Assembly: GCA_035534895.1 (NCBI GenBank) | Contig: DATLRC010000006.1 | Coordinates: 11,983-75,982, forward strand | Source of the DNA: Candidatus Dormiibacterota bacterium | Lineage (GTDB): Bacteria > Patescibacteriota > Saccharimonadia > Saccharimonadales > UBA4665 | Length of the DNA: 64,000 nucleotides | Reading direction: 5' to 3' | In this document: one piece after another, positions 1-64,000 of the stretch | Numbering within the stretch: the first letter of the stretch is position 1 | How the letters are laid out: each line of letters begins with the position of its first letter | Program-made: the position numbers and the translations under genes | The notes under the pieces: model-generated | Seen by the model: only the letters and a program-made list of their open reading frames with translations | What the model was told of the DNA's origin: nothing | The model's database searches: none

Positions 1-374
1 ATGCTGGCAAAATTGATGGTTGGTTTGGTAACATGGTGATCGATAATCACACATGGCTTAGAGGCTAACCAACTTTTTTGACCGTTTTTTTCAAGTGTTT
101 CAAGCAGCGATAGTGCCGCGGTGTCAACGATAATTGAGGCATCGAACTTGGTAGGTAGTGTTTTTTGGACACGATCCCAGCCGGGTAAATAAGTTAGATA
201 ACCGGGCATATCGACGCCACAGTAGAGATATGGTTCCTTGCCCAATTTATCTAGGATTTGCTCAAGCGCTAAAGCTGATGCCAAACTATCAGCATCAGGG
301 TTATCGGCTTGGACAATAACTATTCGCTGGGCAGCGTCTATCATCTTATTAATTTCAGTGGCTTGTTTGATCAT
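1..374 (-). CDS. DHH-family phosphoesterase (NrnA-like), N-terminal part; the gene runs off the window start
   Basis: My own translation of the minus strand from the ATG at 372-374 gives MIKQATEINKMIDAAQRIVIVQADNPDADSLASALALEQIL...KPCVIIDHHVT. It contains an NPDxDS motif and a DHH motif. It is absent from the ORF track because there is no stop inside the window. Confidence 0.7.
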   Translation of the reverse strand, partial: MIKQATEINKMIDAAQRIVIVQADNPDADSLASALALEQILDKLGKEPYLYCGVDMPGYLTYLPGWDRVQKTLPTKFDASIIVDTAALSLLETLEKNGQKSWLASKPCVIIDHHVTKPTINFAS

Positions 375-414
375 CTAGTTAAATTGTAATTTCTTGAGTT
401 TAAAATGCCTAATT

Positions 415-1020
415 TTAAAATGGTTGCCGGCCTTCGAGAGCACGACTTAAGGTTATTTGGTCGGCATATTCAAGATCTACGCCTATTGGCAGGCCTCGAG
501 CTAATCTTGTCACTTTTAGTTTTCGTTTACCTACTTGCTGTTGAATATAAAGAGCTGTCGATTCACCCTCAACGCTGGCACTGGTGGCTAGAATTACTTC
601 TTCAACACCATCGGCGTCTATTCGTTCAACTAATTCCTTGACATGAAGTTGTTCAGGCCCGATATCGTCTATCGGTGATATTAGTCCACCCAGGACGTGA
701 TAAGTGCCATGAAACTGGCCAGTTTTTTCAATTGCAATCAGATCAAATGGTTCGGCTACAACGGCCACAATTTTTTTATTTCGGCCTGAATTGGTGTATA
801 GCTCAGAAAGTTTTGTGCCGGCCGGTATGAGTGCAAATGTTTTTTGACAGTAGTCGATATGATCTTTTAGCTGACTTAAGGCACTAGCAATCTGGAGCGA
901 TAAACTGTTATCCTGACGGGCCAGATAGTAAGCGTAGCGTTCAGCTGTTCGCGGGCCAACACCCGGTAACAGCCCAAATGCTTCGATAAGATCAGTTAAT
1001 GCCGGAGGTAGAACTTGCAT
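415..1020 (-). CDS. recR: Recombination protein RecR (Toprim domain present, zinc finger degenerate)
   Basis: N-terminal HhH motif LPGVGPRTAERYAYYL and Toprim region VEEVILATSASVEGESTALYI. It follows ybaB, as in the conserved dnaX-ybaB-recR arrangement. Confidence 0.9.
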   Translation of the reverse strand: MQVLPPALTDLIEAFGLLPGVGPRTAERYAYYLARQDNSLSLQIASALSQLKDHIDYCQKTFALIPAGTKLSELYTNSGRNKKIVAVVAEPFDLIAIEKTGQFHGTYHVLGGLISPIDDIGPEQLHVKELVERIDADGVEEVILATSASVEGESTALYIQQQVGKRKLKVTRLARGLPIGVDLEYADQITLSRALEGRQPF

Positions 1021-1036
1021 GGTCAGAGATTATTGA

Positions 1037-1330
1037 TTAGAAGCCCAAGTCGCCCAATGAGCCCATCATTGGTTGCATTTTTTGAGCCGCTATACGTTGG
1101 CTCTCGGCAATTGCCTCTTTGACGGCATCTTCGATCCAGCGTTCAAGTTGTGCTATATCTTCTAGGTCGACTGACTGGGGGTTGATGTGTATTTTCTTTA
1201 GTTTTTGCTCACCACTGATCTCGACACTTACAGCGCCATCTCCCTTGTTCACGGTAATTATTTGTTTTTGGAGTTCTTTTTGTATTTTCTTAACGCGCAT
1301 TACCATCTTGGCTTGATCAAAACGACTCAT
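1037..1330 (-). CDS. ybaB: YbaB/EbfC family nucleoid-associated protein
   Basis: 97 aa with the family-typical pattern (KIQKELQK..., VSVEISGEQKLKKIHINP). It sits next to recR. Confidence 0.85.
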   Translation of the reverse strand: MSRFDQAKMVMRVKKIQKELQKQIITVNKGDGAVSVEISGEQKLKKIHINPQSVDLEDIAQLERWIEDAVKEAIAESQRIAAQKMQPMMGSLGDLGF

Positions 1331-1364
1331 TGATAACTCCTTTTCCTATAATAATTGTAACAGA

Positions 1365-2621
1365 TTACCTGATAGATTGTCGCTCCGGTTGAAGAACGGT
1401 TTTAAAGCTAGTTTTGGTAGTTGGATTATTGGACCATGCCACAAGATAGAGACGACTATTATAGAGGCTGCTGAGGGAAACGGTAATAACAATCAGGCTG
1501 AGGCCTAAACTTCTGGCCAGGGGATTCAATGGGAAGACCCGATACCATTGGTGCAGCAGATAGGCGATGCCGGTGGCGGTCATCAGAACAATGATCGGCA
1601 GAACCATGGCGGGACTGGATACACCCAGGCCGACAACCAGCCAGCTTACAGCTAGCAAAATTAAATTGGCTTGCCAACGTTTCTGGCGTATTTGCTGGCT
1701 GTAAATAATCAGTCCAACTAGAGCAAAAGCAGTTTGGATAACATCCAAGGCCGGTAAGCTGTCCAGATGTTGACTTGGATCAGCCTTCGTTGGCGTATGC
1801 CAGAAGATGTTCAGAGCAAGATTAATTATATTGTGCAGCAGATTACTCCAGATCGGTATGTTTCCAACAAGTTTTATGCCTAGCCATGGCTCGAAGCCAG
1901 CTAGTCCTCTTGACAAAATAGAGCTGGCCAAAAAGATGATTAAGGGTGCTAGCAAGACTAGGAAAGTCAAACTGCCGAAGATAATTGGTAGTCGGCCGAC
2001 ACGGCTGAGCATTAGTCTAAGTTTCGGGACTTGTAGTGCCACGGCTGTTATTGCTAGCCAAAGTGCACCCGGTATATATAGAACAAAGGCCAAAGCTACT
2101 AACCAGAGCCAGAATTGAAGTCTTCCCTGTTGCCTACCTAGGATAACCATTAAGCCAATAAGAATAAGCGGTACAGTTGCTTGGAGTATATCGGGAGAAC
2201 CAAAACGGGCTAAGAATAAAAACCAACTACCAGCGCCAAAGAGCAGGACTCCTAGGGAGGCTATTTTGTAACCGTGCCATGTTTTTAAAATGTAATAAAC
2301 TAAGGCCAAAGCTACTAGTCCGAAAAAGACGCTCGACAAACGAAAAACCAGTAGACTGTGATGAAAGTGAAACAAAAGTTTTGTTAGCAATATCCAGGGC
2401 CCATTCAACATATCGTGGCCGGAAATGTTCATTAAGTTATTTAAAATTGTGTTCTTGTTGGCTATCTCGATTGGGCTAGCTAAATTAGACGTCAGGGAGC
2501 TAAGTCTAAAAAATAATAAGCCGATTAGAAAAATAAATACTAAACAAGCTGTCAGGAGAGGCATTCCACCTTTAGTCAGAAGCCCAAAAAAACGTCTCAT
2601 ATTTGGCGTTAAGTATAACAC
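1365..2621 (-). CDS. Polytopic integral membrane protein (possibly a GT-C/ArnT-like glycosyltransferase)
   Basis: 418 aa with about 10 or more hydrophobic segments. No catalytic motif could be confirmed by eye, so the function is only a guess. Confidence 0.55.
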   Translation of the reverse strand: MLYLTPNMRRFFGLLTKGGMPLLTACLVFIFLIGLLFFRLSSLTSNLASPIEIANKNTILNNLMNISGHDMLNGPWILLTKLLFHFHHSLLVFRLSSVFFGLVALALVYYILKTWHGYKIASLGVLLFGAGSWFLFLARFGSPDILQATVPLILIGLMVILGRQQGRLQFWLWLVALAFVLYIPGALWLAITAVALQVPKLRLMLSRVGRLPIIFGSLTFLVLLAPLIIFLASSILSRGLAGFEPWLGIKLVGNIPIWSNLLHNIINLALNIFWHTPTKADPSQHLDSLPALDVIQTAFALVGLIIYSQQIRQKRWQANLILLAVSWLVVGLGVSSPAMVLPIIVLMTATGIAYLLHQWYRVFPLNPLARSLGLSLIVITVSLSSLYNSRLYLVAWSNNPTTKTSFKTVLQPERQSIR

Positions 2622-2639
2622 AGAAAGTGAGGCTATAAA

Positions 2640-4007
2640 TTATTGACTAAAGGGGTCAGAATGATGAGTATCAAGTGAACGGAAGCGTTGTTTTTCATTT
2701 TCAAAATAGAGTTCAAGACCACCAGTTGGACCATTGCGGTGTTTTTTGATCAGTATGTCGGTGATCTTCTTGCGGTCGGTATCGGGGTTGTAGTATTCTT
2801 CGCGGTAAATAAAGGCCACCACGTCGGCGTCTTGTTCAATTGAACCTGATTCGCGCAGGTCGGCAAGCTGTGGAATCTGGGGATTGCGGCTTTCAACCGA
2901 ACGACTGAGTTGGCTGAGGGCTAACAAGGGAACGTTTAACTCTCGTGCCACACCCTTAAGCCCGCGTGATATTTCAGAAATTTCCTGTACCCGGTTTGCG
3001 TCTGAATTGTATCGTCCACCGCCACTCATGAGCTGTAGGTAGTCAACAATAATTAAGCCTAATTTTCGCTGATGGTGCTCACGGCGGGCTTTGGTGCGTA
3101 TATCACTAATTGTAATGCCCGGTGTATCGTCAATGTAGATTGGCGCTTCGCTCAATGTTCCCATGGCTTGGCCAATTTTCTCAAAGTCGGTGTCTGTCAG
3201 ATTGCCTGTCCGTAGTGCCCAGGCATCAACTCCTGACTCCATTGACAAGAGGCGGTCTACGAGCTGTTCTTTGCTCATTTCAAGACTGAAAATTAATACC
3301 GGTTGTTTTGTGTCAACGGCAACATTATGAGCAATGTTTAAGGCCAAAGCCGTTTTACCCATCGATGGGCGGGCGGCTAGAATAATAAGGTCTGATGGTT
3401 GTAGTCCGGCTAAGGTGTTGTCCAGGTCTTTGTAGCCGGTCGGTAAGCCTCTAAGTTTTTTCTTATCTTTATGTAGTTCGTCTAGCCGATCAAAACTCTC
3501 GGCCAATATGGCTTCCAGACTGATAACATTGTGCTTAACATGGTGTTGGCTAACTTCAAACAGTCGGCTTTCGGCTTCTTCAATTAGTTCTCTTAAGGCT
3601 TTTGATTCATCATACCCTAGTGCGGTCATGTCCTGAGAGGCAACAATTAAGCGCCTACGCAATGCTTTTTGAGATACTATGTCAGCATACTGTTCCGCAT
3701 GAGCCGCGGTTGGTACGAAGTTGGTAAGTTCGCTTAGATAGGCGCCACCACCAATCATTTCCAAGTAACCATTATTTTTTAACTGGTCAGACAGAGTCAA
3801 AACATCTATGGCTTGTCGCTTTTCGTAAAGCTTGAGCGCTGCTTCGTAAATTCGTTCATGCCTTTTGTCATAGAAATCACTTGGGCTTATAACATCGGCA
3901 ATCTTGACAATGGCATCAGCGTCTATTAAGATCGCGCCGAGCAATGATGCTTCGGCTTCAGCATTTTGGGGCGGTTGCTTAGTAGTGGGTGCTTGTGATG
4001 GTTCCAT
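2640..4007 (-). CDS. dnaB: Replicative DNA helicase DnaB
   Basis: N-terminal PPQNAEAEASLLGAIL, Walker A ARPSMGKTALAL, and RecA-like C-terminal motifs (IIVDYLQLM, LSQLSR). No intein-sized insertion. Confidence 0.95.
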   Translation of the reverse strand: MEPSQAPTTKQPPQNAEAEASLLGAILIDADAIVKIADVISPSDFYDKRHERIYEAALKLYEKRQAIDVLTLSDQLKNNGYLEMIGGGAYLSELTNFVPTAAHAEQYADIVSQKALRRRLIVASQDMTALGYDESKALRELIEEAESRLFEVSQHHVKHNVISLEAILAESFDRLDELHKDKKKLRGLPTGYKDLDNTLAGLQPSDLIILAARPSMGKTALALNIAHNVAVDTKQPVLIFSLEMSKEQLVDRLLSMESGVDAWALRTGNLTDTDFEKIGQAMGTLSEAPIYIDDTPGITISDIRTKARREHHQRKLGLIIVDYLQLMSGGGRYNSDANRVQEISEISRGLKGVARELNVPLLALSQLSRSVESRNPQIPQLADLRESGSIEQDADVVAFIYREEYYNPDTDRKKITDILIKKHRNGPTGGLELYFENEKQRFRSLDTHHSDPFSQ

Positions 4008-4022
4008 TGTTCGTTACCTAGA

Positions 4023-5471
4023 TTATGATTTTAACAGTTCGCCGCCACCAAAAATATTGCTTATGGTATCGACTGCCAGAATAGGTTCATCTGAGCTTGC
4101 GAATTGGCTGGCGTCAGTACTTGGTTTAGCATCTGACAGTAAACATACGATCTCAACTGCCTGGCCCGTTTTTTCTTTTATTATATCTGTTAGTAATTGG
4201 CGGTTTTTAATTTCACTGACTAGCTTGCGGTGGAAGGCAAAACCAAAGCTGAGTGTTAATTTACCCTTTTGACTAAAGTCTGGCTTGGCCATCCTGATGA
4301 TCCCGTAGAGGGTATTGTACTGCTTTTTAAGTGCCGCTAATATGTCAGGCCAAATCGATTCATCAAGGCTGATTAGTTCTTTTGGAGTTGTGGACTCAGT
4401 TTTTCTAGAAGGAGGTGGTAGTTTCGGATCGTTTGTTTTAACAGTGGTTTTGATTTTAGACTTGTTTTCTGCTGGCTCGGTCTCGCTCTTTAGACTCGAT
4501 TTTGGGTCTGGTTTTTGGCTAAGAGCAATTTCTAGGACGACAATTTCAAGTAGTCGTTCGGGGTCAAATGAGGCTGGAACAGACAGCAGTCTATCTAGTA
4601 ACTGAAGTAAAAGCTTGCTTGGCAACTTGTTTGTCTGATCGATTAACTGTTGCCTAAGTTGTCTACTAAGTTGCTTGGCAATGGCAGGAGCTTGAAAGCC
4701 TTGTTCATAAAGGAAGCTGATTAATTTTATAACTTCTTGAGGGTTGGTCTGCAGGCATTTTACTAAAAGGTTAATAGATTCTTCCGGTGGTATGCCCAGT
4801 AAGGAATATACTTCTTGGACGTCGATTGGTTGAGTCTGGTTGGCGGCTTGATCAAGTAGACTTATGCTGTCTCGGAAACTGCCTTCACCATGCTCAGCGA
4901 GCAGAGAAAGTGCCTGGTCACTAATAACAATTTTCTCTTTTTGAGCAATAAAGCGTAAATGCTTAGCTACGGCGGCTGCAGCAACAGGCTTAAAGTTGAA
5001 GTGTTGGGTGCGACTTATGATGGTCTCTGGCAATTTATGTGCTTCGGTGGTGGCTAACATAAACACCACATGGGCTGGTGGTTCTTCAAGTGTTTTAAGC
5101 AATGCGTTGAATGCTTCACGGGTTAGCATGTGTACCTCATCAATAATGTAGACTTTATACTTTGCTAAAACTGGAGCGACATTAACTTTTTCACGCAGTT
5201 CGCGAATTTCATCAATTCTTCTGTTGCTGGCGGCGTCTATCTCTATAATGTCAATGTGCGAACTATCAGATTGATAAGGCAGATTGTTAATTTGATGGGC
5301 TAGAATACGGGCAATAGAGGTTTTACCGACACCACGCGGTCCGCTAAAAAGATAAGCATGGCTGATTCGACCACTCTTCAGTGCTTGTTCCAAAGTTGTG
5401 GTTATATGCTCTTGGCCAACTATTTCAGCCAGACTCATCGAGCGATATTTACGATACAGTGCTTGCCCCAT
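4023..5471 (-). CDS. dnaX: DNA polymerase III subunit gamma/tau
   Basis: YRKYRS...GQEHI start, Walker A GPRGVGKTS, DEVHML, and the sensor motif NALLKTLEEPP...SRTQ. Confidence 0.93.
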   Translation of the reverse strand: MGQALYRKYRSMSLAEIVGQEHITTTLEQALKSGRISHAYLFSGPRGVGKTSIARILAHQINNLPYQSDSSHIDIIEIDAASNRRIDEIRELREKVNVAPVLAKYKVYIIDEVHMLTREAFNALLKTLEEPPAHVVFMLATTEAHKLPETIISRTQHFNFKPVAAAAVAKHLRFIAQKEKIVISDQALSLLAEHGEGSFRDSISLLDQAANQTQPIDVQEVYSLLGIPPEESINLLVKCLQTNPQEVIKLISFLYEQGFQAPAIAKQLSRQLRQQLIDQTNKLPSKLLLQLLDRLLSVPASFDPERLLEIVVLEIALSQKPDPKSSLKSETEPAENKSKIKTTVKTNDPKLPPPSRKTESTTPKELISLDESIWPDILAALKKQYNTLYGIIRMAKPDFSQKGKLTLSFGFAFHRKLVSEIKNRQLLTDIIKEKTGQAVEIVCLLSDAKPSTDASQFASSDEPILAVDTISNIFGGGELLKS

Positions 5472-5544
5472 AGACAGTAACTAATTATAGCGGAGACGCT
5501 CAAACAATGCTGTTGTTTAATTATGTAATGACAGAACTTTAATG

Positions 5545-6054
5545 TTAGAGTGCGGCTTCTAGGGCTGCCCATTCGGCGGTCGAGTCGTCTTCTGGTAAGT
5601 TGACACTGACTTGATCTCCTGGTTTTGCTTTGAAGTAGGTAACACTAGCTAACAGGACACGAAATTTCTTATCACCAACGTCCACGAAATAATGGCCGTT
5701 TTCCAATATTAGACTACCTACAACTTGCTTACGTGGAACCGGTCCGATTTGTTTGTACAAAAAAGTTCCGTCGTCGGCAATCGTTAATTTTAGAATATCT
5801 CCTTGAACCAATTTGGACTTTGAAGCGTAGTTTGCTGGTACGGGATAGGTTTTGCTGTCCGATCCGACCATATTTTGACCGTCGAAGACACCCTCAATAA
5901 CCTTGCCTATTGTATCCTCTCGCGATACAGGCTGTACTTTCTCATCATCACCAACTAAGCTTATCAAGAGCTCAGTAGCTGCAGCTAAATTTGTTTCAGC
6001 GTCTTGTATAAGAGTTCTCAAACGCTTAATTTGTTTTTCAGGAACATCCGCCAT
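5545..6054 (-). CDS. Hypothetical protein (N-terminal helical segment plus a beta-rich C-terminal part)
   Basis: 169-aa ORF with no competing frame and no motif I recognise. A candidate promoter lies upstream. Confidence 0.65.
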   Translation of the reverse strand: MADVPEKQIKRLRTLIQDAETNLAAATELLISLVGDDEKVQPVSREDTIGKVIEGVFDGQNMVGSDSKTYPVPANYASKSKLVQGDILKLTIADDGTFLYKQIGPVPRKQVVGSLILENGHYFVDVGDKKFRVLLASVTYFKAKPGDQVSVNLPEDDSTAEWAALEAAL

Positions 6055-6100
6055 ATCTTAAACTCTCTCATAAGTGTTTGTTTAGGTACACTTACCCCTA

Positions 6101-6129
6101 AAACTACCATGATAATAACCCAAAGTCAA
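6101..6129 (-). promoter_or_regulatory. Candidate sigma70-type promoter for the 169-aa ORF
   Basis: Minus strand reads TTGACT (6124-6129), a 17-nt spacer, then TAGTTT (6101-6106), about 45 nt upstream of the ATG at 6054. Confidence 0.3.
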
Positions 6130-6219
6130 AATATATTAAAAACGCTGTGGATAAATGACGAGTGATTACCAACGATCTGTGGAAGTATTTCTCTCGGGGG
6201 AGGAGTGTTTAGATTTAAT

Positions 6220-6630
6220 CTAAACTAGTTCAACGATTGCGCCCGCTTCTTCCAAAGCTTTTTTGGCACTTTCAGCATCTTCTTTTTTAGCTTTCTCAAG
6301 TACTACCTTTGGTGCAGCGTCAACTATTGCCTTGGCTTCGCCAAGCCCCAGTTGAGTTATGTCCTTGACAGCCTTAATAACGGCTACCTTTTGTGAGCCA
6401 ACATCCTTAAGCATTACGTCGTATTCACTTTTTTCTGCGGTCGCAGGAAGATCTTCAGAATTTGTTGCTGGGGCAGCAACCGCCGCAGCCGGAGCGGCAG
6501 CACTAACGCCCCAATGTTCCTCAAGGAACTTAACAAATTTGCTAATTTCGAGAGCGCTCATTTTGTCGAGCTCGACAACTACTTTCTCGAATTCTTTGGG
6601 AACGGTTACTTTTTTTTCTGTCTCTGCCAT
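6220..6630 (-). CDS. rplL: 50S ribosomal protein bL12 (L7/L12)
   Basis: Ala-rich hinge AAAPAAAVAAPA and C-terminal domain KAVKDITQLGLGEAKAIVD...AKKALEEAGA. It follows rplJ. Confidence 0.96.
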   Translation of the reverse strand: MAETEKKVTVPKEFEKVVVELDKMSALEISKFVKFLEEHWGVSAAAPAAAVAAPATNSEDLPATAEKSEYDVMLKDVGSQKVAVIKAVKDITQLGLGEAKAIVDAAPKVVLEKAKKEDAESAKKALEEAGAIVELV

Positions 6631-6659
6631 AATATAAATCCTTTCTTAAGATTAGTTTG

Positions 6660-7190
6660 TTAAGCAATGATATCTGCTCTGGCGTTCAATACATTTGAAA
6701 CGCCTCTTAGATTGCTAGCCATTAAATTGATAAAACTGCTTAAAGGAGCGGCCATTGTGCCGACTAGTATGCCTCTTAGTTGTTCTTTACCTGGTAAACT
6801 TGCTAAAGCCTTGACGTCATCTGAGCTAATGAAGAGACCCTTGTCTGTAATTGCGCCTACAAATTGGAGGCTTGGTTGTGTTTTGGCAAACTGAGCTAAG
6901 GCTTGAGCTGGTGCCACTTCGTCTTCAGAGTTAAATGCATAGATCAGCATTCCTCGGAGAACAGACGAGTCAAAATCCTTAAATTTGTCTATACCCTCTA
7001 ATGCTTTAATAAGCAAGCGATTCTTTACAACCTGCACGTGTGTGCCGTTAGTCCTAGCTTGTTGACGCAAGGATTGCATTGCCTTGACTGACGTTCCTTG
7101 ATAGGTAGCTAATACCGTCATTTTTGATTCAATTAGGTACTTGCTAATCTGACTGACCACGGAGTCTTTTTTAGCTTTGGTTAAGGCCAT
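6660..7190 (-). CDS. rplJ: 50S ribosomal protein uL10
   Basis: 176 aa with L10-like sequence (VVKNRLLIKAL, LPGKEQL). AAGGAG Shine-Dalgarno upstream, and it precedes rplL. Confidence 0.95.
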   Translation of the reverse strand: MALTKAKKDSVVSQISKYLIESKMTVLATYQGTSVKAMQSLRQQARTNGTHVQVVKNRLLIKALEGIDKFKDFDSSVLRGMLIYAFNSEDEVAPAQALAQFAKTQPSLQFVGAITDKGLFISSDDVKALASLPGKEQLRGILVGTMAAPLSSFINLMASNLRGVSNVLNARADIIA

Positions 7191-7215
7191 TACTTATCTC
7201 CTTTCAGGGCTTTAA

Positions 7216-7333
7216 CGAGGTGCGGCTATCGACCATTAAACCGGTCACATATTTTCGTTGTACCAAAAAAGCTTCTCGGTTACCAAGAAGCTTCGTTGTG
7301 TGCTCAAAAACAATAATGAATTATCGCACCTCG
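7216..7333 (-). promoter_or_regulatory. Structured 5' leader of rplJ (candidate L10-leader-type autoregulatory RNA)
   Basis: A 9-bp long-range helix (7216-7224 pairs with 7325-7333) encloses a perfect 8-bp hairpin (7269-7276 pairs with 7286-7293, 9-nt loop). It lies between the predicted promoter and the rplJ Shine-Dalgarno. Confidence 0.45.
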
Positions 7334-7384
7334 GCGACATTATCAAGGCTTTTCGGCCCGTCGCTGTCTTTGGTAACTTAGAAC

Positions 7385-7413
7385 ATATTACTCTGTTAGG
7401 CAGATAAAGTCAA
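7385..7413 (-). promoter_or_regulatory. Candidate sigma70 promoter of rplJ-rplL
   Basis: Minus strand reads TTGACT (7408-7413), a 17-nt spacer, then TAATAT (7385-7390). A small hairpin (7418-7432) sits just upstream, after the stop of the preceding ORF. Confidence 0.5.
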
Positions 7414-7437
7414 ACACACAGCGACCTGCTGTCTTTG

Positions 7438-7866
7438 TCAATAAATTGAGGAACTGCTTGGGTGATGCATTAAGGGTTTTGGTGGAGACTGGGTGATATA
7501 TGGGACGTATGTTGTTGTTTCTGGCGTCACTTTATCTAAGACAATTTGTTGCTCACCAGAGGCACTATTAATAATGGAACTACCGTTTTGATCATTGTCA
7601 GCCGGTTTATTTAACGGTTTGTCCCCTATTGTCAATCCAAAAAGTAGAGGATAGAGTTCAGCGGCTTTTTGGGCGATCATATCACCTTGGCACTCATGGC
7701 CGTCGTAGCAGACTATTTCATCTAATGCCATGTCCCTTACGCGATCGATAGCTGATTGTTGGGTGATTGGTTGGTCACCTTCATAAGATTGATCAGTTGT
7801 TAACTGGCCGTATGATCTGCCAAGATCGTGTTGAGGTCGCCAATTGCGTTCAGGGTTAATAGGCAT
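7438..7866 (-). CDS. Hypothetical protein (142 aa, acidic, Pro/Ser/Gln-rich, C-terminal Tyr)
   Basis: The ORF overlaps the upstream ORF by 11 nt. It has no competing frame and no recognisable motif. Confidence 0.6.
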   Translation of the reverse strand: MPINPERNWRPQHDLGRSYGQLTTDQSYEGDQPITQQSAIDRVRDMALDEIVCYDGHECQGDMIAQKAAELYPLLFGLTIGDKPLNKPADNDQNGSSIINSASGEQQIVLDKVTPETTTYVPYITQSPPKPLMHHPSSSSIY

Positions 7867-8158
7867 CCCAAGACTCCCCCTGGCTTATTGGGTAAAAGCT
7901 ATGACCACCTTCAATCATTTGCTCAGCTTGCTTAAGTGCCAAGTCGGCGATTTTCATTTGCACGTGGCGCGGGACTGAAGTCATGCCGTCTCGACGCAGC
8001 ATTGATGCACTAACCTCAAAGGCTGCTGACTCTAAAGCCATAAGTCTTGACTCGTTCGGTTCTTGATTGCTATCTAGACGCAAGCCCTGTAAATCGAGCA
8101 TTGCTTGGCGCACCCTTGTCATATCGGCCCCTGACTTTTGTCTGGTACTGAATTTCAT
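7856..8158 (-). CDS. Hypothetical protein (100 aa, predicted helical, C-terminal Tyr)
   Basis: Middle ORF of a three-gene same-strand cassette. No recognisable motif. Confidence 0.6.
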   Translation of the reverse strand: MKFSTRQKSGADMTRVRQAMLDLQGLRLDSNQEPNESRLMALESAAFEVSASMLRRDGMTSVPRHVQMKIADLALKQAEQMIEGGHSFYPISQGESWDAY

Positions 8159-8184
8159 TTCCTTGGTTCCTGATAAAATATTTT

Positions 8185-8409
8185 TTAATAATTCTCAGGG
8201 TCACTATTTGAATGTCTGAGGATGCTGGATTCGGGGACCATTCGCCCATCTGTTAAAACTACCATACCGTAACCGGGGACAGTTTCTTTAACTTCAGAGA
8301 CATCATATTGCTCACGATAGGCCGCTTCAGACATAACATTGCGAGCAACCATTAGACTTAAATCACGTTCAGGCATTTTAAAGTTTGGTTTTACTTGTTC
8401 GTGGTTCAT
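8185..8409 (-). CDS. Hypothetical protein (74 aa, C-terminal DPENY)
   Basis: First ORF of the cassette. A GGAG sits 9 nt upstream of the ATG. No recognisable motif. Confidence 0.55.
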   Translation of the reverse strand: MNHEQVKPNFKMPERDLSLMVARNVMSEAAYREQYDVSEVKETVPGYGMVVLTDGRMVPESSILRHSNSDPENY

Positions 8410-8430
8410 CGATATTTACTCCATATTGAT

Positions 8431-8460
8431 TAAATTAAAAAGGACTTCGTTGTTGAAGCC
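8431..8460 (-). terminator. Candidate intrinsic terminator/attenuator hairpin in the leader of the small-ORF cassette
   Basis: Minus-strand RNA reads GGCUUC-AACAAC-GAAG(U)CC, followed by UUUUUAAUUUA. The 5' arm is shared with a competing 10-bp helix (see findings). Confidence 0.35.
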
Positions 8461-8590
8461 TACTTTATTATTTGGACTGCGCTAAGCGCGTTTTATTAGG
8501 TGTAGGTGCGCGAGGCTTCAACTAAACTGAAGCACAGTCCCAAACGGACTAGAATAATGTAGCCAAAAGAGTTGTGCTTAGTATTGAAGC
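8452..8590 (-). promoter_or_regulatory. Attenuator-like leader with mutually exclusive helices
   Basis: A perfect 10-bp inverted repeat (8452-8461 with 8513-8522). A third copy of TTGAAGC lies at 8584-8590. There is also a nested set of GGACT/AGTCC complementary segments (8474-8482, 8532-8540, 8546-8550). Confidence 0.4.
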
Positions 8591-8602
8591 TCATAATTGA
8601 CT

Positions 8603-8630
8603 AGTCTACTCCTTGATGCGTCATTGTCAA
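8603..8630 (-). promoter_or_regulatory. Candidate promoter of the small-ORF cassette
   Basis: Minus strand reads TTGACA (8625-8630), a 16-nt spacer, then TAGACT (8603-8608). This predicts a roughly 185-nt leader. Confidence 0.3.
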
Positions 8631-8649
8631 AAACTTTTACAATAAAATA

Positions 8650-8678
8650 TTGATTTGAGGTTAGCGATAGTGTAGTAT
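8650..8678 (+). promoter_or_regulatory. Candidate promoter of the divergent 146-aa ORF
   Basis: TTGATT (8650-8655), a 17-nt spacer, then TAGTAT (8673-8678), about 32 nt upstream of the ATG at 8711. Confidence 0.3.
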
Positions 8679-8710
8679 TTAATGCGGATTCAGAGACCAA
8701 GAATAAAGAA

Positions 8711-9151
8711 ATGAATATTTTAGAGGCTAATAGAGCTGATCTAGCTCATCAAAACGGATTGTCTGTTTTAGTGGACAAAGACGAAAGTGTTCGTCTAGGT
8801 TATTTAATGGCCGATGCGGTCTATGATAATTTGCATAGTTACCTGCTAGGAGAAAGATCAAACTTTCGAGCTACTTTTGACAGCGCCAATCCGGTACACA
8901 GTTTGGCACAAGAGCGTTTTGCTAAACTGATTGAAACCGACAAACATAGAGTAGATATTCCACTAGGAGACGTTCATGAAGCTTTGGACAGATGGGGTGA
9001 GACTGCTGACATTATCCGACACGAAGAAACACTCATCATGGCTCTGGGATCAGTTAGTCTGCGCGTCAAAAAAAGTAGCATGCCTGATAAACCTGGCAGT
9101 GACGAGCTAGTAACTTACTTCTGTCTTGTCTTGCCTGAGCAGCAGAGTTAG
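8711..9151 (+). CDS. Hypothetical protein (146 aa)
   Basis: Only sizeable ORF in this interval. It is divergent from the small-ORF cassette and has no recognisable motif. Confidence 0.6.
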   Translation: MNILEANRADLAHQNGLSVLVDKDESVRLGYLMADAVYDNLHSYLLGERSNFRATFDSANPVHSLAQERFAKLIETDKHRVDIPLGDVHEALDRWGETADIIRHEETLIMALGSVSLRVKKSSMPDKPGSDELVTYFCLVLPEQQS

Positions 9152-11503
9152 CTAATGCTTAAGCTGTGTTAGCTTGTACTGGGTGTAGCGTTCAGCTGCT
9201 AGACGATTAAGCTTCGGGTCGTCTGCCTTATTGACGAAGCTCATCGCATCAGCTGTTAGTGGGTGTACGGCAGCCACCTTTTCATGCATCTGTAGTACTA
9301 ATTTGCGGTAGCCGGGGTGCCCTTGGGGACTTGTTCGTATCTCGTGGAGGTGGAAAGCTTGGCGTGCGTTGTAGCTGACCTTCCAGCGCATTTTATGCCC
9401 TAAAAGGGTAGCGTATTGGGCTTCCAGGAGGTATCCGGCTGATTGAAGATGGCTATAAAGTTTAAGGCTTAGATCGAAACAGTGTTCAAATTGTTCGCTC
9501 AATCCGGCTTGGTCAATCAACTCTGGAACTTCAAAGCCAAAGCGCGGTGTCAACTCTTGCCACTCTAAATCCTCAACCATGCGGTGTCGCTGGAGGTCGC
9601 GGAATATGCCGTAATCACAAACAATGTCCCAGCTATAGTGAACTTTTTCGAGGGCTCGACCCGGCTTATGGCGTCTATTTAGACGTTCACCGATGTAGGT
9701 CTTAAAGACACCAACCTTTTTCTCGTAGCTCCAGGCATTAACTTGGTTTTGGATTTGTTTGAGAGACAGCGCGCTATGTTCATAGAGCATGTCTGGAATC
9801 AACTCGAGTTCATTTTTGGGCCAGAAATCAACTAGCTCAACCGGGTCGCTTGTGGGCTGGGCGTGGTTAATGGGCAGTTCCTTTGAAGCCAAATGCTTCA
9901 TGGCTTGTTTGGTGTTAGCGCTGTAGGCGATGGTTGCACCGCCTCGCTCAGGTTTGTCAGCTCTCTCGAGAAAGACAGGGATAATCTTGCGCCCTTCAGT
10001 TAATAATGCTTGTCCAGTCAGTCTGGCCTCTGGTAACTCGTCACTCAAGAGATGCATAATAAGACTTTCAAACGCTTGACCTGATGCAAAGATGCCGACA
10101 GTTGATTTGGTGGCAACTGGTAAGATCGGTCGGGCAGCATCACAAGCTTGGGCTCGGGTAGCTCCCAACCAAGCATTGTCTCGTTCTTTTTCAGGCGTCT
10201 GCGAAGCCAGACGAACATGCTCAGTCAGTCGGTGTACAATCTCAGAATATATCTGGAAGATCTGATCCATGATCTGTTCGTATTGCTGCTTAGTTTTTTC
10301 ATCCAGATACGTTGGCGTGAAGTACTTATATTTTCCATTAGCGTCTGTTTGATCAAAGTAAATATAGCGTGTCGACTGTTCGAGATAGGCTGCTAAGCGT
10401 CCCCATTCTAATTTTTTGGTCAGTAGATTAGAGGCGTTTTCAACCACTACATGTATCCCAGCCAGCTGTTGGACAGAGTCGTCGCCGTATGCCGTGATTA
10501 CCCTCTGCAATAAGTTCTCATCCTTGCCTTGGCTGGATGCGAATTCATCTAGCAGCGTAATTCGCATGTCGTCTCCGCGGCGACTGAGTCGTGCCATAGC
10601 CGCAGCGACGGTCAAGGGGTTTATTTTGTCTGTGAAAGCATAGACATTACCGCTGCTATTAGTGACCACTTGGTCAAGGTATTGCTGGCCGGCGGCGGTG
10701 ATTTGATAATGATTGTCTTTCTTTTCCAGCAAAGGCTGCTGGCTTGGTAACGGCACATCTACATCAGGAGTTGGCTTATTGTTAACTGTTGACACGGTAG
10801 TTGTAATGGACAGTTTTTTGTTTTCTATAATTGATTTTAGTGCTTCCGGCTGAGCAACGGCTGCTTTACTTGGATTTCGAACTGCCAGAGTTTGAGCAAT
10901 TAACTGCCAAATTTGGTCGCTGGCTTTTTCAAGGGACTCGGTTGCAAAGACTACAGGTAAGTTTCGTTGCTTAGCTTCCCAAAGGTAACCGGCTCTTACC
11001 CTCTCTAGAAACTGAACATCTAGATCGTCGAAGCGTTCACCTTGCCCTCGCCCCTGAAGTCGCTCTTTAAGTGTTGTTGCTGGAGCATCTAGGATAATAC
11101 ACAGATCGGGCTCGACACCGTTGACTGCAAAGTCGATAATTCGATTAATCATTTCGTAGTCGGGCACATCGCCGCGTCCATAATACTGTATGGCGAGAGT
11201 AGTCAGATAATTCCGATCCACTAGGCAAATTAAACCCTGTTCGACACTGGTTTTAATGACTTGTAATGATTGGGAGCGGGCAGCGTTATAGAGCAGGACC
11301 TCAGTATTGGTGTTCATTGGGAAATGGGGATCCTGAGTCAGTTGACGAATTGCTCTGGCTGTCAGGTCGCTTTGGCTGTCTGGCTCTCTGAATGAACGAA
11401 CCGGCAGTCCAGCCGCACGAAGGCGGCGGGTCATTTCAAGTAACTGGGTTGTTTTACCAACACCTTCAGGGCCTTCCAGGACAATATATTTGCCTCTACT
11501 CAT
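9152..11503 (-). CDS. tmk-thyX: Fusion protein: thymidylate kinase (N-terminal) plus tandem ThyX-type FAD-dependent thymidylate synthase (C-terminal)
   Basis: The N-terminus, KYIVLEGPEGVGKTTQ...DRNYLTTLAIQY, is typical of Tmk. A Pro-rich linker follows. The roughly 520-aa C-terminal part has two ThyX-like halves, with LEQSTRYIYF in the first and LQRHRM in the second. The ATG overlaps the dcd stop by 8 nt. Confidence 0.8.
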   Translation of the reverse strand: MSRGKYIVLEGPEGVGKTTQLLEMTRRLRAAGLPVRSFREPDSQSDLTARAIRQLTQDPHFPMNTNTEVLLYNAARSQSLQVIKTSVEQGLICLVDRNYLTTLAIQYYGRGDVPDYEMINRIIDFAVNGVEPDLCIILDAPATTLKERLQGRGQGERFDDLDVQFLERVRAGYLWEAKQRNLPVVFATESLEKASDQIWQLIAQTLAVRNPSKAAVAQPEALKSIIENKKLSITTTVSTVNNKPTPDVDVPLPSQQPLLEKKDNHYQITAAGQQYLDQVVTNSSGNVYAFTDKINPLTVAAAMARLSRRGDDMRITLLDEFASSQGKDENLLQRVITAYGDDSVQQLAGIHVVVENASNLLTKKLEWGRLAAYLEQSTRYIYFDQTDANGKYKYFTPTYLDEKTKQQYEQIMDQIFQIYSEIVHRLTEHVRLASQTPEKERDNAWLGATRAQACDAARPILPVATKSTVGIFASGQAFESLIMHLLSDELPEARLTGQALLTEGRKIIPVFLERADKPERGGATIAYSANTKQAMKHLASKELPINHAQPTSDPVELVDFWPKNELELIPDMLYEHSALSLKQIQNQVNAWSYEKKVGVFKTYIGERLNRRHKPGRALEKVHYSWDIVCDYGIFRDLQRHRMVEDLEWQELTPRFGFEVPELIDQAGLSEQFEHCFDLSLKLYSHLQSAGYLLEAQYATLLGHKMRWKVSYNARQAFHLHEIRTSPQGHPGYRKLVLQMHEKVAAVHPLTADAMSFVNKADDPKLNRLAAERYTQYKLTQLKH

Positions 11504-12209
11504 AGGCCATACCCTCTATTTTGGTGGGCATAAGGCGTCTGTCGTTGTAGGCCTTGGGAAGCATTTGATCGGGTGACCAGGTTTTGATGATCGTTTCAAT
11601 ATCGGTTCCCTGTTGGTATTTACCGCTGAATCCATCATCCCGTCCTTCTCCGTAATTCCCGTCTACCGGCCCTGTTTCGTGAAAAACTGCTTGGGCGATT
11701 CGTTCGCCTACCGGAAGCAGTATGGTTTCTCTTTCATTGAGATTATAGATTTCGAGGGTTAAACGATTAATATAACCGGGATCAACCCAACCAGCATCGA
11801 AGCAAACTGCTATACCATTGCGCCCCCAGCTGGAACGGGACTTTAACTCATAGGCCCCAGGGGGGTATATCCCAAAAAATTCGTGAGTATGGGCCAGTAT
11901 GCGTTCTTTTGGTTTCAAAGAGATTACGGGGTGATCTAGAGGAATGTTGCTAACCGGTTTAACGCCGTTTAGCTTGGCCCATTGACCATGTGGTAAAGCC
12001 TTATAAGGGCCCTCAAAGTAGCGCTCAACATCTTCTTTGTCGAATGGGTTATAAATAACTCGGTCATTCATTCGTTCAATGCGGTAGTAATAGTAACCCA
12101 GTGATACGTCAAGGCTGGCATGAGCCACATGATTCGGATTAAATGGAATACAGACAATCCGTCCTTCATTGAGGGCTGCATTAATTTGAGTGTTACTGTA
12201 AACCCCCAC
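11496..12209 (-). CDS. dcd: dCTP deaminase family protein (possibly bifunctional dCTP deaminase/dUTPase)
   Basis: dCTP-deaminase/dUTPase-fold pattern (INAALNEGRIV..., GWVDPGY, RIAQAVF). GTG start at 12209 is preceded by GGAGGA 5 nt upstream. Confidence 0.8.
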   Translation of the reverse strand: MGVYSNTQINAALNEGRIVCIPFNPNHVAHASLDVSLGYYYYRIERMNDRVIYNPFDKEDVERYFEGPYKALPHGQWAKLNGVKPVSNIPLDHPVISLKPKERILAHTHEFFGIYPPGAYELKSRSSWGRNGIAVCFDAGWVDPGYINRLTLEIYNLNERETILLPVGERIAQAVFHETGPVDGNYGEGRDDGFSGKYQQGTDIETIIKTWSPDQMLPKAYNDRRLMPTKIEGMAYE

Positions 12210-12305
12210 GTTTTCCTCCGATACGTTACTATCTTACATAATAAGCACGGGTTTATTCAAGTGTAAAAAGTACTACTTTAATTTATGTAGTAAAATGGTA
12301 GCAAA

Positions 12306-14000
12306 GTGCAAAGTTTAAAAATCTATCAACAATTTAGCATACACCGTCGATTCCTGGTCAGATTTGTTAGCTGGCTGGTAGCTATTCACGGTATATTCTT
12401 ATTGGCTATTGCTCTTCTAGATGCACTGGCAGCAGGTCGCACTTCACACCTAACGGGCCTAATTGTAGATGTCCATATTTGGATTGGCCTTAGTCTGGTC
12501 TATTTAAGTTCACTCTTAGTTCGCCAGAAACAAACAGCCTGGCTGGTGGCCGTTTTGGCTTACTTTTTTTTGTTGGGCCTAGACTCGGCTGTTATTCTCA
12601 ATCTTTCAGACCAACGCCATTTCCCAGTTATGCTGGCTGTTAAATCACTCCTTGTGCCGCTAATGGTTCTGATACTTTTACTTGGCCTACGCCGTGAATT
12701 CAAGGTTCGGAGTGATATTCAGGGTTTTCGGTCTGCTCTTAAGTTTGCGGTTATAGTACTTTCGGTGACAATAGTATATGGCGTTTCAGGTTTTATGTTG
12801 CTTGATAAGTCTGATTTTCACCAAGAATTTACTATCACTGAGGCTTTGCATAGAACTGTTGACCAGTTTGACTTAACTACCACTCACCCAATTAAGGCCT
12901 ATACTAAGCGGGCTCAACTGTTTGCTGACTCACTAAGCTTCATTAGCTTTGGCTCTATCGCCTATATTGGCCTTGCTCTTTTCCAGCCTCTTAAGGCGCG
13001 GCGAGCTGACCAAACCGTTAATCGTCAACAAATGAGTGAATTGTTAGCCAATTATAAGGCTCCGAGTGAGGACTTCTTTAAGATTTGGCCCCACGATAAG
13101 CAGTATTACTTTAACGTTACCAGGACCGCGGGATTAGCGTTCAGGCTCCATCATAGAGTAGCCTTATGCTTGGGAGATCCGATTGGTGATCCTCGGGATA
13201 TCAAGCGCTTACTTAGTGACTTTGCAACTTTTTGTCAAGGCAACGATTGGCTACCTGCTTTTATCCATACTGAAGCTAAGTATCAAGCAAAATATCAAGC
13301 TCTAGGTTACAGTCTTCAATTAATTGGCCGAGAGGCTATAGTTGATATCTCTCACTTTCAGAATGAAGTTGCCAATAACAAGTATTTTCGGCACATTCAG
13401 AATCGTTTTGATAAATTAGGTTTTAATAGCGAAGTACTGGCTCCGCCTCACCACTCGGCTGTTATAGAGCGCCTGAGACAAGTTTCTAATGAATGGCTAG
13501 ATCGCCCTGGACGATCTGAGCGAGGTTTTGTAATGGGCTATTTTAGTGAGCTCTATATGCAACAATGTAATGTAATGGTTGCCCGAGATGCTGCCGGCAC
13601 CATTCAGGCATTTGTCAATCTAGTTCCCGCCGAGTTTGACTCTGTGGAATTAACATTTGACTTGCTTCGTAGCACAACAGACAGCCCAACAAATCTAAAT
13701 GACTATCTACTACTTAATCTAATTGCTGAAGCTGCTGATCAAAACTACATCCGTCTTAATTTAGGATTGTCACCCCTTGTTGGATTAGACAATACACAAA
13801 GTGATGCAGGTCTAATTGATAACTTTTTGCGCTTTGCTTACGCTAACGGTGACCGCTTCTACTCATTTAGTGGTTTGCACCGTTTTAAAGCCAAGTATGA
13901 ACCGAATTGGAGTGATCGCTTCATTGTATATAAAGGCGGCGTCCGGGGCTTCTCACGAACTATGAATTCATTGATGAGGGCAATGCGGGTCAAACTTTAG
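12306..14000 (+). CDS. MprF-like aminoacyl-phosphatidylglycerol synthase (short form: about 6 TM helices plus the lysyltransferase C-terminal domain)
   Basis: Hydrophobic N-terminal third. The C-terminal domain resembles the phosphatidylglycerol lysyltransferase/DUF2156 family (KYFRHIQNRF..., GDRFYSFSGLHRFKAKYEPNW). GTG start without a clear Shine-Dalgarno. Confidence 0.7.
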   Translation: MQSLKIYQQFSIHRRFLVRFVSWLVAIHGIFLLAIALLDALAAGRTSHLTGLIVDVHIWIGLSLVYLSSLLVRQKQTAWLVAVLAYFFLLGLDSAVILNLSDQRHFPVMLAVKSLLVPLMVLILLLGLRREFKVRSDIQGFRSALKFAVIVLSVTIVYGVSGFMLLDKSDFHQEFTITEALHRTVDQFDLTTTHPIKAYTKRAQLFADSLSFISFGSIAYIGLALFQPLKARRADQTVNRQQMSELLANYKAPSEDFFKIWPHDKQYYFNVTRTAGLAFRLHHRVALCLGDPIGDPRDIKRLLSDFATFCQGNDWLPAFIHTEAKYQAKYQALGYSLQLIGREAIVDISHFQNEVANNKYFRHIQNRFDKLGFNSEVLAPPHHSAVIERLRQVSNEWLDRPGRSERGFVMGYFSELYMQQCNVMVARDAAGTIQAFVNLVPAEFDSVELTFDLLRSTTDSPTNLNDYLLLNLIAEAADQNYIRLNLGLSPLVGLDNTQSDAGLIDNFLRFAYANGDRFYSFSGLHRFKAKYEPNWSDRFIVYKGGVRGFSRTMNSLMRAMRVKL

Positions 14001-14745
14001 AAACATGGGAGTGATAACTCTTTTGGAGTCGACCTTGGATCGTATCAATATAAAGTTGTTTAGTGCAACTTCTAAGGTCTTGGAGTGTCCCATTGTTATA
14101 TACGACACAGTCTGGATGGATACTTGTCCGTTGTCGCTCGGTAATGTCTTGGCTATCGATAAACTCAATTTCTGATCTTACAATCTCAACGATGTAGCCA
14201 CTCTGTTTTCTAATGCGCTCAGCGTCAGCCGGGAAGCGGACGCCACCTATAATTGCTAGAGCTGGCTGTTTGGGCATGACAAGCAAGCGTCTGATTATTT
14301 CATCGAACCAGATGCCCGGATCGACCTTTTGGACTAAGTACCCCCCAAGCCATTGTAACAAGCCGCGGTAAAGACGTTTATTTTGGACATTGATCGGAAA
14401 ACTTTGGAGTTTCGAAGAGCCTAATTGATCTAGGAATTCAAATAACTTTTGATAATTTTCTGGGTCTTTGGCTAGTTGATCCTGGCTAAGCTTCAGTTGA
14501 TCAAAGCGTACACTGCGCATAACTGTCTCTTTCAAGATAGCTGGCAACGGTTGTAGCCAAATGTTAATTGCTTCTAGGTTGCTACTCGAAGGAGTTGTCT
14601 GGCTAGAACTGACTAAAGCATTGGCTACCTCGATGATTAAATGTGAACTCTCAGTTACTAGAGAATCATTTGTTTGGCCGGCGAGATAGCCGCCAAGGGT
14701 TGTTTTACCGTGACCAATTGCACCGCAGAGCCCAATGATTACCAT
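13990..14745 (-). CDS. P-loop nucleotide kinase-like protein (dNMP-kinase-like ends with a central insertion)
   Basis: Walker A GLCGAIGHGKTT. The C-terminal IIGGVRFPADAERIR...VVYNNGTLQDL resembles the dNMP kinase family. The exact function is uncertain. Confidence 0.55.
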   Translation of the reverse strand: MVIIGLCGAIGHGKTTLGGYLAGQTNDSLVTESSHLIIEVANALVSSSQTTPSSSNLEAINIWLQPLPAILKETVMRSVRFDQLKLSQDQLAKDPENYQKLFEFLDQLGSSKLQSFPINVQNKRLYRGLLQWLGGYLVQKVDPGIWFDEIIRRLLVMPKQPALAIIGGVRFPADAERIRKQSGYIVEIVRSEIEFIDSQDITERQRTSIHPDCVVYNNGTLQDLRSCTKQLYIDTIQGRLQKSYHSHVSKV

Positions 14746-14766
14746 ATGCCAATTGTAACGCAGTAG

Positions 14767-15705
14767 CTAAAGAATACTTGCTAAATCAATCTTTATCGAT
14801 GGGCCCATGGTTGTCGTTAAATAAAGGGCCTTGATGTAGGTTCCTTTAACGCTAGCCGGTTTATTTGATCTAATGCTGCTAAGTACTGCTTTAGCATTTT
14901 CAAGCAGTTGTGCGGGACTAAAACTAACTTTGCCAATGGCCAGATGAACAATACCAGTGCTATCAACACGATACTCAACTCGACCACTTTTGGCTTCTTT
15001 TACCGCTCTAGCGACATCTGTTGTAACCGTTCCGCTTTTGGGGTTAGGCATCAGACCTCGAGGTCCGAGTGTGCGTGCGTATTTGCCAAGTTTGGCCATC
15101 AATGCTGGTGTTGCAATTAAGATGTCGAATTCAAGATTGCCTTTCTCCAGTGCTTTCAACACTTCTTCGCTGTTGGAAATATCAGCCCCAGCTGTTTTGG
15201 CCGCTATCGCGTCTTCAGCTTCGGCCATGACAGCTACGCGAACTGTTTTACCGCTGCCTGAGGGTAAGACTAGATTGTCGCGAACGTTTTGGTCAGCCTG
15301 CTTAGGATCTACTGCCAGATTGATATGCATCTCAATCGAAGCATCAAACTTCAGAGTGCTAGTTTTGGGTATAAGTAAACTCGCTTCATCAAGGCTGTAT
15401 AGTTTGTTTGGCTCAATCAAAGACATCGCTTGGCGATAACTTTTACTGCGTCTCTCCAGCTTTGTGTGAGCAACCGTTTTGGCTTTTGGAGGCGTAGGGG
15501 TCACTACTTGTTGTTTGGCCTCAATTTTTTTGTCTTGCTTGGTTTGTTGAACTTCTGCCTCTTGTAGTGCCTTGGGACTTCGCTTGCCCGCCTTAGCAGT
15601 TACTTTTTTAGCTTTTGTCTTGACTTCTTCAGTCTCAGTTTTGACATTTGGCTTGATAACTTTTTTAGTTGTTGCTTTAGTGGTTGCCTTTTTAGCCTGG
15701 GCCAT
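14767..15705 (-). CDS. rplA: 50S ribosomal protein uL1 with an N-terminal Lys/Thr/Ala-rich extension of about 80 aa
   Basis: The core from about residue 85 (YRQAMSLIEPNKLYSLDEA...GPRGLMPNPKSGTVT) is canonical L1. GAAGGAG Shine-Dalgarno upstream. Confidence 0.93.
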   Translation of the reverse strand: MAQAKKATTKATTKKVIKPNVKTETEEVKTKAKKVTAKAGKRSPKALQEAEVQQTKQDKKIEAKQQVVTPTPPKAKTVAHTKLERRSKSYRQAMSLIEPNKLYSLDEASLLIPKTSTLKFDASIEMHINLAVDPKQADQNVRDNLVLPSGSGKTVRVAVMAEAEDAIAAKTAGADISNSEEVLKALEKGNLEFDILIATPALMAKLGKYARTLGPRGLMPNPKSGTVTTDVARAVKEAKSGRVEYRVDSTGIVHLAIGKVSFSPAQLLENAKAVLSSIRSNKPASVKGTYIKALYLTTTMGPSIKIDLASIL

Positions 15706-15761
15706 ATATAACTCCTTCGTGGTTCAAGCGAGTTCCTAAAAAACTCTCCCACAATTATGAT

Positions 15762-15992
15762 TTAGCTTAATTGTCCGTAATCTTCGGCTGCTTGGGCTGA
15801 ATGTAAAACTTCTGTAAGATCGGGGTTCTGGTTGGTAAGTCCCGTCAGTTCTTGCTCTATATTATCGGCCAGGGGTTGGTTACCGCTGCTCATAGCTTCG
15901 GCATAAAGTTCGACAAGGCCTTTATATCGTTCGTTAAATTCTTGTTGACCGAGCTGACCTTGTTCTGTTGTTGGCAATTCAGGGTTTGTCAT
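15762..15992 (-). CDS. Hypothetical small acidic protein (76 aa) inserted between rplK and rplA
   Basis: The ATG lies 3 nt after the rplK stop and the ORF fills the gap. No recognisable motif. Confidence 0.55.
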   Translation of the reverse strand: MTNPELPTTEQGQLGQQEFNERYKGLVELYAEAMSSGNQPLADNIEQELTGLTNQNPDLTEVLHSAQAAEDYGQLS

Positions 15993-15995
15993 TAT

Positions 15996-16427
15996 TTAGG
16001 CCTCAATCTCAACACCCATACTGCGAGCAGTACCGGCAACCATTTTTTTAATACCCTCGACATTATCATTATTCATGTCGTTCGCTTTAGCGGTCGCAAT
16101 TTCGTTCAGAGCCTGTTGAGTTAGCTTTTGACTGATCTTCTCGCTGTTTGGTCGACCTGATCCTTTTTGAATTCCTAGTTTGGCTCGTATTAAATCGTCG
16201 GTCGGGGGACCAACTACTCGGAAACTCATAGTGCGGTCATCATAAATTGCAATATGAACTGTCACTGTTTGACCGCTCAGTTCCTTAGTTTGTTCATTAA
16301 AGGGGTTAATGAAGTCCATCATGTTGACGCCATACTGACCAAGCGTGCTTCCAACTGGAGGGGCAGCCGTTGCTTTACCAGCAGGTATTTTCATCTTTAA
16401 ATTGGCCTTAACGACTTTTTCTGCCAT
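15996..16427 (-). CDS. rplK: 50S ribosomal protein uL11
   Basis: KMKIPAGKATAAPPVGSTLGQYGVNMMDF is canonical L11. It follows nusG. Confidence 0.96.
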   Translation of the reverse strand: MAEKVVKANLKMKIPAGKATAAPPVGSTLGQYGVNMMDFINPFNEQTKELSGQTVTVHIAIYDDRTMSFRVVGPPTDDLIRAKLGIQKGSGRPNSEKISQKLTQQALNEIATAKANDMNNDNVEGIKKMVAGTARSMGVEIEA

Positions 16428-16492
16428 TACATCTCCTAAAATTGAAGGCTTAACTATGTGGACAAAATGCTAGCCATACTTTTAACTTCTAA

Positions 16493-16521
16493 ATAGTATC
16501 ATGGATACAGAGGTGAAGCAA
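16493..16521 (-). promoter_or_regulatory. Candidate promoter upstream of rplK
   Basis: Minus strand reads TTGCTT (16516-16521), a 17-nt spacer, then TACTAT (16493-16498). Confidence 0.3.
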
Positions 16522-16527
16522 GTTATT

Positions 16528-17079
16528 CTAGACTCGTTTGACCTGAAGACTATCGAGTTCAACTGGTGTCTCACGACCAAACATATTAACCAGCACTTTA
16601 AGTTTGCCTTTTTGGGCGTCTATTTCACTGATTGCGCCATCAAATCCTTTGAACGGACCATCAATAATACTTACCACTTCCCCAAGATTGTAGTCTATTT
16701 TGTGTTTTGGCTGCTCAAGGCCCATTCGCTTCTGGATTTTCTCAATTTCATCCTGGCTGATGGGGGTCGGGTCTGCGCCACTGCCCACAAATCCAGTCAC
16801 TGAGGGCGTATTGCGCACAATATACCAGGCATCTTCACTCATCTTCATATGGACCAAGACGTAACCCTGGAAGATTCGTTTCTCAACCACTCGTCGTTTG
16901 CCGTTTTTGATTTCGATCATTTTTTCTTTGGGTACAAGTACCTGGAAGATCTTATCTTTCATGTCAAGAGAATCTGCTCTTTGGCGGATTGACTCTGCAA
17001 CTTTTTCTTCATATCCACTGTAAGTATGGATTGCGTACCATTGTTTTGTTGTGTCGTAGCGCTTCTGAGTAGTCATCAA
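16528..17079 (-). CDS. nusG: Transcription termination/antitermination factor NusG
   Basis: WYAIHTYSGYEEKV NGN domain and a C-terminal KOW domain (GEVVSIIDGPFKGFDG). secE-nusG-rplK synteny. Confidence 0.95.
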   Translation of the reverse strand: MMTTQKRYDTTKQWYAIHTYSGYEEKVAESIRQRADSLDMKDKIFQVLVPKEKMIEIKNGKRRVVEKRIFQGYVLVHMKMSEDAWYIVRNTPSVTGFVGSGADPTPISQDEIEKIQKRMGLEQPKHKIDYNLGEVVSIIDGPFKGFDGAISEIDAQKGKLKVLVNMFGRETPVELDSLQVKRV

Positions 17080-17088
17080 ATAGTTCCT

Positions 17089-17496
17089 TTACTTTAGTAA
17101 TAAATGCTTAAATATTTTATCAAGTCCGTAGTCAACAACTGCCACTAAGGCTCCGAAGATAAAGGCGAACACCAAAACGGCTAATGTCAGTTGTCGGCTT
17201 TGGCGTCGTGACGGCCAAGTTACTAGCCTAAGCTCACGCCAACTGTTACGAAGAAAGCTCGGAAAAATTAAGCGTCCGATTAACCGTACTAGAATAACAA
17301 TGCTCTTTAGCGGTTGGTAGTTAAAGATTTTGCCCAATAATGAGATCGGTCGGTTAGCTTTAGCCAGACCGGCACCAATTATACTTTTTCGAGTAGGCTG
17401 TGTAGCTAAGGCCTGTGCTTTATCGGCACGTTGTCGAACTGTTTCGGAGCTCCGCAAACGTCGTTTAGGCCGTTTAGTTGATTCGCTGCTTGACAT
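17089..17496 (-). CDS. secE: Preprotein translocase subunit SecE (with a basic N-terminal extension)
   Basis: C-terminal FLRNSWRELRLVTWPSRRQ plus a single TM helix is canonical SecE. It lies upstream of nusG. Confidence 0.85.
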   Translation of the reverse strand: MSSSESTKRPKRRLRSSETVRQRADKAQALATQPTRKSIIGAGLAKANRPISLLGKIFNYQPLKSIVILVRLIGRLIFPSFLRNSWRELRLVTWPSRRQSRQLTLAVLVFAFIFGALVAVVDYGLDKIFKHLLLK

Positions 17497-17524
17497 AATT
17501 TCCTAGCTTATAATTAAAAAACCT

Positions 17525-17552
17525 ACATTATCTTGTAGGTCACTATTGTCAA
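17525..17552 (-). promoter_or_regulatory. Candidate promoter of secE-nusG
   Basis: Minus strand reads TTGACA (17547-17552), a 16-nt spacer, then TAATGT (17525-17530). Confidence 0.35.
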
Positions 17553-17599
17553 GGATAGCAATTAAGGGCTCGATAGTCAATCCAGGTTTGTTATAGTAG

Positions 17600-19096
17600 T
17601 TGCTAGTGGAAGTATATCTAATAGTTTTTGGCTGTTCGTTATTATTTGAAAGACTCATCTGGCTACCTCATGGATGGCGATTTCGTAGATTGTTGAGCCT
17701 TCTGGCTGGCCTATCAATGTTCTTGTCAACAATTCCTCTTATAGTGCTTTATCCACGGGCTTGGACATTGCTTCTGGTGCTTATAAGCGGCTATCGGTTC
17801 TTTAATTTAATAAAGTTAGCACGGGCCAGATTGGTTGATGACTACCTTGAACGAACGACTAAGCTGACAAGCACAGTACTTATGTCGTATCAGGTATTAG
17901 TTTTGGCCATCCTGTTGGCTGTGGACTTAACAAAACCACCCATTTGGTTTAATTGGGATCTGGTAGCTAGTTTGCTACTGCTATCAAGTCTTATTTATCT
18001 GTTGTCTACTATTAGACAACTTAAAACTACTGGCCCGCATTTAGAGAGTAAACTATCGACCGATTTTCAGCTACCTACCTTAACGGTTGCTATACCGGCT
18101 CGTAACGAAACAGAAGAGCTAAGTACTTGCCTGCGGTCTTTGATCGCCAACGATTATCCGAAGCTAGAGATTATTGTTTTTGATGATTGTTCTCAAAATA
18201 GCAAAACACCAGAAATTATCCGTTCTTTTGCCCACGACGGAGTACGTTTCCTTAGCGGTGATGAGGCTGGAGATGGTTGGTTAGCTAAAAACTGGGCTTA
18301 TCAGAGGTTAACCGAAGAAGTGAGTGGTCAGTTAATCTTATTTTGTGGGGTAGATACGAACTTTGAAACGAATGGTCTAAGGATGTTGGTTAGCCACATG
18401 CTCCGTAAGCAAAAAAGTATGGTTAGTTTTATGCCTCGCAATGAACTGGCTACTCGTTGGCTCAGTCTGTTGATTCAACCAATGCGCTACAGCTGGGAAA
18501 TATCCTTGCCTCGAAGGTTGTTTAACCGACCAGCCGTACTAAGCACCTGTTGGCTGGCCAAAGCTCAGCTGATTAGAGAAGCCGGTGGCTTTAAGGCTGT
18601 TGCCCATTCAATTGTGCCTGAAAGTTACTTTGCCCGTGTTGCAGCAGCTAAAGATGGCTACAGTTTTATACGCACTTCAGTTGTGGTCAGCCATAAATCG
18701 TTAGCCGATCAGCTGGCAACTGCCGTACGGACTCGATATCCACAACTACACAAACGTCCTGAAATTGTTGCCTTGGTCTCCTTTGGAGTATTTGTGACAC
18801 TATTGGGACCATTTATGGTGTTGCCGATAACCTTGGAGCACCGATATTGGCTAAGTGCAGTCTTGAGTGGCATAGCACTTGTTGGTATAGTAGTCTGCCA
18901 TGGCTTGGTGGTCACAGCGACCTACCAGAGATTTATGCTCAGAGGACTGATTAGTCTGCCTTTTGCAGCAGCAGCAGACATACTTATTCTTCATTACTCG
19001 ATGTGGCAGTACGAATTTAAACAGGTTATCTGGAAGGGTCGGAATATTTGCATCCCTGTAATGGGGGTCATTTCTCACTTGCCAAAGTTAACTTAA
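17600..19096 (+). CDS. Membrane-embedded family 2 glycosyltransferase
   Basis: The GT2 core TVAIPARNETEEL...EIIVFDDCS is flanked by multiple TM helices. The ORF-track start at 17600 is a TTG, so the start is uncertain. Confidence 0.75.
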   Translation: MLVEVYLIVFGCSLLFERLIWLPHGWRFRRLLSLLAGLSMFLSTIPLIVLYPRAWTLLLVLISGYRFFNLIKLARARLVDDYLERTTKLTSTVLMSYQVLVLAILLAVDLTKPPIWFNWDLVASLLLLSSLIYLLSTIRQLKTTGPHLESKLSTDFQLPTLTVAIPARNETEELSTCLRSLIANDYPKLEIIVFDDCSQNSKTPEIIRSFAHDGVRFLSGDEAGDGWLAKNWAYQRLTEEVSGQLILFCGVDTNFETNGLRMLVSHMLRKQKSMVSFMPRNELATRWLSLLIQPMRYSWEISLPRRLFNRPAVLSTCWLAKAQLIREAGGFKAVAHSIVPESYFARVAAAKDGYSFIRTSVVVSHKSLADQLATAVRTRYPQLHKRPEIVALVSFGVFVTLLGPFMVLPITLEHRYWLSAVLSGIALVGIVVCHGLVVTATYQRFMLRGLISLPFAAAADILILHYSMWQYEFKQVIWKGRNICIPVMGVISHLPKLT

Positions 19097-19113
19097 AGTT
19101 GTACAATGATTTA

Positions 19114-19377
19114 ATGGAATCGATAGACAACCATGAAATTGACAATACGCTAGAAAACGACAAGCCAAACTTATCACTACTTAACAGAGGGCGTCGAGCC
19201 CTTGGTGGGTCGGTTCTCATTGCAGCTGGAATATACCTTGGGACACTTTCTGATCTCCATGATTCAGCCAGTCTGTTTGGTGTTTTATCTGGAGCTGGTA
19301 TAGTCGGTGGACTAGCTGCTTTGACAACAGCCGTTCGTGGACGTCAGATGACTAGCCCAAATTCGGAACAACAATAG
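19114..19377 (+). CDS. Small hypothetical membrane protein (about 87 aa, two hydrophobic segments)
   Basis: I chose the internal ATG (MESIDNH) to avoid overlapping the GT2 gene. The 3' end overlaps the convergent kinase gene by 26 nt. Confidence 0.4.
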   Translation: MESIDNHEIDNTLENDKPNLSLLNRGRRALGGSVLIAAGIYLGTLSDLHDSASLFGVLSGAGIVGGLAALTTAVRGRQMTSPNSEQQ

Positions 19378-20443
19378 CGAAAGTTGAACCGTGGTTTAAT
19401 TGACTTTTCATAGTTATCTCGCCGTTTATTAAACGAGCCAATTTCAGAGTCACATATAAGCCAAGACCGGTGCCATTTGATTGACGTGTACGGTAATCTT
19501 CACTCCTGAAAAATTTATCAAAGATGCGTTCCTGGTCACTTTTGCTAATGCCGATACCGGTATCGGTTACTTCAAACTCGACACCATTTTCCTTTGCTTT
19601 TGCGCTTAGAACAATAGAGCCCGACTGGGTGTACTTGATGGCGTTAGTTAGAAAGTTTTGCAAAATTTCTCGGATATATAATTTGCATGAATTTAGCAGT
19701 TCAAGCTTTGGGTCAAGGTCGACTCTAAGCTCTAGTCCCTTGGCTTGAGCGCTGTTTTTGTAGCTAGTAAATAGTTCATTTAGCAGATCATGAACGTTGA
19801 TTGATTCAATTTCGACCGTTAATTTGCCTCTTTCAGCCCTAGAAAGGGTCGCCAAATCATTAATCATATCTGCCAAAAACATAATCTGACTATGGGCTTC
19901 TTGTAGGGCTTTCTTAACCTGATCAAGATTGCCACCTTTATCTGAAACGTACTGGGCGTTACTGATATTGCCCTCGGCAATAGCGATTGGTGTTCGCAGC
20001 TCATGGCTGACAACACTAATAAATTCATCGCGTTCTTCCTCGAGTGACTTCTCTCGCGTGATGTCCCTAAGCAGTAATACATAACCCCGTTGTCCTTTTT
20101 GACGGTAGCCAAGACGCAGAGGAGCGATATTTAAATAAAGGTTAATTATGCTTCCGTCAGCGTACTCCAACCTAAGGTCACGGTTAGTTGTCGACACCTC
20201 AGAGATTTTAATTAGATCATCGAGGGCAACTTTTTGATTATTTTTATCTATCGGTTTAAAAAGTTTATCGATTTTTTGACCATCTTTTATATTGTTGACA
20301 TCCAGAATATTTAAGGCGGCACCGTTATAGAGGACCACGCCTAACTTTTCATCTAGTGCGATGAAAGCATCGGACATGCTGTTAATTAGAGTAATTAAGC
20401 GATTATGGTCTAGTTGTTGATTATCTTTGGGCTTAAGAAGCAT
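19352..20443 (-). CDS. Soluble sensor histidine kinase (PAS-like N-terminus plus HisKA and HATPase_c domains)
   Basis: H-box SHELRTPI, N-box NFLTNAIKYT, G-boxes DTGIGI and GTGLGL. No TM segments, and no response regulator anywhere in the window. Confidence 0.88.
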   Translation of the reverse strand: MLLKPKDNQQLDHNRLITLINSMSDAFIALDEKLGVVLYNGAALNILDVNNIKDGQKIDKLFKPIDKNNQKVALDDLIKISEVSTTNRDLRLEYADGSIINLYLNIAPLRLGYRQKGQRGYVLLLRDITREKSLEEERDEFISVVSHELRTPIAIAEGNISNAQYVSDKGGNLDQVKKALQEAHSQIMFLADMINDLATLSRAERGKLTVEIESINVHDLLNELFTSYKNSAQAKGLELRVDLDPKLELLNSCKLYIREILQNFLTNAIKYTQSGSIVLSAKAKENGVEFEVTDTGIGISKSDQERIFDKFFRSEDYRTRQSNGTGLGLYVTLKLARLINGEITMKSQLNHGSTFAIVVPNLG

Positions 20444-20496
20444 AAGCTACATAATAAACAATCGAGCATCAACAATAAACAGCTAAAACGCAGAAT

Positions 20497-21204
20497 CTAA
20501 CTATTTATGGCTGGTTGGTGGGAACGAATAGCTTGTCGTAGGATCTGCGCCTTAGGAGAAACTTTTTCTAATTCTCGCCAAAAGAGCGGTCCGTGTTTAA
20601 GAATTTTGGTATGAGTTAATTCATGGAGTATTACATAGTCAATATGTGTCCACGGCAACTGCATTAAAAAAAGGTTTAGGACTATATTGCGCTTATGGTC
20701 ACAGCTTCCCCAGCGTCCTTTGAGTTGCTTAATCCTTACATTTTGGTAATTAAAGCCATGTATTTCTGCTAGCTGCTTAACACGCTGTGGTAATAATTGT
20801 TCGGCTTGTTTTCTAAGTGCTCGTAGTGAGCCGTTTTGGGCTGCAGTTTGGACCAATTGGTGGCTTACGCTCAACCTCTCTGGGTATGAAACAATAACCT
20901 GACCACTGCTCAAGCGTGCTGAAGGTTCAGTGATATTTAGGTCTGGTTTAAATACCAGGTGGTAGGCTTTACCGATAGGCTGATTGTTGGTTAATTGCTT
21001 TGCTGAACGATTTTGTCTTTGAATATCTAGCCAATCGGTACGCGAGCGTGCAAACTCAAGACCAGTTTTGTACGGTAGCCAAGTAGGCATCGAAACTCGT
21101 GCCTGGCCGCTTGGACTAAGACTAAGCTTCAACGAACGGCTTTGTTTATGCTTGTATATTTTAACTATGTTCAGCTCATCTAGCTGAAATTCTTTGTTTG
21201 GCAT
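20497..21204 (-). CDS. YgjP/DUF45-type (SprT/M48-like) metal-dependent hydrolase
   Basis: HELTH zinc motif in VILHELTHTKILKHGPLFW. Size and layout are typical of DUF45. Confidence 0.75.
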   Translation of the reverse strand: MPNKEFQLDELNIVKIYKHKQSRSLKLSLSPSGQARVSMPTWLPYKTGLEFARSRTDWLDIQRQNRSAKQLTNNQPIGKAYHLVFKPDLNITEPSARLSSGQVIVSYPERLSVSHQLVQTAAQNGSLRALRKQAEQLLPQRVKQLAEIHGFNYQNVRIKQLKGRWGSCDHKRNIVLNLFLMQLPWTHIDYVILHELTHTKILKHGPLFWRELEKVSPKAQILRQAIRSHQPAINS

Positions 21205-21218
21205 AAGCAGATTATATT

Positions 21219-21881
21219 TTAACGGATAACAATATTACGGCGTGACATGTCGACTCGGCCGGCTGCTGGATTCGGAACAAGATTGACAAGACCTGGTTTA
21301 GCAATTTGAGATCCACCCTCGGAAGGCGTTAATAAACCACTGTCCCGCAATTTTTTAAGGACAGCACTGAATTGGCTATTAAAGACGTGTTTGCCGCTTA
21401 TAACGACGTAATCCTCGGCGATTGATGGGTTTTGCATGTGAGATACTGTATCGCTAAAATGGCTGGGGTCTAGTGCGGCTGAGTATTTATCGTCAGCTCT
21501 TCGGCGGTCACGGTTTTGTTCACGAGCAAATGCGCTGTCGGTATCTATTTGCATCCAGACCAGCATTGGTTCAGCATGGGCTTTTCGGGCAAGATCGCGA
21601 AGCTTGTGACGCTGGACGGAACGTAGTGCATTACTATCGTAGACGGTGCTTAAGCCAGCAGCCAAAAATTCGGTTGCCATATAGTTCATTAACTGCGTTA
21701 TAACGGCGTCCTCCTGCTTATCGTAACGTGGTGATTCAAAAAGCTCAGCCCGGATACGATCACCTTGGAGATGTGCTGCTTGAAAGCGTTCGCAGAACTG
21801 CCGAGCAAAGTATGTTTTACCTGCCCCTGGAAAGCCATAAAGCATAAGAAGAAACGGTTTATTAGGCGAGATTTTTTGCAT
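21219..21881 (-). CDS. AAA_33/zeta-toxin-like P-loop kinase
   Basis: Walker A YGFPGAGKTYFA. The overall pattern resembles small-molecule or polynucleotide kinase folds. Substrate unknown. Confidence 0.6.
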   Translation of the reverse strand: MQKISPNKPFLLMLYGFPGAGKTYFARQFCERFQAAHLQGDRIRAELFESPRYDKQEDAVITQLMNYMATEFLAAGLSTVYDSNALRSVQRHKLRDLARKAHAEPMLVWMQIDTDSAFAREQNRDRRRADDKYSAALDPSHFSDTVSHMQNPSIAEDYVVISGKHVFNSQFSAVLKKLRDSGLLTPSEGGSQIAKPGLVNLVPNPAAGRVDMSRRNIVIR

Positions 21882-22053
21882 CGTATGTAATTGTATATCA
21901 GATTTATTGGTTTTTGAAAAGAAAAAGGCTTTAAAAGGTCATTAAAGACGTATCTAATTGTTATTAAATCTGTGCCTATATAATAGTTATGTTGCGTTTA
22001 TCTAGGTAGAAATAGATATTACTCAGGGGTGATCAGATGCTATAGTAACAATT

Positions 22054-22473
22054 GTGAAAATATTTAAAGCCTTGAGCCTAATTTTCTGTCTAATTATATT
22101 GGCAGCAGCGGTAGTACTAGGGGGAATATATCTTGCTAATTATCTTTTAGGTGACTCTATCCCTTCCCAGTCTGTTTTGGCAAGTTGCCGGCGTACGTAC
22201 CAAAACCACCAAGTTACTATAATAAATAATCTAGTTCAGCCGCAGCATACGTCGGCATCATTATGCGATACCTTGACCATAACAAATGACGATAATCTGA
22301 TACGGGTCATTGCATTTGGGCCACATCAAAATCACACAGCATATGATGGAGTAACTGAAAAAGTATTAACACAAGGGCAAGCTCTAAGAGTTGTACTTAA
22401 CCAAGCCGGGAATTTCGGGTTTCATGACCACATACATCCTCTAACAGTTGGTGACTTTACGGTTCGTCAGTAG
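22054..22473 (+). CDS. Hypothetical membrane-anchored or secreted protein (139 aa)
   Basis: GTG start. N-terminal signal/anchor MKIFKALSLIFCLIILAAAVVLGG, and a His-rich C-terminus FHDHIHP. Fold unknown. Confidence 0.55.
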   Translation: MKIFKALSLIFCLIILAAAVVLGGIYLANYLLGDSIPSQSVLASCRRTYQNHQVTIINNLVQPQHTSASLCDTLTITNDDNLIRVIAFGPHQNHTAYDGVTEKVLTQGQALRVVLNQAGNFGFHDHIHPLTVGDFTVRQ

Positions 22474-22557
22474 TTACTGGGGTTATTACATCAAACAAAA
22501 TCACAAACTGGGGTGGTGATTCTAAAAAGCATGATTGGATTAGTCGAAATCTTTTTT

Positions 22558-22634
22558 TGGCAGGGGAGACAGGATTTGAACCTGCGACCCTCGGTTTTGG
22601 AGACCGATGCTCTGGCCAGCTGAGCTACTCCCCT
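22558..22634 (-). tRNA. trnW: tRNA-Trp (anticodon CCA), 3' CCA encoded
   Basis: Reverse complement is AGGGGAGTAGCTCAGCTGG...TCGGT-CTCCAAA-ACCGA...GGTTCAAATCC...CCCCTGCCA. The cloverleaf arms were found by eye. Confidence 0.9.
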
Positions 22635-22779
22635 TTGATGCCAATCAATATCTGATTTATAATAAGCTAAAAGACTCTCCTTGTCACTGGTAGCTCCCAG
22701 ATGACTAATAAAAAGGTTGTGCTTAATCTGTTTTTCATCTAGAATAAAAATGTAAAATTAATAAACAACCAAAAATACG

Positions 22780-23988
22780 ATGAAAATATTGATGCTTGGG
22801 TGGGAGTTGCCTCCCAATAACAGTGGCGGATTGGGTGTAGCCTGCTACAGCTTGTGCCAAGCACTCTCTCGAAGTCAGGTTGACATTGAGTTTATTGTTC
22901 CCTATCTTGGCCACCACTCGGCTGATTTTATGACCGTTACTGCAAGCCAACCAGCTGGAGTGAAAGTATTTCGTGAAGGCGGGTCGGCATATGACAGCTA
23001 CAAGTATGTCTTTAGTGATGGACGACAACAAAGTTTCGGTATCTTTGAACAACAAAAGATATTTGAAGAAAGTATTGCCTCGACTACTGAGGGTAAAGCG
23101 TTTGATATAGTCCATGCTCATGACTGGTTGACATTCAGAGCGGCCCTTAGGCTTAAAGAAGAACGTGGTTGCCCTATTGTTTTACATGTTCACTCTATTG
23201 AGTCAGATCGTGCCGGTGGTAAGCCTGGTAATCCTCTGGTCCATGAAATTGAGGCAACATCTCTTAATCTAGCCGATAAGGTGGTAGCAGTATCGCAGTT
23301 CACTAAAGATTCAATAATTCGAGACTACAATATCCCGCCCGATAAGATAGAAGTTGTCCATAACAAGATTAATCTTAATCAGATCGAACCGTTAGACTCT
23401 GAAAATGCCTACCATTACTTAAGTGCCATGCGGGCTCAAGGCTATAGGATAATAGTTAACATTGGGCGCTTAACGATCCAGAAGGGGCTTAACAACCTTC
23501 TACAGGCTTTTAAAGACGTCGTTGCTTATGAGCCAAAGACGTTGTTACTGATTGTCGGGGCTGGCGAGCTGCATTACGAATTACTAGAAATGTCGGCCGA
23601 CTTAGGTATCTCCCGAAATGTTATTTTTACCGGCTTTTTGCGGGGCAAAGCCTGGCGTGACGCCTACGCTATCGGTGATCTATTCGTCTTACCATCTGTT
23701 TCTGAGCCATTTGGCTTAACGCCACTGGAAGCAATAGGCTACCAGACACCGGTGCTTGTTAGTCGGCAGTCAGGGGTTAGTGAGGTACTGAAACACTGTT
23801 TAAAGGTTGACTTCTGGGACACCAAAGAAATGACCAATAAAATAGTTTCCGTAGTTCGCAGTGATGCCCTGCGTCAGAATCTTCAAGCTAATGCCGTCCA
23901 AGAGGTCTCTAGTCAATCGTGGGATCAGGCAGCCGATAAACTACTGGCTGTTTATCGGCGGGCTCTTAATGCTGGAGTAGCCGTATGA
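22780..23988 (+). CDS. GT4/GT5-type glycosyltransferase, glycogen (alpha-glucan) synthase-like
   Basis: N-terminal MKILMLGWELPPNNSGGLGVACYSL and the C-terminal E-x7-E region SEPFGLTPLEA. First gene of a three-gene glucan operon. Confidence 0.8.
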   Translation: MKILMLGWELPPNNSGGLGVACYSLCQALSRSQVDIEFIVPYLGHHSADFMTVTASQPAGVKVFREGGSAYDSYKYVFSDGRQQSFGIFEQQKIFEESIASTTEGKAFDIVHAHDWLTFRAALRLKEERGCPIVLHVHSIESDRAGGKPGNPLVHEIEATSLNLADKVVAVSQFTKDSIIRDYNIPPDKIEVVHNKINLNQIEPLDSENAYHYLSAMRAQGYRIIVNIGRLTIQKGLNNLLQAFKDVVAYEPKTLLLIVGAGELHYELLEMSADLGISRNVIFTGFLRGKAWRDAYAIGDLFVLPSVSEPFGLTPLEAIGYQTPVLVSRQSGVSEVLKHCLKVDFWDTKEMTNKIVSVVRSDALRQNLQANAVQEVSSQSWDQAADKLLAVYRRALNAGVAV

Positions 23989-25193
23989 GCAAGGCAATCG
24001 TGCTTTATCTGCACGTTCACCAACCATACCGAGTTAGACACTATACTATTTTCGACAGCGGTCAAAAACACGACTATTTCAACGCTGATTTAGAAAAAAG
24101 TGAAAATAACCAGCAAATACTCCAAAAAGTGGCTCAAAAGTCATACATTCCGGCTAACCAGAGACTTTTAAAAATGCTTCAACAATACCCTCAATTTAAA
24201 CTGAGTTTGTCAATCACCGGAACAGTTATAGAACAGCTTGAGCAATGGGCTCCAGAAGCTTTGAAATCCTTCCAGGACTTAACTGCTACTGGTCGAGTTG
24301 AAATTGTTGCCGAAACTTATCATCATAGTTTAGCTTTCTTTTATTCACGTCGGGAGTTTGAAATGCAAGTAAAAATGCACCGTCAAAAGATTGAAGCTCT
24401 TTTTGGTCAAACCCCTCGTGTTTTTCGTAACACGGAGCTGGCTTACAATAATGACCTGGCTTATTGGGCCGATAAGGCTGGTTACAAAGGCGTTCTAGCA
24501 GAGGGATGGGACTCAATACTTGGCTGGCGTAGTCCTAATTATGTCTATCGACCGCAATATACTGAAGATATTGCTTTACTATTAAAAAACTACAAGTTAA
24601 GTGATGATATTGCCTTTCGATTTGGTGATCGAGAATGGAGCGAGTGGCCCCTGACGGCTGAGAAATTTGTAAATTGGTTGAAAGCTGACCAAAAAGCGAC
24701 CAATTTCAATTTGTTCATGGATTACGAGACATTTGGTGAACATCAATGGGGTGAGAGTGGTATCTTTGAATTCTTGGAACACCTTCCAAAATATTGGCTT
24801 AAGGATCAGGCACAAATCTTTGCCACTGTCTCTGAGGCCATCGACCAGTTTCAACCTGTCGGGGACATTGACGTACCGAATACCGTTACTTGGGCTGACA
24901 CTGAGCGAGATCTTTCAGCCTGGCTTGGTAACAGCATGCAACAGGAGGCCATCAAGGCTCTCTATGGCTTACAAGATCAAATTATCGCCTCTAAAGACCT
25001 GAGTCTTATTGAGGACTGGCGCTGTCTGCAAACTTCAGACCATTTTTACTATATGTGTACTAAATGGTTTAACGACGGTGATATTCATGCTTACTTTAGC
25101 CCCTACGAGACACCTTATGAAGCATTTACTAACTTTATGAATGTCTATCACGATCTGAAATATCGACTTGCTAAACACCAAGAAAAAGTCTAA
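23985..25193 (+). CDS. Glycoside hydrolase family 57 protein (alpha-amylase/glucanotransferase-like)
   Basis: LYLHVHQPYRV N-terminus and the FMDYETFGEH motif. The ATG overlaps the upstream stop (ATGA). Confidence 0.8.
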   Translation: MSKAIVLYLHVHQPYRVRHYTIFDSGQKHDYFNADLEKSENNQQILQKVAQKSYIPANQRLLKMLQQYPQFKLSLSITGTVIEQLEQWAPEALKSFQDLTATGRVEIVAETYHHSLAFFYSRREFEMQVKMHRQKIEALFGQTPRVFRNTELAYNNDLAYWADKAGYKGVLAEGWDSILGWRSPNYVYRPQYTEDIALLLKNYKLSDDIAFRFGDREWSEWPLTAEKFVNWLKADQKATNFNLFMDYETFGEHQWGESGIFEFLEHLPKYWLKDQAQIFATVSEAIDQFQPVGDIDVPNTVTWADTERDLSAWLGNSMQQEAIKALYGLQDQIIASKDLSLIEDWRCLQTSDHFYYMCTKWFNDGDIHAYFSPYETPYEAFTNFMNVYHDLKYRLAKHQEKV

Positions 25194-25197
25194 TTTT

Positions 25198-27147
25198 ATG
25201 GGTCGACCAGTAGTACTTAGTAATGGGCAGTTGTTCGTCGGACTCGACGAAAATGGGCTGGTTCATGATTTCTACTATCCTTATGTGGGATTGGACAACT
25301 TAACAAATGCCCGTAGCTCACAACACAAGATAGGTCTTTGGGTTGATGGTAAATTCCATTGGACTGATGATCAAACTTGGGATATTAAGCTAGATTTTGA
25401 AGATGAGGCCTTGATTAGCAGTCTGACAATGCAGCAGACCGACTTGAAAATTCTGCTTCAATTTCAAGATTTTGTTGATCCAGTTTATAACACTCTGGTC
25501 CGCCAAGTGACTGTCACTAATCAAAGCGACAAAGAGCGGGACATACGAATTTTTATGCACCAGGTTTTTCAGATCGGACGGGCTGGCAGAGCTGATACGG
25601 CTATGTATGTGCCAGACGACCACTATTTATTAGATTACAAAGGGCGTTGTTGTTTGTTGATTGCCGGGAAATTTGAGGATGGAACCGATTTTGACCAGTA
25701 CGCTGTTGGTAGTTATGGTGTCGAGGATAAGGTCGGTACATTTGTTGACGCCGAAGATGGAGAGTTATCTGGTAATCCCGTAGAACATGGTGGAGTAGAC
25801 AGTGTTCTGCGTTTCCGCAAGCAACTGTCTGCCGAACAGTCAGTCAAGTTTTACTATTGGATTGTGGCTGCTGACAGCCAGTCAGACGCTCAGGTGATCC
25901 ACAGTCGCCTTAAATACTACCCACTAGCTGATCGCCTCACTGAAACGCGCCGACACTGGCAAGCTTGGCTGTCACCGGCTAGATCAAGTCTTCAAGGTTT
26001 ATCCGATGAACATAATAAGATTGTCACGAAAAGCTTATTGATTATTAAAGCTCATTGTGATGAGCGGGGTTCAATTCTTGCCAGCGGTGATTCAAGCATT
26101 TTTAATTATGGACGAGACTACTATTGTTATTGTTGGCCACGTGATGCTGCTTTCGCTATCTGGCCACTGATAAGACTTGGCATTTTTGAAGAAGCTCGCA
26201 AGTTTTTTGCTTTCGCTCGTGATACTTTACACCGAGACGGCTATCTTATGCACAAGTACCAACCAGACCGAGCAATTGGCAGCACCTGGCATCCCTTAAT
26301 TCACGGACGGAATAAAGAGTTGGCCATTCAAGAGGACGAAACAGCCATAGTCTTATTTATGCTTGGTGAATATTATCGTTTTAGCAAGGATACTACTTTC
26401 ATTGAAAATTATTATGAGAGTTTTATTGCCCCAGCTGCACATTTTATTAGTAATTTTATTGATCCGCAGACGGGGCTTCCTCATGCAAGTTATGATCTAT
26501 GGGAAGAACGATTCCTGACCAATACATATACAGTCAGCTGTGTTATTGCTGGCTTAGATAAAGCAAGTCAGTTTGCCGAGCTGACTAATCATCCAGAAGA
26601 CGCGGCTCACTGGCGCAAGTCGGCTGAAATGATTCGTAGCAAACTAGATACCTTTATGCATCCCGATGGTTTCTTCTGTAAGGGGTTTTTGTTAGAAACT
26701 GACGGTACGCTGAAAGCAGACGATGCACTTGATATATCTAGTCTCTACGGACCATATATGTTTGCTGGCTTGGACTTAAGTGACGCTCGACTTACAAGTA
26801 CTTTTGAGCAAGTCGCCAAGCGTCTAGAGAACAGTGGTCCAATCGGTGGAATCATTCGCTATGAGGGTGACAGCTACTTTCTTGACAAGAAACAGTATAA
26901 AGGTAATCCGTGGATAATATGTAGTCTTTGGATGGCACAATACCTTAATGCTACGAATAGGCCTCTAGAGGCCCAAAAACTTCTAAAATGGGCAATCGAC
27001 AGACAACTACCAAGCGGTGCCTTGAGCGAACAATTCGATCCAGACACTGGCAAGGCGGTTAGTGTGACGCCACTAGTTTGGAGCCATGCTGAGATGGTCA
27101 ATACCATATTGGACCTTACTAACTCAAGTCAATCTAAAACTGTCTAG
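25198..27147 (+). CDS. Glycoside hydrolase family 15 protein (glucoamylase/glucodextranase-like)
   Basis: YCWPRDAAF and YDLWEER motifs with an (alpha/alpha)6-type C-terminal half. I chose the ATG at 25198, 4 nt after the GH57 stop, instead of the TTG at 25168. Confidence 0.82.
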   Translation: MGRPVVLSNGQLFVGLDENGLVHDFYYPYVGLDNLTNARSSQHKIGLWVDGKFHWTDDQTWDIKLDFEDEALISSLTMQQTDLKILLQFQDFVDPVYNTLVRQVTVTNQSDKERDIRIFMHQVFQIGRAGRADTAMYVPDDHYLLDYKGRCCLLIAGKFEDGTDFDQYAVGSYGVEDKVGTFVDAEDGELSGNPVEHGGVDSVLRFRKQLSAEQSVKFYYWIVAADSQSDAQVIHSRLKYYPLADRLTETRRHWQAWLSPARSSLQGLSDEHNKIVTKSLLIIKAHCDERGSILASGDSSIFNYGRDYYCYCWPRDAAFAIWPLIRLGIFEEARKFFAFARDTLHRDGYLMHKYQPDRAIGSTWHPLIHGRNKELAIQEDETAIVLFMLGEYYRFSKDTTFIENYYESFIAPAAHFISNFIDPQTGLPHASYDLWEERFLTNTYTVSCVIAGLDKASQFAELTNHPEDAAHWRKSAEMIRSKLDTFMHPDGFFCKGFLLETDGTLKADDALDISSLYGPYMFAGLDLSDARLTSTFEQVAKRLENSGPIGGIIRYEGDSYFLDKKQYKGNPWIICSLWMAQYLNATNRPLEAQKLLKWAIDRQLPSGALSEQFDPDTGKAVSVTPLVWSHAEMVNTILDLTNSSQSKTV

Positions 27148-27155
27148 ACAGCTGT

Positions 27156-27359
27156 CTATTTCTTGGGCTTGACTTCGTTGCGACCAAGACTTTTTTTTGT
27201 TTCTGTAAATATGACGTGTTTTCTAAGAGCAGGGCTATATTTACGTAAGCTAAGTTTATCGGGTGTGTTCAGGCTATTTTTAGACGTGTAGTAAATACGC
27301 TCGCCAGACTCTTCACTGACCATACCGATAATTTTTCGTTTATCACCTTTTTTAGCCAT
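27156..27359 (-). CDS. rpmG: 50S ribosomal protein bL33 (Cys-less form, with a C-terminal tail)
   Basis: [33 protein letters not shown] matches the L33 core. All four zinc-ligand positions are non-Cys. Confidence 0.9.
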
Positions 27360-27369
27360 AGTAATGATG

Positions 27370-27397
27370 ATTTTAACAGATCAGTGGATAAATGCAA
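27370..27397 (-). promoter_or_regulatory. Candidate promoter of rpmG, giving a near-leaderless mRNA
   Basis: Minus strand reads TTGCAT (27392-27397), a 16-nt spacer, then TAAAAT (27370-27375). Only 10 nt separate the -10 box from the ATG, and there is no Shine-Dalgarno. Confidence 0.4.
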
Positions 27398-27569
27398 AAT
27401 TGTGGTAGCGGTTGAAATTAAAACCCCACCGCGTTTGGGTGGAGTTTAGTGCTCGTACTTATATGTATCCGTTTACCGGAGGCCTAAAGCCTATGCACTG
27501 TTGTTAGTTAAGCAAACTATAAACTTTCGCGCTGTGACTATTTTAATAGACAGTCATGCTTATACTTTT

Positions 27570-27644
<75 letters not shown>

Positions 27645-27708
27645 AAAATTTGATGTCTGCTCGATGAACAAGGTGCTGTTTATTGTTAGCTTAGCACTCA
27701 GATATAGC

Positions 27709-27794
27709 TGGTGCAGGGAGAGGGATTCGAACCCCCGAAGGCGAAAGCCAGATGATTTACAGTCACCCGTGTTTGACCGCTTCACTATCCCTGC
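27709..27794 (-). tRNA. trnY: tRNA-Tyr (anticodon GTA), long variable arm, 3' CCA encoded
   Basis: Reverse complement is GCAGGGATAGTGAAGCGGTCAAACACGGGTGACTGTAAATCA..., with a long variable arm, GGGGGTTCGAATCCCTC T-arm and acceptor 3' end TCCCTGCACCA. Confidence 0.88.
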
Positions 27795-27827
27795 ATTATC
27801 CGGACTCTGGTTATCAGGGTCCCATTC

Positions 27828-27903
27828 TGGAGCCGATGGAGGGATTCGAACCCACGACCCGCTGTTTACAAAACAGCCGCTCTAGCCACTGAGCTACATC
27901 GGC
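27828..27903 (-). tRNA. trnT: tRNA-Thr (anticodon TGT), 3' CCA encoded
   Basis: Reverse complement is GCCGATGTAGCTCAGTGGCTAGAGCG-GCTGT-TTTGTAA-ACAGC...GGGTTCGAATCCC...ATCGGCTCCA. Confidence 0.9.
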
Positions 27904-27939
27904 AATAAAAATACAGAGGTTAGTGTATCAAAACAGGGG

Positions 27940-28593
27940 TTAAACTACAACCCGACGTGGACGTAAAATACGTTTAGGGCGTCCGGACGAAACTGCCATT
28001 TTCTTTAGCTTATCCTCTATTAAATCAGCTTCTTGGGACATGTCATGAGATCTATATGCTTTGAGCAAAAGATTGAATATTTCTTTGCTAGGTTCTAGCT
28101 GAGAAGCTTTTAGGAGTTCATTAAACATCATTTTGTCATTTCCCAACTTTTCCTGAACTTTAGCGTAGGCTACATGACGAGCCGCTAGGTTATCCTCCAG
28201 TTTGAGGGCTTGTTCAAAAGCAATAGCTGCTTTTTCGTAATTCTCGGTTTCGTAATAAATCAGCCCTAGGTTGTGGAGGCTTGATGCTGTTGCTTCAACA
28301 CTAGAGGCAATTTCAAAACAATCAATTGCATCTCGATATTCTTTTTGTTTTGCATATAAAATACCCAGCCGATTATAGGCAGCTGCGTTTTTTTCGTCAA
28401 TTTTGAGAATTGTTAGTAAGGCTTTCTCGGCTCTTAAAAAACGATTATCTCGCATACCCTGGTGGGCAATATCCCATAACTTGCCGAGTCTCTCACCTAC
28501 ACGTCTAGAAACATTAGCCAACTCATCGTTGTGTACCTTGGCATGGTGATACGCTAATGCACCAAACCCTCCGACAATCAACAGTTCAAACAT
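27940..28593 (-). CDS. Tetratricopeptide-repeat protein with an N-terminal membrane anchor
   Basis: Repeated TPR-like units (AAYNRLGILYAKQKEYRDAIDCFE, SLHNLGLIYYETENYEKAAIAFEQAL) and a hydrophobic N-terminus. Confidence 0.75.
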   Translation of the reverse strand: MFELLIVGGFGALAYHHAKVHNDELANVSRRVGERLGKLWDIAHQGMRDNRFLRAEKALLTILKIDEKNAAAYNRLGILYAKQKEYRDAIDCFEIASSVEATASSLHNLGLIYYETENYEKAAIAFEQALKLEDNLAARHVAYAKVQEKLGNDKMMFNELLKASQLEPSKEIFNLLLKAYRSHDMSQEADLIEDKLKKMAVSSGRPKRILRPRRVVV

Positions 28594-28617
28594 CTAGATC
28601 TAGATTATAGCAAATTT

Positions 28618-29481
28618 TTAGATGCCAAGCATTAAACTAGTCAGTAAAAGCTTTGGTTGGGCGTTAGCCAGAAGTTGCCTTCTTGCCTCATAGGATGATG
28701 TCAGGACTCTGTACCAGCGCAGAAAAGTTGTATCAGTAGCTTTTAAAAGTCCAAGCTGTGCCATTTGGCCAAGAATGGTACAAAGGTCTTCAATCAGGTC
28801 GGGCTCTTTAGCAATATCCTCAACGAAGTTTAACCGCTCATATGGCTCTTTGCTTAGTATCAGCCTAGCTAGTTCGGTAGCTTTAGCAAGTGGGTGCACA
28901 CTATCTGAGTCGAGCAATGAAGTTGCTAAACCGATAGAGCGGTTGCTTATAGCCAGGGCAAGTCTGATTTTATCAGGGGGCTGTCCCTTGTCCAGAAAGT
29001 GTTTTTCAAGTTGTTGATTTGAGGGTCGTCTAAGAGCAATTATCATAACTCTTGAGCGTATCGTTGGTAGAAGTGTTTGTTGGGTTGAAGCAGTCATAAT
29101 GACTATGCTACCTTTTGTAGGTTCTTCTAAGATTTTGAGCAAGGCATTTTGGGCTTCAGTAGTCATTTTATGAGCATCTTTAATAATCACCAAGCGCGTG
29201 ATTATGCCTTCAGTAGGCGTACGCAATGACAAAAAGTGCTTTAGTTGACGTATAGCATCAATACCAATAGTTTGTTGCGCGTCTGGTTGAGCAACTGTTA
29301 GATAAGGATAGTGCTTCAATTGGTCGGTCGTTTTTTTGACTAATTGAGCTGCCAGTTCATTGGCAAGATAAGACTTTCCACTTCCCTGGGCGCCAACAAG
29401 CAGTAAAGGCTGGGTCGGTGTCAGTAGGTATTTTTCTAATTCATGTTTTGTAAGACTGTTTAGGACTAGGTTATTTGTCAT
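28618..29481 (-). CDS. holB: DNA polymerase III subunit delta'
   Basis: Walker A GAQGSGKS, the clamp-loader motifs AQNALLKILEEP and TIRSRV, and a typical length. Confidence 0.85.
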   Translation of the reverse strand: MTNNLVLNSLTKHELEKYLLTPTQPLLLVGAQGSGKSYLANELAAQLVKKTTDQLKHYPYLTVAQPDAQQTIGIDAIRQLKHFLSLRTPTEGIITRLVIIKDAHKMTTEAQNALLKILEEPTKGSIVIMTASTQQTLLPTIRSRVMIIALRRPSNQQLEKHFLDKGQPPDKIRLALAISNRSIGLATSLLDSDSVHPLAKATELARLILSKEPYERLNFVEDIAKEPDLIEDLCTILGQMAQLGLLKATDTTFLRWYRVLTSSYEARRQLLANAQPKLLLTSLMLGI

Positions 29482-29482
29482 C

Positions 29483-30340
29483 TCATTCTTGCCTTAATGC
29501 TTTCTTGAAACTACTTGGCAGGGGTGCCGTAAACAACTGACGTTTCCCACTAGGTAAACATATTTCAAGGCTTAGTGCATGTAAGAAAAGTCGACTAGCT
29601 GGTTTTCCGCCATAGAGTTGATCACCGAGGATCGGATGACCAAGTTGATGCATGTGTACTCTCAGTTGATGAGTGCGCCCGGTTTGAGGAATAAGCTCCA
29701 CCAAACTAAGTTTAGGGGTCGTTTCTAGTACCTGATAGTCAGTTAGAGCTGATTTGCCATTGATGCCAACCCTGAAGCTATGAGGCTTTTTAGGATTGCG
29801 TTCAAGAGGCATGTCAATTAAGGCCTGTTGATTTTTAAGTTGCCCCTCAATAATAGCCATGTAAACTTTTTTGACCTGTCGACGGGCAAATTGCTTCTGA
29901 AGCCACAGAGAAGCTTGAGCTGTTTTGGCACAAATCATAACCCCAGAAGTTGCACGGTCCAGTCGATGAACTATTCCAGCACGATCACCACTCAGGCCAC
30001 TAAGATGCTGGCTTAACCAACTGGCTATCGTGGGCTCTGGATTAAAGGCTCCTTTGCTGTGGCTTAAAAGACCGTCTGGTTTATTGATTACCAGACAATC
30101 GTCATCTTGGTATAAAATTGGTATTTTAACTGACGGTAACGCAGTTTGCTGTTCCGCGTCGTAGTCGACTTCAACAATGTCATCTGGACGTAGCTTGTAA
30201 CCTGTTTTTAAGAAAACAGTCTTGTTTAGTTTAACCTTCCCCGATTCAACTAATTTTTCTGCAAATGCACGGCTAATCGACGGTTGCAATTCAACAACTT
30301 TTTGATCAAGGCGCTGGTTTCTTGGTGCCAGCTTATCCAT
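29483..30340 (-). CDS. RluA-family pseudouridine synthase (RluD-like, with an N-terminal S4 domain)
   Basis: Catalytic motif HRLDRATSGVM and RTHQLRVH. S4-like N-terminus. Confidence 0.88.
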   Translation of the reverse strand: MDKLAPRNQRLDQKVVELQPSISRAFAEKLVESGKVKLNKTVFLKTGYKLRPDDIVEVDYDAEQQTALPSVKIPILYQDDDCLVINKPDGLLSHSKGAFNPEPTIASWLSQHLSGLSGDRAGIVHRLDRATSGVMICAKTAQASLWLQKQFARRQVKKVYMAIIEGQLKNQQALIDMPLERNPKKPHSFRVGINGKSALTDYQVLETTPKLSLVELIPQTGRTHQLRVHMHQLGHPILGDQLYGGKPASRLFLHALSLEICLPSGKRQLFTAPLPSSFKKALRQE

Positions 30341-31370
30341 TAGATCGCAGGCCGACTGCTTGTTGAACTTTCTCTAGCACATCGTTTGCTTGATGATTCA
30401 TGCTTAGTTCAGACATCTTCAATTTTTTGAGAAGTTCATGTTCGTCAATGGCCTTAACACTAGATTGAAAATCAGTCAAAAATTGCGTAACGGCCGTAGA
30501 GACTACCGTTTTTAATTGGCCATAACTAGTTTTACCTTCCCAGAAACTAGCCACTTCTTTTAAATCCTTCCCTTGCAATAAGCTCAATATTTGTAATAAA
30601 TTACTGATGGCCGGTTGTTTTTCGAAATCTAACTTTATGCAGTTCAAGGAATCGGTTGTGGCGCCCATAATTTTGCGGGCTGCTTGATCTGGTGAGTCAC
30701 CTAAGAAAATTACACCTCTGGGTTGGCTATCACTTTTGCTCATTTTGGTTGTTGGATTGACCAGATCTTTTATTCGTAGACCGGAGTCGTTTCCAAAAAA
30801 CTTATGTTGTTCGTTAACAGGTTTAGGAACAGTAAATAGTTCTCCGAAGCGTCCATTCATTCTGATTGCTAAGTCACGTGTAAATTCAAGATGTTGACTT
30901 TGATCATCGCCAACTGGGACATATGTTGCGTTATAGAGTAGAATGTCGGCTGCCATTAGGACAGGATAGTTAAGCAGGCCGATGGTTGCTCTTTCTTTTC
31001 CAAGAGTGGTTGATTTGTCATTAAAGTGGGTTGTCCGGCTCATTTCGCCAACACCTGTAAAACAGTCTAGTATCCATGTTAGTTCACTGTGTGCTGGTAT
31101 GAAACTCTGGCGATATAGGTATAGGTCTGGGTCCCCGAGGTCAAGACCGGCGGCCACGAACAATTTTATGTTATTGAGGGTCTGGGCATATAACAAGTGG
31201 TGATCTACCGGAGTTGTAAAACTATGTAGGTCGGGTACAAATAGGTTGATCTGATATTTACCTGCCTTACGTTTTGACATTTCAATAATTGGCAAAAGAG
31301 CGCCAAAATAGTTCCCCAGGTGTAGATCATTATTAGCCCGTAGCCCCGTTAAAATTACCGGTTTAGTCAT
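30333..31370 (-). CDS. trpS: Tryptophan--tRNA ligase
   Basis: HIGH-type motif (DLHLGNYFG) and KMSKS (TKMSKSD). Size and pattern are those of class I TrpRS. Confidence 0.92.
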   Translation of the reverse strand: MTKPVILTGLRANNDLHLGNYFGALLPIIEMSKRKAGKYQINLFVPDLHSFTTPVDHHLLYAQTLNNIKLFVAAGLDLGDPDLYLYRQSFIPAHSELTWILDCFTGVGEMSRTTHFNDKSTTLGKERATIGLLNYPVLMAADILLYNATYVPVGDDQSQHLEFTRDLAIRMNGRFGELFTVPKPVNEQHKFFGNDSGLRIKDLVNPTTKMSKSDSQPRGVIFLGDSPDQAARKIMGATTDSLNCIKLDFEKQPAISNLLQILSLLQGKDLKEVASFWEGKTSYGQLKTVVSTAVTQFLTDFQSSVKAIDEHELLKKLKMSELSMNHQANDVLEKVQQAVGLRSNG

Positions 31371-31459
31371 TGATTCTAATTATACATTATGATCATTAAG
31401 GTCTAGCGTCAAAAGTATAACGTTAAGCTGCTTAAGGACGATGTTTGGTGGTGATTGAG

Positions 31460-31858
31460 TTAACGCTTTGTAAATTGCCGTTGCTTTCGTGCGCCACGTA
31501 AGCCAAACTTTTTGCGCTCTTTGTCTCTAGGATCACGACTAAGTAAATCAGCTCGTTTAAGAGTGCTTCTGAGCTCTTCATTCATGGTGCTAAGAGCCTT
31601 GGCGATTCCTAATTGAATTGCCTCAGCTTGTGCGTCATGGCCACCGCCTGACACGACACTCGTGACGCTATGTTTATTAACTTGGTCGAGAACACTAAAT
31701 GGTTGTTGTAGTTTGGCTAATAAATACTTACTGTCTGCAAAGTATTGAGTAGCTGGTTTTCCGTTAATTATAATCTCGCCTTTGCCGCTTTGGAGACGAA
31801 TGCGGGCAGTTGCACTCTTGCGACGCCCTAGGGCATAAAAGTAGTTGTTCTTGGTCAT
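31460..31858 (-). CDS. rpsI: 30S ribosomal protein uS9
   Basis: GRRKSATARIRL near the N-terminus and the C-terminal ARKQRQFTKR. Confidence 0.96.
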   Translation of the reverse strand: MTKNNYFYALGRRKSATARIRLQSGKGEIIINGKPATQYFADSKYLLAKLQQPFSVLDQVNKHSVTSVVSGGGHDAQAEAIQLGIAKALSTMNEELRSTLKRADLLSRDPRDKERKKFGLRGARKQRQFTKR

Positions 31859-32298
31859 TAGTTATGATTCCTTAAAGAAAGTGTGATTGGTTTTTGGGCT
31901 TCATGATTGTGATCGGCCTCTGCGTAGACTTTTAATCGCTCTAGTCTTCCGTCACGCAGTTTATTGACTGGCAGCATGCCTCGAATAGCATGAACAATAA
32001 CTTTTGACGGATCGTTATTCATCTGTTCTGCTAAACTAATTGTCTTAAGCCCTCCGGGATAACCGCTGTGCCGATAATAAAACTTTTGTTTCAACTTGTC
32101 GCCGGTAACTTTCATGTTTTTAGCGTTAGTCACTATAACATAATCGCCGCAGTCAATATGATGCGTAAATTGAGGCTTGCCTTTGCCAGTTAATAAAGTT
32201 GCTACTTTAGTCGCTAACCTCCCTAGTGAGTCTTCAGAGGCATCAATAACGTACCATTTGCGTTGAACATCACTGGGTTTTGCGCTGTAAGTTTTCAT
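31858..32298 (-). CDS. rplM: 50S ribosomal protein uL13
   Basis: RKWYVIDASEDSLGRLATKVATLLTGK is canonical L13. rplM-rpsI pair. Confidence 0.96.
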   Translation of the reverse strand: MKTYSAKPSDVQRKWYVIDASEDSLGRLATKVATLLTGKGKPQFTHHIDCGDYVIVTNAKNMKVTGDKLKQKFYYRHSGYPGGLKTISLAEQMNNDPSKVIVHAIRGMLPVNKLRDGRLERLKVYAEADHNHEAQKPITLSLRNHN

Positions 32299-32717
32299 TT
32301 TTTGGTCTCCTTCGTGGGAGTTTCAGCTTTTGGCGTCTCAGTAATTGGGCTTTTTTTAAGATCATCTACAAAGCTAACACGTGCTAAAGCAGCATTATCG
32401 CCACGGCGGAAAGTTGTTTTTTCAATTCTTAGATGTCCGCTGTTTCTTGATCTAAGTTTTGGTGCCAACTCATCAACCAACTTGTGGGCACTTTGAACAG
32501 TTTGTAATCCGGACAAAACCTGGCGTCGATTATGCAAATCAGCTTTTTTTGCTTTAGTGATGAGCTTTTCAAGGTAGGGTACCACTTCTCGAGCTTTAGG
32601 AAGTGTCGTTTCAATGGACTCATACTTCACTAGTGAATCAGCCAGACCCTTAATCAATGCTGAACGCTGATCTCGTTCGCGGTGTAGTTTACGTCCTTTG
32701 TATCCGTGACGATGCAT
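32295..32717 (-). CDS. rplQ: 50S ribosomal protein bL17 (Lys/Thr-rich C-terminal tail)
   Basis: MHRHGYKGRKLHRERDQRSAL... is canonical L17. It follows rpoA. Confidence 0.95.
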   Translation of the reverse strand: MHRHGYKGRKLHRERDQRSALIKGLADSLVKYESIETTLPKAREVVPYLEKLITKAKKADLHNRRQVLSGLQTVQSAHKLVDELAPKLRSRNSGHLRIEKTTFRRGDNAALARVSFVDDLKKSPITETPKAETPTKETKK

Positions 32718-32719
32718 GT

Positions 32720-33673
32720 TTAGAGCTCCAACTCCGTCAATTTTTCTTTAACTTCATCCAGAGCCTTGCTGCCAAAGCCTTTCAGGTCTCTTAACTCAGC
32801 TTCATTCAAAGTGAACAGATCCTTAATGGTATGGATATCATTATTAATCAGAGCGTTAGTTGTTCGGGCTGATAGGTTCAGATCTTCAATCGAAGTATTT
32901 AAAACAGCTGACTCGTCACCATTTCCATCTGAATTCAGTGTTGAGTCAATTATTCCATCATCATGGCTAATGGGGTTCATGGCTATTTTAGTCTTACCGG
33001 CTAAAGCAGTATATTGGTTAACCAAAATTGCAGCTGCTTCTTCAAAGGCATCACGTGGTGATATTGAGCCATCACTATCGATTGTTATGACTAGCCTGTC
33101 AAGATCAGTTATTTGGCCAACTCGGGTGTTTTCTACCTTATATCGGACTCTAAGAACAGGACTGAATATGGCATCGAGAGCAATCATGTCACTGGCTTTT
33201 TTGGAAGTGCCTTCTTCAATTGTTCTATAACCACGTCCTACTTCGACGCTTAAATCAGCTACAAATTTAGCTTTTGAATCATCAATTGTGGCAATAACAT
33301 GCTCTGGGTTGACAACTTCTACGTCGGCGTTAAGTTGAATGTCCTTCGCCGTGACTTGTCCCTTGCCTTGTTTGACTATTCGTAAGCTTTGAAGCTCTTC
33401 GCCATAAACTCGGAAGCGAACACCTTTAAGATTGAGCATTATGTCAACTACGTCTTCTTTGACTCCGGGTACAGTTGTAAACTCGTGGGTTGTACCCTCA
33501 ATTTTAAATGCTGTAACAGCTGCTCCGGAAATACTTGAAAGTAAGACCCTTCGCAATGAGTTACCTAATGTCATGCCGTAGCCGCTATGCAGTGGCTCAA
33601 CTACGAATGTTGCGCTGGTGTCGCTATGGTCGTCAACATTGACAACTCCAGGTGTGTGAATAATATTTGGCAT
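32720..33673 (-). CDS. rpoA: DNA-directed RNA polymerase subunit alpha
   Basis: The N-terminal domain contains GNSLRRVLLSSI. The C-terminal domain contains LNLSARTTNALINNDIHTIKDL. Confidence 0.96.
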   Translation of the reverse strand: MPNIIHTPGVVNVDDHSDTSATFVVEPLHSGYGMTLGNSLRRVLLSSISGAAVTAFKIEGTTHEFTTVPGVKEDVVDIMLNLKGVRFRVYGEELQSLRIVKQGKGQVTAKDIQLNADVEVVNPEHVIATIDDSKAKFVADLSVEVGRGYRTIEEGTSKKASDMIALDAIFSPVLRVRYKVENTRVGQITDLDRLVITIDSDGSISPRDAFEEAAAILVNQYTALAGKTKIAMNPISHDDGIIDSTLNSDGNGDESAVLNTSIEDLNLSARTTNALINNDIHTIKDLFTLNEAELRDLKGFGSKALDEVKEKLTELEL

Positions 33674-33692
33674 GCTTTCTCCTCTTACTAAC

Positions 33693-34307
33693 TTAACGTG
33701 AATAGTACTCTACGATTAATTGCTCATTGATATCGGGCTCAGAATCATCTCTTGTGGGTAAACCGACAACATCAAGTTCAATTTTGCTACGATTGATCTT
33801 TAGCCAACCTGGGGTTGCCGGTGGCGCGGGACTTATATCATCAAGTCTCTTGAAATATTCGTTTTTGTGGCTTATTGGTCGTAGAACAATCTTATCACCG
33901 ACTTTTGTACGGATTGATGGGATATCAACCCTCGATGCATTGAGCATAAAATGACCGTGAGTAACAAGTTGACGGGCTGCTTGTCTTGAGGGGGCAAAGC
34001 CAGCTCGATAGATGGCGTTGTCAATGCGTTGTTCCAGAAATGACAGTAACAGCGTTCCGGATTGGCCATGCTTGCGATCTGCTTCTTTCATTAGTTTAGA
34101 AAATTGTCTTTCTAATAATCCGTAAAGTCGTTTAACTTTTTGTTTTTCTCTTAACTGAAGAGAGTACTGGCTGTTTTTCTGTCTGACGTTCCGACCGTGT
34201 TGACCGGGAGGAGCTGAACGTTTAACCAGTGCTTTATGAGCCTTAGGGTGCAGAGCATAGCCTTCGCGTCGACTTCTTTTAACAATTGATTGTGTGTCTC
34301 TTGCCAT
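33693..34307 (-). CDS. rpsD: 30S ribosomal protein uS4
   Basis: Canonical S4 sequence with an S4 RNA-binding domain (RIDNAIYRAGFAPSRQAARQLVTHGH). Confidence 0.96.
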   Translation of the reverse strand: MARDTQSIVKRSRREGYALHPKAHKALVKRSAPPGQHGRNVRQKNSQYSLQLREKQKVKRLYGLLERQFSKLMKEADRKHGQSGTLLLSFLEQRIDNAIYRAGFAPSRQAARQLVTHGHFMLNASRVDIPSIRTKVGDKIVLRPISHKNEYFKRLDDISPAPPATPGWLKINRSKIELDVVGLPTRDDSEPDINEQLIVEYYSR

Positions 34308-34315
34308 ATATACTC

Positions 34316-34732
34316 CTAAATCCGTCGTGCCTTTCTCGGTCTGACACCTCCATGGGGGACACCAGTCACATCGTGAAGTGTTTCAACATGGATATTCAGA
34401 CCAGATAGAGCTCTAACTGCAGCGTCTCGGCCTAAGCCGATACCTTTTAGATAGACGTCGGCTTTAGTCAATCCGAATTGTTGTTTGGCATCTTGGCCGG
34501 CTCGTTCGGCAGCTACCTGGGCTGCATAAGCTGTGCCCTTTTTAGAGCCTCTGAAACCACATGTACCGGCACTTGAACTAGCCAGTACATTTCCCTGAAG
34601 ATCACTAAAAGTAATGATTGTGTTGTTGAAGGTTGCCATAACGTGTACTTGACCAATGCTTACGTTTCGCTTGGCCTTTTTGCGCTTTGGCGTCTCTTTG
34701 GGTGCTTTAGTAGTTGTCTCTTCAGTTACCAT
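34316..34732 (-). CDS. rpsK: 30S ribosomal protein uS11
   Basis: GQVHVMATFNNTIITFSD...GFRGSKKGT is canonical S11. Confidence 0.96.
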   Translation of the reverse strand: MVTEETTTKAPKETPKRKKAKRNVSIGQVHVMATFNNTIITFSDLQGNVLASSSAGTCGFRGSKKGTAYAAQVAAERAGQDAKQQFGLTKADVYLKGIGLGRDAAVRALSGLNIHVETLHDVTGVPHGGVRPRKARRI

Positions 34733-34744
34733 AAGTTGCCTTTT

Positions 34745-35131
34745 TTAAGTCTTTGATGGCGCCTTACGAGCCGTGCCACCAATTGTTATCTTCTTCCCGC
34801 GACGGGTTCGGGCGTTGGTACGAGTTCGTTGGCCTCTGGACGGTAAGTTAGCAGCATGACGTATGCCCCGATAAGCCTTGATGTCCTTGAGTCGCTTAAT
34901 GTTAGTGCTTACGATTCGTTGCAGTTCGCCTTCAACAGTATATCTATTATTGACTTCGTCTTGGATACGACTAATTTCGGCATCTGTCAAATCTTTAACC
35001 CTTACATCAGGTTCAATTTTAGAGGCTTTTAGAATATCATTGGAACTTTTAGGACCAATGCCATAAACATAGGTTAATGACACCCATATTTGTTTAGCAC
35101 TCGGTATTGTTACGCCTGAAATTCGGGCCAT
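34745..35131 (-). CDS. rpsM: 30S ribosomal protein uS13
   Basis: MARISGVTIP...YVYGIGPKSS is canonical S13. Confidence 0.96.
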   Translation of the reverse strand: MARISGVTIPSAKQIWVSLTYVYGIGPKSSNDILKASKIEPDVRVKDLTDAEISRIQDEVNNRYTVEGELQRIVSTNIKRLKDIKAYRGIRHAANLPSRGQRTRTNARTRRGKKITIGGTARKAPSKT

Positions 35132-35134
35132 ATT

Positions 35135-35251
35135 TTAACCTTGCCTCTGTTTGTGCTTGGGTTTTAGCTTATTAATAACATAAACTCGTCCTTTTCGTCG
35201 GACGATTATATCATCAGGGCTTATTTTCTTAACGCTGGCACGCACTTTCAT
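35135..35251 (-). CDS. rpmJ: 50S ribosomal protein bL36 (Cys-less form)
   Basis: My own translation (too short for the ORF track) gives [38 protein letters not shown]. It sits in the canonical infA-rpmJ-rpsM position, and the zinc-ligand positions are non-Cys. Confidence 0.9.
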
Positions 35252-35301
35252 GCGGATCATTGCTCCTTCATGTGGTCAATGACACACTGCTTTAATAATT
35301 T

Positions 35302-35523
35302 TTAGGACATGCGGTAGGTTATCCGACCCTTACTAAGATCGTAAGGCGTCAATTCAACCGTTACGCTGTCACCGGGTACAATTCGGATAAAATGTTTCCG
35401 CATCTTTCCGGCAACGTGAGCTATAATTTTATGGCCGTTTTCGAGCTCGACTCGAAATTGCGTCCCAGGAAGGGTCTCTACCACTGTCCCTGTCAACTCA
35501 ATAACTTCTTTGTTGGCAACCAT
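35302..35523 (-). CDS. infA: Translation initiation factor IF-1
   Basis: A 73-aa S1-like OB-fold protein. [35 protein letters not shown] is canonical IF-1. Confidence 0.96.
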
Positions 35524-35540
35524 AAATATAACAGTTTTTA

Positions 35541-35570
35541 ATTATAGCAGTTAGCTCCTCTGTTTGTAAA
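35541..35570 (-). promoter_or_regulatory. Candidate internal promoter upstream of infA
   Basis: Minus strand reads TTTACA (35565-35570), an 18-nt spacer, then TATAAT (35541-35546). 17 nt separate the -10 box from the ATG, without a Shine-Dalgarno. Confidence 0.35.
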
Positions 35571-35643
35571 GAGTTTTTATACTGAACTCACTTACCGAGC
35601 TTTTTGGGCTGGCAACTAACTAGTCATGATTATAGCACAGTAG

Positions 35644-37146
35644 CTATTTTTTAGTTCTTCGTCTACCTATCATCGGCAGAAATCGTAGTCGTCTGGCACC
35701 AGATGCCGCTTCAATAGCAGTCTCCGGCTCATAAAAAAATTCTGGTTGAGAGTATTGGTCGTAGGTTACCATCATGGCACGAGACTCGACTGCTCTTAAG
35801 GTTTGCAGGGCGACTGATACCAAGATTAGAACGCTGGTTCCGCCAATGGTAATGTTTTGGCTAACGTAAACCTGCGCAATAATTGGTAAGATAGCCAATA
35901 AGCCTAAGCTGAAAGCCCCAAAAAGTGTTAAGCGGTTTACGATTTTACTAAGGTGTTGCTCAGTTTGACTACCAGAACGTATACCCTCTAAAAAACCACC
36001 TTGTTTTTGGAGATTTTCGGCAATTTCTTTTGAGTTGAAGGTAATGCTCGTATAGAAGAAAGTAAAAACAAATACCAGCAGAAAATAGGTCAACGGATAG
36101 ATATAGGGTTGCCAGCCACCGGCTGCAAAAGTACTTGAAGAGGGTGGCTGAAACCAACGAAGTAAATCGGAGCCAATATGTTGCCAATGTGCGGTGTGAG
36201 CACCGGCTAGCAGTTGGCCAACAAATCCCGGCACACTTAAGAATGCCACGGCGAAAATGATTGGTACCACGCCAGCCGTTATCAGTTTTACTGGTAAGAC
36301 TGTCGTAACACCACCGTAAGCACGGTTTCCTTGGACTCGTTTGGCGTAGTTAACTGTCAGATTACGAGCCGCTTCGTTGAGCATGACTACAATCCAGGTG
36401 ACCACTAAAACAACTAGTAAGATGACAATGCTATAGATGAAGGCCTTTTTATTAATTGGCAGTGTGTGCCCAAATAAATGCCAGCGACTTTGTTTTGTCA
36501 GTACAGAGCCAACAATTTGGGATATATTTGACGGCAAACGACTAACTATACCAACTGTTATGATCAGTGAAATACCATTACCAACACCTTGCTCGGTTAC
36601 TAATTCGCCAAGCCACATTAAAAGCATTGAGCCACCACTTAAGGCTGCTACCATTAGCACCCATTGCATAAACGAAGTATGGGCCGTAATGTCGCCGATT
36701 CCGCCAATACTTTGAGCTGATTGTCTAATTAGGTATATAGAACCGATTGACTGGATTATGGCCAGTGGTAAGGTGAGTAATCGAGTGTACTGATTAATTT
36801 TCTTTTGTCCAAACTCACCTTCCTTGTGTAGGGCTTCTAGTCTAGGTATTGCCTTGGTTAGCAACTGCATGATGATCGAAGCATTAATGTACGGCCCAAG
36901 ACCAGCGATCATAATTGAGAAGTTCGCTAAGGCACCCCCAGATAGAACATTAATAAAACTTAGCAACTGGGGTGTATTGCTGGAGTTAAATAAGTTCTCT
37001 AAGACTTGTTTAAGGGTCTGCGGGTTACTTAGTGGAACCGGAATGTGAGCCAAAAGTCGAAAAACAAGCAAAATAGCAAGCACGGCCAGTAAACGTTTCC
37101 GCATATCTTTATGCGATAGTGATCGCCAGATAATTTTCCAATTCAT
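35644..37146 (-). CDS. secY: Preprotein translocase subunit SecY (about 500 aa, with a C-terminal extension)
   Basis: A 10-TM SecY pattern with [12 protein letters not shown]-type motifs. It follows rplO. Confidence 0.94.
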
Positions 37147-37251
37147 AACAGTTTTTTATACCTCATAACTCTGCTCAATTAAAGCATATTAGTTGATGAT
37201 TCAGAAGACCCTAGCCAGCTATTCTATGACTTTTGACTGACTTTTTATTTG

Positions 37252-37758
37252 CTAATTTAGGTCCTTTTTTTCAGAAACGACAGCTTGTTTCTTAGGATTC
37301 TTAGAAGTCACCGGCCTTTCTATTCGGGGGGTTTTAACAAAATTTCCGCCGGCTTCTTCTATGGTCGCGACAACAGATTTTGAAGCCCCTTGGAGTTTAA
37401 CAGTCAGCTTCTTGGTAAGCTTACCTTTGTTTATTAGCTTAACATTTGAATAGGCGCTGTTGATCAGCCCTGCTTCAGCCAGCAGCAGATTATCAATAGT
37501 TTTTGGTGCAAAACTATCGAGTTGTCCGCTATAGATAACTTCTGCTTTAGTCCTGTGACTTTTAAAGCCCGGTAATTTCGGTAAACGCTGCATTAGCGGA
37601 TTTTGACCGCCTTCAAAGCCAGGGCGTTTACTATAGCCTGTTCTTGACTTTTGGCCCTTAGTTCCTCGACCGGCAGTTTTGCCTTGCCCGGCAGCAATAC
37701 CTCGTCCGACACGTTTAGGTGATTTGGATTTAACAATAGTTAGTTGATTATATTTCAT
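37252..37758 (-). CDS. rplO: 50S ribosomal protein uL15
   Basis: KRVGRGIAAGQGKTAGRGTKGQKSR is canonical L15. The ATG overlaps the rpsE stop (ATGA). Confidence 0.95.
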   Translation of the reverse strand: MKYNQLTIVKSKSPKRVGRGIAAGQGKTAGRGTKGQKSRTGYSKRPGFEGGQNPLMQRLPKLPGFKSHRTKAEVIYSGQLDSFAPKTIDNLLLAEAGLINSAYSNVKLINKGKLTKKLTVKLQGASKSVVATIEEAGGNFVKTPRIERPVTSKNPKKQAVVSEKKDLN

Positions 37759-38378
37759 GATCGTTTTGCCCTAGTTGGTGCTTTTTTCTTGGGATTGTCA
37801 GGAATCTTTGCTGGCTTTGGTGTTTTAGTGACCGGAGTTACCGGAGGTTTACTCTTAGCTGAAGATTGCGGAGGATTAATCCACTCATTAGCTGGTTTTA
37901 ATAGTTGTAGTGCTGCCACTGTCGCATAAGCCGTATTGGCTTTGTTAGAAGATCCAAGTGACTTACTGAGGGCGTTACGTACACCTGTAACTTCTAAAAT
38001 AGTGCGGACAACGCCACCAGCGATCAATCCAGTACCAGCACTGGCTGGGATTAATAGGATGTTTGATCCACCTACTTTAGCTTGACTATCATGAGGCAGT
38101 GTCCCCTTATACAACGATATTGAAACCATATGTTTTTTGGCAACATCAGTTGCTTTTGTTACAGCCGAAGTAACGTCTGCGCCTTTTGCTATACCAATGC
38201 CAACTTTAGTTTTCTTGTCACCGACAACTACTAAGGCTCGGAAACGAAAACGTCTTCCGCCCTTAACAACGCGAGCGACACGGTCTATATGCAACGTCCG
38301 TTCGTCGTATTGTTTTTCTTCTTGTGGTAGATCTCCGCGACGAGGACGACGATCATTTCTTTGTGTATTATTAACCAT
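37755..38378 (-). CDS. rpsE: 30S ribosomal protein uS5 (Pro/Lys-rich C-terminal tail)
   Basis: HIDRVARVVKGGRRFRFRALVVVGD is canonical S5. The TGA stop overlaps the rplO start, leaving no room for rpmD. Confidence 0.95.
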   Translation of the reverse strand: MVNNTQRNDRRPRRGDLPQEEKQYDERTLHIDRVARVVKGGRRFRFRALVVVGDKKTKVGIGIAKGADVTSAVTKATDVAKKHMVSISLYKGTLPHDSQAKVGGSNILLIPASAGTGLIAGGVVRTILEVTGVRNALSKSLGSSNKANTAYATVAALQLLKPANEWINPPQSSAKSKPPVTPVTKTPKPAKIPDNPKKKAPTRAKRS

Positions 38379-38380
38379 GA

Positions 38381-38734
38381 TTAAAACTCCAGTCCTGCTT
38401 TACGAGCTGCTTCTGCAAGTGCCGCAATTCGACCATGGTACAATTTACCGCCACGATCAAAAACTACTTTCGAAACTTTTACTGCTTTTGCTTGTTTGGC
38501 AATTGCACTGCCTACTGCCTCTGCTTTTTTAGTCATATTTCCATCATATTTTTGGCCAACAGTTGTCGCATAAGCCAAAGTATGTTGCTTTGAGTCATCA
38601 ATTATTTGTGCCGAAAGGTGGTGATTGCTAACATGAACGCTTAAGCGTGGGCGTTCACTGCTGCCACGCACATAGGCTCTAACTCTCTGAGCCCGAAGTT
38701 TATAATTACTATTCTTTTGATTTAATCTACTCAT
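38381..38734 (-). CDS. rplR: 50S ribosomal protein uL18
   Basis: Canonical L18 pattern (RPRLSVHVSNHHLSAQIIDD...FDRGGKLYHGRIAALAEAAR). Confidence 0.95.
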   Translation of the reverse strand: MSRLNQKNSNYKLRAQRVRAYVRGSSERPRLSVHVSNHHLSAQIIDDSKQHTLAYATTVGQKYDGNMTKKAEAVGSAIAKQAKAVKVSKVVFDRGGKLYHGRIAALAEAARKAGLEF

Positions 38735-38740
38735 AATTAC

Positions 38741-39280
38741 CTACTTTTCCTTACCAGACTTACCGCTTTTACGAATAATCCGCTCATCCTGGTATTTGAT
38801 GCCTTTGCCTTTGTATGGCTCAGGTTTTTTAAGAGCTCGTATTTCTGCCGCGACTTGTCCTACTTGTTGTTTGTCGATACCGCTGATTGTAATCGTATTT
38901 TGATCGACTGTTGCATTAATGCCGGTTGGCAATTTGAAAATTACATCATGGGAAAAGCCAACATTAAGCTTCAGATCTGTACCTTGGCTACTGACCCTAT
39001 AACCAACCCCGTTAATTTCCAGTTTTTTTGTGTAGCCATTAGAAACACCTTGTACCATATTATTGATGAGACTACGCATCAATCCATGTTTGGATCTAAT
39101 TTTAGGTTCATCGCTGGTTCGACTAACGACTATTTTGTCAGCTTCATGATTGACAGTTATACCGTCCAGCATAGCTTGATTTAAGCTGCCCTTTGTTCCG
39201 TTAACGGAGATGAAGTCGTCGTCAACAGTGACTGTTACGCCAGAAGGGATTGTAATTGGTTCTTTTCCTATACGACTCAT
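38741..39280 (-). CDS. rplF: 50S ribosomal protein uL6
   Basis: MSRIGKEPITIPSGVTV is canonical L6. Confidence 0.96.
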   Translation of the reverse strand: MSRIGKEPITIPSGVTVTVDDDFISVNGTKGSLNQAMLDGITVNHEADKIVVSRTSDEPKIRSKHGLMRSLINNMVQGVSNGYTKKLEINGVGYRVSSQGTDLKLNVGFSHDVIFKLPTGINATVDQNTITISGIDKQQVGQVAAEIRALKKPEPYKGKGIKYQDERIIRKSGKSGKEK

Positions 39281-39300
39281 TATTATATTCCTTAAAGTCC

Positions 39301-39702
39301 TTAGTAGACCCTACATATTAACTCGCCACCGACATGTTGGTCGCGTGCCTGGTCGCCGCTCATCAGGCCCTTTGACGTAGAGACAATTATCATGCCACGA
39401 CCTCTTTTTACAATCGGTATCATACGAGCACTTACATAGTGGCGCTTACCTGGCTTGCTAAGTCGCACTATTTCGGTTATTTGGGCGTTAGTTGAGCCAC
39501 GACTCAATTTGATTGTTAACGTTTTTTGGGTCTTTTCTTGGTCAACTTTAACATCATTAACGTAGTTGTTGTCTTTAAGCAGACGAGCAACCGATTCTTT
39601 AACATTTGAATGAGGCAAACTGACCTCGGGCTTATTAACAGCCATGGCGTTTCTGATGCGCGACAGCATATCTGCTATTGGATCTGTTGAAGTTATGCTC
39701 AT
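39301..39702 (-). CDS. rpsH: 30S ribosomal protein uS8
   Basis: DPIADMLSRIRNA is canonical S8. Confidence 0.96.
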   Translation of the reverse strand: MSITSTDPIADMLSRIRNAMAVNKPEVSLPHSNVKESVARLLKDNNYVNDVKVDQEKTQKTLTIKLSRGSTNAQITEIVRLSKPGKRHYVSARMIPIVKRGRGMIIVSTSKGLMSGDQARDQHVGGELICRVY

Positions 39703-39712
39703 TGTTTTCCTC

Positions 39713-39982
39713 CTACCAACTAGCCTTTGTTACGCCGGGTATTTCGCCTTTTGATGCATGCTCGCGAAAACTTAATCGACTTAGACCAAACTGGCGCATG
39801 TAACCACGTGAACGACCGGTTTCTTGACAGCGATTAGTCAGCCGTGTACGACTTGAATTACGAGGCAACTTCGCTAGACCCTCAAGGTCGCCGAGCTCCT
39901 TGAGCTCAAGTCTTTTGGCGGCGTAAGCCTTAATCATCCTTTGTCTTTTTTGGTCGCGTACGACAATTGATTTTTTGGCCAT
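39713..39982 (-). CDS. rpsN: 30S ribosomal protein uS14 (long, non-zinc form, 89 aa)
   Basis: The C-terminal [21 protein letters not shown] is canonical S14. There is no CxxC pair. Confidence 0.95.
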
Positions 39983-40551
39983 TACTTATTCTCCTTCTCA
40001 AATGGCATACCCAGTTTCTCTAATAATGGCCTGGTATGTGCCTTATGTTCAGCTTTAATCACAAATACTACCTGCATCCCATGGGGCACGGTTGTTTCGT
40101 CGAAACTAAGTTCTGGAAAAACAGATTGGTCGCTAAGACCAAGCGAATAATTACCTTGATGGTCAAAAGCATTAGCTGAGACTCCATGGAAATCACGCAG
40201 TCTTGGTAAAACGATCGATATTAAGCGGTCTACGAACTCGTACATTCGGTCACCACGCAAGGTTACTTTAAGTCCGATCTTGTTTCCTTCGCGTAGTTTG
40301 AAGCTGGCTATTGATTTTTTTGCAGCTGTTTCAATAGGTTGCTGGCCACTTACTTTACGCAGTGTATTAGTGGCTACTTCCATGATCTTGCGTTCATCCT
40401 TAGCTTTACCAAGGCCAACATTAATAACTACTTTTTCTAGGCGCGGTACTTGGTGCGGATTAACAAGACCGAGTTCTTTTTGCAGCTCAGGGGCCCAGGT
40501 TTTAAAATATTGTTCTCGTAAGCGAGTCGGTGAGGCAATAATTGTAGCCAT
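39982..40551 (-). CDS. rplE: 50S ribosomal protein uL5
   Basis: Canonical L5 pattern ([13 protein letters not shown]..., FRGDRMYEF-like). Confidence 0.96.
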
Positions 40552-40883
40552 TACTTAATCTCCTTGCCACTTGTTTTGTAGTAGCGTGTTTTTGTTCCCT
40601 TAGAATCAATCTTAAAGCCGATTCGAGACGGTCGTTTGCTCAGGGGATCAACTATTGCTACCTTGCTAGCCCAGATTGGTTTGGTGATGTCTATAATACC
40701 GCCTTGGGGGTATTCACGATTTGGTTTTTGGTGTTTTTTAACAATATTGATACCGTCAATTATTAACTTGTTTTGTTTGGGGATTGTAGTGGTTACTTTG
40801 CCGGTCTGACCCTTGTATTTGCCTGAGCGAATAATCACCATATCGCCTTTCTTAATCCGAAGCTTATATATTTTTTCGCTCAT
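40551..40883 (-). CDS. rplX: 50S ribosomal protein uL24
   Basis: KOW motif IKKGDMVIIRSGKYKGQTGKV. Confidence 0.95.
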   Translation of the reverse strand: MSEKIYKLRIKKGDMVIIRSGKYKGQTGKVTTTIPKQNKLIIDGINIVKKHQKPNREYPQGGIIDITKPIWASKVAIVDPLSKRPSRIGFKIDSKGTKTRYYKTSGKEIK

Positions 40884-40885
40884 GA

Positions 40886-41254
40886 CTATAGTACCTCCGG
40901 AGCCAGTGAAATTATCTTGGCAAAACCCTGCTCACGAAGTTCACGAGGCACAGGTCCGAATATACGGCTGGCTTTGGGTAGTTTGTCTTCACCAATAATA
41001 ACTGCCGCGTTGTCGTCAAAACAGATAGTCGAACCATCTCGACGTCTAATTTGATCTTTTGTTCGGACAACAACAGCCCTGACAACAGACTTTTTCTTGA
41101 CATTACCACTGGGGTTGGCTTCTTTGACTGTAGCTACTATCTCGTCACCAACTCGTGCATAACGACGGCCCGTACCACCGAGAACCCGGATGCAAAGGAT
41201 TACTTTGGCGCCGCTGTTATCGCAAACATTAAGCCTGGACTCTTGTTGGATCAT
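40886..41254 (-). CDS. rplN: 50S ribosomal protein uL14
   Basis: [17 protein letters not shown] is canonical L14. Confidence 0.97.
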
Positions 41255-41583
41255 GTTTCTTCCTCTTGGACTTTGGCCTTTCGCAACTGACGAGCCATTT
41301 CTTCGGTATCGTCTTTAGTGATGCTTAAGGCGTCTTCTCTTAATAATGGCTTTTCTATAATCTGACTTAATTTGTGATGCTTTCGAGCACTGATCGGTCT
41401 GGTTTCAACAATTGAAACCTTGTCGCCAACCTGTGCCTCATTATTAGGATCATGAGCCATAAACTTCTTGCTTTCAGTATATTGCTTACGATACAGAGGG
41501 TGAGTTTTGCGGGTTTGAACTGTAACGACAATTGTCTTGTCGGTCTTATTAGAAGAAACGATACCGATAATTGGTTGTGCCAT
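41251..41583 (-). CDS. rpsQ: 30S ribosomal protein uS17 (acidic/basic C-terminal tail)
   Basis: [27 protein letters not shown] is canonical S17. Confidence 0.95.
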
Positions 41584-41783
41584 TAGATTGCCTCCTTTGT
41601 CAATTGTTCGCCTAGAACGGTTAGCATCCTAGCTAGATCTTTACGCTTGGCACGGATCATGCGGACGTTCTGAATTTCTCCGAGATGTGCTCGTCGGCGT
41701 AATTCAGCAATTTCCTCACGCAGTTTAGTGCTTTCTGCTGTCAGGTCTGTTGTCGTTAATTTACGGATTTCGACGATTTTCAT
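41583..41783 (-). CDS. rpmC: 50S ribosomal protein uL29
   Basis: 66 aa. EIRKLTTTDLTAESTKLREEIAELRRR is canonical L29. Confidence 0.94.
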   Translation of the reverse strand: MKIVEIRKLTTTDLTAESTKLREEIAELRRRAHLGEIQNVRMIRAKRKDLARMLTVLGEQLTKEAI

Positions 41784-41785
41784 GA

Positions 41786-42199
41786 CTAGCCTTCCTCACG
41801 AGCTAAGAATTTAGTTTTAAGTGGTAGCTTGTTGGCCGCCAGTCGCATTGCTTCGCGGGCGATATCCTCACTGACACCCTGCATTTCAAACAATATAGTT
41901 CCAGGACTAACTTTAGCCACAAAAAATTCAGGATTTCCTTTGCCACTACCCATTTTGACATCCTGCGGCTTTCTGGTAACTGGGATATGTGGGAATATAC
42001 GAATCCAAATTTTGCCACCACGCTTAATGTAGCGAGTCATTGCTTGTCGGGCTGCTTCAATCTGCCGTGCGCTAATCCGTTGATTAGCTTGTGCCTGAAG
42101 AGCATAGTCACCAAAGGCAATATAATCACCGCTGGTTGCAACACCGCGGATACGGCCTTTTCTGACCTTACGGTATTTAGTCCGTTTGGGCATCAACAT
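41786..42199 (-). CDS. rplP: 50S ribosomal protein uL16
   Basis: [16 protein letters not shown] is canonical L16. Confidence 0.97.
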
Positions 42200-42200
42200 T

Positions 42201-42830
42201 TTAGACTACCTCGCCCTTATAGATCCATACTTTAACACCGATAATTCCAGCGGCAGTTTTGGCGTGGACTTGAGCATAGTCAATGTCTGCTCTTAAGGTG
42301 TGCAAGGGTACTGAACCAGCTACTTCTTTCTCTCGCCTGGACATTTCAGAACCGTTAAGTCGGCCAGCAACTTGAATTCGAACGCCCTTAGCTCCGGAGC
42401 GCATGGTAGCAGCAGCAGTTGATTTAATGGCTCTTCGGAAACTAATCCGGCGTTGTAGCTGGTGAGCAATATTCTCAGCTACTAATTTGGCATAAAGATC
42501 AGGTTTTTTGATTTCTTCAATATTAACCCGAGTTGGGACAGAGTAAATCTTTTCAATTTCATCCTTTAACTCCTGGGCCCCCGTTCCGCCTCGGCCAATG
42601 ACAACACCTGCCTTGGCGGTTGATATTGTAATGGTTACTAAATTGGGGGTACGGCTAATCTCAACTTTATTAATTGAGGCTCTGGCACCTAATTTATTTT
42701 GGATCAGTCGTCTAACAGATAAGTCGTCTTTTAAGAACTTAGGATAATCTCGTTTGTCGACATACCATTTGCTGAGCCAATCTTTGTTGACCTGCAACCT
42801 CATGCTAATCGGATTTACTTTCTGGCCCAT
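42201..42830 (-). CDS. rpsC: 30S ribosomal protein uS3
   Basis: I set the start at the internal ATG ([12 protein letters not shown], the canonical S3 N-terminus), 1 nt after the rplV stop. The ORF track extends 15 codons further, into rplV. Confidence 0.95.
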
Positions 42831-42831
42831 G

Positions 42832-43227
42832 TTATTTGCCCTCCTTGACTGCGGTCGGCTTCTTCTTAGTCGCAACTTCTTTCTTTGGTTGCCTTTTTTG
42901 GCCGTCTACTAGGACACGAATATGGGATGTTTTACGCTGAAATGGATGAGCTCGTCCATGGGATACAGGGCGAAAACGCTTCAATCTTGAGCCAGGTGAT
43001 ACGCTTATCTCAACAATTTGTAGACTGTCGGGTTTATAGCCGTGGTTATAGTCGGCGTTGGCTTTGGCGCTTTTTATTACTTTGGTGACGGCAATAGCAC
43101 TTCGTCGTGGTGTATGACTAAGAATTACCAGCGCGTCTTCAACACTTCTACCACGAACCAAGGCAGCAACGACAGCTATTTTGCGTGGGCTAATACGAAC
43201 ACCTTTAGCGATTGCTTGAACTGGCAT
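42832..43227 (-). CDS. rplV: 50S ribosomal protein uL22 (Lys-rich C-terminal tail)
   Basis: AKGVRISPRKIAVVAALVRG is canonical L22. Confidence 0.95.
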   Translation of the reverse strand: MPVQAIAKGVRISPRKIAVVAALVRGRSVEDALVILSHTPRRSAIAVTKVIKSAKANADYNHGYKPDSLQIVEISVSPGSRLKRFRPVSHGRAHPFQRKTSHIRVLVDGQKRQPKKEVATKKKPTAVKEGK

Positions 43228-43502
43228 TATTCGCTCCCCTTGGCTAGTTTGCCACCATGTTTACGGAACTTGCGGGTCGGTGAAAACTCTCCTAGTTTGT
43301 GACCAACCATATTCTCTGAAATAAAGACTGGAACATGGACCTTGCCATTATGTACGGCAATCGTCCGACCCACAAAGTCAGGCCCGATTGTGCTAGCCCT
43401 TGCCCAAGTCTTAATGATAGTCCGATCATCAGCTGCCAAAGCAGCAATCTTCTTAGCTAGTTTGAAATCTATAAATGGTCCTTTTTTCAGTGATCGACTC
43501 AT
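43227..43502 (-). CDS. rpsS: 30S ribosomal protein uS19
   Basis: [12 protein letters not shown] is canonical S19. Confidence 0.97.
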
Positions 43503-43506
43503 AAAA

Positions 43507-44361
43507 TTATTTCCTCTTTGCCGCGTGGCGGCTTCTTAGAATAAACTGATTGGTGCTCTTTCGGCGGCGAGTCTTATAGCCCAAGGTCTTCTGTCCCCAA
43601 GGTGTTTTGGGTGCTGAACCATGGTTTTTGCCACCGCCAATACCATGCCGTCCGCCATCGCCACCGCCGTGAGGGTGATCAACTGCGTTCATTACTACAC
43701 CACGAACAGAAGGCCGTATGCCTCTATGGCGATTACGACCAGCTTTGCCAATTTTGACATTTTGGTGTTGCTCGTTACCAACAACTCCCAGACTGGCGGT
43801 GCAGTTTTCGTTAATCAGTCTTACTTCTCCGCTTGGCATTCGGACTTGAGCTGTCCCATTGTCTCGGCCCATCAATTGAGCACTATTGCCTGCACTGCGG
43901 GCAGCTTGAGCGCCTCGATTAGGTAAAAGTTCAAGGGCATGTATGGTGCTGCCAATCGGAATATTCTTTAGTGGTAAGCGATTTCCGACCTCAATTGCTG
44001 CTTCCTCACCACTGTCTATAGTTTGACCAATGCTCATTCCTTGGGCAGCTAAGATGTAATGATAACGAGACGTGGTATCTTTGATACGGGCGATTCGGGC
44101 TGAACGGTTTGGATCATATTCAATTTGTTCGATAACTGCCGACATACCAAGTTGAGGTTTAAAGTTTATTTGTCTGTAAAACTTGTGAGCTCCTCCGCCT
44201 TTGTGGCGAGTTGTAATTCGACCTGTATTGTTGCGACCAACAGCAGAGCGCTTGACGCTCAGCAGTGAGCGAACTGGCTTTCGAGTGGTAATAGTACTCA
44301 TATCTTGAGTTGTCATGCCTCGTCGAGCATTAGTAACCGGTTTATAAGAACGAATAGCCAT
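43507..44361 (-). CDS. rplB: 50S ribosomal protein uL2
   Basis: [17 protein letters not shown] is canonical L2. Confidence 0.97.
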
Positions 44362-44732
44362 TATTGTTTATCCTTTTTCTTGGTCTTTTTGGCCAATTTC
44401 TCTGCCACTTTATCTTCCTCAGCCTCAGCTTCTTCAACGGCCGCAAAAAAAGGTAGACTATGGCCTTGGGCAAGAGTAACATAGGCTTTTTTGAGGGCAC
44501 TGGTCCTGCCTTTAGCTACTAGACGGCCACCTTTTGATAAACTTCGTTTGGCTTTGCCGGGGATATTAGCGATGTTAACTGTGGACACCTTGACATCAAA
44601 TTGGGCAGTCACTGCTTGAGCAATGGTTTGTTTATTAATGTTAAGCGGTATGTCGAAGACATAAACCCGACTGCCACTTTGAGCATAGGTCTTTTCGCTG
44701 AGACGTGGTTTTAGGGCAACTTGTTTGCTCAT
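44361..44732 (-). CDS. rplW: 50S ribosomal protein uL23 (acidic then Lys-rich C-terminal tail)
   Basis: The L23 core (LSEKTYAQSGSRVYVFDIP) and its position between rplD and rplB. Confidence 0.93.
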   Translation of the reverse strand: MSKQVALKPRLSEKTYAQSGSRVYVFDIPLNINKQTIAQAVTAQFDVKVSTVNIANIPGKAKRSLSKGGRLVAKGRTSALKKAYVTLAQGHSLPFFAAVEEAEAEEDKVAEKLAKKTKKKDKQ

Positions 44733-45370
44733 TTCGTTGTCTTTCCCAGCCAGCCATCAATAACTGCGAGTGCTGGTTTAACAATTATTATAGTGTCGGC
44801 ATTTAGGGTATCAAAAACGTTAACATATTGGGCTGTCACCAGTTTTAGCGTGGCTATGTTTCGGGCTGCACGTTCTAGCTCAGCCGGCTTATGATCAACA
44901 ACGATTAAGATGTTACGTTGAGCACCGATTTTAGCAAGTAGCTTAACTAGGTCTGCAGTTTTACCACTTTTAATCTCTAGCGAGTCAATTATGTTAACCT
45001 TACCGGCTTCAGCGGCTAAGCTGAGAGCCTGACGAATTGCTTGACGCTTGGACTTCAGGTTTAAATTTTTAGTGTAGTTTTCTATTCCGGTGGGGCCAAA
45101 GACAATACCGCCGCCACGCCATATTGGGTTTCTAGAAGACCCAAATCTAGCCCTACCAGTACCCTTTTGTTTCCAAGGCTTTTTGCCTCCACCTCTGACT
45201 AAACCACGAGTCTTAGTTTGGGCCAGGTTTCGGCGTCCGTTTGCAAGATACGCTTGATAGGCATCTTGAAGCAATTGGTGATTATCGGTTAATTGCCCAA
45301 AAACAGCTTTATTAAGCTTAGTTGTTGTGGGTGCTTTATTACCTGTTTTAGTGAAGCAGGCTATAGTCAT
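44729..45370 (-). CDS. rplD: 50S ribosomal protein uL4
   Basis: KPWKQKGTGRARFGSSRNPIWRGGG is canonical L4. Confidence 0.96.
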   Translation of the reverse strand: MTIACFTKTGNKAPTTTKLNKAVFGQLTDNHQLLQDAYQAYLANGRRNLAQTKTRGLVRGGGKKPWKQKGTGRARFGSSRNPIWRGGGIVFGPTGIENYTKNLNLKSKRQAIRQALSLAAEAGKVNIIDSLEIKSGKTADLVKLLAKIGAQRNILIVVDHKPAELERAARNIATLKLVTAQYVNVFDTLNADTIIIVKPALAVIDGWLGKTTK

Positions 45371-45981
45371 GATTTGACTCCACGCAGTACAACAAGGCTG
45401 CGGCGCGGCCCAGGAACAGCCCCACTAACACCAATAACGTTATGATCGGTATCGACAAGTGAAATCTTGAGGTTACGAACTGTTACCTGAACGTGACCCA
45501 TTTGACCAGCCATTTTCTTACCCTTTAGGATGTGTTGGGGATACATAGATCCGATTGATCCCGGGCGTCGATACGATCGACCACCGTGAGTTTTACGGCC
45601 ACGGTGAAAATTGTGTCGTTTGATCGTTCCAGCCCAGCCTTTACCCTTGCTAATTCCAGTGACATGAACTATGTCGCCGACACTAAAAACGTCGGCTTTT
45701 AGTTTGGAGCCGACGCTTAGTTCTTCTGGTATTTGTGCTAGGCGAAATTCACGAATAATCTTAGGCATAATCTTAACCTGTTTTAGTTGTCCTAAAAGAC
45801 TTTTGGGTAAATTCTTGGTTGTTTCGACACCAATTCGGACAGCCGTATATCCGTGTTGTTCGTCAGTTTTATGATCAATAACCGTATGTTCGCCAACACT
45901 CAATAGGGTAATAGCCTCTGCTACACCGTCAGGATTGATGGTGCTGGTCATGCCAAGTTTTCGGGTTAAGAGTGCTTTCAT
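45367..45981 (-). CDS. rplC: 50S ribosomal protein uL3
   Basis: I set the start at the internal ATG (MKALLTRKLGMTS, the canonical L3 N-terminus). The 32-codon GTG extension in the ORF track has no L3 counterpart. Confidence 0.94.
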   Translation of the reverse strand: MKALLTRKLGMTSTINPDGVAEAITLLSVGEHTVIDHKTDEQHGYTAVRIGVETTKNLPKSLLGQLKQVKIMPKIIREFRLAQIPEELSVGSKLKADVFSVGDIVHVTGISKGKGWAGTIKRHNFHRGRKTHGGRSYRRPGSIGSMYPQHILKGKKMAGQMGHVQVTVRNLKISLVDTDHNVIGVSGAVPGPRRSLVVLRGVKS

Positions 45982-46112
45982 GCCGGCCTTGATTAGTTTG
46001 CAATATCGTAAGTCGTTACATAAAAATGCTTGGTGGCTGGTGGTTTCTACCTCTGTTTTTGTAGACCTACCGAGCACGCCAAGTAGTCGTAACTTATATG
46101 ATACTCAGATAA

Positions 46113-46134
46113 GAGTAACATAGGGTTGTTACTC
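46113..46134 (-). promoter_or_regulatory. Stable hairpin within the unusually long rpsJ-rplC spacer
   Basis: A perfect 8-bp stem (46113-46120 pairs with 46127-46134) with a 6-nt loop. The spacer from the rpsJ stop to the rplC ATG is 238 nt. Confidence 0.35.
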
Positions 46135-46219
46135 CTGTCAATGTGTTGCCGATTCTACAATGTTCTTCGGTCTTTAACTAACCTATAAATCGGTCTAAGC
46201 CTGACCTTATAACTAACAA

Positions 46220-46558
46220 TTACATCTTTATTTCGACGTCACAACCGGCAGGAAGCGATAAGTTCATCAACGAGTCTATAGTCTTAGGTGTCGGCTCAAA
46301 AACATCGATTAAGCGTTTATGAACCCTCATCTCGAATTGTTCACGGCCTTTTTTATAGACATGTGGGCTTTTAATCACTGTGAAGGTACTTCTACGAGTT
46401 GGAAGAGGTATCGGACCAGCCAGTGAAGCACCAGTACGAAGAGCAGTGTCAATAATCTGTTTTGCGGCTTGATCAATTACTCGGTGATCATAGGCTTTTA
46501 AGCGAATTCGGATACGCTGTTTGACGTCATCTGCTGTCTTCTTAATTACTTCTGGCAT
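46220..46558 (-). CDS. rpsJ: 30S ribosomal protein uS10
   Basis: [21 protein letters not shown] is canonical S10. Confidence 0.97.
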
Positions 46559-46599
46559 AGTCCTTTATAACTTTCGTATCATCATTAGTCTAGCATCTA

Positions 46600-46839
46600 T
46601 TAACTACTAAATTGTGGCCTATTTTCGTTATTGGGCGCTTCTTTGGGATCATTTGAAAAAACAACTGTCATTGCATCAATGCGGTCTGTGAAATTCGGTG
46701 AATCAAATGCAGTGTAGACTTCATGATCTTGGTCAACTGTCTCATCAATCTTTGATATCGGGCCCAAGTCGTGGCTACCATGGTCATTGACAGGGCTGAG
46801 CTCTGGATTTTTGGGTCCTGGTTGGTAAATCAATGACAT
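46600..46839 (-). CDS. Hypothetical small acidic protein (79 aa) between tuf and rpsJ
   Basis: The ATG lies 5 nt after the tuf stop, and the ORF fills the gap on the operon strand. No recognisable motif. Confidence 0.55.
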   Translation of the reverse strand: MSLIYQPGPKNPELSPVNDHGSHDLGPISKIDETVDQDHEVYTAFDSPNFTDRIDAMTVVFSNDPKEAPNNENRPQFSS

Positions 46840-46844
46840 CAGTC

Positions 46845-48029
46845 TTATTTCACTATCTTGGTAACAACACCTGCTCCAACGGTTCGGCCGCCTTCACGAA
46901 TTGCAAAACGCAATCCTTGATCCATGGCAATTGGAGCTAACAATTTGACCTTAAAAGTAATTGTGTCGCCTGGCATGACCATTTCTTTATCAGCCGGAAG
47001 TTCGACTTCACCGGTGACGTCAGTCGTTCGGAAATAAAACTGAGGCTTATATCCTTTAAAGAACGGTGTGTGGCGACCGCCCTCTTCCTTAGTTAAGATG
47101 TATACTTCGCTGTCAAATTCAGTATGTGGCGTTATAGTACCTGGTTTTGCTAGTACTTGTCCGCGTTCAATATCGTCGCGTTCAATGCCGCGCAGCAGGA
47201 CACCAACGTTATCACCGGCTTGACCTTGATCAAGATTCTTTTTGAACATTTCAACACCGGTAACTACACTTTTGGTAGTCGGTCGAATACCGACAATTTC
47301 AATTTCTTCATTAACTTTAACAATTCCTGTTTCGACACGTCCGGTAGCTACTGTGCCACGACCCTTGATCGAGAAAACATCTTCAATAGGCATCAGGAAT
47401 GGTTTTTCTAAATCGCGCTTAGGCTCTGGGATGTAATCATCCATGGCTTTAACTAGTTCCATGACAGCATCTTCATTTGTTGCGTCACCTTCAAGGGCCT
47501 TGGTAGCTGAGCCACGAATTATTGGGCAATCACGGTCAAATTCATACTTGGCCAGCAAGTCTCGAATTTCTTCCTCAACTAGATCAACTAGCTCAGGATC
47601 AGCAAGATCCATTTTATTCATGAAAACCAAAATTTTAGGTACACCAACTTGGCGAGCTAGCAAGACATGTTCACGAGTTTGGGGCATCGGACCATCAGCA
47701 GCAGAAACTACTAAAATGGCGCCATCAATCTGGGCTGCTCCGGTAATCATGTTTTTTACATAATCTGCGTGACCAGGCATGTCGACGTGAGCATAGTGCC
47801 GTTTATCAGTTTCGTATTCCTGATGAGAAGTCGCGATGGTGATTCCACGGGCTTTTTCCTCAGGGGCATTATCAATCTGATCATAAGCAACTGGCTTATT
47901 GATGTTGCTAGGTAGTTTTTTTGCAAGAACAGACGTTATAGCAGCTGTTAAGCTGGTTTTACCGTGATCAACGTGTCCCATCGTACCGACGTTAACATGT
48001 GGTTTACTGCGGTCAAAGTTTTCTGCCAT
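46845..48029 (-). CDS. tuf: Elongation factor Tu
   Basis: [22 protein letters not shown] and NKMD GTPase motifs. 394 aa. Confidence 0.98.
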
Positions 48030-48113
48030 TGGATTAATGACTCCTTATATCTTTTCGGTTAAATAATAGGTTAATGCATACGATTAACACAACTCGAAAC
48101 GAGTAATAGGGTA

Positions 48114-48142
48114 AGTATAGATTAGCTCGTATAAATTGTAAA
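48114..48142 (-). promoter_or_regulatory. Candidate strong promoter of tuf
   Basis: Minus strand reads TTTACA (48137-48142), a 17-nt spacer, then TATACT (48114-48119). An AAGGAG Shine-Dalgarno lies further downstream. Confidence 0.45.
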
Positions 48143-48157
48143 GAGTTTTTAGCTTGC

Positions 48158-48421
48158 TTATGTTGAGCTCTGAGTTTGTATGCCGCGAGAGCGATTAGCC
48201 AACTTAGATGCTCGAGTGACTAGAGCGTTCTCGGCCGCGTTGTAGCTATCATGGACTCTGATTGGGTTGGGACTCTCAGCACTAATCTGATTAAACCACT
48301 GCTTGTTATAGTATCTGATTAGTCCAACAAGTGCCTCATCGGGCAAGCAGCTCAGCTCATTACGAAAATGGCCTGCTTCATCTTGAGGTATGTAGTGCTG
48401 GGTTGTTTCGTGGTTAGGCAT
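48158..48421 (-). CDS. Hypothetical small protein (87 aa) between fusA and tuf
   Basis: The ATG lies 11 nt after the fusA stop, and it is the only ORF filling the gap. No recognisable motif. Confidence 0.5.
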   Translation of the reverse strand: MPNHETTQHYIPQDEAGHFRNELSCLPDEALVGLIRYYNKQWFNQISAESPNPIRVHDSYNAAENALVTRASKLANRSRGIQTQSST

Positions 48422-48432
48422 AGTTATATTGT

Positions 48433-50520
48433 CTACTTGCTATTTTTAGCAATTATTGCCTCTGCTACATTATTAGGTACATCGGCATAATGATCAAGTT
48501 CCATACTTGAACTGGCTCGGCCTTGACTCATGCTTCGCAAGTTAGTTGTGTAGCCAAACATTTCACCTAAAGGCACGAAAGCGGTAATTTCTTTAATGCC
48601 TGGATTAAGGTCCTCCATGCTTTCAATGCGACCACGCTTGGAGTTTAGATCACCTATTACATCACCCATAAATCCTTCGGGTGAGATGACAACCACTTTC
48701 ATAACTGGTTCAAGAAGTACCGGGGAAGCCTTCTTGACACCTGCTTGGAGAGCCATTGAGCCGGCAATCTTAAAGGCCATTTCGCTAGAATCAACATCGT
48801 GGTAGGACCCGTCATAGAGCTCAGCTCTGACATCAACCACAGGATAGCCGGCCAATACTCCGTTAGACATTGCTTCTTCAATGCCACTCTTAACGGCAGG
48901 GATATATTCGCCAGGCACAACGCCACCTTTAATGGCATTTATGAATTCAAAGCCTTTACCGACTTCGTTCTGACTTAATCGGAGCCAGACATCGCCATAT
49001 TGGCCACGGCCGCCGGATTGACGGATGAATTTGCCCTGAACTTCAACTCCATCACGCCGGATCGTTTCACGGTAGGCGACTTGAGGTTGGCCAACATTGG
49101 CTTCGACATTAAATTCTCTCTTCATGCGATCAACAATTATTTCAAGATGTAACTCGCCCATTCCCGAAATTATGGTTTGGCCAGTTTCGTCATCAACACG
49201 AATTCTAAAAGTCGGGTCTTCTTCGGCCAGACGTTGCATGGCTAAGCTCATTTTTTCCTGATCGGCTTTAGTTTTTGGTTCAATGGCTATGCTAACTGGC
49301 GGTTCTGGGAAAGTAATGCTTTCTAGAACAATCGGCGAGCTTGGATCAGACAGAGTATGTCCGGTGGTTGTTCCCTTCAGGCCAACTATTGCCGCAATAT
49401 CTCCGGCACCAACTGAACTGACATCTTCGCGCTTATCGGCTTGCATGCGAACAATTCGACCGACCCGCTCTTTTTGGCCTGTCGAGCTATTTAAAATGTA
49501 ACTACCGGCGTCCAGTTTTCCGGAGTAGACTCTAAAATAGGCTAGTTTGCCGACAAACGGATCAGTAGCTATTTTGAATGCTAAGCTGGCAAAGGGCTGA
49601 GATACATCTGGGTGACGCTCAATCTCATCTCCAGTTTTGGGATGTACGCCCCAGGTTGAACCCCTGTCAAGAGGGCTAGGCAATAGATCGATCACGGCAT
49701 CGAGCACCTTTTCAACTATAACGCCACGTCCGTCACCGCCGCTAACAGCAAAGAATTTACCAGTTAAGACTGCTGTCCTGATAGCTTGATTAATTTCCTC
49801 CGTAGTCAAGCCTTCCTCGCCAACTTCAAGGTATTTCTCGAGCATCGCCTCATCTTCAGCAACTGCGTTTTCAACTAGCAAAGAACGGTATTTAGAGACT
49901 TTATCCATCATCTCGGCCGGGATTTCAGATTCAACTAGTTGATGATCAGTAAACTCTTTATAGCTATAAGCTTTCAAAGTAACCAGGTCGACGATGCCAT
50001 TAATCGACTGTTCAAAACCAATTGGCAAGTGAATCGGAAAAGCCCGTTTACTTAAGCGATGGTGTATTGAGTCTAGGGACTTATAGAAATCCCCGCCGGT
50101 CTGGTTGATCTTATTAATGAAACAGATACGTGGCACACCGTACTTGTCTGCTTGTCGCCAGACAGTTTCAGATTGAGATTCAACGCCCATTTTGCCGTCA
50201 AAGACTACTACTGCCCCATCTAAAACTCTTAAAGACCGCTCCACTTCGACAGTGAAGTCAATGTGTCCCGGAGTATCAATAATATTGATCTGATGATTTT
50301 TCCAATAGCAGGTCACAGCAGCCGAGACAATAGTGATGCCCCGTTCTCTTTCTTGGTCCATCCAGTCAGTTGTTGTTTGTCCTTCATGAACTGCCCCAAT
50401 TTTGTGCTTTAGACCTGTTCGGTAGAGGATACCTTCTGTAGTTGTCGTTTTGCCGGCATCAATGTGAGCAATAATACCGATGTTACGAATTTTTTCCATT
50501 GCTGTTTGCTTATCTGCCAT
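48433..50520 (-). CDS. fusA: Elongation factor G
   Basis: I set the start at the ATG at 50520 ([26 protein letters not shown]), which has AAAGGA 7 nt upstream. The ORF track extends 12 codons further. Confidence 0.97.
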
Positions 50521-50533
50521 TTTGAATCCTTTA

Positions 50534-50722
50534 TTAGCCTGTTGAGGTGTCGTCATTATATTGGTTTGGGTCTTGAGCCAGTTGATCTATTAGAAAGTCT
50601 AGGTTAAATCGGCGCAGAGGCCCTGATTTCTGGCGCTCTGCTTCAAGTGCATCGTAAGCTGTTAGCTCAACAATTGATTGAGGGCTTATTTGTGTTTCAT
50701 GAGCAGCTCGTTTCGGTTTCAT
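50534..50722 (-). CDS. Hypothetical small acidic protein (62 aa) upstream of fusA
   Basis: The ATG overlaps the stop of the preceding ORF (ATGA). Its 3' end carries the fusA Shine-Dalgarno. Confidence 0.5.
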
Positions 50723-51183
50723 CAGTTCAACCTCGTAGCCGTGTTGACTGTTTCAAAGATAGCTTGAGCGGCGAGTAAATCAAGAAGTTTTAGCTGTTGG
50801 TCTGACAATTGATTGTAGTTTCGCTCACCTTGAGGAAATATTGATGTCACGTCTTTATTAACTCTGGTCATCTGGACCATTGATCGACGACTAGTCTTGG
50901 TCGGTAATAAAACACTACTGTAGGTGCTTCCGTCTTTTCGATCAAAGACCAGTAGCTGTAACAATTGACCGTCAGGTACTCGACTAAAAGGACCGCTGAC
51001 TGATTTCTCGACTTCATAGCCAGCTCTTATGCGAACGTTTTGATTGTTTTCAGTAGGCTCCTCTGGAATATAAACATATCTTTGATTTGGGCCAACCCAA
51101 GTTGGACTATTGCCAATGTCAACCCGAGCAAGTTGTTGTTGGACATCTTCAATCGAACGGACAGGAACTGTGAACAAACCCAT
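50722..51183 (-). CDS. Hypothetical protein (153 aa) downstream of rpsG
   Basis: I chose the ATG at 51183 (MGLFTVPV), 1 nt after the rpsG stop. The longer ORF-track start would overlap rpsG by 101 nt. Confidence 0.6.
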   Translation of the reverse strand: MGLFTVPVRSIEDVQQQLARVDIGNSPTWVGPNQRYVYIPEEPTENNQNVRIRAGYEVEKSVSGPFSRVPDGQLLQLLVFDRKDGSTYSSVLLPTKTSRRSMVQMTRVNKDVTSIFPQGERNYNQLSDQQLKLLDLLAAQAIFETVNTATRLN

Positions 51184-51184
51184 A

Positions 51185-51664
51185 TTAACCTCTTGCAAAG
51201 TGGGCAAAAGCCCGGTTAGCTTCGGCCATTTTGTGGGCGTCTTCACGTTTTTTAACAGCAGTTCCTTGGTTGTTATAGGCATCAATCAGTTCGGTAGCAA
51301 TGCGATCGACCATGCTCATACCCCTTCGAGAACGGGCAGATTGGACAAACCACATGGTGGTCAGGTGATTTTGGCGTTGGCCTCTCACTTCAAAGGGTAT
51401 CTGGTAATTTGCTCCGCCAACACGTCGAGACCGGGTTTCCATGTGAGGTTGAATGTTGTTCATTGCCTTCTCGAAAACTTCAAGGGGGTTCTGGATTTTG
51501 AGCTTATCAGCCGCTTTTTGCATGCCGTTATAAACAAGTTTTTCAGCCAGTTGTTTTTTGCCATTGCGCATAACTCTGTTAATCAGGCGAGAAACTTGAA
51601 CATTCTGATAAAGGCGGTCTGGTTTTATGTCTCGAACTAGTGCTTTTGTGACTTTTCGGGGCAT
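51185..51664 (-). CDS. rpsG: 30S ribosomal protein uS7
   Basis: MPRKVTKALVRDIKPD...NAFAHFARG is canonical S7. Confidence 0.97.
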   Translation of the reverse strand: MPRKVTKALVRDIKPDRLYQNVQVSRLINRVMRNGKKQLAEKLVYNGMQKAADKLKIQNPLEVFEKAMNNIQPHMETRSRRVGGANYQIPFEVRGQRQNHLTTMWFVQSARSRRGMSMVDRIATELIDAYNNQGTAVKKREDAHKMAEANRAFAHFARG

Positions 51665-51894
51665 TAGATCACTCCTTTCAGGATTGGCTCAGGTGGTGGT
51701 AGGCTGAGGCAAGCACTTTGGCCCAAGGCTACGGTTATATCCCATGGACAGCTTGTTTTGTTTGCAGCTTCTGGATCTTCTTGAACGTAAACCTCAAGCC
51801 ACTCCTGGCATTGCTCAGGGGTTAACGGATAACCATTCTGACGGTTGGAGTCGCAATCTTGTCGGCTAGCGCAATAAGAGATACCTTTAGCCAT
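51664..51894 (-). CDS. Hypothetical small acidic protein (76 aa, 5 Cys) between rpsL and rpsG
   Basis: The ATG directly abuts the rpsL TAA, and its own TAA overlaps the rpsG ATG (TAATG). No recognisable motif. Confidence 0.55.
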   Translation of the reverse strand: MAKGISYCASRQDCDSNRQNGYPLTPEQCQEWLEVYVQEDPEAANKTSCPWDITVALGQSACLSLPPPEPILKGVI

Positions 51895-52308
51895 TTACTT
51901 TGTCTCTTTCTTGGTGCCGTATTTAGAACGGCCATTAGTGCGGTTAGTGACACCTTGAAGATCAAGACTACCGCGAACAATATGATAGCGAACGCCTGGC
52001 AGGTCTTTGACTCGACCTCCACGAACAAGAACCACTGCGTGTTCTTGAAGATTATGCCCTTCGCCACCAATATATGCCCAGACTTCATAGCCATTAGTCA
52101 ATCGTACGCGAGCCACTTTACGTAAGGCCGAGTTTGGTTTTTTAGGTGTCTTGGTGGTCACTTTGACGCAAACTCCGCGCTTAAATGGACCGGCCTTTTC
52201 GTAGTTCCTGGTCTTTAGGTTATTAGTTACGCGTTGAAGAGCTGGCGACTTTGTTTTGGTCGTCTGCTTGACTCTGGGCTTACGGATTAATTGGTTAATA
52301 GTTGGCAT
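51895..52308 (-). CDS. rpsL: 30S ribosomal protein uS12
   Basis: [12 protein letters not shown]...[16 protein letters not shown] is canonical S12. GAAGGAG Shine-Dalgarno. Confidence 0.98.
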
Positions 52309-52431
52309 TCATGCTCCTTCAATATTTAACGTGTCTGCTGCTGCATGGGAGGTTCAAGTAGTGCCAACTCGCTTGATCCTTGATTCCCTGGCTCGGACTG
52401 CTTAAAATTTAACTTAATTACTTTAACACCT

Positions 52432-55400
52432 TTAATCATCACTTTCAATTGTTTGTTCGGCCTCGGCCTTGTAACCCGTGCCAACTGGTATCTTACGACC
52501 AAGTATAACGTTCTCCTTGAGGCCAAACAGACGATCTATCTTGCCGCTTGTTGCGGCGCTAATTAGAACGCGAGTCGTGTCCTGGAAAGAGGCAGCACTT
52601 AAGAATGAGTCGGTGCTTAGCGAAGCTTTTGTTATGCCCAGTAATAATTGGTTGCATTTGGCAGGTTGTTTTCCCGAGGCAACTAGTAGCTCATTGGCCT
52701 CGGCGACAGCTAGTTTGCTGACAACGTCTCCAGTTACAAAATCACTATCTCCGGCTTCTTCTATTTGAACCCGTGAAAACATTTGACGAACGATTATCTC
52801 TAGGTGTTTGTCGGCTATGTTTTGGCCTTGAGCTACAAATATCTTCAGGATTTCGTTCATGATGTAGCGCTGAGTAGCTTCAACACCTTGTAAGCGCATC
52901 AAGTCTTGTAAATTGATGGAACCATTAGTCAATCGTTGTCCAGCAATAACCCGGTCTCCGTCTTTAACTACCAAGTGTTTAAAGCCTGGTATTTCGTAAC
53001 GCATAACACTTTGTTTGGTTGGTGTAATAACAGCCCCTTTACTGGTCAGCTCTAGTCGTCCGGACATTGGGGCAACCAAAGGCTCTGAGCCATCTTCTAG
53101 AGCAGCAATGACGTCACCGACCATGACGTCTGAGCCACTTGCAATTTGTGCCTTGCGTTCACCGAGACTAAGTTTAATTGTCTCCTTAGTGTCAGCTGTG
53201 ACTTGAACGATATAGTGGTCGCCCTCTTCCCAAGCGTTGACCAGACCAACAATATCACTATGATAAGCTTGGCCTTTAGGGGTGCGGACTTCAAACAATT
53301 CTTCAACACGATTCAGTCCCTGTGAGGTGTCATCAGCAATTACAGCACCCGAACGGTGCTTTGAGTCAAGAGAAAGTTGGGTACCGGGTTCACCAATACT
53401 CTGAGCGGCAATAACGCCGATAGGATGATGGTCAACAACCTTTTCGCCAGTCGCTGGGTCAAGACCGTAAGATTTCTGAGCTACACCTCGAACTGAAGTT
53501 GAACTTAGGGCGCTCATGATTCTAACTCCGTCAACTGATGTGTCAGAATCTATTTTCTCGGCAATTTCGTGAGTTATAATTTGTCCCTTTTTCGAATAAG
53601 TCGGGATGTTAACAGCCGTATAGCGTCCTTCTAGACGTGATCCATAGGAAACTCCTATTTCTTCAGCGTCTGCTCGGAGCATTGCGAATCCCGGATCGGT
53701 AGACGTGCTGTCGTCCTCAAGAGTGAAGACATCTTGGGCAACATCGACTAGGCGACGTGTTAGATAACCGGCATCAGCTGTCTTGAGAGCAATGTCTATC
53801 AGCGCTTTGCGTGTTCCACGTGTGCCAGTAAAGTATTCTAGGGGGTCAAGTCCATGGATGTATCCAGATTTGATGGGTAGCTCAATGGCGTTGCCGGCCG
53901 CATCTGAGAAAACGCCAAGCATGCCAACACACATTTTTAGTTGTGATATGTTACCTCGGGCTCCGGAGGTAATAGCAATGGCCATAGATGAATCTTGATC
54001 AACCATCTGACTAGCCAATAAGTCTAGAACTTGAGTTTCAATTTTAGTCCAGTTTTCGACAGTTAGGCGATAGCGTTCTTCTTCGGTAATGAAACCTTGC
54101 TCATACTGGCTGGAAATAGCCGCACTGCGAGTTTCTCCTTCATCAACTAGTGGCTCCATCCCCTCAATAGATGAAAAGTCACCCATGCCCATCGACAACC
54201 CAGATTGAGTGGCATAGTCAAAGCCAAGGTCTTTAAGATTATCGGCGATCAAAGCTGTTTGGTCTTGTCCGTAACGGGCATAGACGTCGGCCATGACTTT
54301 TTGGAGACGTTTTTTGGTCATTGTCTCGTCGTGGAATGGGAAATCTTCGGGAAAAGTTTCATTGAACAGAAAGCGACCTAGTGTTGTTTGGCGTATCTCA
54401 TTTCGGAAAGGTAGGCGAACGCTTGATTGGAGCTTGATGTGTCCAGCATCCAGGGCCATTATTGCTTCAGATAGGTCAGCGTAAGCTCTAACTTTCTTTT
54501 GGCTGACACCAGGACGATCGTATGTCAAGTAGTAACAACCTAGAACAATGTCTTGCTCAATATGGAGTATTGGTGAGCCGTCTGCTGGTTTTAGGAGGTT
54601 GTGATTAGCGGCCATAATCTCGCGGGCCTCATTTTGAGCATCATCCGATAGCGGCAGATGAACGGCCATTTGGTCACCATCAAAGTCAGCATTAAAGCCT
54701 TTACAAACTAGGGGATGAAGTTGGATGGCCCGTCCTTCGATTAAAACTGGTTGAAAAGCTTGGATACTTAAGCGGTGCAACGATGGGGCACGGTTAAGCA
54801 AGACATACTTGCCCTTGATAACCTCATCAAGTGCGTCCCAGACAACTGTTTCTCCAAGTTCGATCAAACGACCAGCACTACGGATATTGTGCGCGTGCTC
54901 CTCTGCAATTAACTCACCAATAACGAAAGGCTTGAAAAGTTCCAGAGCCATCATTTTAGGCAAACCACATTGATGAATTTTTAGTTCAGGTCCAGCCACA
55001 ATAACAGACCGACCAGAATAATCAACTCGCTTACCAAGAAGATTCTGGCGAAAACGACCTTGTTTTCCTTTCAACATATCGCTTAAGGACTTCAGTCGGC
55101 GGCGTTGGCCAGTGGCTGCAACTGCCCGTCCACTGCGAGCATTATTGTTATCGATCAGAGCATCGACTGCTTCTTGTAGCATTCGTTGTTCATTGCGACG
55201 AATTACTTCAGGAGCATTTAGTTCGATTAATTTTTTTAGTCGGTTGTTGCGATTGATGACTCGGCGGTAAAGGTCATTAAGGTCACTGGTTGCAAAACGT
55301 CCACCAGTTAGCTGGACCATTGGCCGAAGATCAGGGGGGATTACCGGCAAGACACTTACGCAGGTGCTACTTGGGCGAATACCGGCTCGATCCATGCTTT

Positions 55401-56250
55401 CCAAAAGTCTCAAGCGCTTCATGATTCGCTTCCGGCGTTGACCTTTTGCTTCCTCGGCTTCTGTAGTCAATGATTTAATTAATTGCTTTAGGTCAATGCC
55501 GTCTAATAGATCCTTGAGAGCAGCACTTCCCATGCCGACACTAATTAATCCGCGAACCTCGTCTGGCAAACTTCGATATTCAGTTTCACTGATCAGATTC
55601 AGCTTTTCAAGGGCTTTGAGTTGATCACGGAGCACTTCAAAGTCTTTGCTAACTTCTTCTGTCTCGTGGCTTTGCATTTCGGCAAGAGCCTTTAGATTGG
55701 CCTTGTCCTTAGCTGCCTCAGCTTCGTAACGGAGCTTGATAGCTTCCTTAGCAGCGGCAAACTCTGCTTCTTTATCTGCTAGAAGTTTCTCTTTTTTGGC
55801 GTTATCAACGTTCTTGATGATGTAGCTGGCAAAATAAGCCACCCGTTCCAAGTTTTTGACTGTCATACCAAGAAGCAAGCCCATGGCACTTGGTGTACCA
55901 CGCAAGAACCAAATATGGGCAACCGGTACAGCTAGACTGATATGGCCCATTCGTTCCCTTCGGACAATACTTCGTGTAACAAGTTCACCGTTTTTATCAA
56001 CTGCTGCTTCGCGTGAGCGAACTCCCTTATATTTAGCGTCATGAGGATTGATGTCTTTGACTGGGCCGAAGATTCGTTCACAAAATAAGCCATCACGTTC
56101 AGGCTTTTGAGTTCGGTAATTTATTGTTTCTGGTTTAGTCACTTCGCCGTAGCTCCAGTCGAGAATATCTTCTGGGCTGGCAACAGCCAATCGTACAGCA
56201 TCAAAATCAGCAATATCTGTTCCTTGTGTTGAATAACGTGAAGGTGTCAT
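52432..56250 (-). CDS. rpoC: DNA-directed RNA polymerase subunit beta'
   Basis: [12 protein letters not shown] catalytic motif. I set the start at the ATG at 56250, 1 nt after the rpoB stop. The ORF track extends 11 codons into rpoB. Confidence 0.97.
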
Positions 56251-56251
56251 T

Positions 56252-59200
56252 TTATGCTGCCTCCTCTTCCTTAATTTGATCATCAGCGGCTGTTACTAGA
56301 GCACTATTGTCATCAGTTAGATTAAGATCATCGTCCAGAGACATAATCGTGAACTCATCAGCTACGGCTTCTTCTGTTACATCAACTTCGGAGGCCGAGG
56401 CTTGAGGTACTTCAACGGCCACTGGATGAGTCGCTTCTTCATGGATGTTGGTAGCCAAAACGTTCTCTGCATCAATCACTTTGTTGGATTGGACAAGGTC
56501 AACTTTAAGGCACAAGCCCTGAAGTTCTTTAACTAGAACATTGAAGCTTTCAGGGACTTTAGGACCAACAATTTCGGTACGTTTGATAATTGATTCGTAG
56601 GCCTTACTGCGACCGTAGACATCATCGGACTTGATGGTCAGCATTTCTTGCAGGGTGCTAGCAGCACCGTAAGCTTCTAGTGCCCAGACCTCCATCTCAC
56701 CGAAACGTTGGCCTCCATTTTGGGCTTTACCGCCCAGTGGTTGTTGAGTGACCATGGTGTAGGGGCCTGTCGAGCGAGCGTGTATTTTGTCGGCTACCAT
56801 ATGGTTTAGCTTGATCATATACATACTTCCGACTGTCGTCCGCTCCATAAAGGCATCGCCATTACGCCCATCATAAAGTTGTTGCTTACCGTCTTCTGGC
56901 AGGCCGGCTTCCTTAAGTAATTGACGAATTTTTGCCTCTGGCACGCCATTGAATGACGGGCTGGCAACCTGCATACCAAGAGCTCGAGCAGCCATTCCAA
57001 GGTGAGTTTCAAATAATTGGCCAATGTTCATTCGTGAAGGAACGCCTAAGGGATTCAAGATAATGTCAACTGGCGTACCGTCAGCCATAAACGGCATATC
57101 TTCAACGGCTAGTATCCGCGCTATGACACCCTTATTTCCATGTCGTCCACCTAGTTTATCGCCAACAGCAATCTTACGCATTTGGGCCACAAAAACCTGG
57201 ATTTGCATTAGTACGCCCGCTTTAAGTTCATGACCATTTTCTCGGCTAAAGACTTTTACGCCTACCACTTTACCGTGTTTACCGTTACTCATACGCTGTG
57301 AGGTGTCTCTGACTTCTTTGGCCTTTTCACCAAATATGGCTCTCAGCAAGCGTTCTTCGCTGGAAAGCTCTTGTTCTCCCTTTGGAGTAATTTTTCCGAC
57401 AAGAATGTCTCCGGGGTGAACTTCGGCACCAATCCGCACAATGCCGTCCTCATCTAGATGTCTAAGTGTTTCTTCTGAAACATTAGGTATGTCACTGGTT
57501 ACAATTTCTGGCCCCAGTTTTGTTTCTCGAACCTCGATCATGAAGTCAACAATATGAACACTGGTCAAGGTGTCGTCTTCAACCAGTTTGCGCGAAATAA
57601 TGATAGCGTCTTCAAAGTTATAGCCGGCCCATGGCATAAAAGCGACAATTAGATCCTTACCCAGAGCTAGCTCGCCGCCCGAGATAGACATTCCTTCGAT
57701 CAATACATCGCCAGCTTTGACTTTATCCCCTGTGTTAACGACCACTTTTTGATTGATTCCGGTACCTTCGTTGCTGCGTACAAAATGCTGTGGTTGATAA
57801 CTGGCCTTAGAATCTTTATAGAGGACAATGACTTCTTGGGCTGATGCCTTAAGCACTTCGCCTGGCCCTTCGGCCAATATAACCTGACCAGTGTTACGCG
57901 CAGCAACTGACTCTAGGCCGGTACCAACGATTGGTGCCGACGGTTGAATCAAGGGAACTGCCTGGCGTTGCTGGTTACTGCCCATTAGTGAACGGTAAAC
58001 GTAATTTTTCTCTATAAAAGGGATCAGTCCGGCGGAAGAACCAATAATCTGGTTGCGTGCTGCATCCATATAGGTCACGTCATTGGCATCAACTTCGCCG
58101 GTTTTTAATTTGAAGCGAGCGCTGACACGTTCGTTGATAAAGTAACCGTTTTCATCAAGCTGGTTACCACCACCGGCGATGACTGCTGACTCTTCTTCAT
58201 AGGCGTCAAGGTAAACTATATCAGCTGTTACCTTTGACTTTACGGGCCAAGTTACCTGTGAGCTGACTCGAGCTAGTTTTTGAGCATCGGCCGAGCTTAT
58301 TTTCTTGCCTGCACCGACAATAACTTTACCTTTTTCGTCTTCTAGGTCTACAGCTGCTATGTATCCGGTTGATTCCTTTGCAGTTACGGCATTAATAACC
58401 TTACGGTATGGTGTTTCAATAAAACCGTAATCATTAACTCTGGCATAATTTGCAAGATTTAGAACTAGGCCAATATTGGCTCCTTCTGGGGTTTCAACTG
58501 CACATATCCGTCCGTAGTGGGTGGCATGGGCATCGCGGACTTCAAAACCGGCACGTTCTCTAGACAGACCACCAGGCCCCATTGAACTTAAACGACGCTT
58601 GTGAGCCAGCTCACTGAGTGGGTTAATCTGGTCCATGAATTGTGATAACTGAGAACTGGCAAAGAATTCACGAACAGCAGCAACGATGGGACGGGCATTA
58701 ATTAACTGACCCGGTTGGACAGTCTCTATTTCAGACATTGACATCCGGTCTTTGGTATTGCGCTCCATACGTAGCAGCCCGATTCGAAATTGACGCTGTA
58801 CTAGTTCACCAACTAATTTGACTCTTCGGTTAGCCAGAGAATCAATGTCATCAGCTGGTTCTTGGGTGTTATTAAGGCGAATTATTTCGGCGATAATAGC
58901 TTCTAGATCTTCTAGTCTAAGAACTCTGTTTTCGATAGTGTTAGCTACATCGAGATCTAGTCGTTTGTTAATTTTGTAACGTCCGACACGACTGAAATCG
59001 AAGCGTTTATAGTTATAGAACATATTTTCGATAAGTGATCGAGCATTGTCAACCGTTGCCAGGTCACCAGGGCGCAAACGACGATATACCTCAATAAGTG
59101 CTTCATTTTGACCTCGACTTGGGTCTTTTAGTAGTGTCGCATCCAAGTAATTAAGCTTACCGCTGTCGACATGCTTGAATGCCTCGCGCATCCCAGTTTC

Positions 59201-59812
59201 GGTTACCCCTAGGGCCCTGAGTAGAGTGGTTACGGCAATTTTTCGCTTTCGATCAATTTTAACGTACAGCGCACCATTGGCTGCAGTATCGAATTCCAAC
59301 CAGGCACCACGACCAGGAATAACTTTGGCACCATAGAGATAGGTTGAGCCATGCTGCTCGGAGGTAAAAAAGACACCAGCAGAGCGTATGAGCTGAGAAA
59401 CAACCACCCGTTCAGCACCATTTATTACGAAAGTACCTCGGCTGGTCATATATGGATAGTCGCCAAGATAGATCTCTTGCTCTTTAATCTCACCAGTAAC
59501 CTTATTAATTAGTTCAACATTTGCTTTAAGGGGTGCTTCGTAGGAAACATTGTTTTCACGAGCCTGATGTTCGCTAAGTTTGGGACTTTCAAAGTGATAA
59601 TCTTTAAAGTTAAGTGATAACTTTGCGCCGGTATAATCGTCAATCGGGCTAATTTCAGCCAATAGTTCGCCCAGGCCCTCTTCAATAAACCATTGAAAAG
59701 ATTTGTTCTGATGATCAACTAGACTCGGCAGATCTAGAACGCTGTCATCGGCTGTAAAAAAAACACGTTGAGATTTGTTAGTGGTATTCGTCTTCGTCAT
59801 ATGGACTATCAA
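56252..59812 (-). CDS. rpoB: DNA-directed RNA polymerase subunit beta (acidic C-terminal tail)
   Basis: Canonical beta-subunit motifs (GRHGNKGVI, NGGQRFGEMEVWALEAYGA). The start is ambiguous between the TTG at 59812 and the ATG at 59800. Confidence 0.96.
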   Translation of the reverse strand: MIVHMTKTNTTNKSQRVFFTADDSVLDLPSLVDHQNKSFQWFIEEGLGELLAEISPIDDYTGAKLSLNFKDYHFESPKLSEHQARENNVSYEAPLKANVELINKVTGEIKEQEIYLGDYPYMTSRGTFVINGAERVVVSQLIRSAGVFFTSEQHGSTYLYGAKVIPGRGAWLEFDTAANGALYVKIDRKRKIAVTTLLRALGVTETGMREAFKHVDSGKLNYLDATLLKDPSRGQNEALIEVYRRLRPGDLATVDNARSLIENMFYNYKRFDFSRVGRYKINKRLDLDVANTIENRVLRLEDLEAIIAEIIRLNNTQEPADDIDSLANRRVKLVGELVQRQFRIGLLRMERNTKDRMSMSEIETVQPGQLINARPIVAAVREFFASSQLSQFMDQINPLSELAHKRRLSSMGPGGLSRERAGFEVRDAHATHYGRICAVETPEGANIGLVLNLANYARVNDYGFIETPYRKVINAVTAKESTGYIAAVDLEDEKGKVIVGAGKKISSADAQKLARVSSQVTWPVKSKVTADIVYLDAYEEESAVIAGGGNQLDENGYFINERVSARFKLKTGEVDANDVTYMDAARNQIIGSSAGLIPFIEKNYVYRSLMGSNQQRQAVPLIQPSAPIVGTGLESVAARNTGQVILAEGPGEVLKASAQEVIVLYKDSKASYQPQHFVRSNEGTGINQKVVVNTGDKVKAGDVLIEGMSISGGELALGKDLIVAFMPWAGYNFEDAIIISRKLVEDDTLTSVHIVDFMIEVRETKLGPEIVTSDIPNVSEETLRHLDEDGIVRIGAEVHPGDILVGKITPKGEQELSSEERLLRAIFGEKAKEVRDTSQRMSNGKHGKVVGVKVFSRENGHELKAGVLMQIQVFVAQMRKIAVGDKLGGRHGNKGVIARILAVEDMPFMADGTPVDIILNPLGVPSRMNIGQLFETHLGMAARALGMQVASPSFNGVPEAKIRQLLKEAGLPEDGKQQLYDGRNGDAFMERTTVGSMYMIKLNHMVADKIHARSTGPYTMVTQQPLGGKAQNGGQRFGEMEVWALEAYGAASTLQEMLTIKSDDVYGRSKAYESIIKRTEIVGPKVPESFNVLVKELQGLCLKVDLVQSNKVIDAENVLATNIHEEATHPVAVEVPQASASEVDVTEEAVADEFTIMSLDDDLNLTDDNSALVTAADDQIKEEEAA

Positions 59813-60029
59813 TCGCCCCCTGTAAATTAATAAGTAGTAAGCTTGTTGCTAACCTAAAAGTAGCGCTTTCAGTCAAAATCGACTGTCGCAATATTTATTT
59901 TATTGTTATGACTTCGGCGAAGTTAACTAAGCTGGATATTTTGGGTGCTTATTTTAAAACACAGCACTGCCACGCTTACACTGCTTCTTATTTATTAGTT
60001 TGGAGTAATGAGCCAGACTTGTCAATAGC

Positions 60030-60761
60030 TTATTGACGTTTTAATCCAGCCTTGGCAGATTCAACGGCTGATTTTGTCTCAGGTGGCTCAATAATTCTCT
60101 CAATAATTTTTCCGGCCACACCAACCAAGCGTAACTGCTGAGTGCCTTTTTTGCTGTCAAAAGGATAAACCGTTTCAAGTGTTGTGTCCCTAAAAGCAAA
60201 TTGTTCTCTTAGACTGCCAAATATATGCGGCAGCAGTCTCGGCCATACATAAGCTGTAACCGGCTGTTTGGGATGACGCTCGGCAAGAGATAAATAACCT
60301 AAGACATGTGCAATACCCTGTTGCCTGAGATCAGGGTGAACGGCAATCTCACGCTGCCAAGCGTATTTTCTTGATCCTATCTTAGGCAGAGGTAGACTTG
60401 GTGGAGTGTGCATTTTTAACCAGCGGGTCGATGGTTTGTGGCCTGACGTGTTATCAGCACTGTATAAATAGCCGACAGGCTCATTACCTTCGTATGCCAG
60501 AGTGACAAGTAAATTCTGGAAGTTTCCGGGGTGCAAGTCGCCCTTTTGGACTGCCACTTGAGGATTAAGTCTTGATTCCCGAAAATAGTCTGGTTCAGCC
60601 CAGTTAGTCAAGCGATTGACTCCTCTTAAACCAACTTTAAAAGCCAAGTCAGCTGTAAAAGCATCACGCATTAGACCTTGGACAGCTCGCCACTCGTCTT
60701 CACCAAGAGCCTCGGGAGGTACTACTCGCCAGCTTAGCTGTTCGTTTTTAGGCTCAGACAT
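60030..60761 (-). CDS. GNAT-family N-acetyltransferase-like protein
   Basis: An acetyl-CoA-binding-like motif, REIAVHPDLRQQGIAHVLG. The remainder is unassigned. Confidence 0.55.
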   Translation of the reverse strand: MSEPKNEQLSWRVVPPEALGEDEWRAVQGLMRDAFTADLAFKVGLRGVNRLTNWAEPDYFRESRLNPQVAVQKGDLHPGNFQNLLVTLAYEGNEPVGYLYSADNTSGHKPSTRWLKMHTPPSLPLPKIGSRKYAWQREIAVHPDLRQQGIAHVLGYLSLAERHPKQPVTAYVWPRLLPHIFGSLREQFAFRDTTLETVYPFDSKKGTQQLRLVGVAGKIIERIIEPPETKSAVESAKAGLKRQ

Positions 60762-60762
60762 A

Positions 60763-61425
60763 TTAGTTAGTTTTCAGTCTTTTAGGATTAGTGATAACTT
60801 CATCAACCAGTCCGTACTTTTTGGCAGCTTCAGCAGTCATCCAATAGTCTCTCTCCATATCGTTTTTTATTCTGGCTACAGTCTGCCCTGTATTAATGGC
60901 CATGATTTCATTAAGTCGTTGTTTAACGCGCAAGCTTTCCTTGAGGTCTATTTCCATATCAGTCACTTTGCCACGAGTACCACTTGATGGCTGGTGAATC
61001 ATGACTGATGCATTTGGTAATATGTAACGTTTGCCACGTGCACCAGAACATAATAGGAAAGCTGCTGCAGAAGCTTGAACACCAATACCAACAGTTTGAA
61101 TGTCGTTAGTCACGTACTGCATGGTGTCGTAAATGGCTAGGGCATCATATACGCTACCACCGGGACTATTAATATAAAAATAGATATCTTTGTGAGCATC
61201 CTCGGCTTGTAAAAAAAGCAACTGAGCCACAACTAGATTAGCAGTTGCTTCATTGACATCAGAACCTAGAAAAACTATTCGGTCTTTGAGCAGGCGAGAG
61301 TAAATGTCATAAGCTCTTTCGTAACGACCTTCCTGTTCGATAACAGTCGGGACAAGGACTTGATCTGTAGATTTATGAAACATATCGTTCATCACAATCA
61401 ACATCATACTTCGTTTGGCACTCAC
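60763..61425 (-). CDS. clpP: ATP-dependent Clp protease proteolytic subunit
   Basis: Catalytic-triad contexts GVQASAAAF (Ser), MIHQP (His) and ERDYWM (Asp). The ORF-track start is a GTG, so the true start may be one of the downstream ATGs. Confidence 0.93.
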
Positions 61426-61478
61426 AAGTCAAGAGTGCTAATAATCGATTCACTTGGCTTTCTTTTAAAGAACAAGAC

Positions 61479-62771
61479 CTATTTTGAAGTAGCGTAGTTG
61501 CTCAGCCTTTGAATCGTCTTTTCGCTGAGTAATCGAGAGGCAATAGTACGGACATTGTCTGGTTTATCAAGTTCGGCAAGCATGGCTTTGTCCTGATACT
61601 GACTTTTGAGTGATTGGAGTTGAAGTTCTAGTTCTTCAGAGCTAACCTTTATTGATTCAATCTCAGCTATTTCGCTAAGCAGCAAGCCAGCTTTGACCCT
61701 AAGCTCTGCAGATTTTTGCTTCTGTTGATGATGCTCTTCTTGGGTGACTCCTTCCTCGGCTAAGTGCTCGTCCCAAGTTTGGCCCCGATAGGCTAAGTTT
61801 TGACGCTCTTCAGCTTCCATTGCCTCAACTTCTTGATCAATAAGTGACCTCGGAATTGCAACCTCCGATTTAGCCGTTATTGTTTCTAATAATTGGCTCT
61901 GGTAGTCTCGATCAATCTGCTGCTGATTTTGTTGAGTTACCTGCCGCCCAATGTCAGAGCGTAAATCATCTATTGTCTTAAATGGACCGACTTTAGTTGC
62001 AAAAGCTTTGTTCAGTTCGGGTTTTGAAAGTTTATAGATCTTCAAAACGTTGACCGTAAAACTGACCTCTCGGTTTTGGAGATTTTTTAAGCCATAGTCC
62101 TTAGGGAAAACTAGTTTAAACTCTTTCGTTGCACCAGGTTTAAGGCCAATTAACTGCTTCTCAAAGCCAGGGATAAAGTTATTGCTGCCAAGCAAAAGTG
62201 GGTAATCCTTGCCATCGGCACCGTTAACCTGTTGTTTAGTTTTAGGATCAGTACCTTTAAAGTCAATTATTAACTCATCGCCTAATGCGGCTGGTCTTTG
62301 GACTTCTTGTTTTTCGGCAAAGCGTGTCTTCAAGTCTTCTAAGACGGCCACAATTTCTTTTTCGGTAACTCGGGCCAACGGCTTAGTCAACTTTGTTTTC
62401 TTATAGTCTGGTAGCTTAATTGTTCCGACTGCCTCAACTTCTGCGCTCAGTTCAAGTGTTGTAAAGGGGACGAACTTTGTGATAGAAACCTTGGGCTGTT
62501 CAACCGGACGCATCTTAAGTTCGCTAATGGCATCGACATATAAACGACTGACGGCTTGTTCAAGGAACTCAGACTGTAAACGGTTTTGGTCAACGTTTTT
62601 TTCGACCAAGTTAAGAGGTGCCTTGCCGGACCTAAATCCTGGCAGTTTAAGGTTTTGACTACCGATCTGTGTAAGTAGGCGTTGCTTTATTTCTTCTAGT
62701 TGCTTTATGTCTGCAACTAGTTTTAGCTTAAATGTCGTTGGTCCCAGAGACTCTTTAATGGTTTGCATCAA
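61479..62771 (-). CDS. tig: Trigger factor
   Basis: N-terminal ribosome-binding motif PGFRSGKAP and a central FKBP-like domain. tig-clpP synteny. Confidence 0.92.
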   Translation of the reverse strand: MMQTIKESLGPTTFKLKLVADIKQLEEIKQRLLTQIGSQNLKLPGFRSGKAPLNLVEKNVDQNRLQSEFLEQAVSRLYVDAISELKMRPVEQPKVSITKFVPFTTLELSAEVEAVGTIKLPDYKKTKLTKPLARVTEKEIVAVLEDLKTRFAEKQEVQRPAALGDELIIDFKGTDPKTKQQVNGADGKDYPLLLGSNNFIPGFEKQLIGLKPGATKEFKLVFPKDYGLKNLQNREVSFTVNVLKIYKLSKPELNKAFATKVGPFKTIDDLRSDIGRQVTQQNQQQIDRDYQSQLLETITAKSEVAIPRSLIDQEVEAMEAEERQNLAYRGQTWDEHLAEEGVTQEEHHQQKQKSAELRVKAGLLLSEIAEIESIKVSSEELELQLQSLKSQYQDKAMLAELDKPDNVRTIASRLLSEKTIQRLSNYATSK

Positions 62772-62810
62772 GTGGCTAGTGTAGCAGCTGTGTTCGTCCT
62801 TTGCCAGAAT

Positions 62811-63269
62811 TTATCTGAAGAACGGTTGCAGTAAAAGTAGCATTGCCAATAGCCAAGCTGCTTCGACAACAATTCCGATCGGTCGCTCAAACCACTGTAT
62901 GGCTGATGCGAAGAGAGCCAGGCCGCTTGGTTTGGTTAACTTTCGGTGAGCCAAGGCATTACGAAAACGGCCAATAGACAATAGGTCGGGAGATGTCCCC
63001 AGAAAAGCACAACTAGCGGCTAGGAACCAATGATCAGGCCGAAGACCGTAAAGGACGGCAACTAGAGCCAGACACAGCAATATATCTACTGTCAGTATTG
63101 TTTTAAAGATGGGAGATCTTAGCCAGGTAGCATTGTTTGGCTGTTTACCGAAATGCGGCAGAGCGTCTAGGCCAAAATGAGAAATCAATGCCAACGGTAA
63201 GGCAATCAAGGGATTAGCTATGGTCAACCCAATCAAGGCGCCGGTTAAAGCATGATTAGTGGCTGTCAT
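62811..63269 (-). CDS. YdjM/DUF457-like membrane-bound metal-dependent hydrolase
   Basis: MTATNHALTGALIGL N-terminus and 4-5 hydrophobic helices with conserved His residues. I preferred the ATG at 63269 over the GTG at 63305. Confidence 0.5.
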   Translation of the reverse strand: MTATNHALTGALIGLTIANPLIALPLALISHFGLDALPHFGKQPNNATWLRSPIFKTILTVDILLCLALVAVLYGLRPDHWFLAASCAFLGTSPDLLSIGRFRNALAHRKLTKPSGLALFASAIQWFERPIGIVVEAAWLLAMLLLLQPFFR

Positions 63270-64000
63270 CTTGTTTTTTGCGATGTTGTTTGATGAGAAG
63301 TTCACTCAGTTCGCTAGAGCTAACTTTCTGTTCGCTACCGCTAGATAGATCCTTGAGCGTAAAGAGATCTTCCGTTAATTCCTTCTCACCGATAATGAGA
63401 ACGTTCATTAGGCCGTTTTTCTGGGCAGCTTTTAATTGGTCACCTAATTTGCGTCCTGAGAAGTCAACGGCAAGATTCAAGCCCTGCCGACGCAGGCCTG
63501 TAAGTAAGCTTGAGCACTTATCGTAGACTGGCCCAATCAAGGCTACCCAAATATCTGTTTCTGAGCTAAGTTGTGGTAGTAGATGGTGTCCCTCGAGGAA
63601 ATTGCTCAAAGTAACGTCACCCATGCCAAAACCGACTGTCGGTATGGGGTCAACTCCGAACAGTCCGACCAAGCCGTCATAACGCCCGCCACCGAATAAC
63701 GAACGATTATTGTCTGGGTGGGTATCAAAGATTTCAAAAACAATATCAGTATAGTAGTCAAAGCCACGCATCAGGCTAGGATCAAATTGGGCATTTTTTA
63801 TACCTGCTTTTTTTAAACGATCAATTAGCTGTTCTAGTTGAATAGCAGAAGCATGAGTTGACAGCAGTTTGGGCAGATCTCTAAAGTCCTTGGCCCCTAA
63901 GACATCAAGTAGTTTTTCAGTTGCTCCATTTTGTTTGCTTTCAGCACTCAGTAAGCTATCGGCTTGTGAGATAAACTCTGTCCGCTCCAACTTGTGCATT
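63256..64000 (-). CDS. hisS: Histidine--tRNA ligase, C-terminal roughly 250 aa; the gene runs off the window end
   Basis: RGFDYYTDIVFE and GGGRYDGL (class II motif 3), followed by an anticodon-binding domain. The reading frame is open to the window edge. Confidence 0.88.
   Translation of the reverse strand, partial: MHKLERTEFISQADSLLSAESKQNGATEKLLDVLGAKDFRDLPKLLSTHASAIQLEQLIDRLKKAGIKNAQFDPSLMRGFDYYTDIVFEIFDTHPDNNRSLFGGGRYDGLVGLFGVDPIPTVGFGMGDVTLSNFLEGHHLLPQLSSETDIWVALIGPVYDKCSSLLTGLRRQGLNLAVDFSGRKLGDQLKAAQKNGLMNVLIIGEKELTEDLFTLKDLSSGSEQKVSSSELSELLIKQHRKKQDDSH

What the first reader, a model, noticed from the sequence alone, without database searches (positions are those of the whole stretch)
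8431..8630. Attenuator-like leader with two nested sets of mutually exclusive helices
I read the segments below on the minus-strand RNA downstream of a TTGACA-16-TAGACT promoter, in 5' to 3' order.

- A1: GCUUCAA (8584-8590).
- X1: AGUCC (8546-8550).
- X2: GGACUGUGC (8532-8540).
- A2: GUUGAAGCCU (8513-8522).
- X3: GCGCAGUCC (8474-8482).
- A3: AGGCUUCAAC (8452-8461).
- D: GAAG(U)CC, followed by UUUUUAAUUUA.

Possible pairings:
- A2:A3 is a perfect 10-bp helix.
- A1:A2 (7 bp) competes with A2:A3 and encloses an X1:X2 hairpin.
- A3:D forms a terminator-like hairpin followed by a U-tract.
- X2:X3 can form 9 bp with one G-U pair.

This is the logic of a 1:2 / 2:3 / 3:4 attenuator or riboswitch expression platform. 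It lies about 30 nt upstream of the first small ORF.

A 32-codon mini-ORF (ATG at 8594, stop at 8496-8498, MSFNTKHNSFGYIILVRLGLCFSLVEASRTYT) starts about where transcription is predicted to begin and runs through A1 and A2. I see no match to a riboswitch class I know.
Basis: partly seen in the sequence, partly recalled or inferred. Interest (0 to 1): 0.6.

Follow-up and report, generated by a model that had tools for sequence, protein, structure and literature searches.

The report
Leucine/isoleucine-sensing leader-peptide attenuator in Saccharibacteria
The stretch is a real, strongly conserved leader RNA of Saccharimonadales bacteria: a tiny gene translated from the first base of the transcript, rich in leucine, isoleucine and valine codons, overlaps competing RNA helices and a terminator, so it most likely turns downstream genes on when these amino acids run short.

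Summary

Folding this one sequence is not significant (z = -1.45). Comparison with relatives is decisive:
- A covariance model built from homologues finds the element in 76 of 151 Saccharimonadales genomes (59 of 121 genera), usually once per genome. It finds none in about 144 other Patescibacteria.
- Rfam 15 has no matching family, and four literature searches found no description.
- In 85 distinct copies the mini-ORF is always open in one frame only. A TTGACA box lies about 36 nt before its ATG and there is no ribosome-binding site, so the transcript is leaderless.
- Codons -7 to -5 are Leu, Ile or Val in 88-99% of copies and lie unpaired inside a long 5' hairpin.
- Helices X2:X3, A2:A3 and the terminator are kept through compensatory changes and G-U pairs.
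- In relatives the leader sits directly upstream of leuA-like, ilvBN and ridA-ilvA genes. The leuA-type leaders carry pure Leu runs.

Best reading: a classical ribosome-mediated branched-chain amino acid attenuator, and a new sequence family.

Unexplained: this genome, and about 70% of carrier genomes, have no such biosynthetic genes. Here the leader precedes three orphan ORFs. No expression data could be obtained.

The parts
8603..8630 (-). Promoter: -35 TTGACA (8625-8630), 16-nt spacer, -10 TAGACT (8603-8608). Eight nt separate the -10 box from the ATG, so the transcript starts at or within about 2 nt of the start codon (leaderless).
   Evidence: 10 of 12 matches. In relatives a TTGAC-like box lies 35-38 nt before the ATG in 53 of 85 copies. 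The commonest -10 to ATG spacing is 7 nt, and an SD-like motif precedes the ATG in only 5 of 85.
8496..8594 (-). Leader peptide mini-ORF, 32 codons: MSFNTKHNSFGYIILVRLGLCFSLVEASRTYT, stop TAA at 8496-8498.
   Evidence: The frame is conserved in 85 of 85 homologues: 78 start with ATG and 7 with GTG, and the stop falls 0-18 nt after A2 in 84 of 85. In the other two frames 0 of 85 have an ATG-started open frame.
8573..8590 (-). Region 1: A1 (GCUUCAAU, 8583-8590) and B1 (UAAGCACA, 8573-8580). This is the 5' strand of the anti-antiterminator and pairs with A2 and with UGUGCUU (8530-8536).
   Evidence: I10, I11; the window's 5' domain folds at -26.1 kcal/mol against -17.9 with a shuffled 5' part, z = -4.3. 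A2 pairs with this region in 71 of 85 homologues.
8547..8558 (-). Control codons Ile13-Ile14-Leu15-Val16 (AUU AUU CUA GUC). They are unpaired in the internal loop of the 5' hairpin. Further Leu codons lie at 8541-8543 and 8535-8537.
   Evidence: the equivalent codons -7, -6 and -5 are Leu, Ile or Val in 88%, 95% and 99% of 85 copies. Over codons -10 to -6 the same bases read in the other frames give 17% and 5%, against 62% in the true frame. The folds printed, including the window's, leave the run in the unpaired loop.
8531..8550 (-). X1 (AGUCC, 8546-8550) and X2 (GGACUGUGCU, 8531-8540). X1:X2 forms the apical hairpin of the 5' domain. X2 also pairs with X3.
   Evidence: X1:X2 is 89.8% paired in 87 sequences. 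X2:X3 is 98.7% paired, with compensatory changes at two positions.
8513..8522 (-). A2 (GUUGAAGCCU), region 2. It pairs alternatively with A1, with the neighbouring GCUUCA, or with A3.
   Evidence: It is invariant in nearly all copies.
8484..8512 (-). Variable hairpin region (Pvar) that contains the stop codon of the mini-ORF.
   Evidence: It folds into a hairpin of at least 4 bp in 84 of 85 copies, with unrelated sequences.
8474..8483 (-). X3 (AGCGCAGUCC), which pairs with X2.
8462..8473 (-). A/C-rich single-stranded linker between X3 and A3.
   Evidence: 55% A, 24% C and 10% G across copies, median 8 nt.
8431..8461 (-). A3 (AGGCUUCAAC, 8452-8461), D (GAAGUCC, 8442-8448) and the U-tract (8431-8441). 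Together they form the intrinsic terminator. A3 is also the 3' strand of the antiterminator.
   Evidence: The terminator base is 93.5% paired, with 87 cells changed on both sides across this base and the X1:X2 helix counted together. GGCUUCAAC stays conserved even where part of it is the terminator loop.
7438..8422 (-). Regulated genes in this genome: SD GGAG (8419-8422), then ORFs of 74 aa (8185-8409), 100 aa (7856-8158) and 142 aa (7438-7866). All three are orphans.
   Evidence: No family was found in Pfam, NCBIfam or PHROGs. The 74-aa ORF has no homologue in 60 relatives. The 142-aa ORF matches only itself among 5.8 billion proteins.

Best explanation
This is a ribosome-mediated transcription attenuator that senses the supply of charged Leu, Ile and Val tRNAs.

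**Proposed mechanism (all steps inferred, none shown)**
1. Transcription starts at, or within about 2 nt of, the AUG of a 32-codon leader ORF.
2. With no ribosome on the RNA, the 5' half folds into one long hairpin (A1/B1 with B2/A2, and X1:X2 at the tip). This hairpin locks up A2, so A3 pairs with D and RNA polymerase terminates at the U-tract.
3. If a ribosome translates smoothly to the stop codon just after A2, it covers A2. The terminator forms again.
4. If the ribosome stalls on the Ile-Ile-Leu-Val run in the unpaired loop of that hairpin, it covers B1 and X1 and leaves X2 and A2 free. X3 then pairs with X2, which also undoes the small local hairpin that could hide A2. A3 pairs with A2 before D is made. 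The terminator cannot form, and polymerase reads into the downstream genes.

**Shown here**
- The sequence elements exist and are conserved.
- The helices covary.
- The ORF and its codon bias are conserved.
- The element is linked to branched-chain amino acid genes in relatives.

**Inferred, not shown**
- Stalling at the control codons.
- The timing of the steps.
- Whether X2:X3 and A2:A3 coexist as a pseudoknot.
- What the three orphan ORFs controlled in this genome do.
For: **Conservation and distribution**
- Only the leader (8414-8543) is conserved at the DNA level across genera.
- Covariance model R1 hits 76 of 151 genomes of the order, and none of about 144 other genomes of the phylum.

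**The ORF is under selection**
- One frame has an ATG-started open frame in 77 of 85 copies, and 7 more start with GTG. The other frames have 0 of 85.
- The promoter geometry is leaderless, and no SD precedes the ATG.
- The stop codon lies 0-18 nt after A2.

**Control codons**
- Leu, Ile or Val occupy codons -7, -6 and -5 in 88%, 95% and 99% of copies. They use unrelated codons (CUC or AUU), and in the printed folds they lie in the unpaired loop.
- Leaders of leuA-like genes carry pure Leu runs: 0 of 8 have two or more Ile/Val. Among ilvA and ilvBN leaders 12 of 18 do (Fisher p = 0.002, not corrected for relatedness).

**Structures**
- X2:X3 is 98.7% paired, with UA-to-CG and GC-to-AU or CG changes.
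- A2:A3 is 94.1% paired; one pair is GC in 75, GU in 7 and AU in 4 sequences.
- The terminator base is 93.5% paired; it and X1:X2 together show 87 cells changed on both sides.
- In the 5' domain, A2 pairs with the N-terminal coding region in 71 of 85 copies, mean z = -2.2.
- The A2:A3 duplex (median -19.5 kcal/mol) is stronger than the terminator (-12.9) in 82 of 85 copies.

**Gene association**
- IlvA, a Rid-family protein, IlvB and IlvN were identified with NCBIfam.
- 13 of 16 HMGL-like (leuA/cimA-type) genes in the order sample have the leader within about 250 nt upstream.
- 10 of 20 ilvA genes have it within 3 kb upstream on the same strand.

**Precedent**
- The Corynebacterium glutamicum ilvBNC attenuator also uses a leaderless Ile/Val/Leu leader peptide and three hairpins (PMC11857589).
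Against: - No transcript or 3'-end data exist for this element.
- Nested MFE folding with a masked, stalled ribosome still predicts the terminator in most copies. X2:X3 plus the terminator beats A2:A3 unless the two helices coexist as a pseudoknot or kinetics decide.
- The helices are far more invariant than in classical attenuators. This could instead reflect a bound factor.
- This genome has no ilvA, ridA, leuA, ilvB or ilvN.
- 54 of 76 leader-bearing genomes have neither ilvA nor a leuA-like gene, so the usual feedback logic does not explain why the leader is retained.
- The link between codon type and gene type rests on 26 related loci.
Confidence: 0.72

Rival explanations
1. The element is a riboswitch or a factor-dependent attenuator. 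A metabolite, tRNA or protein binds the X2:X3, variable-hairpin and A2 junction and decides between A2:A3 and the terminator. On this reading the mini-ORF is a by-product of RNA constraints.
For: - About 27 nt of the core are nearly invariant across an order, which is unusual for leader-peptide attenuators.
- A conserved extra helix X2:X3 and an A-rich linker suggest a compact tertiary fold.
- Nested folding does not reproduce ribosome-driven switching.
Against: - An incidental ORF would not keep a start codon at the transcription start, a stop right after A2, and Leu/Ile/Val codons in an unpaired loop in 85 of 85 copies.
- The Leu or Ile content of the peptide tracks the downstream gene type.
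- No Rfam family, T-box included, matches at E <= 10.
- The invariance can be explained without a ligand: each segment must pair with two or three partners.
Confidence: 0.12
2. The element is mainly a small gene in its own right. Either the roughly 160-nt terminated transcript acts in trans as a small RNA, or the hydrophobic 24-35-aa peptide is a functional micro-protein. Attenuation of downstream genes is then secondary or lost. This would explain why the element is kept in genomes without branched-chain amino acid genes.
For: - 54 of 76 carrier genomes lack ilvA and leuA-like genes, yet the leader remains under strong purifying selection.
- The genes downstream are poorly conserved orphans.
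- The peptide C-terminus GLCFSMVEA is nearly invariant.
- There is precedent: the Sinorhizobium trp attenuator RNA and its leader peptide act in trans (abstracts of PMC6614838 and PMC7298713).
Against: - The conserved peptide residues are all encoded by bases that are also constrained by pairing, so selection at the peptide level is not separable.
- A strong SD and a start codon follow the terminator by 15-25 nt in 74 of 85 copies, as expected for a regulated gene.
- No trans target was sought or found.
Confidence: 0.1
3. The inverted repeats are DNA operator sites for a regulator in a divergent promoter region, or they are chance repeats.
For: - In this window a 146-aa ORF is transcribed divergently from 8711, and the promoters overlap.
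- The fold z-score of the single sequence is weak.
Against: - The divergent ORF has no counterpart upstream of any other copy. In most loci tmk-thyX ends upstream on the same strand, 34-100 nt from the leader ATG in about a dozen of them.
- G-U pairs are frequent (28 and 19 sequences at two X2:X3 positions). They would be A-C mismatches on the other strand.
- Compensatory changes keep RNA pairs, not DNA palindromes.
Confidence: 0.02

Closest known systems
Corynebacterium glutamicum ilvBNC attenuator (leader peptide IlvL)
   Same: - The leader peptide starts one nucleotide from the transcription start, so it is leaderless.
- Ile, Val and Leu control codons are present.
- There are three competing hairpins: anti-antiterminator, antiterminator and terminator.
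- It controls acetohydroxyacid synthase genes (PMC11857589).
   Different: - The Corynebacterium peptide has 15 residues; this family has 23-35.
- Sequence relatedness was not tested.
- The element here has an extra conserved helix (X2:X3) that crosses the antiterminator.
- It is invariant across a whole order.
- In most genomes it precedes orphan small ORFs, not ilv genes.
Enterobacterial leu, ilvGMEDA and ilvBN leader-peptide attenuators (Rfam Leu_leader and relatives)
   Same: - The logic is 1:2 / 2:3 / 3:4.
- There are runs of the cognate codons: Leu for leu, and mixed Ile/Val/Leu for ilv. This is from established knowledge of these operons.
- An intrinsic terminator precedes the first structural gene.
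   Different: - Those leaders have a 5' UTR with a ribosome-binding site.
- Neither the window nor four homologous loci match any Rfam leader family.
- In this family the leader ORF spans region 2 completely and ends inside a variable hairpin.
Sinorhizobium meliloti trpL attenuator (rnTrpL and peTrpL)
   Same: It is a leader-peptide attenuator whose terminated RNA and peptide have functions of their own (abstracts of PMC6614838 and PMC7298713). This offers a possible model for why the element is kept where biosynthetic genes are absent.
   Different: - It senses a different amino acid and has no sequence similarity.
- No trans function has been shown here.

Membership tests
Ribosome-mediated (leader-peptide) transcription attenuators of amino-acid operons | A short translated ORF lies inside the leader transcript, upstream of the structural genes. 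| tested here: met
   32 codons at 8594-8496. The frame is conserved in 85 of 85 homologues, against 0 of 85 in the other frames. Translation itself was not observed.
Ribosome-mediated (leader-peptide) transcription attenuators of amino-acid operons | Codons for the sensed amino acid(s) are clustered in the leader ORF. | tested here: met
   Ile-Ile-Leu-Val lies at 8547-8558. Across the family, codons -7 to -5 are Leu, Ile or Val in 88-99% of copies. Leu-only runs precede leuA-like genes.
Ribosome-mediated (leader-peptide) transcription attenuators of amino-acid operons | An intrinsic terminator precedes the first structural gene, and an antiterminator shares one of its strands. | tested here: met
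   The terminator is at 8431-8461 and its base pairs covary. A2:A3 is a perfect 10 bp here and 94% paired across the family.
Ribosome-mediated (leader-peptide) transcription attenuators of amino-acid operons | An anti-antiterminator (1:2) has its 5' strand inside the leader ORF. | tested here: met
   A1/B1 pair with B2/A2. The window's z-score is -4.3, and this pairing is in the MFE of 71 of 85 copies.
Ribosome-mediated (leader-peptide) transcription attenuators of amino-acid operons | The element lies upstream of genes for making the sensed amino acid. | tested here: inconclusive
   Met in relatives: ridA-ilvA, ilvBN and leuA-like genes follow the leader. Not met in this genome, which has none of these genes. 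Neither ilvA nor a leuA-like gene is found in 54 of 76 carrier genomes.
Ribosome-mediated (leader-peptide) transcription attenuators of amino-acid operons | Premature termination is relieved by starvation for the amino acid. | not testable with these tools
No experiment was possible.
Rfam leader, riboswitch and T-box families | A match to a curated covariance model. | tested here: not met
   No match at E <= 10 in window 8400-8700. In four homologous loci the only overlap is a chance-level sub-threshold hit: Atu_C8, 27.7 bits against a gathering score of 50.
tRNA or tRNA-like element | A cloverleaf recognised by ARAGORN. | tested here: not met
   No tRNA or tmRNA in 7000-10000.
Corynebacterium ilvBNC attenuator family | Sequence or structure homology to the actinobacterial leader. 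| not tested
   Only the design was compared, from PMC11857589. No alignment was made.

The most novel reading that the evidence does not exclude
In most Saccharimonadales, including this genome, the element is no longer a feedback control of amino-acid synthesis. These are epibionts that cannot make Leu or Ile. In them the leader would serve as a dedicated starvation sensor, reading tRNA charging through a leaderless peptide and a pseudoknotted antiterminator. It would switch on fast-evolving, lineage-specific small proteins, and in some genomes an M20 peptidase, that act in obtaining nutrients from the host. Alternatively, the short terminated RNA or the peptide could itself act in trans.
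Probability: 0.3. Interest if true: 0.75.

Novelty: new member of a known kind. Interest (0 to 1): 0.6.

Why it matters
**What would be new**
- Saccharibacteria and other candidate-phyla-radiation bacteria are known mostly from genomes. In the library and Rfam searches done here, no leader-peptide attenuator had been described for them.
- This element offers a defined regulatory RNA family present in about half of the sampled Saccharimonadales. It is usable directly as a covariance model for annotation.

**What it says about these organisms**
- It shows that some members keep regulated pieces of branched-chain amino acid metabolism: ilvA-ridA, ilvBN and leuA-like genes.
- It marks a conserved genomic slot, between tmk-thyX and rplJ, whose cargo turns over.

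**What it would make testable**
- If the sensor works as proposed, it gives a handle on how obligate epibionts perceive amino-acid supply from their hosts.
- It also points to a set of orphan small proteins that are candidates for a starvation response.

Tried and rejected
- **Rfam.** Scans of the window and of four homologous loci gave nothing relevant.
- **tRNA-like reading.** I considered reading GGACUGUGCUUCAGUUUAGUUGAAGC as a tRNA-like element. ARAGORN finds no tRNA, and the ORF and terminator explain the conservation.
- **Stand-alone small RNA such as SRP or 6S.** Dropped once the conserved ORF, the downstream SD and start, and the gene association were seen.
- **Single-sequence fold statistics.** Not informative.
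- **Nested MFE folding with a masked ribosome at every codon.** This did not reproduce the proposed switch. The terminator is predicted in at least 64 of 85 copies at every position, and A2:A3 in at most 20 of 85 when X2 is masked. The method cannot model pseudoknots or the order of transcription, so I treat it as a limitation and list it as evidence against.
- **Orphan ORFs as remnants of ilv or leu genes.** blastx at E <= 10 found nothing.
- **Families for the three ORFs and the divergent 146-aa ORF.** None in Pfam, NCBIfam (the three ORFs only) or PHROGs. A search of 5.8 billion proteins with the 142-aa ORF found only itself.
- **Second copy in this genome.** None found.

Full report
**1. 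The observation**

- The promoter TTGACA-16-TAGACT is at 8630-8603.
- The ATG is at 8594 and the stop at 8498-8496.
- The segments A1, X1, X2, A2, X3, A3 and D are all present, followed by a U-tract at 8431-8441.
- A2:A3 is a perfect 10-bp complement, A1:A2 is 7 bp, and X2:X3 is 13 nt at 85%.
- A3:D is reported as a terminator-like site.

On this one sequence the fold is not better than chance: -44.2 kcal/mol, z = -1.45. Rfam 15 has nothing here at E <= 10. The only nearby hit is the L10 leader at 7256-7391. ARAGORN finds no tRNA.

**2. Conservation**

The window comes from an 865-kb, 23-contig genome. A blastn of 8100-8800 against 60 relatives matched only 8414-8543, which is the leader, in nine other genomes of different genera and families. 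Two further short, weak hits in a tenth genome fell outside it. The 74-aa ORF downstream has no homologue in any of them.

A pattern scan of one genome per species returned about 60 complete copies. Most records are titled Candidatus Saccharimonadales or Saccharibacteria. The hits in proteobacteria and other groups lie inside GC-rich coding DNA and lack the rest of the element.

A covariance model (R1) built from 48 copies gave this distribution:
- It finds the element in 76 of 151 genomes sampled across the order (59 of 121 genera), mostly once per genome.
- In a phylum-wide sample of 151 genomes it finds only this genome and one other member of the same order.
- This genome has a single copy.

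**3. The mini-ORF is real and leaderless**

- In 85 distinct copies, one frame has an ATG-started open frame running through A2 in 77, and a GTG start in 7 more. The other two frames have 0 of 85.
- Peptides are 23-35 residues. The stop lies 0-18 nt after A2 in 84 of 85.
- A TTGAC-like box sits 35-38 nt before the ATG in 53 of 85. The commonest -10 to ATG spacing is 7 nt. Only 5 of 85 have an SD-like motif before the ATG.
- In the window the spacing is 8 nt. Transcription therefore starts at, or within about 2 nt of, the start codon.

**4. Control codons**

- Counting from the invariant CUG codon, positions -7, -6 and -5 are Leu, Ile or Val in 88%, 95% and 99% of copies.
- These positions use unrelated codons, mainly CUC or AUU. 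Over codons -10 to -6 the same bases read in the other frames give 17% and 5% Leu/Ile/Val, against 62% in the true frame.
- In the window the run is Ile13-Ile14-Leu15-Val16 (8547-8558).
- In the folded 5' domains printed, including the window's, the run lies in the unpaired internal loop.

**5. RNA structure**

- *5' domain.* The region from the ATG to A2 folds as one long hairpin: A1:A2 at the base, B1:B2 in the middle and X1:X2 at the tip. A2 pairs with the N-terminal coding region in 71 of 85 copies. Native energies are on average 2.2 sd below those with a shuffled 5' part. The window's z-score is -4.3.
- *X2:X3.* RNAalifold finds X2:X3 with no broken cell in 48 sequences. Across 87 distinct sequences it is 98.7% paired, with UA-to-CG and GC-to-AU or CG changes and many G-U pairs.
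- *A2:A3.* This helix was not part of the model. It is 94.1% paired. At one pair all four sequences with A have U opposite (GC 75, GU 7, AU 4).
- *Terminator.* The base of the stem is 93.5% paired. In the same count X1:X2 is 89.8% paired, and the two helices together show 87 cells changed on both sides.
- *A3 sequence.* GGCUUCAAC stays conserved even in copies where part of it forms the terminator loop. That argues it is kept for pairing with A2.
- *Variable hairpin.* The hairpin between A2 and X3 forms in 84 of 85 copies from unrelated sequences.
- *Energies.* Median values in kcal/mol are: 5' domain -23.4, X2:X3 -20.2, A2:A3 -19.5, terminator -12.9.

X2:X3 and A2:A3 cross each other. They are therefore either a pseudoknot or competitors. 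The loop lengths would allow a pseudoknot: 7 nt on one side, and a median of 8 nt (55% A) up to the terminator-stem base on the other. This is inference.

Nested folding with a masked ribosome does not reproduce the switch. I count that against the simple model.

The unusual invariance of the helices has a plain explanation. Each segment must pair with two or three different partners.

**6. What it controls**

The locus is syntenic across the order: tmk-thyX, then the leader, then cargo, then the L10 leader and rplJ-rplL.
- thyX lies upstream on the same strand in 68 of 85 loci, and in about a dozen it ends only 34-100 nt from the leader ATG.
- The divergent 146-aa ORF of this window occurs nowhere else.

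Downstream of the 85 leaders I find the following:
- A leuA-like gene directly after the terminator in 8 loci.
- ilvB-ilvN-ridA-ilvA in 5 loci.
- ridA and/or ilvA after one or two small ORFs in 13 loci.
- An M20 peptidase in several of the loci that carry no ilv or leuA-like gene (confirmed by Pfam).
- Otherwise only small, mostly unrelated ORFs before rplJ (41 loci, including this window).

NCBIfam names biosynthetic IlvA, IlvB and IlvN above their cut-offs, and a Rid-family protein just below its cut-off. The leuA-like proteins fall in the isopropylmalate/citramalate synthase family but below the cut-offs.

In the order sample:
- 13 of 16 HMGL-like genes have the leader within about 250 nt upstream.
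- 10 of 20 ilvA genes have it within 3 kb upstream on the same strand.

Leaders of leuA-like genes carry pure Leu runs: 0 of 8 have two or more Ile/Val. Among ilv leaders 12 of 18 do (p = 0.002, uncorrected for relatedness). An SD and a start codon follow the terminator by 15-25 nt in 74 of 85 copies.

**7. This genome**

- It has no ilvA, ridA, leuA, ilvB or ilvN.
- The leader looks intact, and precedes ORFs of 74, 100 and 142 aa. None has a family in any library, and none resembles the ilv or leu genes.
- The 142-aa protein matches only itself among 5.8 billion proteins.
- In a genome of the same genus and another of the same family, the whole block 7438-9151 is missing and thyX abuts the L10 leader.
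- Of 76 genomes with the leader, 54 have neither ilvA nor a leuA-like gene. Why the leader is kept there is unexplained.

**8. Comparison with known systems**

- The design is that of classical leader-peptide attenuators.
- The closest described case is the Corynebacterium glutamicum ilvBNC attenuator. It has a leaderless Ile/Val/Leu peptide and three hairpins (PMC11857589).
- I found no description of such an element in Saccharibacteria or Patescibacteria.
- In the 2017 survey of 224 candidate structured RNAs, the only motif named for this group that my term search turned up is lysM-TM7.

**9. Verdict**

I file the element as a new sequence family of a known kind of regulator. Two open points remain:
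- The role of X2:X3.
- The function of the leader in genomes without branched-chain amino acid synthesis.

Noticed in passing
window 7256-7391 (-): A ribosomal protein L10 leader (Rfam RF00557, 60.2 bits against a gathering score of 44) lies upstream of rplJ. A promoter-like site TTGACT-17-TAATAT sits at 7413-7385.
   Followed up: partly
window 7438-9151: The whole block is absent from a genome of the same genus (L167) and from one of the same family (L168). The block holds the divergent 146-aa ORF, the leader and the three orphan ORFs. In those two genomes tmk-thyX directly abuts the L10 leader. The slot between thyX and rplJ therefore holds variable cargo across the order.
   Followed up: partly
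window 7438-8409 (-): The three orphan ORFs (74, 100 and 142 aa) all end in Tyr (...PENY, ...WDAY, ...SSIY). The 142-aa protein has no relative among 5.8 billion proteins.
   Followed up: partly
L027 2779-3327 (-); also L018 and L035 on one contig; G087, G089, G091: Some genomes carry two copies of the leader. In L027 two copies sit 441 nt apart in tandem upstream of ilvBN. One has a Gly/Ser/Thr/Leu peptide and the other an Ile/Val-rich peptide, which suggests two-input control.
   Followed up: no
Loci L018, L085, L113: ridA-ilvA is followed by threonine 3-dehydrogenase-like and 2-amino-3-ketobutyrate CoA ligase-like genes. Several Saccharimonadales have only fragments of the branched-chain pathway (ilvA and ridA alone, or a short leuA-like gene alone). 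The role of these enzymes may therefore not be ordinary biosynthesis.
   Followed up: no
L021, L023, L059, L060, L117, L132: An M20-family peptidase gene, in one case a 1028-aa protein, lies between the leader and rplJ. This would fit a response to amino-acid shortage.
   Followed up: partly
window 9152-11503 (-): The tmk-thyX fusion (thymidylate kinase plus a Thy1 domain, 783 aa) is conserved at full length in many Saccharimonadales, at 50-75% identity, immediately upstream of the leader.
   Followed up: partly

What the first reader, a model, noticed from the sequence alone, without database searches (positions are those of the whole stretch)
9152..12209. Thymidylate pathway compressed into two overlapping genes, including a Tmk-ThyX fusion
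The 783-aa ORF joins a canonical thymidylate kinase to a ThyX-type region. The kinase part carries the P-loop LEGPEGVGKTTQ and spans about 205 aa. A Pro-rich linker connects it to a roughly 520-aa region with two ThyX-like halves.

The first half retains LEQSTRY and the second retains RHR. This is the pseudo-dimeric tandem ThyX arrangement known from a few lineages.

Immediately upstream, and overlapping by 8 nt (ATGAGTAG), is a 237-aa member of the dCTP deaminase/dUTPase family. The gene order matches consecutive reactions: dCTP to dU(M/T)P, then to dTMP, then to dTDP. The last two steps are physically fused, which would allow substrate channelling.

A Tmk-ThyX fusion is not a standard architecture as far as I know.
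Basis: partly seen in the sequence, partly recalled or inferred. Interest (0 to 1): 0.6.

Follow-up and report, generated by a model that had tools for sequence, protein, structure and literature searches.

The report
Thymidylate kinase fused to split-site double ThyX
This small-genome Saccharibacteria bacterium makes its thymidine nucleotides with a dCTP deaminase gene followed by one 783-residue protein that joins thymidylate kinase to a duplicated ThyX thymidylate synthase; the fusion is real and is the normal arrangement in this bacterial order, but public databases label it only 'dTMP kinase' and I found no paper describing it.

Summary
The 783-aa ORF (9152-11503, minus strand) is Tmk (aa 1-205), a roughly 55-aa disordered linker, and two Thy1/ThyX domains. 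A 237-aa dCTP-deaminase-family gene overlaps its start by 8 nt (ATGAGTAG).

It is not an artefact. At least 120 full-length orthologues exist, and the single ORF occurs in 21 of 22 sampled genomes of the same family and in most other families of the order. Other orders of the class carry dcd, tmk and thyX as three adjacent genes, so the fusion arose from an operon pair.

The two ThyX halves are only 14% identical and have lost complementary residues. Half 1 keeps the dUMP-loop residues (E375, S377, R379, Y380, R458). Half 2 keeps RHR639-641, R714 and R723. I infer a homodimer with two composite active sites instead of four.

The genome has no ThyA, no other ThyX or Tmk, no separate trimeric (PF00692) dUTPase and no dCMP deaminase, so this operon is its only detectable route to dTDP. 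In relatives that carry ThyA, the ThyX module is usually lost or decayed.

Substrate channelling is unproven. This scan has already reported the same architecture in more than 100 other genomes.

The parts
12238..12267 (-). Promoter-like site TTTACA-18-TATTAT upstream of dcd, in the 96-nt divergent intergenic region shared with the MprF-like gene
   Evidence: Consensus scan, 10 of 12 matches. The region as a whole had no more such sites than shuffled sequence, so this is weak evidence only.
11496..12209 (-). dcd: 237-aa dCTP deaminase family protein, probably the dUMP-forming bifunctional type. GTG start with a GGAGG Shine-Dalgarno sequence.
   Evidence: Pfam DCD 103.9 bits. TIGR02274 scores 88.7, just under its 92.8 cut-off. 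The best solved relatives are 4xjc, 2qxx and 1ogh, with the RSSxGRxG and TLE motifs conserved; the PDB titles 1ogh bifunctional/dUMP-forming, and that 4xjc and 2qxx are bifunctional too is from memory. It is the only dUTPase-superfamily gene in the genome.
11496..11503 (-). 8-nt overlap ATGAGTAG between the dcd stop and the tmk-thyX start (translational coupling); GAGGG lies 11-15 nt upstream of the ATG
   Evidence: Sequence read directly.
10889..11503 (-). Tmk domain, aa 1-205 (P-loop GPEGVGKTT, DRN motif, Arg-rich LID RLQGRGQGERFD)
   Evidence: Pfam and NCBIfam matches. phmmer against P. aeruginosa Tmk 4e5u gives 2.5e-22 with the motifs aligned. Foldseek TM-score normalised to the target is 0.74-0.81 against Tmk structures.
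10718..10888 (-). Linker, aa 206-262: low complexity, 7 Pro, predicted disordered
   Evidence: pLDDT 30-49 for aa 210-253. No Pfam match.
9869..10717 (-). ThyX half 1, aa 263-545. Keeps the dUMP-loop role (WGR367-369, E375, S377, R379, Y380, R458). Has lost the first Arg and the His of RHR and the equivalents of T. maritima R165 and R174.
   Evidence: Thy1 64.4 bits alone. A profile of the tandem family aligns this half to M. tuberculosis ThyX 3gwc residues 49-227, E 1.5e-12. The retained residues are invariant in alignments A1-A3.
10364..10405 (-). Half-1 signature WGRLAAYLEQSTRY (aa 367-380)
9155..9868 (-). ThyX half 2, aa 546-783. Keeps the FAD/RHR role (R639 H640 R641, R714, R723, H729). 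Has lost the equivalents of S88, R90, Y91 and R147 (now Q, L, T and Q).
   Evidence: Thy1 57.9 bits alone. The profile aligns this half to T. maritima ThyX chain positions 69-213, E 1.3e-5. The retained residues are invariant.
9581..9589 (-). RHR motif of half 2 (aa 639-641)

Best explanation
The two genes form a compact dTDP-synthesis operon of a Saccharibacteria (order Saccharimonadales) genome of about 0.87 Mb.

- **Step 1 (inferred).** Dcd converts dCTP to dUMP, probably directly as a bifunctional deaminase/diphosphatase.
- **Step 2 (inferred from conserved residues and genome context).** The C-terminal double-ThyX module methylates dUMP to dTMP, using FAD, NADPH and methylene-tetrahydrofolate.
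- **Step 3 (inferred from a curated equivalog-level match).** The N-terminal Tmk domain phosphorylates dTMP to dTDP.

The double ThyX is an ancient internal duplication in which the halves have subfunctionalised. Half 2 supplies the RHR/FAD-binding residues and the uracil-binding Arg. These are the roles of subunits A and B of a canonical ThyX tetramer. Half 1 supplies the Ser-x-Arg-Tyr substrate loop, which is the role of subunit C. Two polypeptides should therefore pair into a pseudo-tetramer with two complete active sites instead of four. The same twofold would also bring together the Tmk domains, and Tmk is normally a homodimer.

The fusion arose in the Saccharimonadales lineage by joining the adjacent tmk and thyX genes of an older dcd-tmk-thyX operon. 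It fixes a 1:1 ratio and proximity of the last two enzymes. True channelling is possible but not shown.

The confidence given applies to the core claim: a real, conserved gene encoding a working Tmk and a working thymidylate synthase. I put the two-site dimer at about 0.6 and the bifunctional Dcd at about 0.6.
For: **The fusion is real and conserved**
- At least 120 clusters (90% identity) hold 765-799-aa orthologues with the same Pfam architecture, 69-76% identical to this protein.
- A single ORF of 737-864 aa is present in 21 of 22 sampled genomes of the same family and in most other families of the order.
- dcd lies directly upstream in G063, G186, G087, G238, G289 and G331.

**Origin**
- dcd, tmk and thyX are three separate adjacent genes in other orders of the class: G223, G243 and G218, and G308, G251 and G227.
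- In G055, tmk and thyX share a reading frame and are separated by a single stop codon.

**Domains**
- The full-length model has pLDDT 80.8 with a disordered linker.
- The ThyX-only model has pLDDT 89.9 and pTM 0.85. Its top 50 PDB hits are all ThyX-family chains, with target-normalised TM-scores of 0.62-0.73 (most 0.65-0.73).

**Split active site**
- The alignments to M. tuberculosis and T. maritima ThyX were combined with the published assignment of residues to subunits: A = RHR + R199, B = S71 + R190, C = R87, S105, R107, Y108 (PMC6514825).
- The two halves align in register at 14% identity, with WGR opposite RHR.
- All 12 mapped residues are kept in 84 of 91 stand-alone tandem ThyX cluster representatives and in this protein.

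**Needed by the cell**
- The genome is estimated 100% complete. It has one Thy1-bearing gene and one Tmk gene and no ThyA.
- It has no separate PF00692 dUTPase and no PF00383 deaminase.
- SHMT, DHFR and ribonucleotide reductase are present.

**Selection logic**
- Across 201 genomes of the order: ThyA absent and Thy1 present 162, ThyA present and Thy1 absent 21, both 10, neither 8.
- Four genomes with shortened fusion ORFs of 557-640 aa, where only the Tmk part matches, have no detectable Thy1 domain. A fifth (G385, 736 aa) keeps two Thy1 matches. All five carry ThyA.
Against: - No biochemical data exist for any member.
- TIGR02170 (the thyX equivalog model) scores only 51.1 bits against a cut-off of 87.9. 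A single-sequence search of the PDB with the ThyX module finds nothing, so the module is very divergent from characterised ThyX enzymes.
- Neither half has a complete ThyX signature.
- The two-site homodimer is inferred from sequence mapping and a review's description. I could not inspect model coordinates or model the dimer.
- Whether Dcd is bifunctional cannot be decided from sequence, and dimeric or MazG-type dUTPases were not searched for.
- The 55-aa flexible linker argues against a fixed channel.
- Related genomes are not independent samples, so the ThyA/ThyX anticorrelation is descriptive only.
Confidence: 0.8

Rival explanations
1. The fusion is an assembly, sequencing or frameshift artefact that joins two separate genes.
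For: tmk and thyX are separate adjacent genes in other orders of the class. In G055 only a single stop codon separates them in the same frame. Read coverage could not be checked.
Against: The same uninterrupted ORF, with a linker of similar length, occurs in over a hundred independent assemblies, including single-contig genomes such as G063, G340 and G235. The linker region contains no stop in this frame.
Confidence: 0.02
2. The ThyX module in this protein is a non-catalytic relic and the protein works only as a thymidylate kinase. The module would have a structural or regulatory role, and thymidylate would be obtained from the host.
For: Of the 41 Tmk-fused cluster representatives, 34 keep 8 or fewer of the 12 mapped residues (2 of them are fragments), while their Tmk domain stays conserved. 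Saccharibacteria are host-dependent. The module scores below the thyX equivalog cut-off.
Against: This protein keeps 12 of 12 mapped residues, as do the stand-alone tandem enzymes. Its genome has no ThyA, whereas the five genomes checked with short or poorly matching fusion ORFs all carry ThyA. The ThyX part is 61-70% identical across the order, more conserved than the Tmk part. A dUMP-producing enzyme, SHMT and DHFR are all retained.
Confidence: 0.07
3. The double-ThyX module catalyses a different flavin-dependent pyrimidine methylation (for example UMP or dCMP methylation, as in PolB-type enzymes) rather than dUMP to dTMP.
For: The UMP/dUMP methylase PolB (4p5b) is among the structural matches. 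The module is very divergent from characterised ThyX enzymes.
Against: The gene sits in an operon with dcd and is fused to Tmk. It is the only candidate thymidylate synthase in a complete genome. It is anticorrelated with ThyA across the order. The dUMP-binding Ser, Arg and Tyr residues are conserved.
Confidence: 0.05
4. The fusion exists to channel dTMP directly from the ThyX site to the Tmk site.
For: The fusion joins consecutive enzymes. The architecture is conserved across the order. A homodimer would satisfy both the Tmk dimer and the ThyX pseudo-tetramer (inference).
Against: The linker is about 55 residues long and predicted disordered. Fused Tmk domains come in at least two types only about 25% identical to each other, and in G280 the fused P-loop is broken while a stand-alone tmk lies upstream. 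This suggests the Tmk-ThyX interface is not tightly constrained. Relatives work with separate genes.
Confidence: 0.25

Closest known systems
Canonical homotetrameric flavin-dependent thymidylate synthase ThyX/FDTS (EC 2.1.1.148; T. maritima TM0449 1O26, M. tuberculosis 2AF6/3GWC, H. pylori 3N3Y)
   Same: - Same Thy1 fold: Pfam PF02511 matches twice, and Foldseek target-normalised TM-scores are about 0.7.
- Same set of FAD- and dUMP-binding residues (RHR, Ser-x-Arg-Tyr, and the Arg equivalents of T. maritima R147, R165 and R174).
- Same genomic role as the only thymidylate synthase in a genome that lacks ThyA.
   Different: - Two ThyX domains, only 14% identical, sit on one chain.
- The signature is split, so neither domain is complete on its own.
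- Two sites per particle are predicted rather than four.
- It is fused to Tmk.
- It scores below the TIGR02170 cut-off, and no solved structure has the tandem form.
Stand-alone tandem ThyX of about 510-560 aa in CPR bacteria and DPANN archaea (named 'FAD-dependent thymidylate synthase' by NCBI)
   Same: Same two-domain layout and the same 12 conserved residues in the same halves. These proteins are 32-55% identical to aa 255-783 of this protein.
   Different: They have no Tmk domain. In other orders of the class Saccharimonadia, tmk is a separate gene immediately upstream. From memory, not tested here, the roughly 529-aa chlamydial ThyX may belong to this tandem type.
Bacterial type II thymidylate kinase (E. 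coli 4TMK, P. aeruginosa 4E5U)
   Same: 30-35% identity, a P-loop without Arg, the DR motif and an Arg-rich LID. TIGR00041 scores above its cut-off.
   Different: It carries a 578-aa C-terminal extension. Other fusions in the order carry a second, divergent Tmk type (EGTDGSGKGTQ...FDFPQY), only about 25% identical to this one.
Other bifunctional enzymes of the thymidylate pathway: DHFR-TS of protozoa and plants (from general knowledge), and the Tmk-dUTPase fusion predicted in a baculovirus (PMC4895240, abstract seen)
   Same: Enzymes of dTTP synthesis are fused on one chain.
   Different: The partner enzymes and folds differ, and no ThyX is involved.
Bifunctional dCTP deaminase-dUTPase (M. jannaschii 1OGH, M. 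tuberculosis 2QXX, B. halodurans 4XJC)
   Same: These are the best solved relatives of the upstream gene, with the catalytic Ser/Arg/Glu motifs conserved. The genome has no separate trimeric dUTPase.
   Different: The protein is 237 aa, with an insertion of about 40 aa (roughly aa 50-90) and a C-terminal extension. It scores just below the TIGR02274 cut-off. Bifunctionality is not demonstrable from sequence.

Membership tests
ThyX / FDTS (Pfam Thy1 PF02511) | Profile match above the curated cut-off | tested here: met
   Whole protein 116.4 bits. The halves alone score 64.4 and 57.9 bits against a cut-off of 24.8.
ThyX / FDTS | ThyX fold | tested here: met
   The AlphaFold2 model of aa 255-783 has pLDDT 89.9. 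Its top 50 PDB hits are all ThyX-family chains, with target-normalised TM-scores of 0.62-0.73 (most 0.65-0.73).
ThyX / FDTS | Complete signature RHRxxSxxxxSxR(Y) within one subunit | tested here: not met
   Half 1 reads WGRLAAYLEQSTRY (RHR lost). Half 2 reads RHRMVEDLEWQEL (Ser and Arg lost). The signature is complete only across the two halves.
ThyX / FDTS | NCBIfam equivalog TIGR02170 at or above its cut-off | tested here: not met
   51.1 bits against a cut-off of 87.9.
ThyX / FDTS | Homotetramer with four FAD-containing sites; dUMP to dTMP activity | not testable with these tools
No assay is possible.
Tandem (double) ThyX subfamily, as annotated but uncharacterised | Two Thy1 domains with 12 conserved residues partitioned as half 1 (R, E, S, R, Y, R) and half 2 (RHR, R, R, H) | tested here: met
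   This protein has 12 of 12. So do 84 of 91 stand-alone representatives. The same positions are invariant columns in A1, A2 and A3.
Thymidylate kinase (TIGR00041 / PF02223) | Equivalog score above cut-off, with P-loop, DR motif and LID | tested here: met
   107.9 bits against a cut-off of 83.25. The motifs align with P. aeruginosa Tmk. Foldseek target-normalised TM-scores are 0.74-0.81.
dCTP deaminase (PF22769 / TIGR02274) | Profile match and catalytic Ser, Arg and Glu | tested here: met
   Pfam 103.9 bits against a cut-off of 27. RSSWGRNG and LTLE align to 4xjc and 2qxx. TIGR02274 scores 88.7, slightly below its 92.8 cut-off.
Bifunctional dCTP deaminase-dUTPase (dUMP-forming) | Releases dUMP rather than dUTP | tested here: inconclusive
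   The closest solved relatives are 4xjc, 2qxx and 1ogh; only 1ogh is titled bifunctional in the PDB listing, and bifunctionality of the other two is from memory. No separate PF00692 dUTPase is present. No sequence feature that discriminates the two types was tested, and other dUTPase families were not searched.

The most novel reading that the evidence does not exclude
The protein represents an uncharacterised class of flavin-dependent thymidylate synthase. In this class an internally duplicated ThyX has divided the active-site residues between its two halves. It therefore works only as an asymmetric pseudo-tetramer with two sites. In Saccharimonadales it is wired to Tmk so that a single homodimer converts dUMP to dTDP, with kinetic coupling between the two activities.
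Probability: 0.35. Interest if true: 0.6.

Novelty: new variant of a known kind. Interest (0 to 1): 0.4.

Why it matters
- **Annotation.** NCBI and JGI mostly call these 780-aa proteins 'dTMP kinase'. The cause is that the Tmk equivalog model passes its cut-off while the thyX model does not. Automated metabolic reconstructions can therefore miss the only thymidylate synthase of most Saccharimonadales.
- **Enzymology.** The split-site tandem ThyX is a natural experiment on how many of the four ThyX sites are needed and which subunit contributes what. No structure or kinetic study of this form was found.
- **Evolution.** The series runs from three separate genes, to a fusion, to decay of the ThyX module where ThyA is present, to Tmk alone. 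It is a clear example of non-orthologous displacement acting inside a fusion protein in reduced genomes.

Tried and rejected
- **Single-sequence PDB search.** phmmer with the ThyX module against the PDB found nothing even at E up to 10. An alignment profile was needed.
- **Foldseek with the full-length model.** It returned only Tmk chains in the top 50, so a second model of the ThyX module alone was made.
- **Literature searches that found no description of the fusion or of a tandem ThyX:**
  - ThyX + thymidylate kinase + fusion
  - ThyX + Saccharibacteria
  - ThyX + Chlamydia + tandem
  - ThyX + CT632
  - ThyX + fused/bifunctional
  - thymidylate synthase + Saccharibacteria
  - text searches of PMC9931769 and PMC5954106
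- **Papers not available.** One DOI look-up failed, and the residue-name search returned nothing.
- **Chlamydial ThyX.** My recollection that it is of the tandem type could not be verified here.
- **Thymidine kinase.** There is only a borderline hit, 20.6 bits in a 368-aa ORF. I treated it as unreliable.
- **Rejected readings.** The artefact explanation and the dead-relic explanation for this particular protein were considered and rejected, for the reasons given under the rival explanations.


Full report
**Observation**

The window carries two overlapping minus-strand ORFs. The first, 11496..12209, encodes 237 aa from a GTG start preceded by GGAGG. The second, 9152..11503, encodes 783 aa.

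- Pfam finds Thymidylate_kin at aa 9-198 (91.8 bits) and Thy1 twice.
- Scanned separately, the two C-terminal halves each pass the Thy1 cut-off, at 64.4 and 57.9 bits against 24.8.
- The upstream protein is a DCD-family member at 103.9 bits.

The description is therefore correct. The one error is the claim that order follows the pathway. The kinase, which is the last step, is N-terminal, and the synthase, which is the middle step, is C-terminal.

**Organism and context**

Close homologues are named as coming from Candidatus Saccharimonadales / Patescibacteria metagenome-assembled genomes. The genome is 865 kb in 23 contigs and is estimated 100% complete.

The operon lies in the stretch between rplJ and rplA. 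The L10 leader is at 7256-7391. The same stretch holds an MprF-like gene and a DNMK-like kinase gene. A promoter-like site lies upstream of dcd, but the region has no more such sites than shuffled sequence.

**Is the fusion real?**

Yes.
- At least 120 clusters (90% identity) contain 765-799-aa proteins with the same architecture and 69-76% identity.
- In samples of species-representative genomes, one uninterrupted ORF of 737-864 aa holds both parts in 21 of 22 genomes of the same family and in most other families of the order.
- dcd sits immediately upstream in G063, G186, G087, G238, G289 and G331.

**Origin of the fusion**

In other orders of the class the same three activities are three separate adjacent genes, dcd then tmk then thyX, with intact ThyX motifs. 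Examples are G223, G243 and G218 and G308, G251 and G227. In G055, from another class, tmk and thyX share a frame and are split by a single stop codon. The fusion is therefore a lineage-specific joining of an older operon pair.

**The ThyX module**

A search of 1.84 billion cluster representatives with aa 255-783 found 699 clusters at E<=1e-30. They include stand-alone proteins of about 510-560 aa as well as Tmk-fused ones. Relatives of one stand-alone form are named 'FAD-dependent thymidylate synthase' in DPANN archaea. The tandem ThyX is thus a large family of its own, already auto-annotated.

A single-sequence search finds no solved structure. A profile of 67 family members aligns the two halves as follows:
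- half 1 to M. tuberculosis ThyX residues 49-227 (E 1.5e-12)
- half 2 to T. maritima ThyX native residues about 57-201 (E 1.3e-5)

The two halves align to each other in register at only 14% identity.

The AlphaFold2 model of the module is confident (pLDDT 89.9, pTM 0.85). Its top 50 PDB hits are all single-domain ThyX-family chains that cover under half of it. No tandem form has been solved.

**Split active site**

I read the alignments against the published subunit assignment for the M. tuberculosis enzyme (PMC6514825):
- subunit A: RHR95-97 and R199
- subunit B: S71 and R190
- subunit C: R87, S105, R107 and Y108

| | Keeps | Has lost |
|---|---|---|
| Half 2 | R639-H640-R641, R714 (M. tuberculosis R190 / T. 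maritima R165), R723 (R199 / R174), H729 | Ser, Arg and Tyr of the substrate loop (now Q649, L651, T652); the R147 equivalent (now Q) |
| Half 1 | E375, S377, R379, Y380, R458 (T. maritima R147) | RHR is now WGR; Arg is absent at the R165 and R174 positions |

The 12 retained residues are invariant across the three alignments. They are all present in 84 of 91 stand-alone representatives.

From this I infer that half 2 plays the A and B roles and half 1 the C role. A dimer of the polypeptide would then form a pseudo-tetramer with two complete sites and two vestigial ones. This is sequence-based inference. I could not inspect coordinates or model the dimer.

**Tmk and Dcd**

The Tmk domain passes the NCBIfam equivalog cut-off (107.9 against 83.25). 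It aligns motif-for-motif with P. aeruginosa Tmk and superposes on Tmk structures.

The linker, aa 210-253, has pLDDT below 50.

The best solved relatives of Dcd are 4xjc, 2qxx and 1ogh; the PDB names 1ogh a bifunctional, dUMP-forming enzyme, and from memory the other two are bifunctional as well. E. coli Dcd (monofunctional, from memory) scores much lower. The genome has no separate PF00692 dUTPase and no PF00383 deaminase. A dUMP-forming role is therefore the economical reading, but it is not proven.

**Physiological need**

The genome has one Thy1-bearing gene, one Tmk gene and no ThyA. It has SHMT, DHFR and ribonucleotide reductase. The operon is its only detectable route from dCTP to dTDP.

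**Comparative support**

I cross-tabulated 201 genomes of the order, assuming both searches drew the same sample:

| | Thy1 present | Thy1 absent |
|---|---|---|
| ThyA absent | 162 | 8 |
| ThyA present | 10 | 21 |

- Four genomes have shortened fusion ORFs (557-640 aa) in which only the Tmk part is still recognisable and no Thy1 domain is detected. A fifth (G385, 736 aa) keeps two Thy1 matches. All five carry ThyA.
- Of the 41 Tmk-fused cluster representatives, 34 keep 8 or fewer of the 12 mapped residues (2 of them are fragments), although some have a Tmk part 75% identical to this one.

This pattern is what is expected if the intact module, as here, is the working thymidylate synthase and decays once ThyA takes over. 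Related genomes are not independent, so I give no statistic.

**Fusion partner variability**

Fused Tmk domains come in at least two types, only about 25% identical to each other, attached to ThyX parts that are 61-70% identical. In G280 the fused P-loop is broken (GIEGQTKDAQ) and a stand-alone tmk lies upstream. G235 also has an extra tmk. Together with the flexible linker, this argues that the fusion mainly secures co-expression and proximity rather than a precise channel.

**Novelty**

The architecture is in public databases under partial names. This scan has already reported it on more than 100 other genomes, with follow-up agents reaching the same reading. I found no paper describing the fusion or the split-site tandem ThyX in the searchable library.

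I classify it as a new variant of a known kind, of moderate interest. It is well supported as real and functional, and it is ordinary for its lineage, but it has not been characterised biochemically or structurally.

Noticed in passing
Related genomes G387, G471, G436, G455, G385; proteins P0220, P0244, P0142, P0163: Many Tmk-fused relatives carry a decayed ThyX module: 8 or fewer of the 12 mapped residues, or no Thy1 match at all. Their Tmk domain stays conserved. The five genomes checked all carry ThyA. Across 201 genomes of the order, ThyA and Thy1 are strongly anticorrelated (162, 21, 10 and 8 for ThyX only, ThyA only, both and neither).
   Followed up: partly
L006 (G186), L007 (G087), L010 (G265), L012 (G289), L013 (G331) compared with window 10889-11503: The fused Tmk domain exists in at least two divergent types: EGPEGVGKTTQ as in this window, and EGTDGSGKGTQ...FDFPQY. 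They are only about 25% identical, although the attached ThyX parts are 61-70% identical. This suggests either domain replacement or two independent fusions.
   Followed up: partly
L020 (G280) 1022-4035; L019 (G235) 1037-3865: In G280 the fused kinase domain has a broken P-loop (GIEGQTKDAQ), and a separate 210-aa tmk lies between dcd and the fusion. G235 also has an extra stand-alone tmk upstream of an intact fusion.
   Followed up: partly
L008 (G055) 1474-3786: tmk and tandem thyX lie in the same reading frame and are separated by a single stop codon. This looks like a snapshot of a fusion or fission event, in a genome of another class of the phylum.
   Followed up: no
window 13990-14745 (-): A 251-aa protein matches Pfam DNMK (deoxynucleotide monophosphate kinase, PF21448) at 39.9 bits. 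It lies 1.8 kb from the thymidylate operon and overlaps the end of the MprF-like gene by 11 nt.
   Followed up: partly
window 12306-14000 (+): A 564-aa protein carries a C-terminal lysyl-phosphatidylglycerol synthase domain (PF09924, 202.8 bits). It is transcribed divergently from dcd.
   Followed up: no
window 7256-7391 (-): An Rfam ribosomal protein L10 leader (60.2 bits) lies upstream of rplJ. The thymidylate genes sit in the gap between rplJ/rplL and rplK/rplA, which earlier scan notes also report for other Saccharibacteria.
   Followed up: no
G623, G409, G403, G244 (same order): A few genomes of the order carry a canonical single-domain ThyX of 252-297 aa with Thy1 scores of 143-170 bits. 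In G244 it is present in addition to the fusion. This is probably horizontal acquisition.
   Followed up: no
G265:C1:199807-200547: A ThyA gene lies immediately upstream of an intact Tmk-ThyX fusion, at the position where dcd sits in other genomes.
   Followed up: no

Follow-up and report, generated by a model that had tools for sequence, protein, structure and literature searches.

Organization of the locus

The window, i.e., the whole 64,000-nucleotide stretch of DNA analysed here, is a Saccharibacteria (TM7) contig, and its ribosomal protein S7 is 79–86% identical to the S7 of 80 Saccharibacteria/Saccharimonadales species. Its rpsG and fusA genes lie in a str operon with rpoB, rpoC, rpsL, and tuf as neighbours, and the 664-nt gap between the two is filled end to end by two ORFs, designated orf153 and orf62 after the lengths of their products (Table 1). 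A sequence-only reading of the window had described this arrangement; its coordinates are confirmed, as are the start of orf153 1 nt after the rpsG stop and the end of orf62 13 nt before the fusA ATG.

Table 1. Features of the str-operon region of the window. The slot is the interval between rpsG and fusA.
Feature	Position	Strand	Remarks
rpoC	52432–56283	minus	
rpsL	51895–52308	minus	
orf76	51664–51894	minus	between rpsL and rpsG
rpsG (ribosomal protein S7)	51185–51664	minus	Pfam Ribosomal_S7; conserved flank upstream of the slot
orf153	50722–51183	minus	153 aa; cassette gene 1
orf62	50534–50722	minus	62 aa; cassette gene 2
13-nt spacer	50521–50533	minus	second in-frame stop and fusA Shine-Dalgarno; direct sequence reading
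fusA (EF-G)	48433–50520	minus	Pfam EF-G domains; conserved flank downstream of the slot
orf87	48158–48421	minus	between fusA and tuf
tuf	46845–48029	minus	

The stop-to-start distances along the chain are 1, −1, and 13 nt. The rpsG stop (TAA, 51187–51185) is separated by a single base, 51184, from the orf153 ATG (51183–51181), and the orf153 stop (TGA, 50724–50722) shares its last base with the orf62 ATG (50722–50720). This second junction therefore reads TGATG, a 1-nt overlap at 50722, and not the ATGA overlap originally claimed. orf62 ends in TAA (50536–50534), which is followed by another in-frame TAA and, 13 nt past the first stop, by the fusA ATG at 50520. Shine-Dalgarno-like motifs are present 5–8 nt upstream of all three starts: AAGAGG (51194–51189) in the last rpsG codons for orf153, GAGG (50734–50731) for orf62, and AAGGA (50531–50527) for fusA. 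The last of these had been placed inside orf62 but is located in the 13-nt spacer past its stop. ATG 50520, and not the upstream in-frame ATG 50556, is the true fusA start, as tblastn alignments with the EF-G of relatives begin at MADKQ.

Consensus scans of the region yield 11 promoter-like sites (9.7 expected from shuffled sequence) and five terminator-like sites (7.1 expected), none of the latter inside the gap. No Rfam family matches between 46000 and 53000 at E ≤ 1, i.e., no curated structured or autoregulatory RNA was detected. Neither inverted nor direct repeats bounding orf153/orf62, nor repeats within the window, were found, and the window holds no paralogues of either ORF. The S10, spc, and alpha operons of the same window consist of standard genes only, spaced 0–20 nt apart and with no extra ORFs; judged against these three operons, the extra ORFs are therefore a peculiarity of the str operon.

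Coding evidence for orf153 and orf62

When the gap sequence was shuffled 200 times, the observed open frame was never equalled in length. A dicodon model trained on the conserved genes of the window returns positive in-frame scores for orf153 (+0.17) and orf62 (+0.31), while the five other frames are all negative (−0.2 to −0.9). Both values fall inside the range of held-out real genes (0.005–0.39). Against 28 spurious nested ORFs (95th percentile 0.085, maximum 0.21), orf153 outranks 27 and orf62 all 28. The GC content of orf153 at codon positions 1/2/3 (0.54/0.39/0.36) resembles that of host genes (0.57/0.39/0.38). The earlier judgement that chance ORFs are unlikely here is thus borne out by the shuffles and the dicodon scores.

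The gap has a native composition, with a GC content of 0.431 versus 0.439 and a dinucleotide signature in the normal range, on which ground recent foreign DNA was rejected. Independent JGI and SRA samples yield the identical assembly of the region, and the copies show no polymorphism; the source samples are JGI 3300031671 and SRR8554501.

A non-coding spacer whose frames are open by chance, or through a gene-calling artefact, is by now largely refuted and scarcely credible. It would accommodate the absence of orf62 homologues and the fact that PGAP left the corresponding 466-nt gap of Southlakia epibionticum ML1, where S7 occupies 453190–453669 and EF-G 450636–452723, unannotated (supplement of PMC10633639). 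It is contradicted by the coding scores of both ORFs, by a syntenic homologue of orf153, by the shuffle tests and the strand bias seen over 51 species, and by purifying selection in other ORFs at this position (see below). Taken together, orf153 is very likely a real gene, and orf62, judged from its coding statistics and context, is probably a gene without any homologue.

orf153 and its sole homologue

orf153 encodes a soluble, cysteine-free protein of 153 amino acids with a pI of about 8. Word-indexed searches over 5.8 billion clustered proteins, run with the single sequence and with an orf153+P0003 profile, and a full HMMER search over 1.8 billion representatives retrieve a single relative, P0003. 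This protein of 146 amino acids is 33% identical to orf153 over 104 residues, with E values of 3e-14 in pairwise BLASTP and 5e-4 against the whole library. The two have in common the N-terminus MGLF.V..S...VQ.QLA and the motifs WVG.N and YIP.E, and P0003 aligns end to end with orf153, so that orf153 is not part of a frameshifted single gene. P0003 is also syntenic: it starts 1 nt past the rpsG stop and ends 15 nt ahead of fusA on a 915-kb Saccharibacteria contig (L083), at a locus that lacks orf62, orf76, and orf87.

Further homologues of orf153 were found neither in viral contigs nor in metagenome contigs, nor by tblastn against phages and plasmids, and an HMM of orf153 and P0003 detected no hidden relatives among all ORFs at this position in related species. 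Two other candidates were discarded: P0002 is a chance match to WD40 repeats, and the relationship of L041, proposed from a common “MGLF...” start, is unsupported.

Between the window and L083, synonymous sites are saturated (pS about 0.8), and orf153 and P0003 differ with a pN of 0.54 (dN 0.95). For S7 and EF-G, dN is 0.12–0.13, i.e., 7–8 times lower. Because pN remains below saturation while pS is saturated, orf153 is fast-evolving yet constrained at the protein level.

In EF-G identity to the window, L083 comes 46th among 57, and in the EF-G tree it belongs to a separate clade; L021 and L070, the nearest neighbours of the window in that tree, have a closed, empty rpsG–fusA junction. The two lineages that carry orf153 are not close relatives. 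The sequence-only reading had implied that the two ORFs form a conserved pair with a link to translation and a clade-wise distribution, which does not agree with the distance between the carriers, the absence of orf62 from L083, or the empty junctions of L021 and L070. It had also named the absence of syntenic homologues in relatives as a refutation: P0003 is such a homologue for orf153, and for orf62 there is none anywhere.

orf62, an orphan ORF

The orf62 product is an acidic protein of 62 amino acids (pI 4.8) that contains no cysteine. No homologues were found in 5.8 billion proteins, viral contigs, or metagenome contigs. Structure prediction, suggested earlier as a route to remote homology, gave a usable model for orf62 only: AlphaFold2 predicts a helical hairpin at residues 22–50 with unstructured tails (pLDDT 72), for which Foldseek finds no significant fold match (best E 4.6), and the orf153 model, built from a two-sequence alignment, is unusable (pLDDT 42). 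The earlier statement that neither ORF has a recognisable domain stands. Neither matches a Pfam, NCBIfam, PHROG, or PADLOC family at E ≤ 1 or any PDB sequence, and Pfam, NCBIfam, and PDB sequences likewise reveal no FusB-type EF-G-binding domain in them.

A hypervariable slot between rpsG and fusA

The rpsG–fusA junction is tight in bacteria generally, and the sequence-only reading had taken this as the norm. That holds for bacteria at large and fails for this phylum. In a comparison set of 80 genomes, picked by S7 similarity to the window and covering this part of the phylum, the gap in species with both genes varies from −1 to 4591 nt (median, about 330 nt). The gap is at least 150 nt in about 80% of the related species compared and 62 nt or less in 11 species only. 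The position is taken by unrelated ORFs in about 55 other species, between flanks that are highly conserved (EF-G identity among relatives is 80–90%).

Across 51 gaps of 150–1400 nt, one sense ORF spans a median of 91% of the length, compared with 55% for antisense frames and 45% for shuffles, and sense coverage exceeds antisense coverage in 44 of the 51. The ORFs, hereafter cassettes, are fitted closely to their flanks: 43 of 47 start within 12 nt of the rpsG stop (median 2–3 nt), 44 of 47 with ATG, and the distance from the last cassette stop to fusA has a median of about 12 nt. Their sequences are nonetheless almost wholly dissimilar, with only two BLASTP pairs among 81 slot ORFs and a Pfam match in five of the 81.

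Adjacent junctions of the operon show similar behaviour. The rpsL–rpsG junction is closed in 55 of 76 species and measures about 160–340 nt, mostly 200–270 nt, in 20 of the 76; the fusA–tuf interval is at least 150 nt in 26 of 33 species. The 122 ORFs from the three slots fall into no more than five small clusters. By sequence comparison, the rpsG–fusA slot thus appears to be a hypervariable hot spot with conserved flanks, built seamlessly into an essential operon. No description of this str-operon slot was found in the literature searched.

Selection, turnover, and probable exchange of cassettes

Two pairs of closely related species illustrate different histories. In L044 and L049, whose EF-G proteins are 98.8% identical, the two fusA–tuf cassettes have dN/dS values of 0.02 and 0.07 at a dS of about 1.5, which indicates strong purifying selection. 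At rpsG–fusA of the same pair, a 92-aa cassette is cleanly present in one species and absent in the other. In the carrier, L049, the fusA ATG has been lost and a TTG start overlaps the cassette stop, so that fusA appears to depend on coupling to the cassette.

In L040 and L042 (EF-G 99.6% identical), the rpsG–fusA cassette has a dS of 0.095, compared with 0.65–1.86 in rpsL, rpsG, and fusA, and a dN/dS of 0.53; the rpsL–rpsG cassettes of this pair have about 50% nucleotide identity. A cassette dS so far below that of the flanks indicates that the cassette is much younger than its surroundings, the signature of a recent recombinational transfer, in this one pair. L044/L049 display the opposite signature, consistent with vertical descent. 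Two older cassette pairs have a dN/dS of about 0.29. Vertical descent with extreme divergence could be an alternative source of much of the dissimilarity among cassettes.

These data bear on a further reading, in which the frames are kept open only for the passage of ribosomes, i.e., for coupling to fusA and avoidance of Rho-type polarity, and the peptides themselves have no function. The extreme sequence turnover between species, the lack of an orf62 homologue, the dN/dS of the L040/L042 cassette, and the coupling-dependent TTG start of fusA in L049 would all fit such spacer ORFs. The reading is nevertheless unlikely, since orf153 and P0003 retain 33% identity and an N-terminal motif despite saturated synonymous sites, other slot ORFs have dN/dS values of 0.02–0.07, and the GC pattern over codon positions is protein-like. 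Slot proteins also have in common a non-random acidic pI and cysteine motifs, described in the following section, and the 11 species with gaps of 62 nt or less show that a spacer is not needed.

Properties of the slot proteins

The slot proteins differ in composition from the other proteins of the window. Their median pI is 4.7–5.6 (8.3 for the window's other proteins), and cysteine makes up 2% of their residues against a background of 0.4%. Cysteine counts are bimodal, with none in 30% of the proteins and four or more in 33%. CxxC occurs in 19 slot proteins (6.5 ± 2.4 in shuffles), CxxCP in 12 (0.36 in shuffles), and the CP dipeptide 49 times (12.3 ± 3.4 in shuffles). Large slots carry a CdiA_C toxin-domain ORF (L045), RimK-like ATP-grasp enzymes, and GDPD and PKD proteins. 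These features point to a cargo of diverse accessory proteins, part of which would form a cysteine-scaffold class. A single four-cysteine family across slots is not supported, as an HMM built from the rpsL–rpsG ORFs retrieved only its own training sequences. orf153 (pI 8) and orf62 (pI 4.8) fall in the cysteine-free set and do not have the acidic four-cysteine character of many slot proteins.

Small size and acidity are common among immunity proteins, and many slot proteins have both. A two-gene conflict module, whether a type II toxin–antitoxin system or a polymorphic toxin with its immunity protein, would cast orf153 as the toxin and orf62 as its neutraliser. The pair of small genes with a 1-base overlap would suit it, as would the second product, which is small, acidic, and helical with floppy tails, and the CdiA_C ORF in the slot of the relative L045. 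This assignment is quite improbable. Neither ORF matches a toxin, antitoxin, or defence family in Pfam, NCBIfam, PHROG, or PADLOC, and no promoter match above shuffle expectation is available for separate, autoregulated expression. The sole orf153 homologue is partnerless in L083, with fusA following 15 nt on, which is hard to reconcile with a toxin. A type II module is disfavoured both by the missing domains and by the fact that the partners are not inherited together, and a CdiA-CT/CdiI pair by the lack of a toxin domain in the window ORFs.

The str-operon products are classic antibiotic targets, and orf153 and orf62 would be co-produced with S12, S7, and EF-G. This setting could suit a lineage-specific accessory factor of translation, e.g., a protein with a binding or protective role toward S7 or EF-G. 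A further point in its favour is that cultivated Saccharibacteria live epibiotically on Actinobacteria (PMC10633639). Even so, an accessory factor is very improbable: a partner as conserved as S7 or EF-G (80–90% identity) would be expected to keep its binder conserved, whereas different species have unrelated slot contents and 11 have an empty slot, and no FusB-type or other known domain is present.

Comparison with known systems

In Escherichia coli, the str operon has the order rpsL-rpsG-fusA-tufA, and its downstream cistrons depend on upstream translation. rpsG and fusA are adjacent there, a few tens of nt apart, and regulation operates via an S7-binding RNA between rpsL and rpsG. The saccharibacterial operon is the same operon with the same gene order; it differs in having extra protein-coding cistrons intercalated and no detected RNA element. 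In geometry, orf153 and orf62 resemble ordinary str-operon cistrons, as they are on the same strand, show no excess of promoters or terminators, and have short junctions with Shine-Dalgarno-like motifs.

The closest parallel for the content of the slot may be HVR2 of SAR11, a 48-kb island with anomalous AT content that carries genes for cell-surface biosynthesis and was described in 2007 (PMC2217521). For one pair of SAR11 strains, similarity within the island exceeds that of the remaining genome, which the study interpreted as spread by homologous recombination via the conserved flanks (PMC2217521). Like HVR2, the slot holds variable genes wedged between extremely conserved translation-machinery genes (S7 79–86%, EF-G 80–90%), its content is non-homologous, neither has attC sites or other mobile-element signatures, and the L040/L042 cassette has the same signature of an insert more similar than its surroundings. 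Unlike HVR2, the slot cargo consists of one to a few tiny ORFan genes of native composition, inserted seamlessly, with junctions of 0–13 nt, in one essential, translationally coupled operon.

Further comparisons are chromosomal hot spots of gene transfer, which as a rule are found between transcription units, and phage morons, which come with a promoter and terminator of their own. The slot is similar in that accessory genes occupy a few fixed positions between conserved neighbours and their content varies among close relatives. In contrast, its cassettes have no promoter or terminator and would borrow transcription and translation initiation from the ribosomal genes.

Integron cassettes are comparable in being promoterless, single-ORF, highly diverse, mostly unassigned in function, and expressed from an upstream promoter. 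orf153 and orf62 are not integron cassettes, as neither attC nor bounding repeats are present. No attC-like inverted repeats occur here, the junctions of 1, 0, and 13 nt leave no room for a recombination site, the neighbouring genes (rpoB, rpoC, rpsL, and tuf) give no link to an integrase, and exchange would be homologous, not site-specific.

Proposed explanation and implications

The preferred reading, with a probability of roughly two in three, is that orf153 and orf62 are genuine, lineage-restricted accessory genes in a hypervariable cassette slot of the saccharibacterial str operon. From the geometry of the locus, the two would have no promoter or terminator of their own and would be transcribed with the str operon. 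Their translation would proceed by termination–reinitiation coupling from rpsG to orf153, orf62, and fusA; as this coupling chain is unbroken through to fusA, the insertion would leave EF-G expression uninterrupted. The cassettes of relatives indicate that such genes are gained, lost, and replaced even between very close species. The most likely mechanism of exchange is homologous recombination in the flanking rpsG and fusA genes, both extremely conserved, after which cassettes would diverge fast. Saccharibacteria are naturally competent and recombine linear DNA with homology arms of about 1 kb (PMC10633639). The products would be small, soluble, cytoplasmic proteins, and they may, at low confidence, have a strain- or lineage-specific role such as binding, immunity, or another conflict-type function. 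A conserved or core role of orf153 and orf62 in translation is unlikely.

A bolder reading, tentative and rather doubtful, is that the str operon serves as a built-in platform for cassette expression with arms-race cargo, integron-like and without an integrase. It would comprise three or four seamless slots (rpsL–rpsG, rpsG–fusA, fusA–tuf, and perhaps tuf–rpsJ) that hold hypervariable small proteins, many of them acidic with a 4-Cys/CxxCP scaffold, swapped between species. Exchange would proceed by natural transformation, with homologous recombination in the genome's most conserved genes, and translational coupling would express the cassettes at ribosomal-protein levels. Candidate roles include immunity against toxins or antibiotics of actinobacterial hosts or competitors that act on S12, EF-G, or EF-Tu, as well as anti-phage activity and host manipulation.

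The interest of the locus stems from the clade-wide pattern more than from orf153 and orf62 themselves. Bacterial genomes are usually taken to be at their most static in the essential ribosomal operons, and here ORFan genes with fast turnover are found inside one. These ORFan cassettes, through which the translation of EF-G passes, are retained in a phylum whose genomes are tiny, at about 1 Mb. The genes of the slot may escape gene callers, as the unannotated gap of the genetically tractable S. epibionticum ML1 illustrates, and rpsG–fusA spacing could serve as a strain marker. The junction would also represent a natural, well-tolerated, high-expression insertion site for Saccharibacteria engineering. 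Selection on several of the products indicates that they are functional; in that case, the slot proteins would rank among the most strongly expressed accessory proteins that these epibionts have, and they would be prime candidates for strain-specific interactions with hosts, phages, or competitors.

Slot proteins as a group

The small ORFs that fill the rpsL-rpsG, rpsG-fusA and fusA-tuf junctions ("slots") of the str operon in related Saccharibacteria share compositional traits. Collectively, 118 slot ORFs of fewer than 200 aa from the three junctions of loci L001-L082 encode acidic, Cys-rich proteins with bimodal Cys counts, and these contain far more CxxC, CxxCP, and CP motifs than shuffled sequences do. 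About one third of the slot proteins look like a 4-Cys scaffold class. HMM analysis gave no statistical link between slots for 4-Cys-type proteins.

Within the window, the rpsL-rpsG junction is filled exactly by orf76, with a 0-nt gap on the rpsL side and a TAATG overlap on the rpsG side. Its product is acidic (pI 4.3) and contains 5 Cys residues, and its coding score is weak (−0.04). The ORFs at this junction in 13 relatives have a common Cys layout, Cx4-6C…C…CP. This slot is closed in 55 of 76 species and spans ~160-340 nt in 20 of the 76, mostly 200-270 nt. Further extra ORFs of the window's str operon are orf87 and orf79, while none of this kind occur in the downstream S10, spc, and alpha operons (28-46 kb of the window). 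Alignment with EF-G of relatives puts the start of fusA at 50520 rather than at the upstream ATG at 50556; an ORF beginning at the latter would overlap orf62, the second window ORF between rpsG and fusA, by 23 nt.

Coordinates of slot ORFs and related features
Feature	Location	Strand	Remark
orf76	window 51664-51894	−	between rpsL and rpsG
orf87	window 48158-48421	−	starts 11 nt past fusA stop; no Pfam match
orf79	window 46600-46839	−	between tuf and rpsJ, same operon; no Pfam match
Upstream fusA extension	window 50520-50556	−	mechanical ORF
rpsG-fusA cassettes	L040 5482-5799; L042 5482-5799		compared between two species
rpsG-fusA junctions	L044 5475-5495; L049 5484-5762		clean insertion or deletion of 92-aa 4-Cys ORF
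Accessory genes, largest gaps	L045 7765-8178; L053 7310-8299; L073 6041-8338; L059 7480-9099
Accessory gene, largest gaps	L053 5569-6528	−

Cassette turnover

Loci L044 and L049 differ by a 92-aa ORF despite 98.8% EF-G identity. In the carrier, the fusA start codon is a TTG overlapping the stop codon of the cassette, and fusA translation is therefore probably coupling-dependent. Between L040 and L042, dS is 0.095 in the rpsG-fusA cassette versus 0.65-1.86 in the surrounding rpsL, rpsG, and fusA, and the rpsL-rpsG cassettes are only ~50% identical in nucleotide sequence, which suggests a recent transfer or replacement of cassettes between species. The recognizable accessory genes in the biggest rpsG-fusA gaps (2.9-4.6 kb) are an ORF consisting of a CdiA_C toxin domain on its own, two genes for ATP-grasp proteins of the RimK-like type, and one gene each for a protein with a GDPD domain and a protein with a PKD domain.

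The slot in a tractable species

Southlakia epibionticum ML1 is genetically tractable (PMC10633639). In its genome table, 466 nt without an annotated gene separate S7 (453190-453669) from EF-G (450636-452723), and tuf does not follow fusA (PMC10633639, supplementary file 1). Its rpsG-fusA slot may hold an unannotated ORF.
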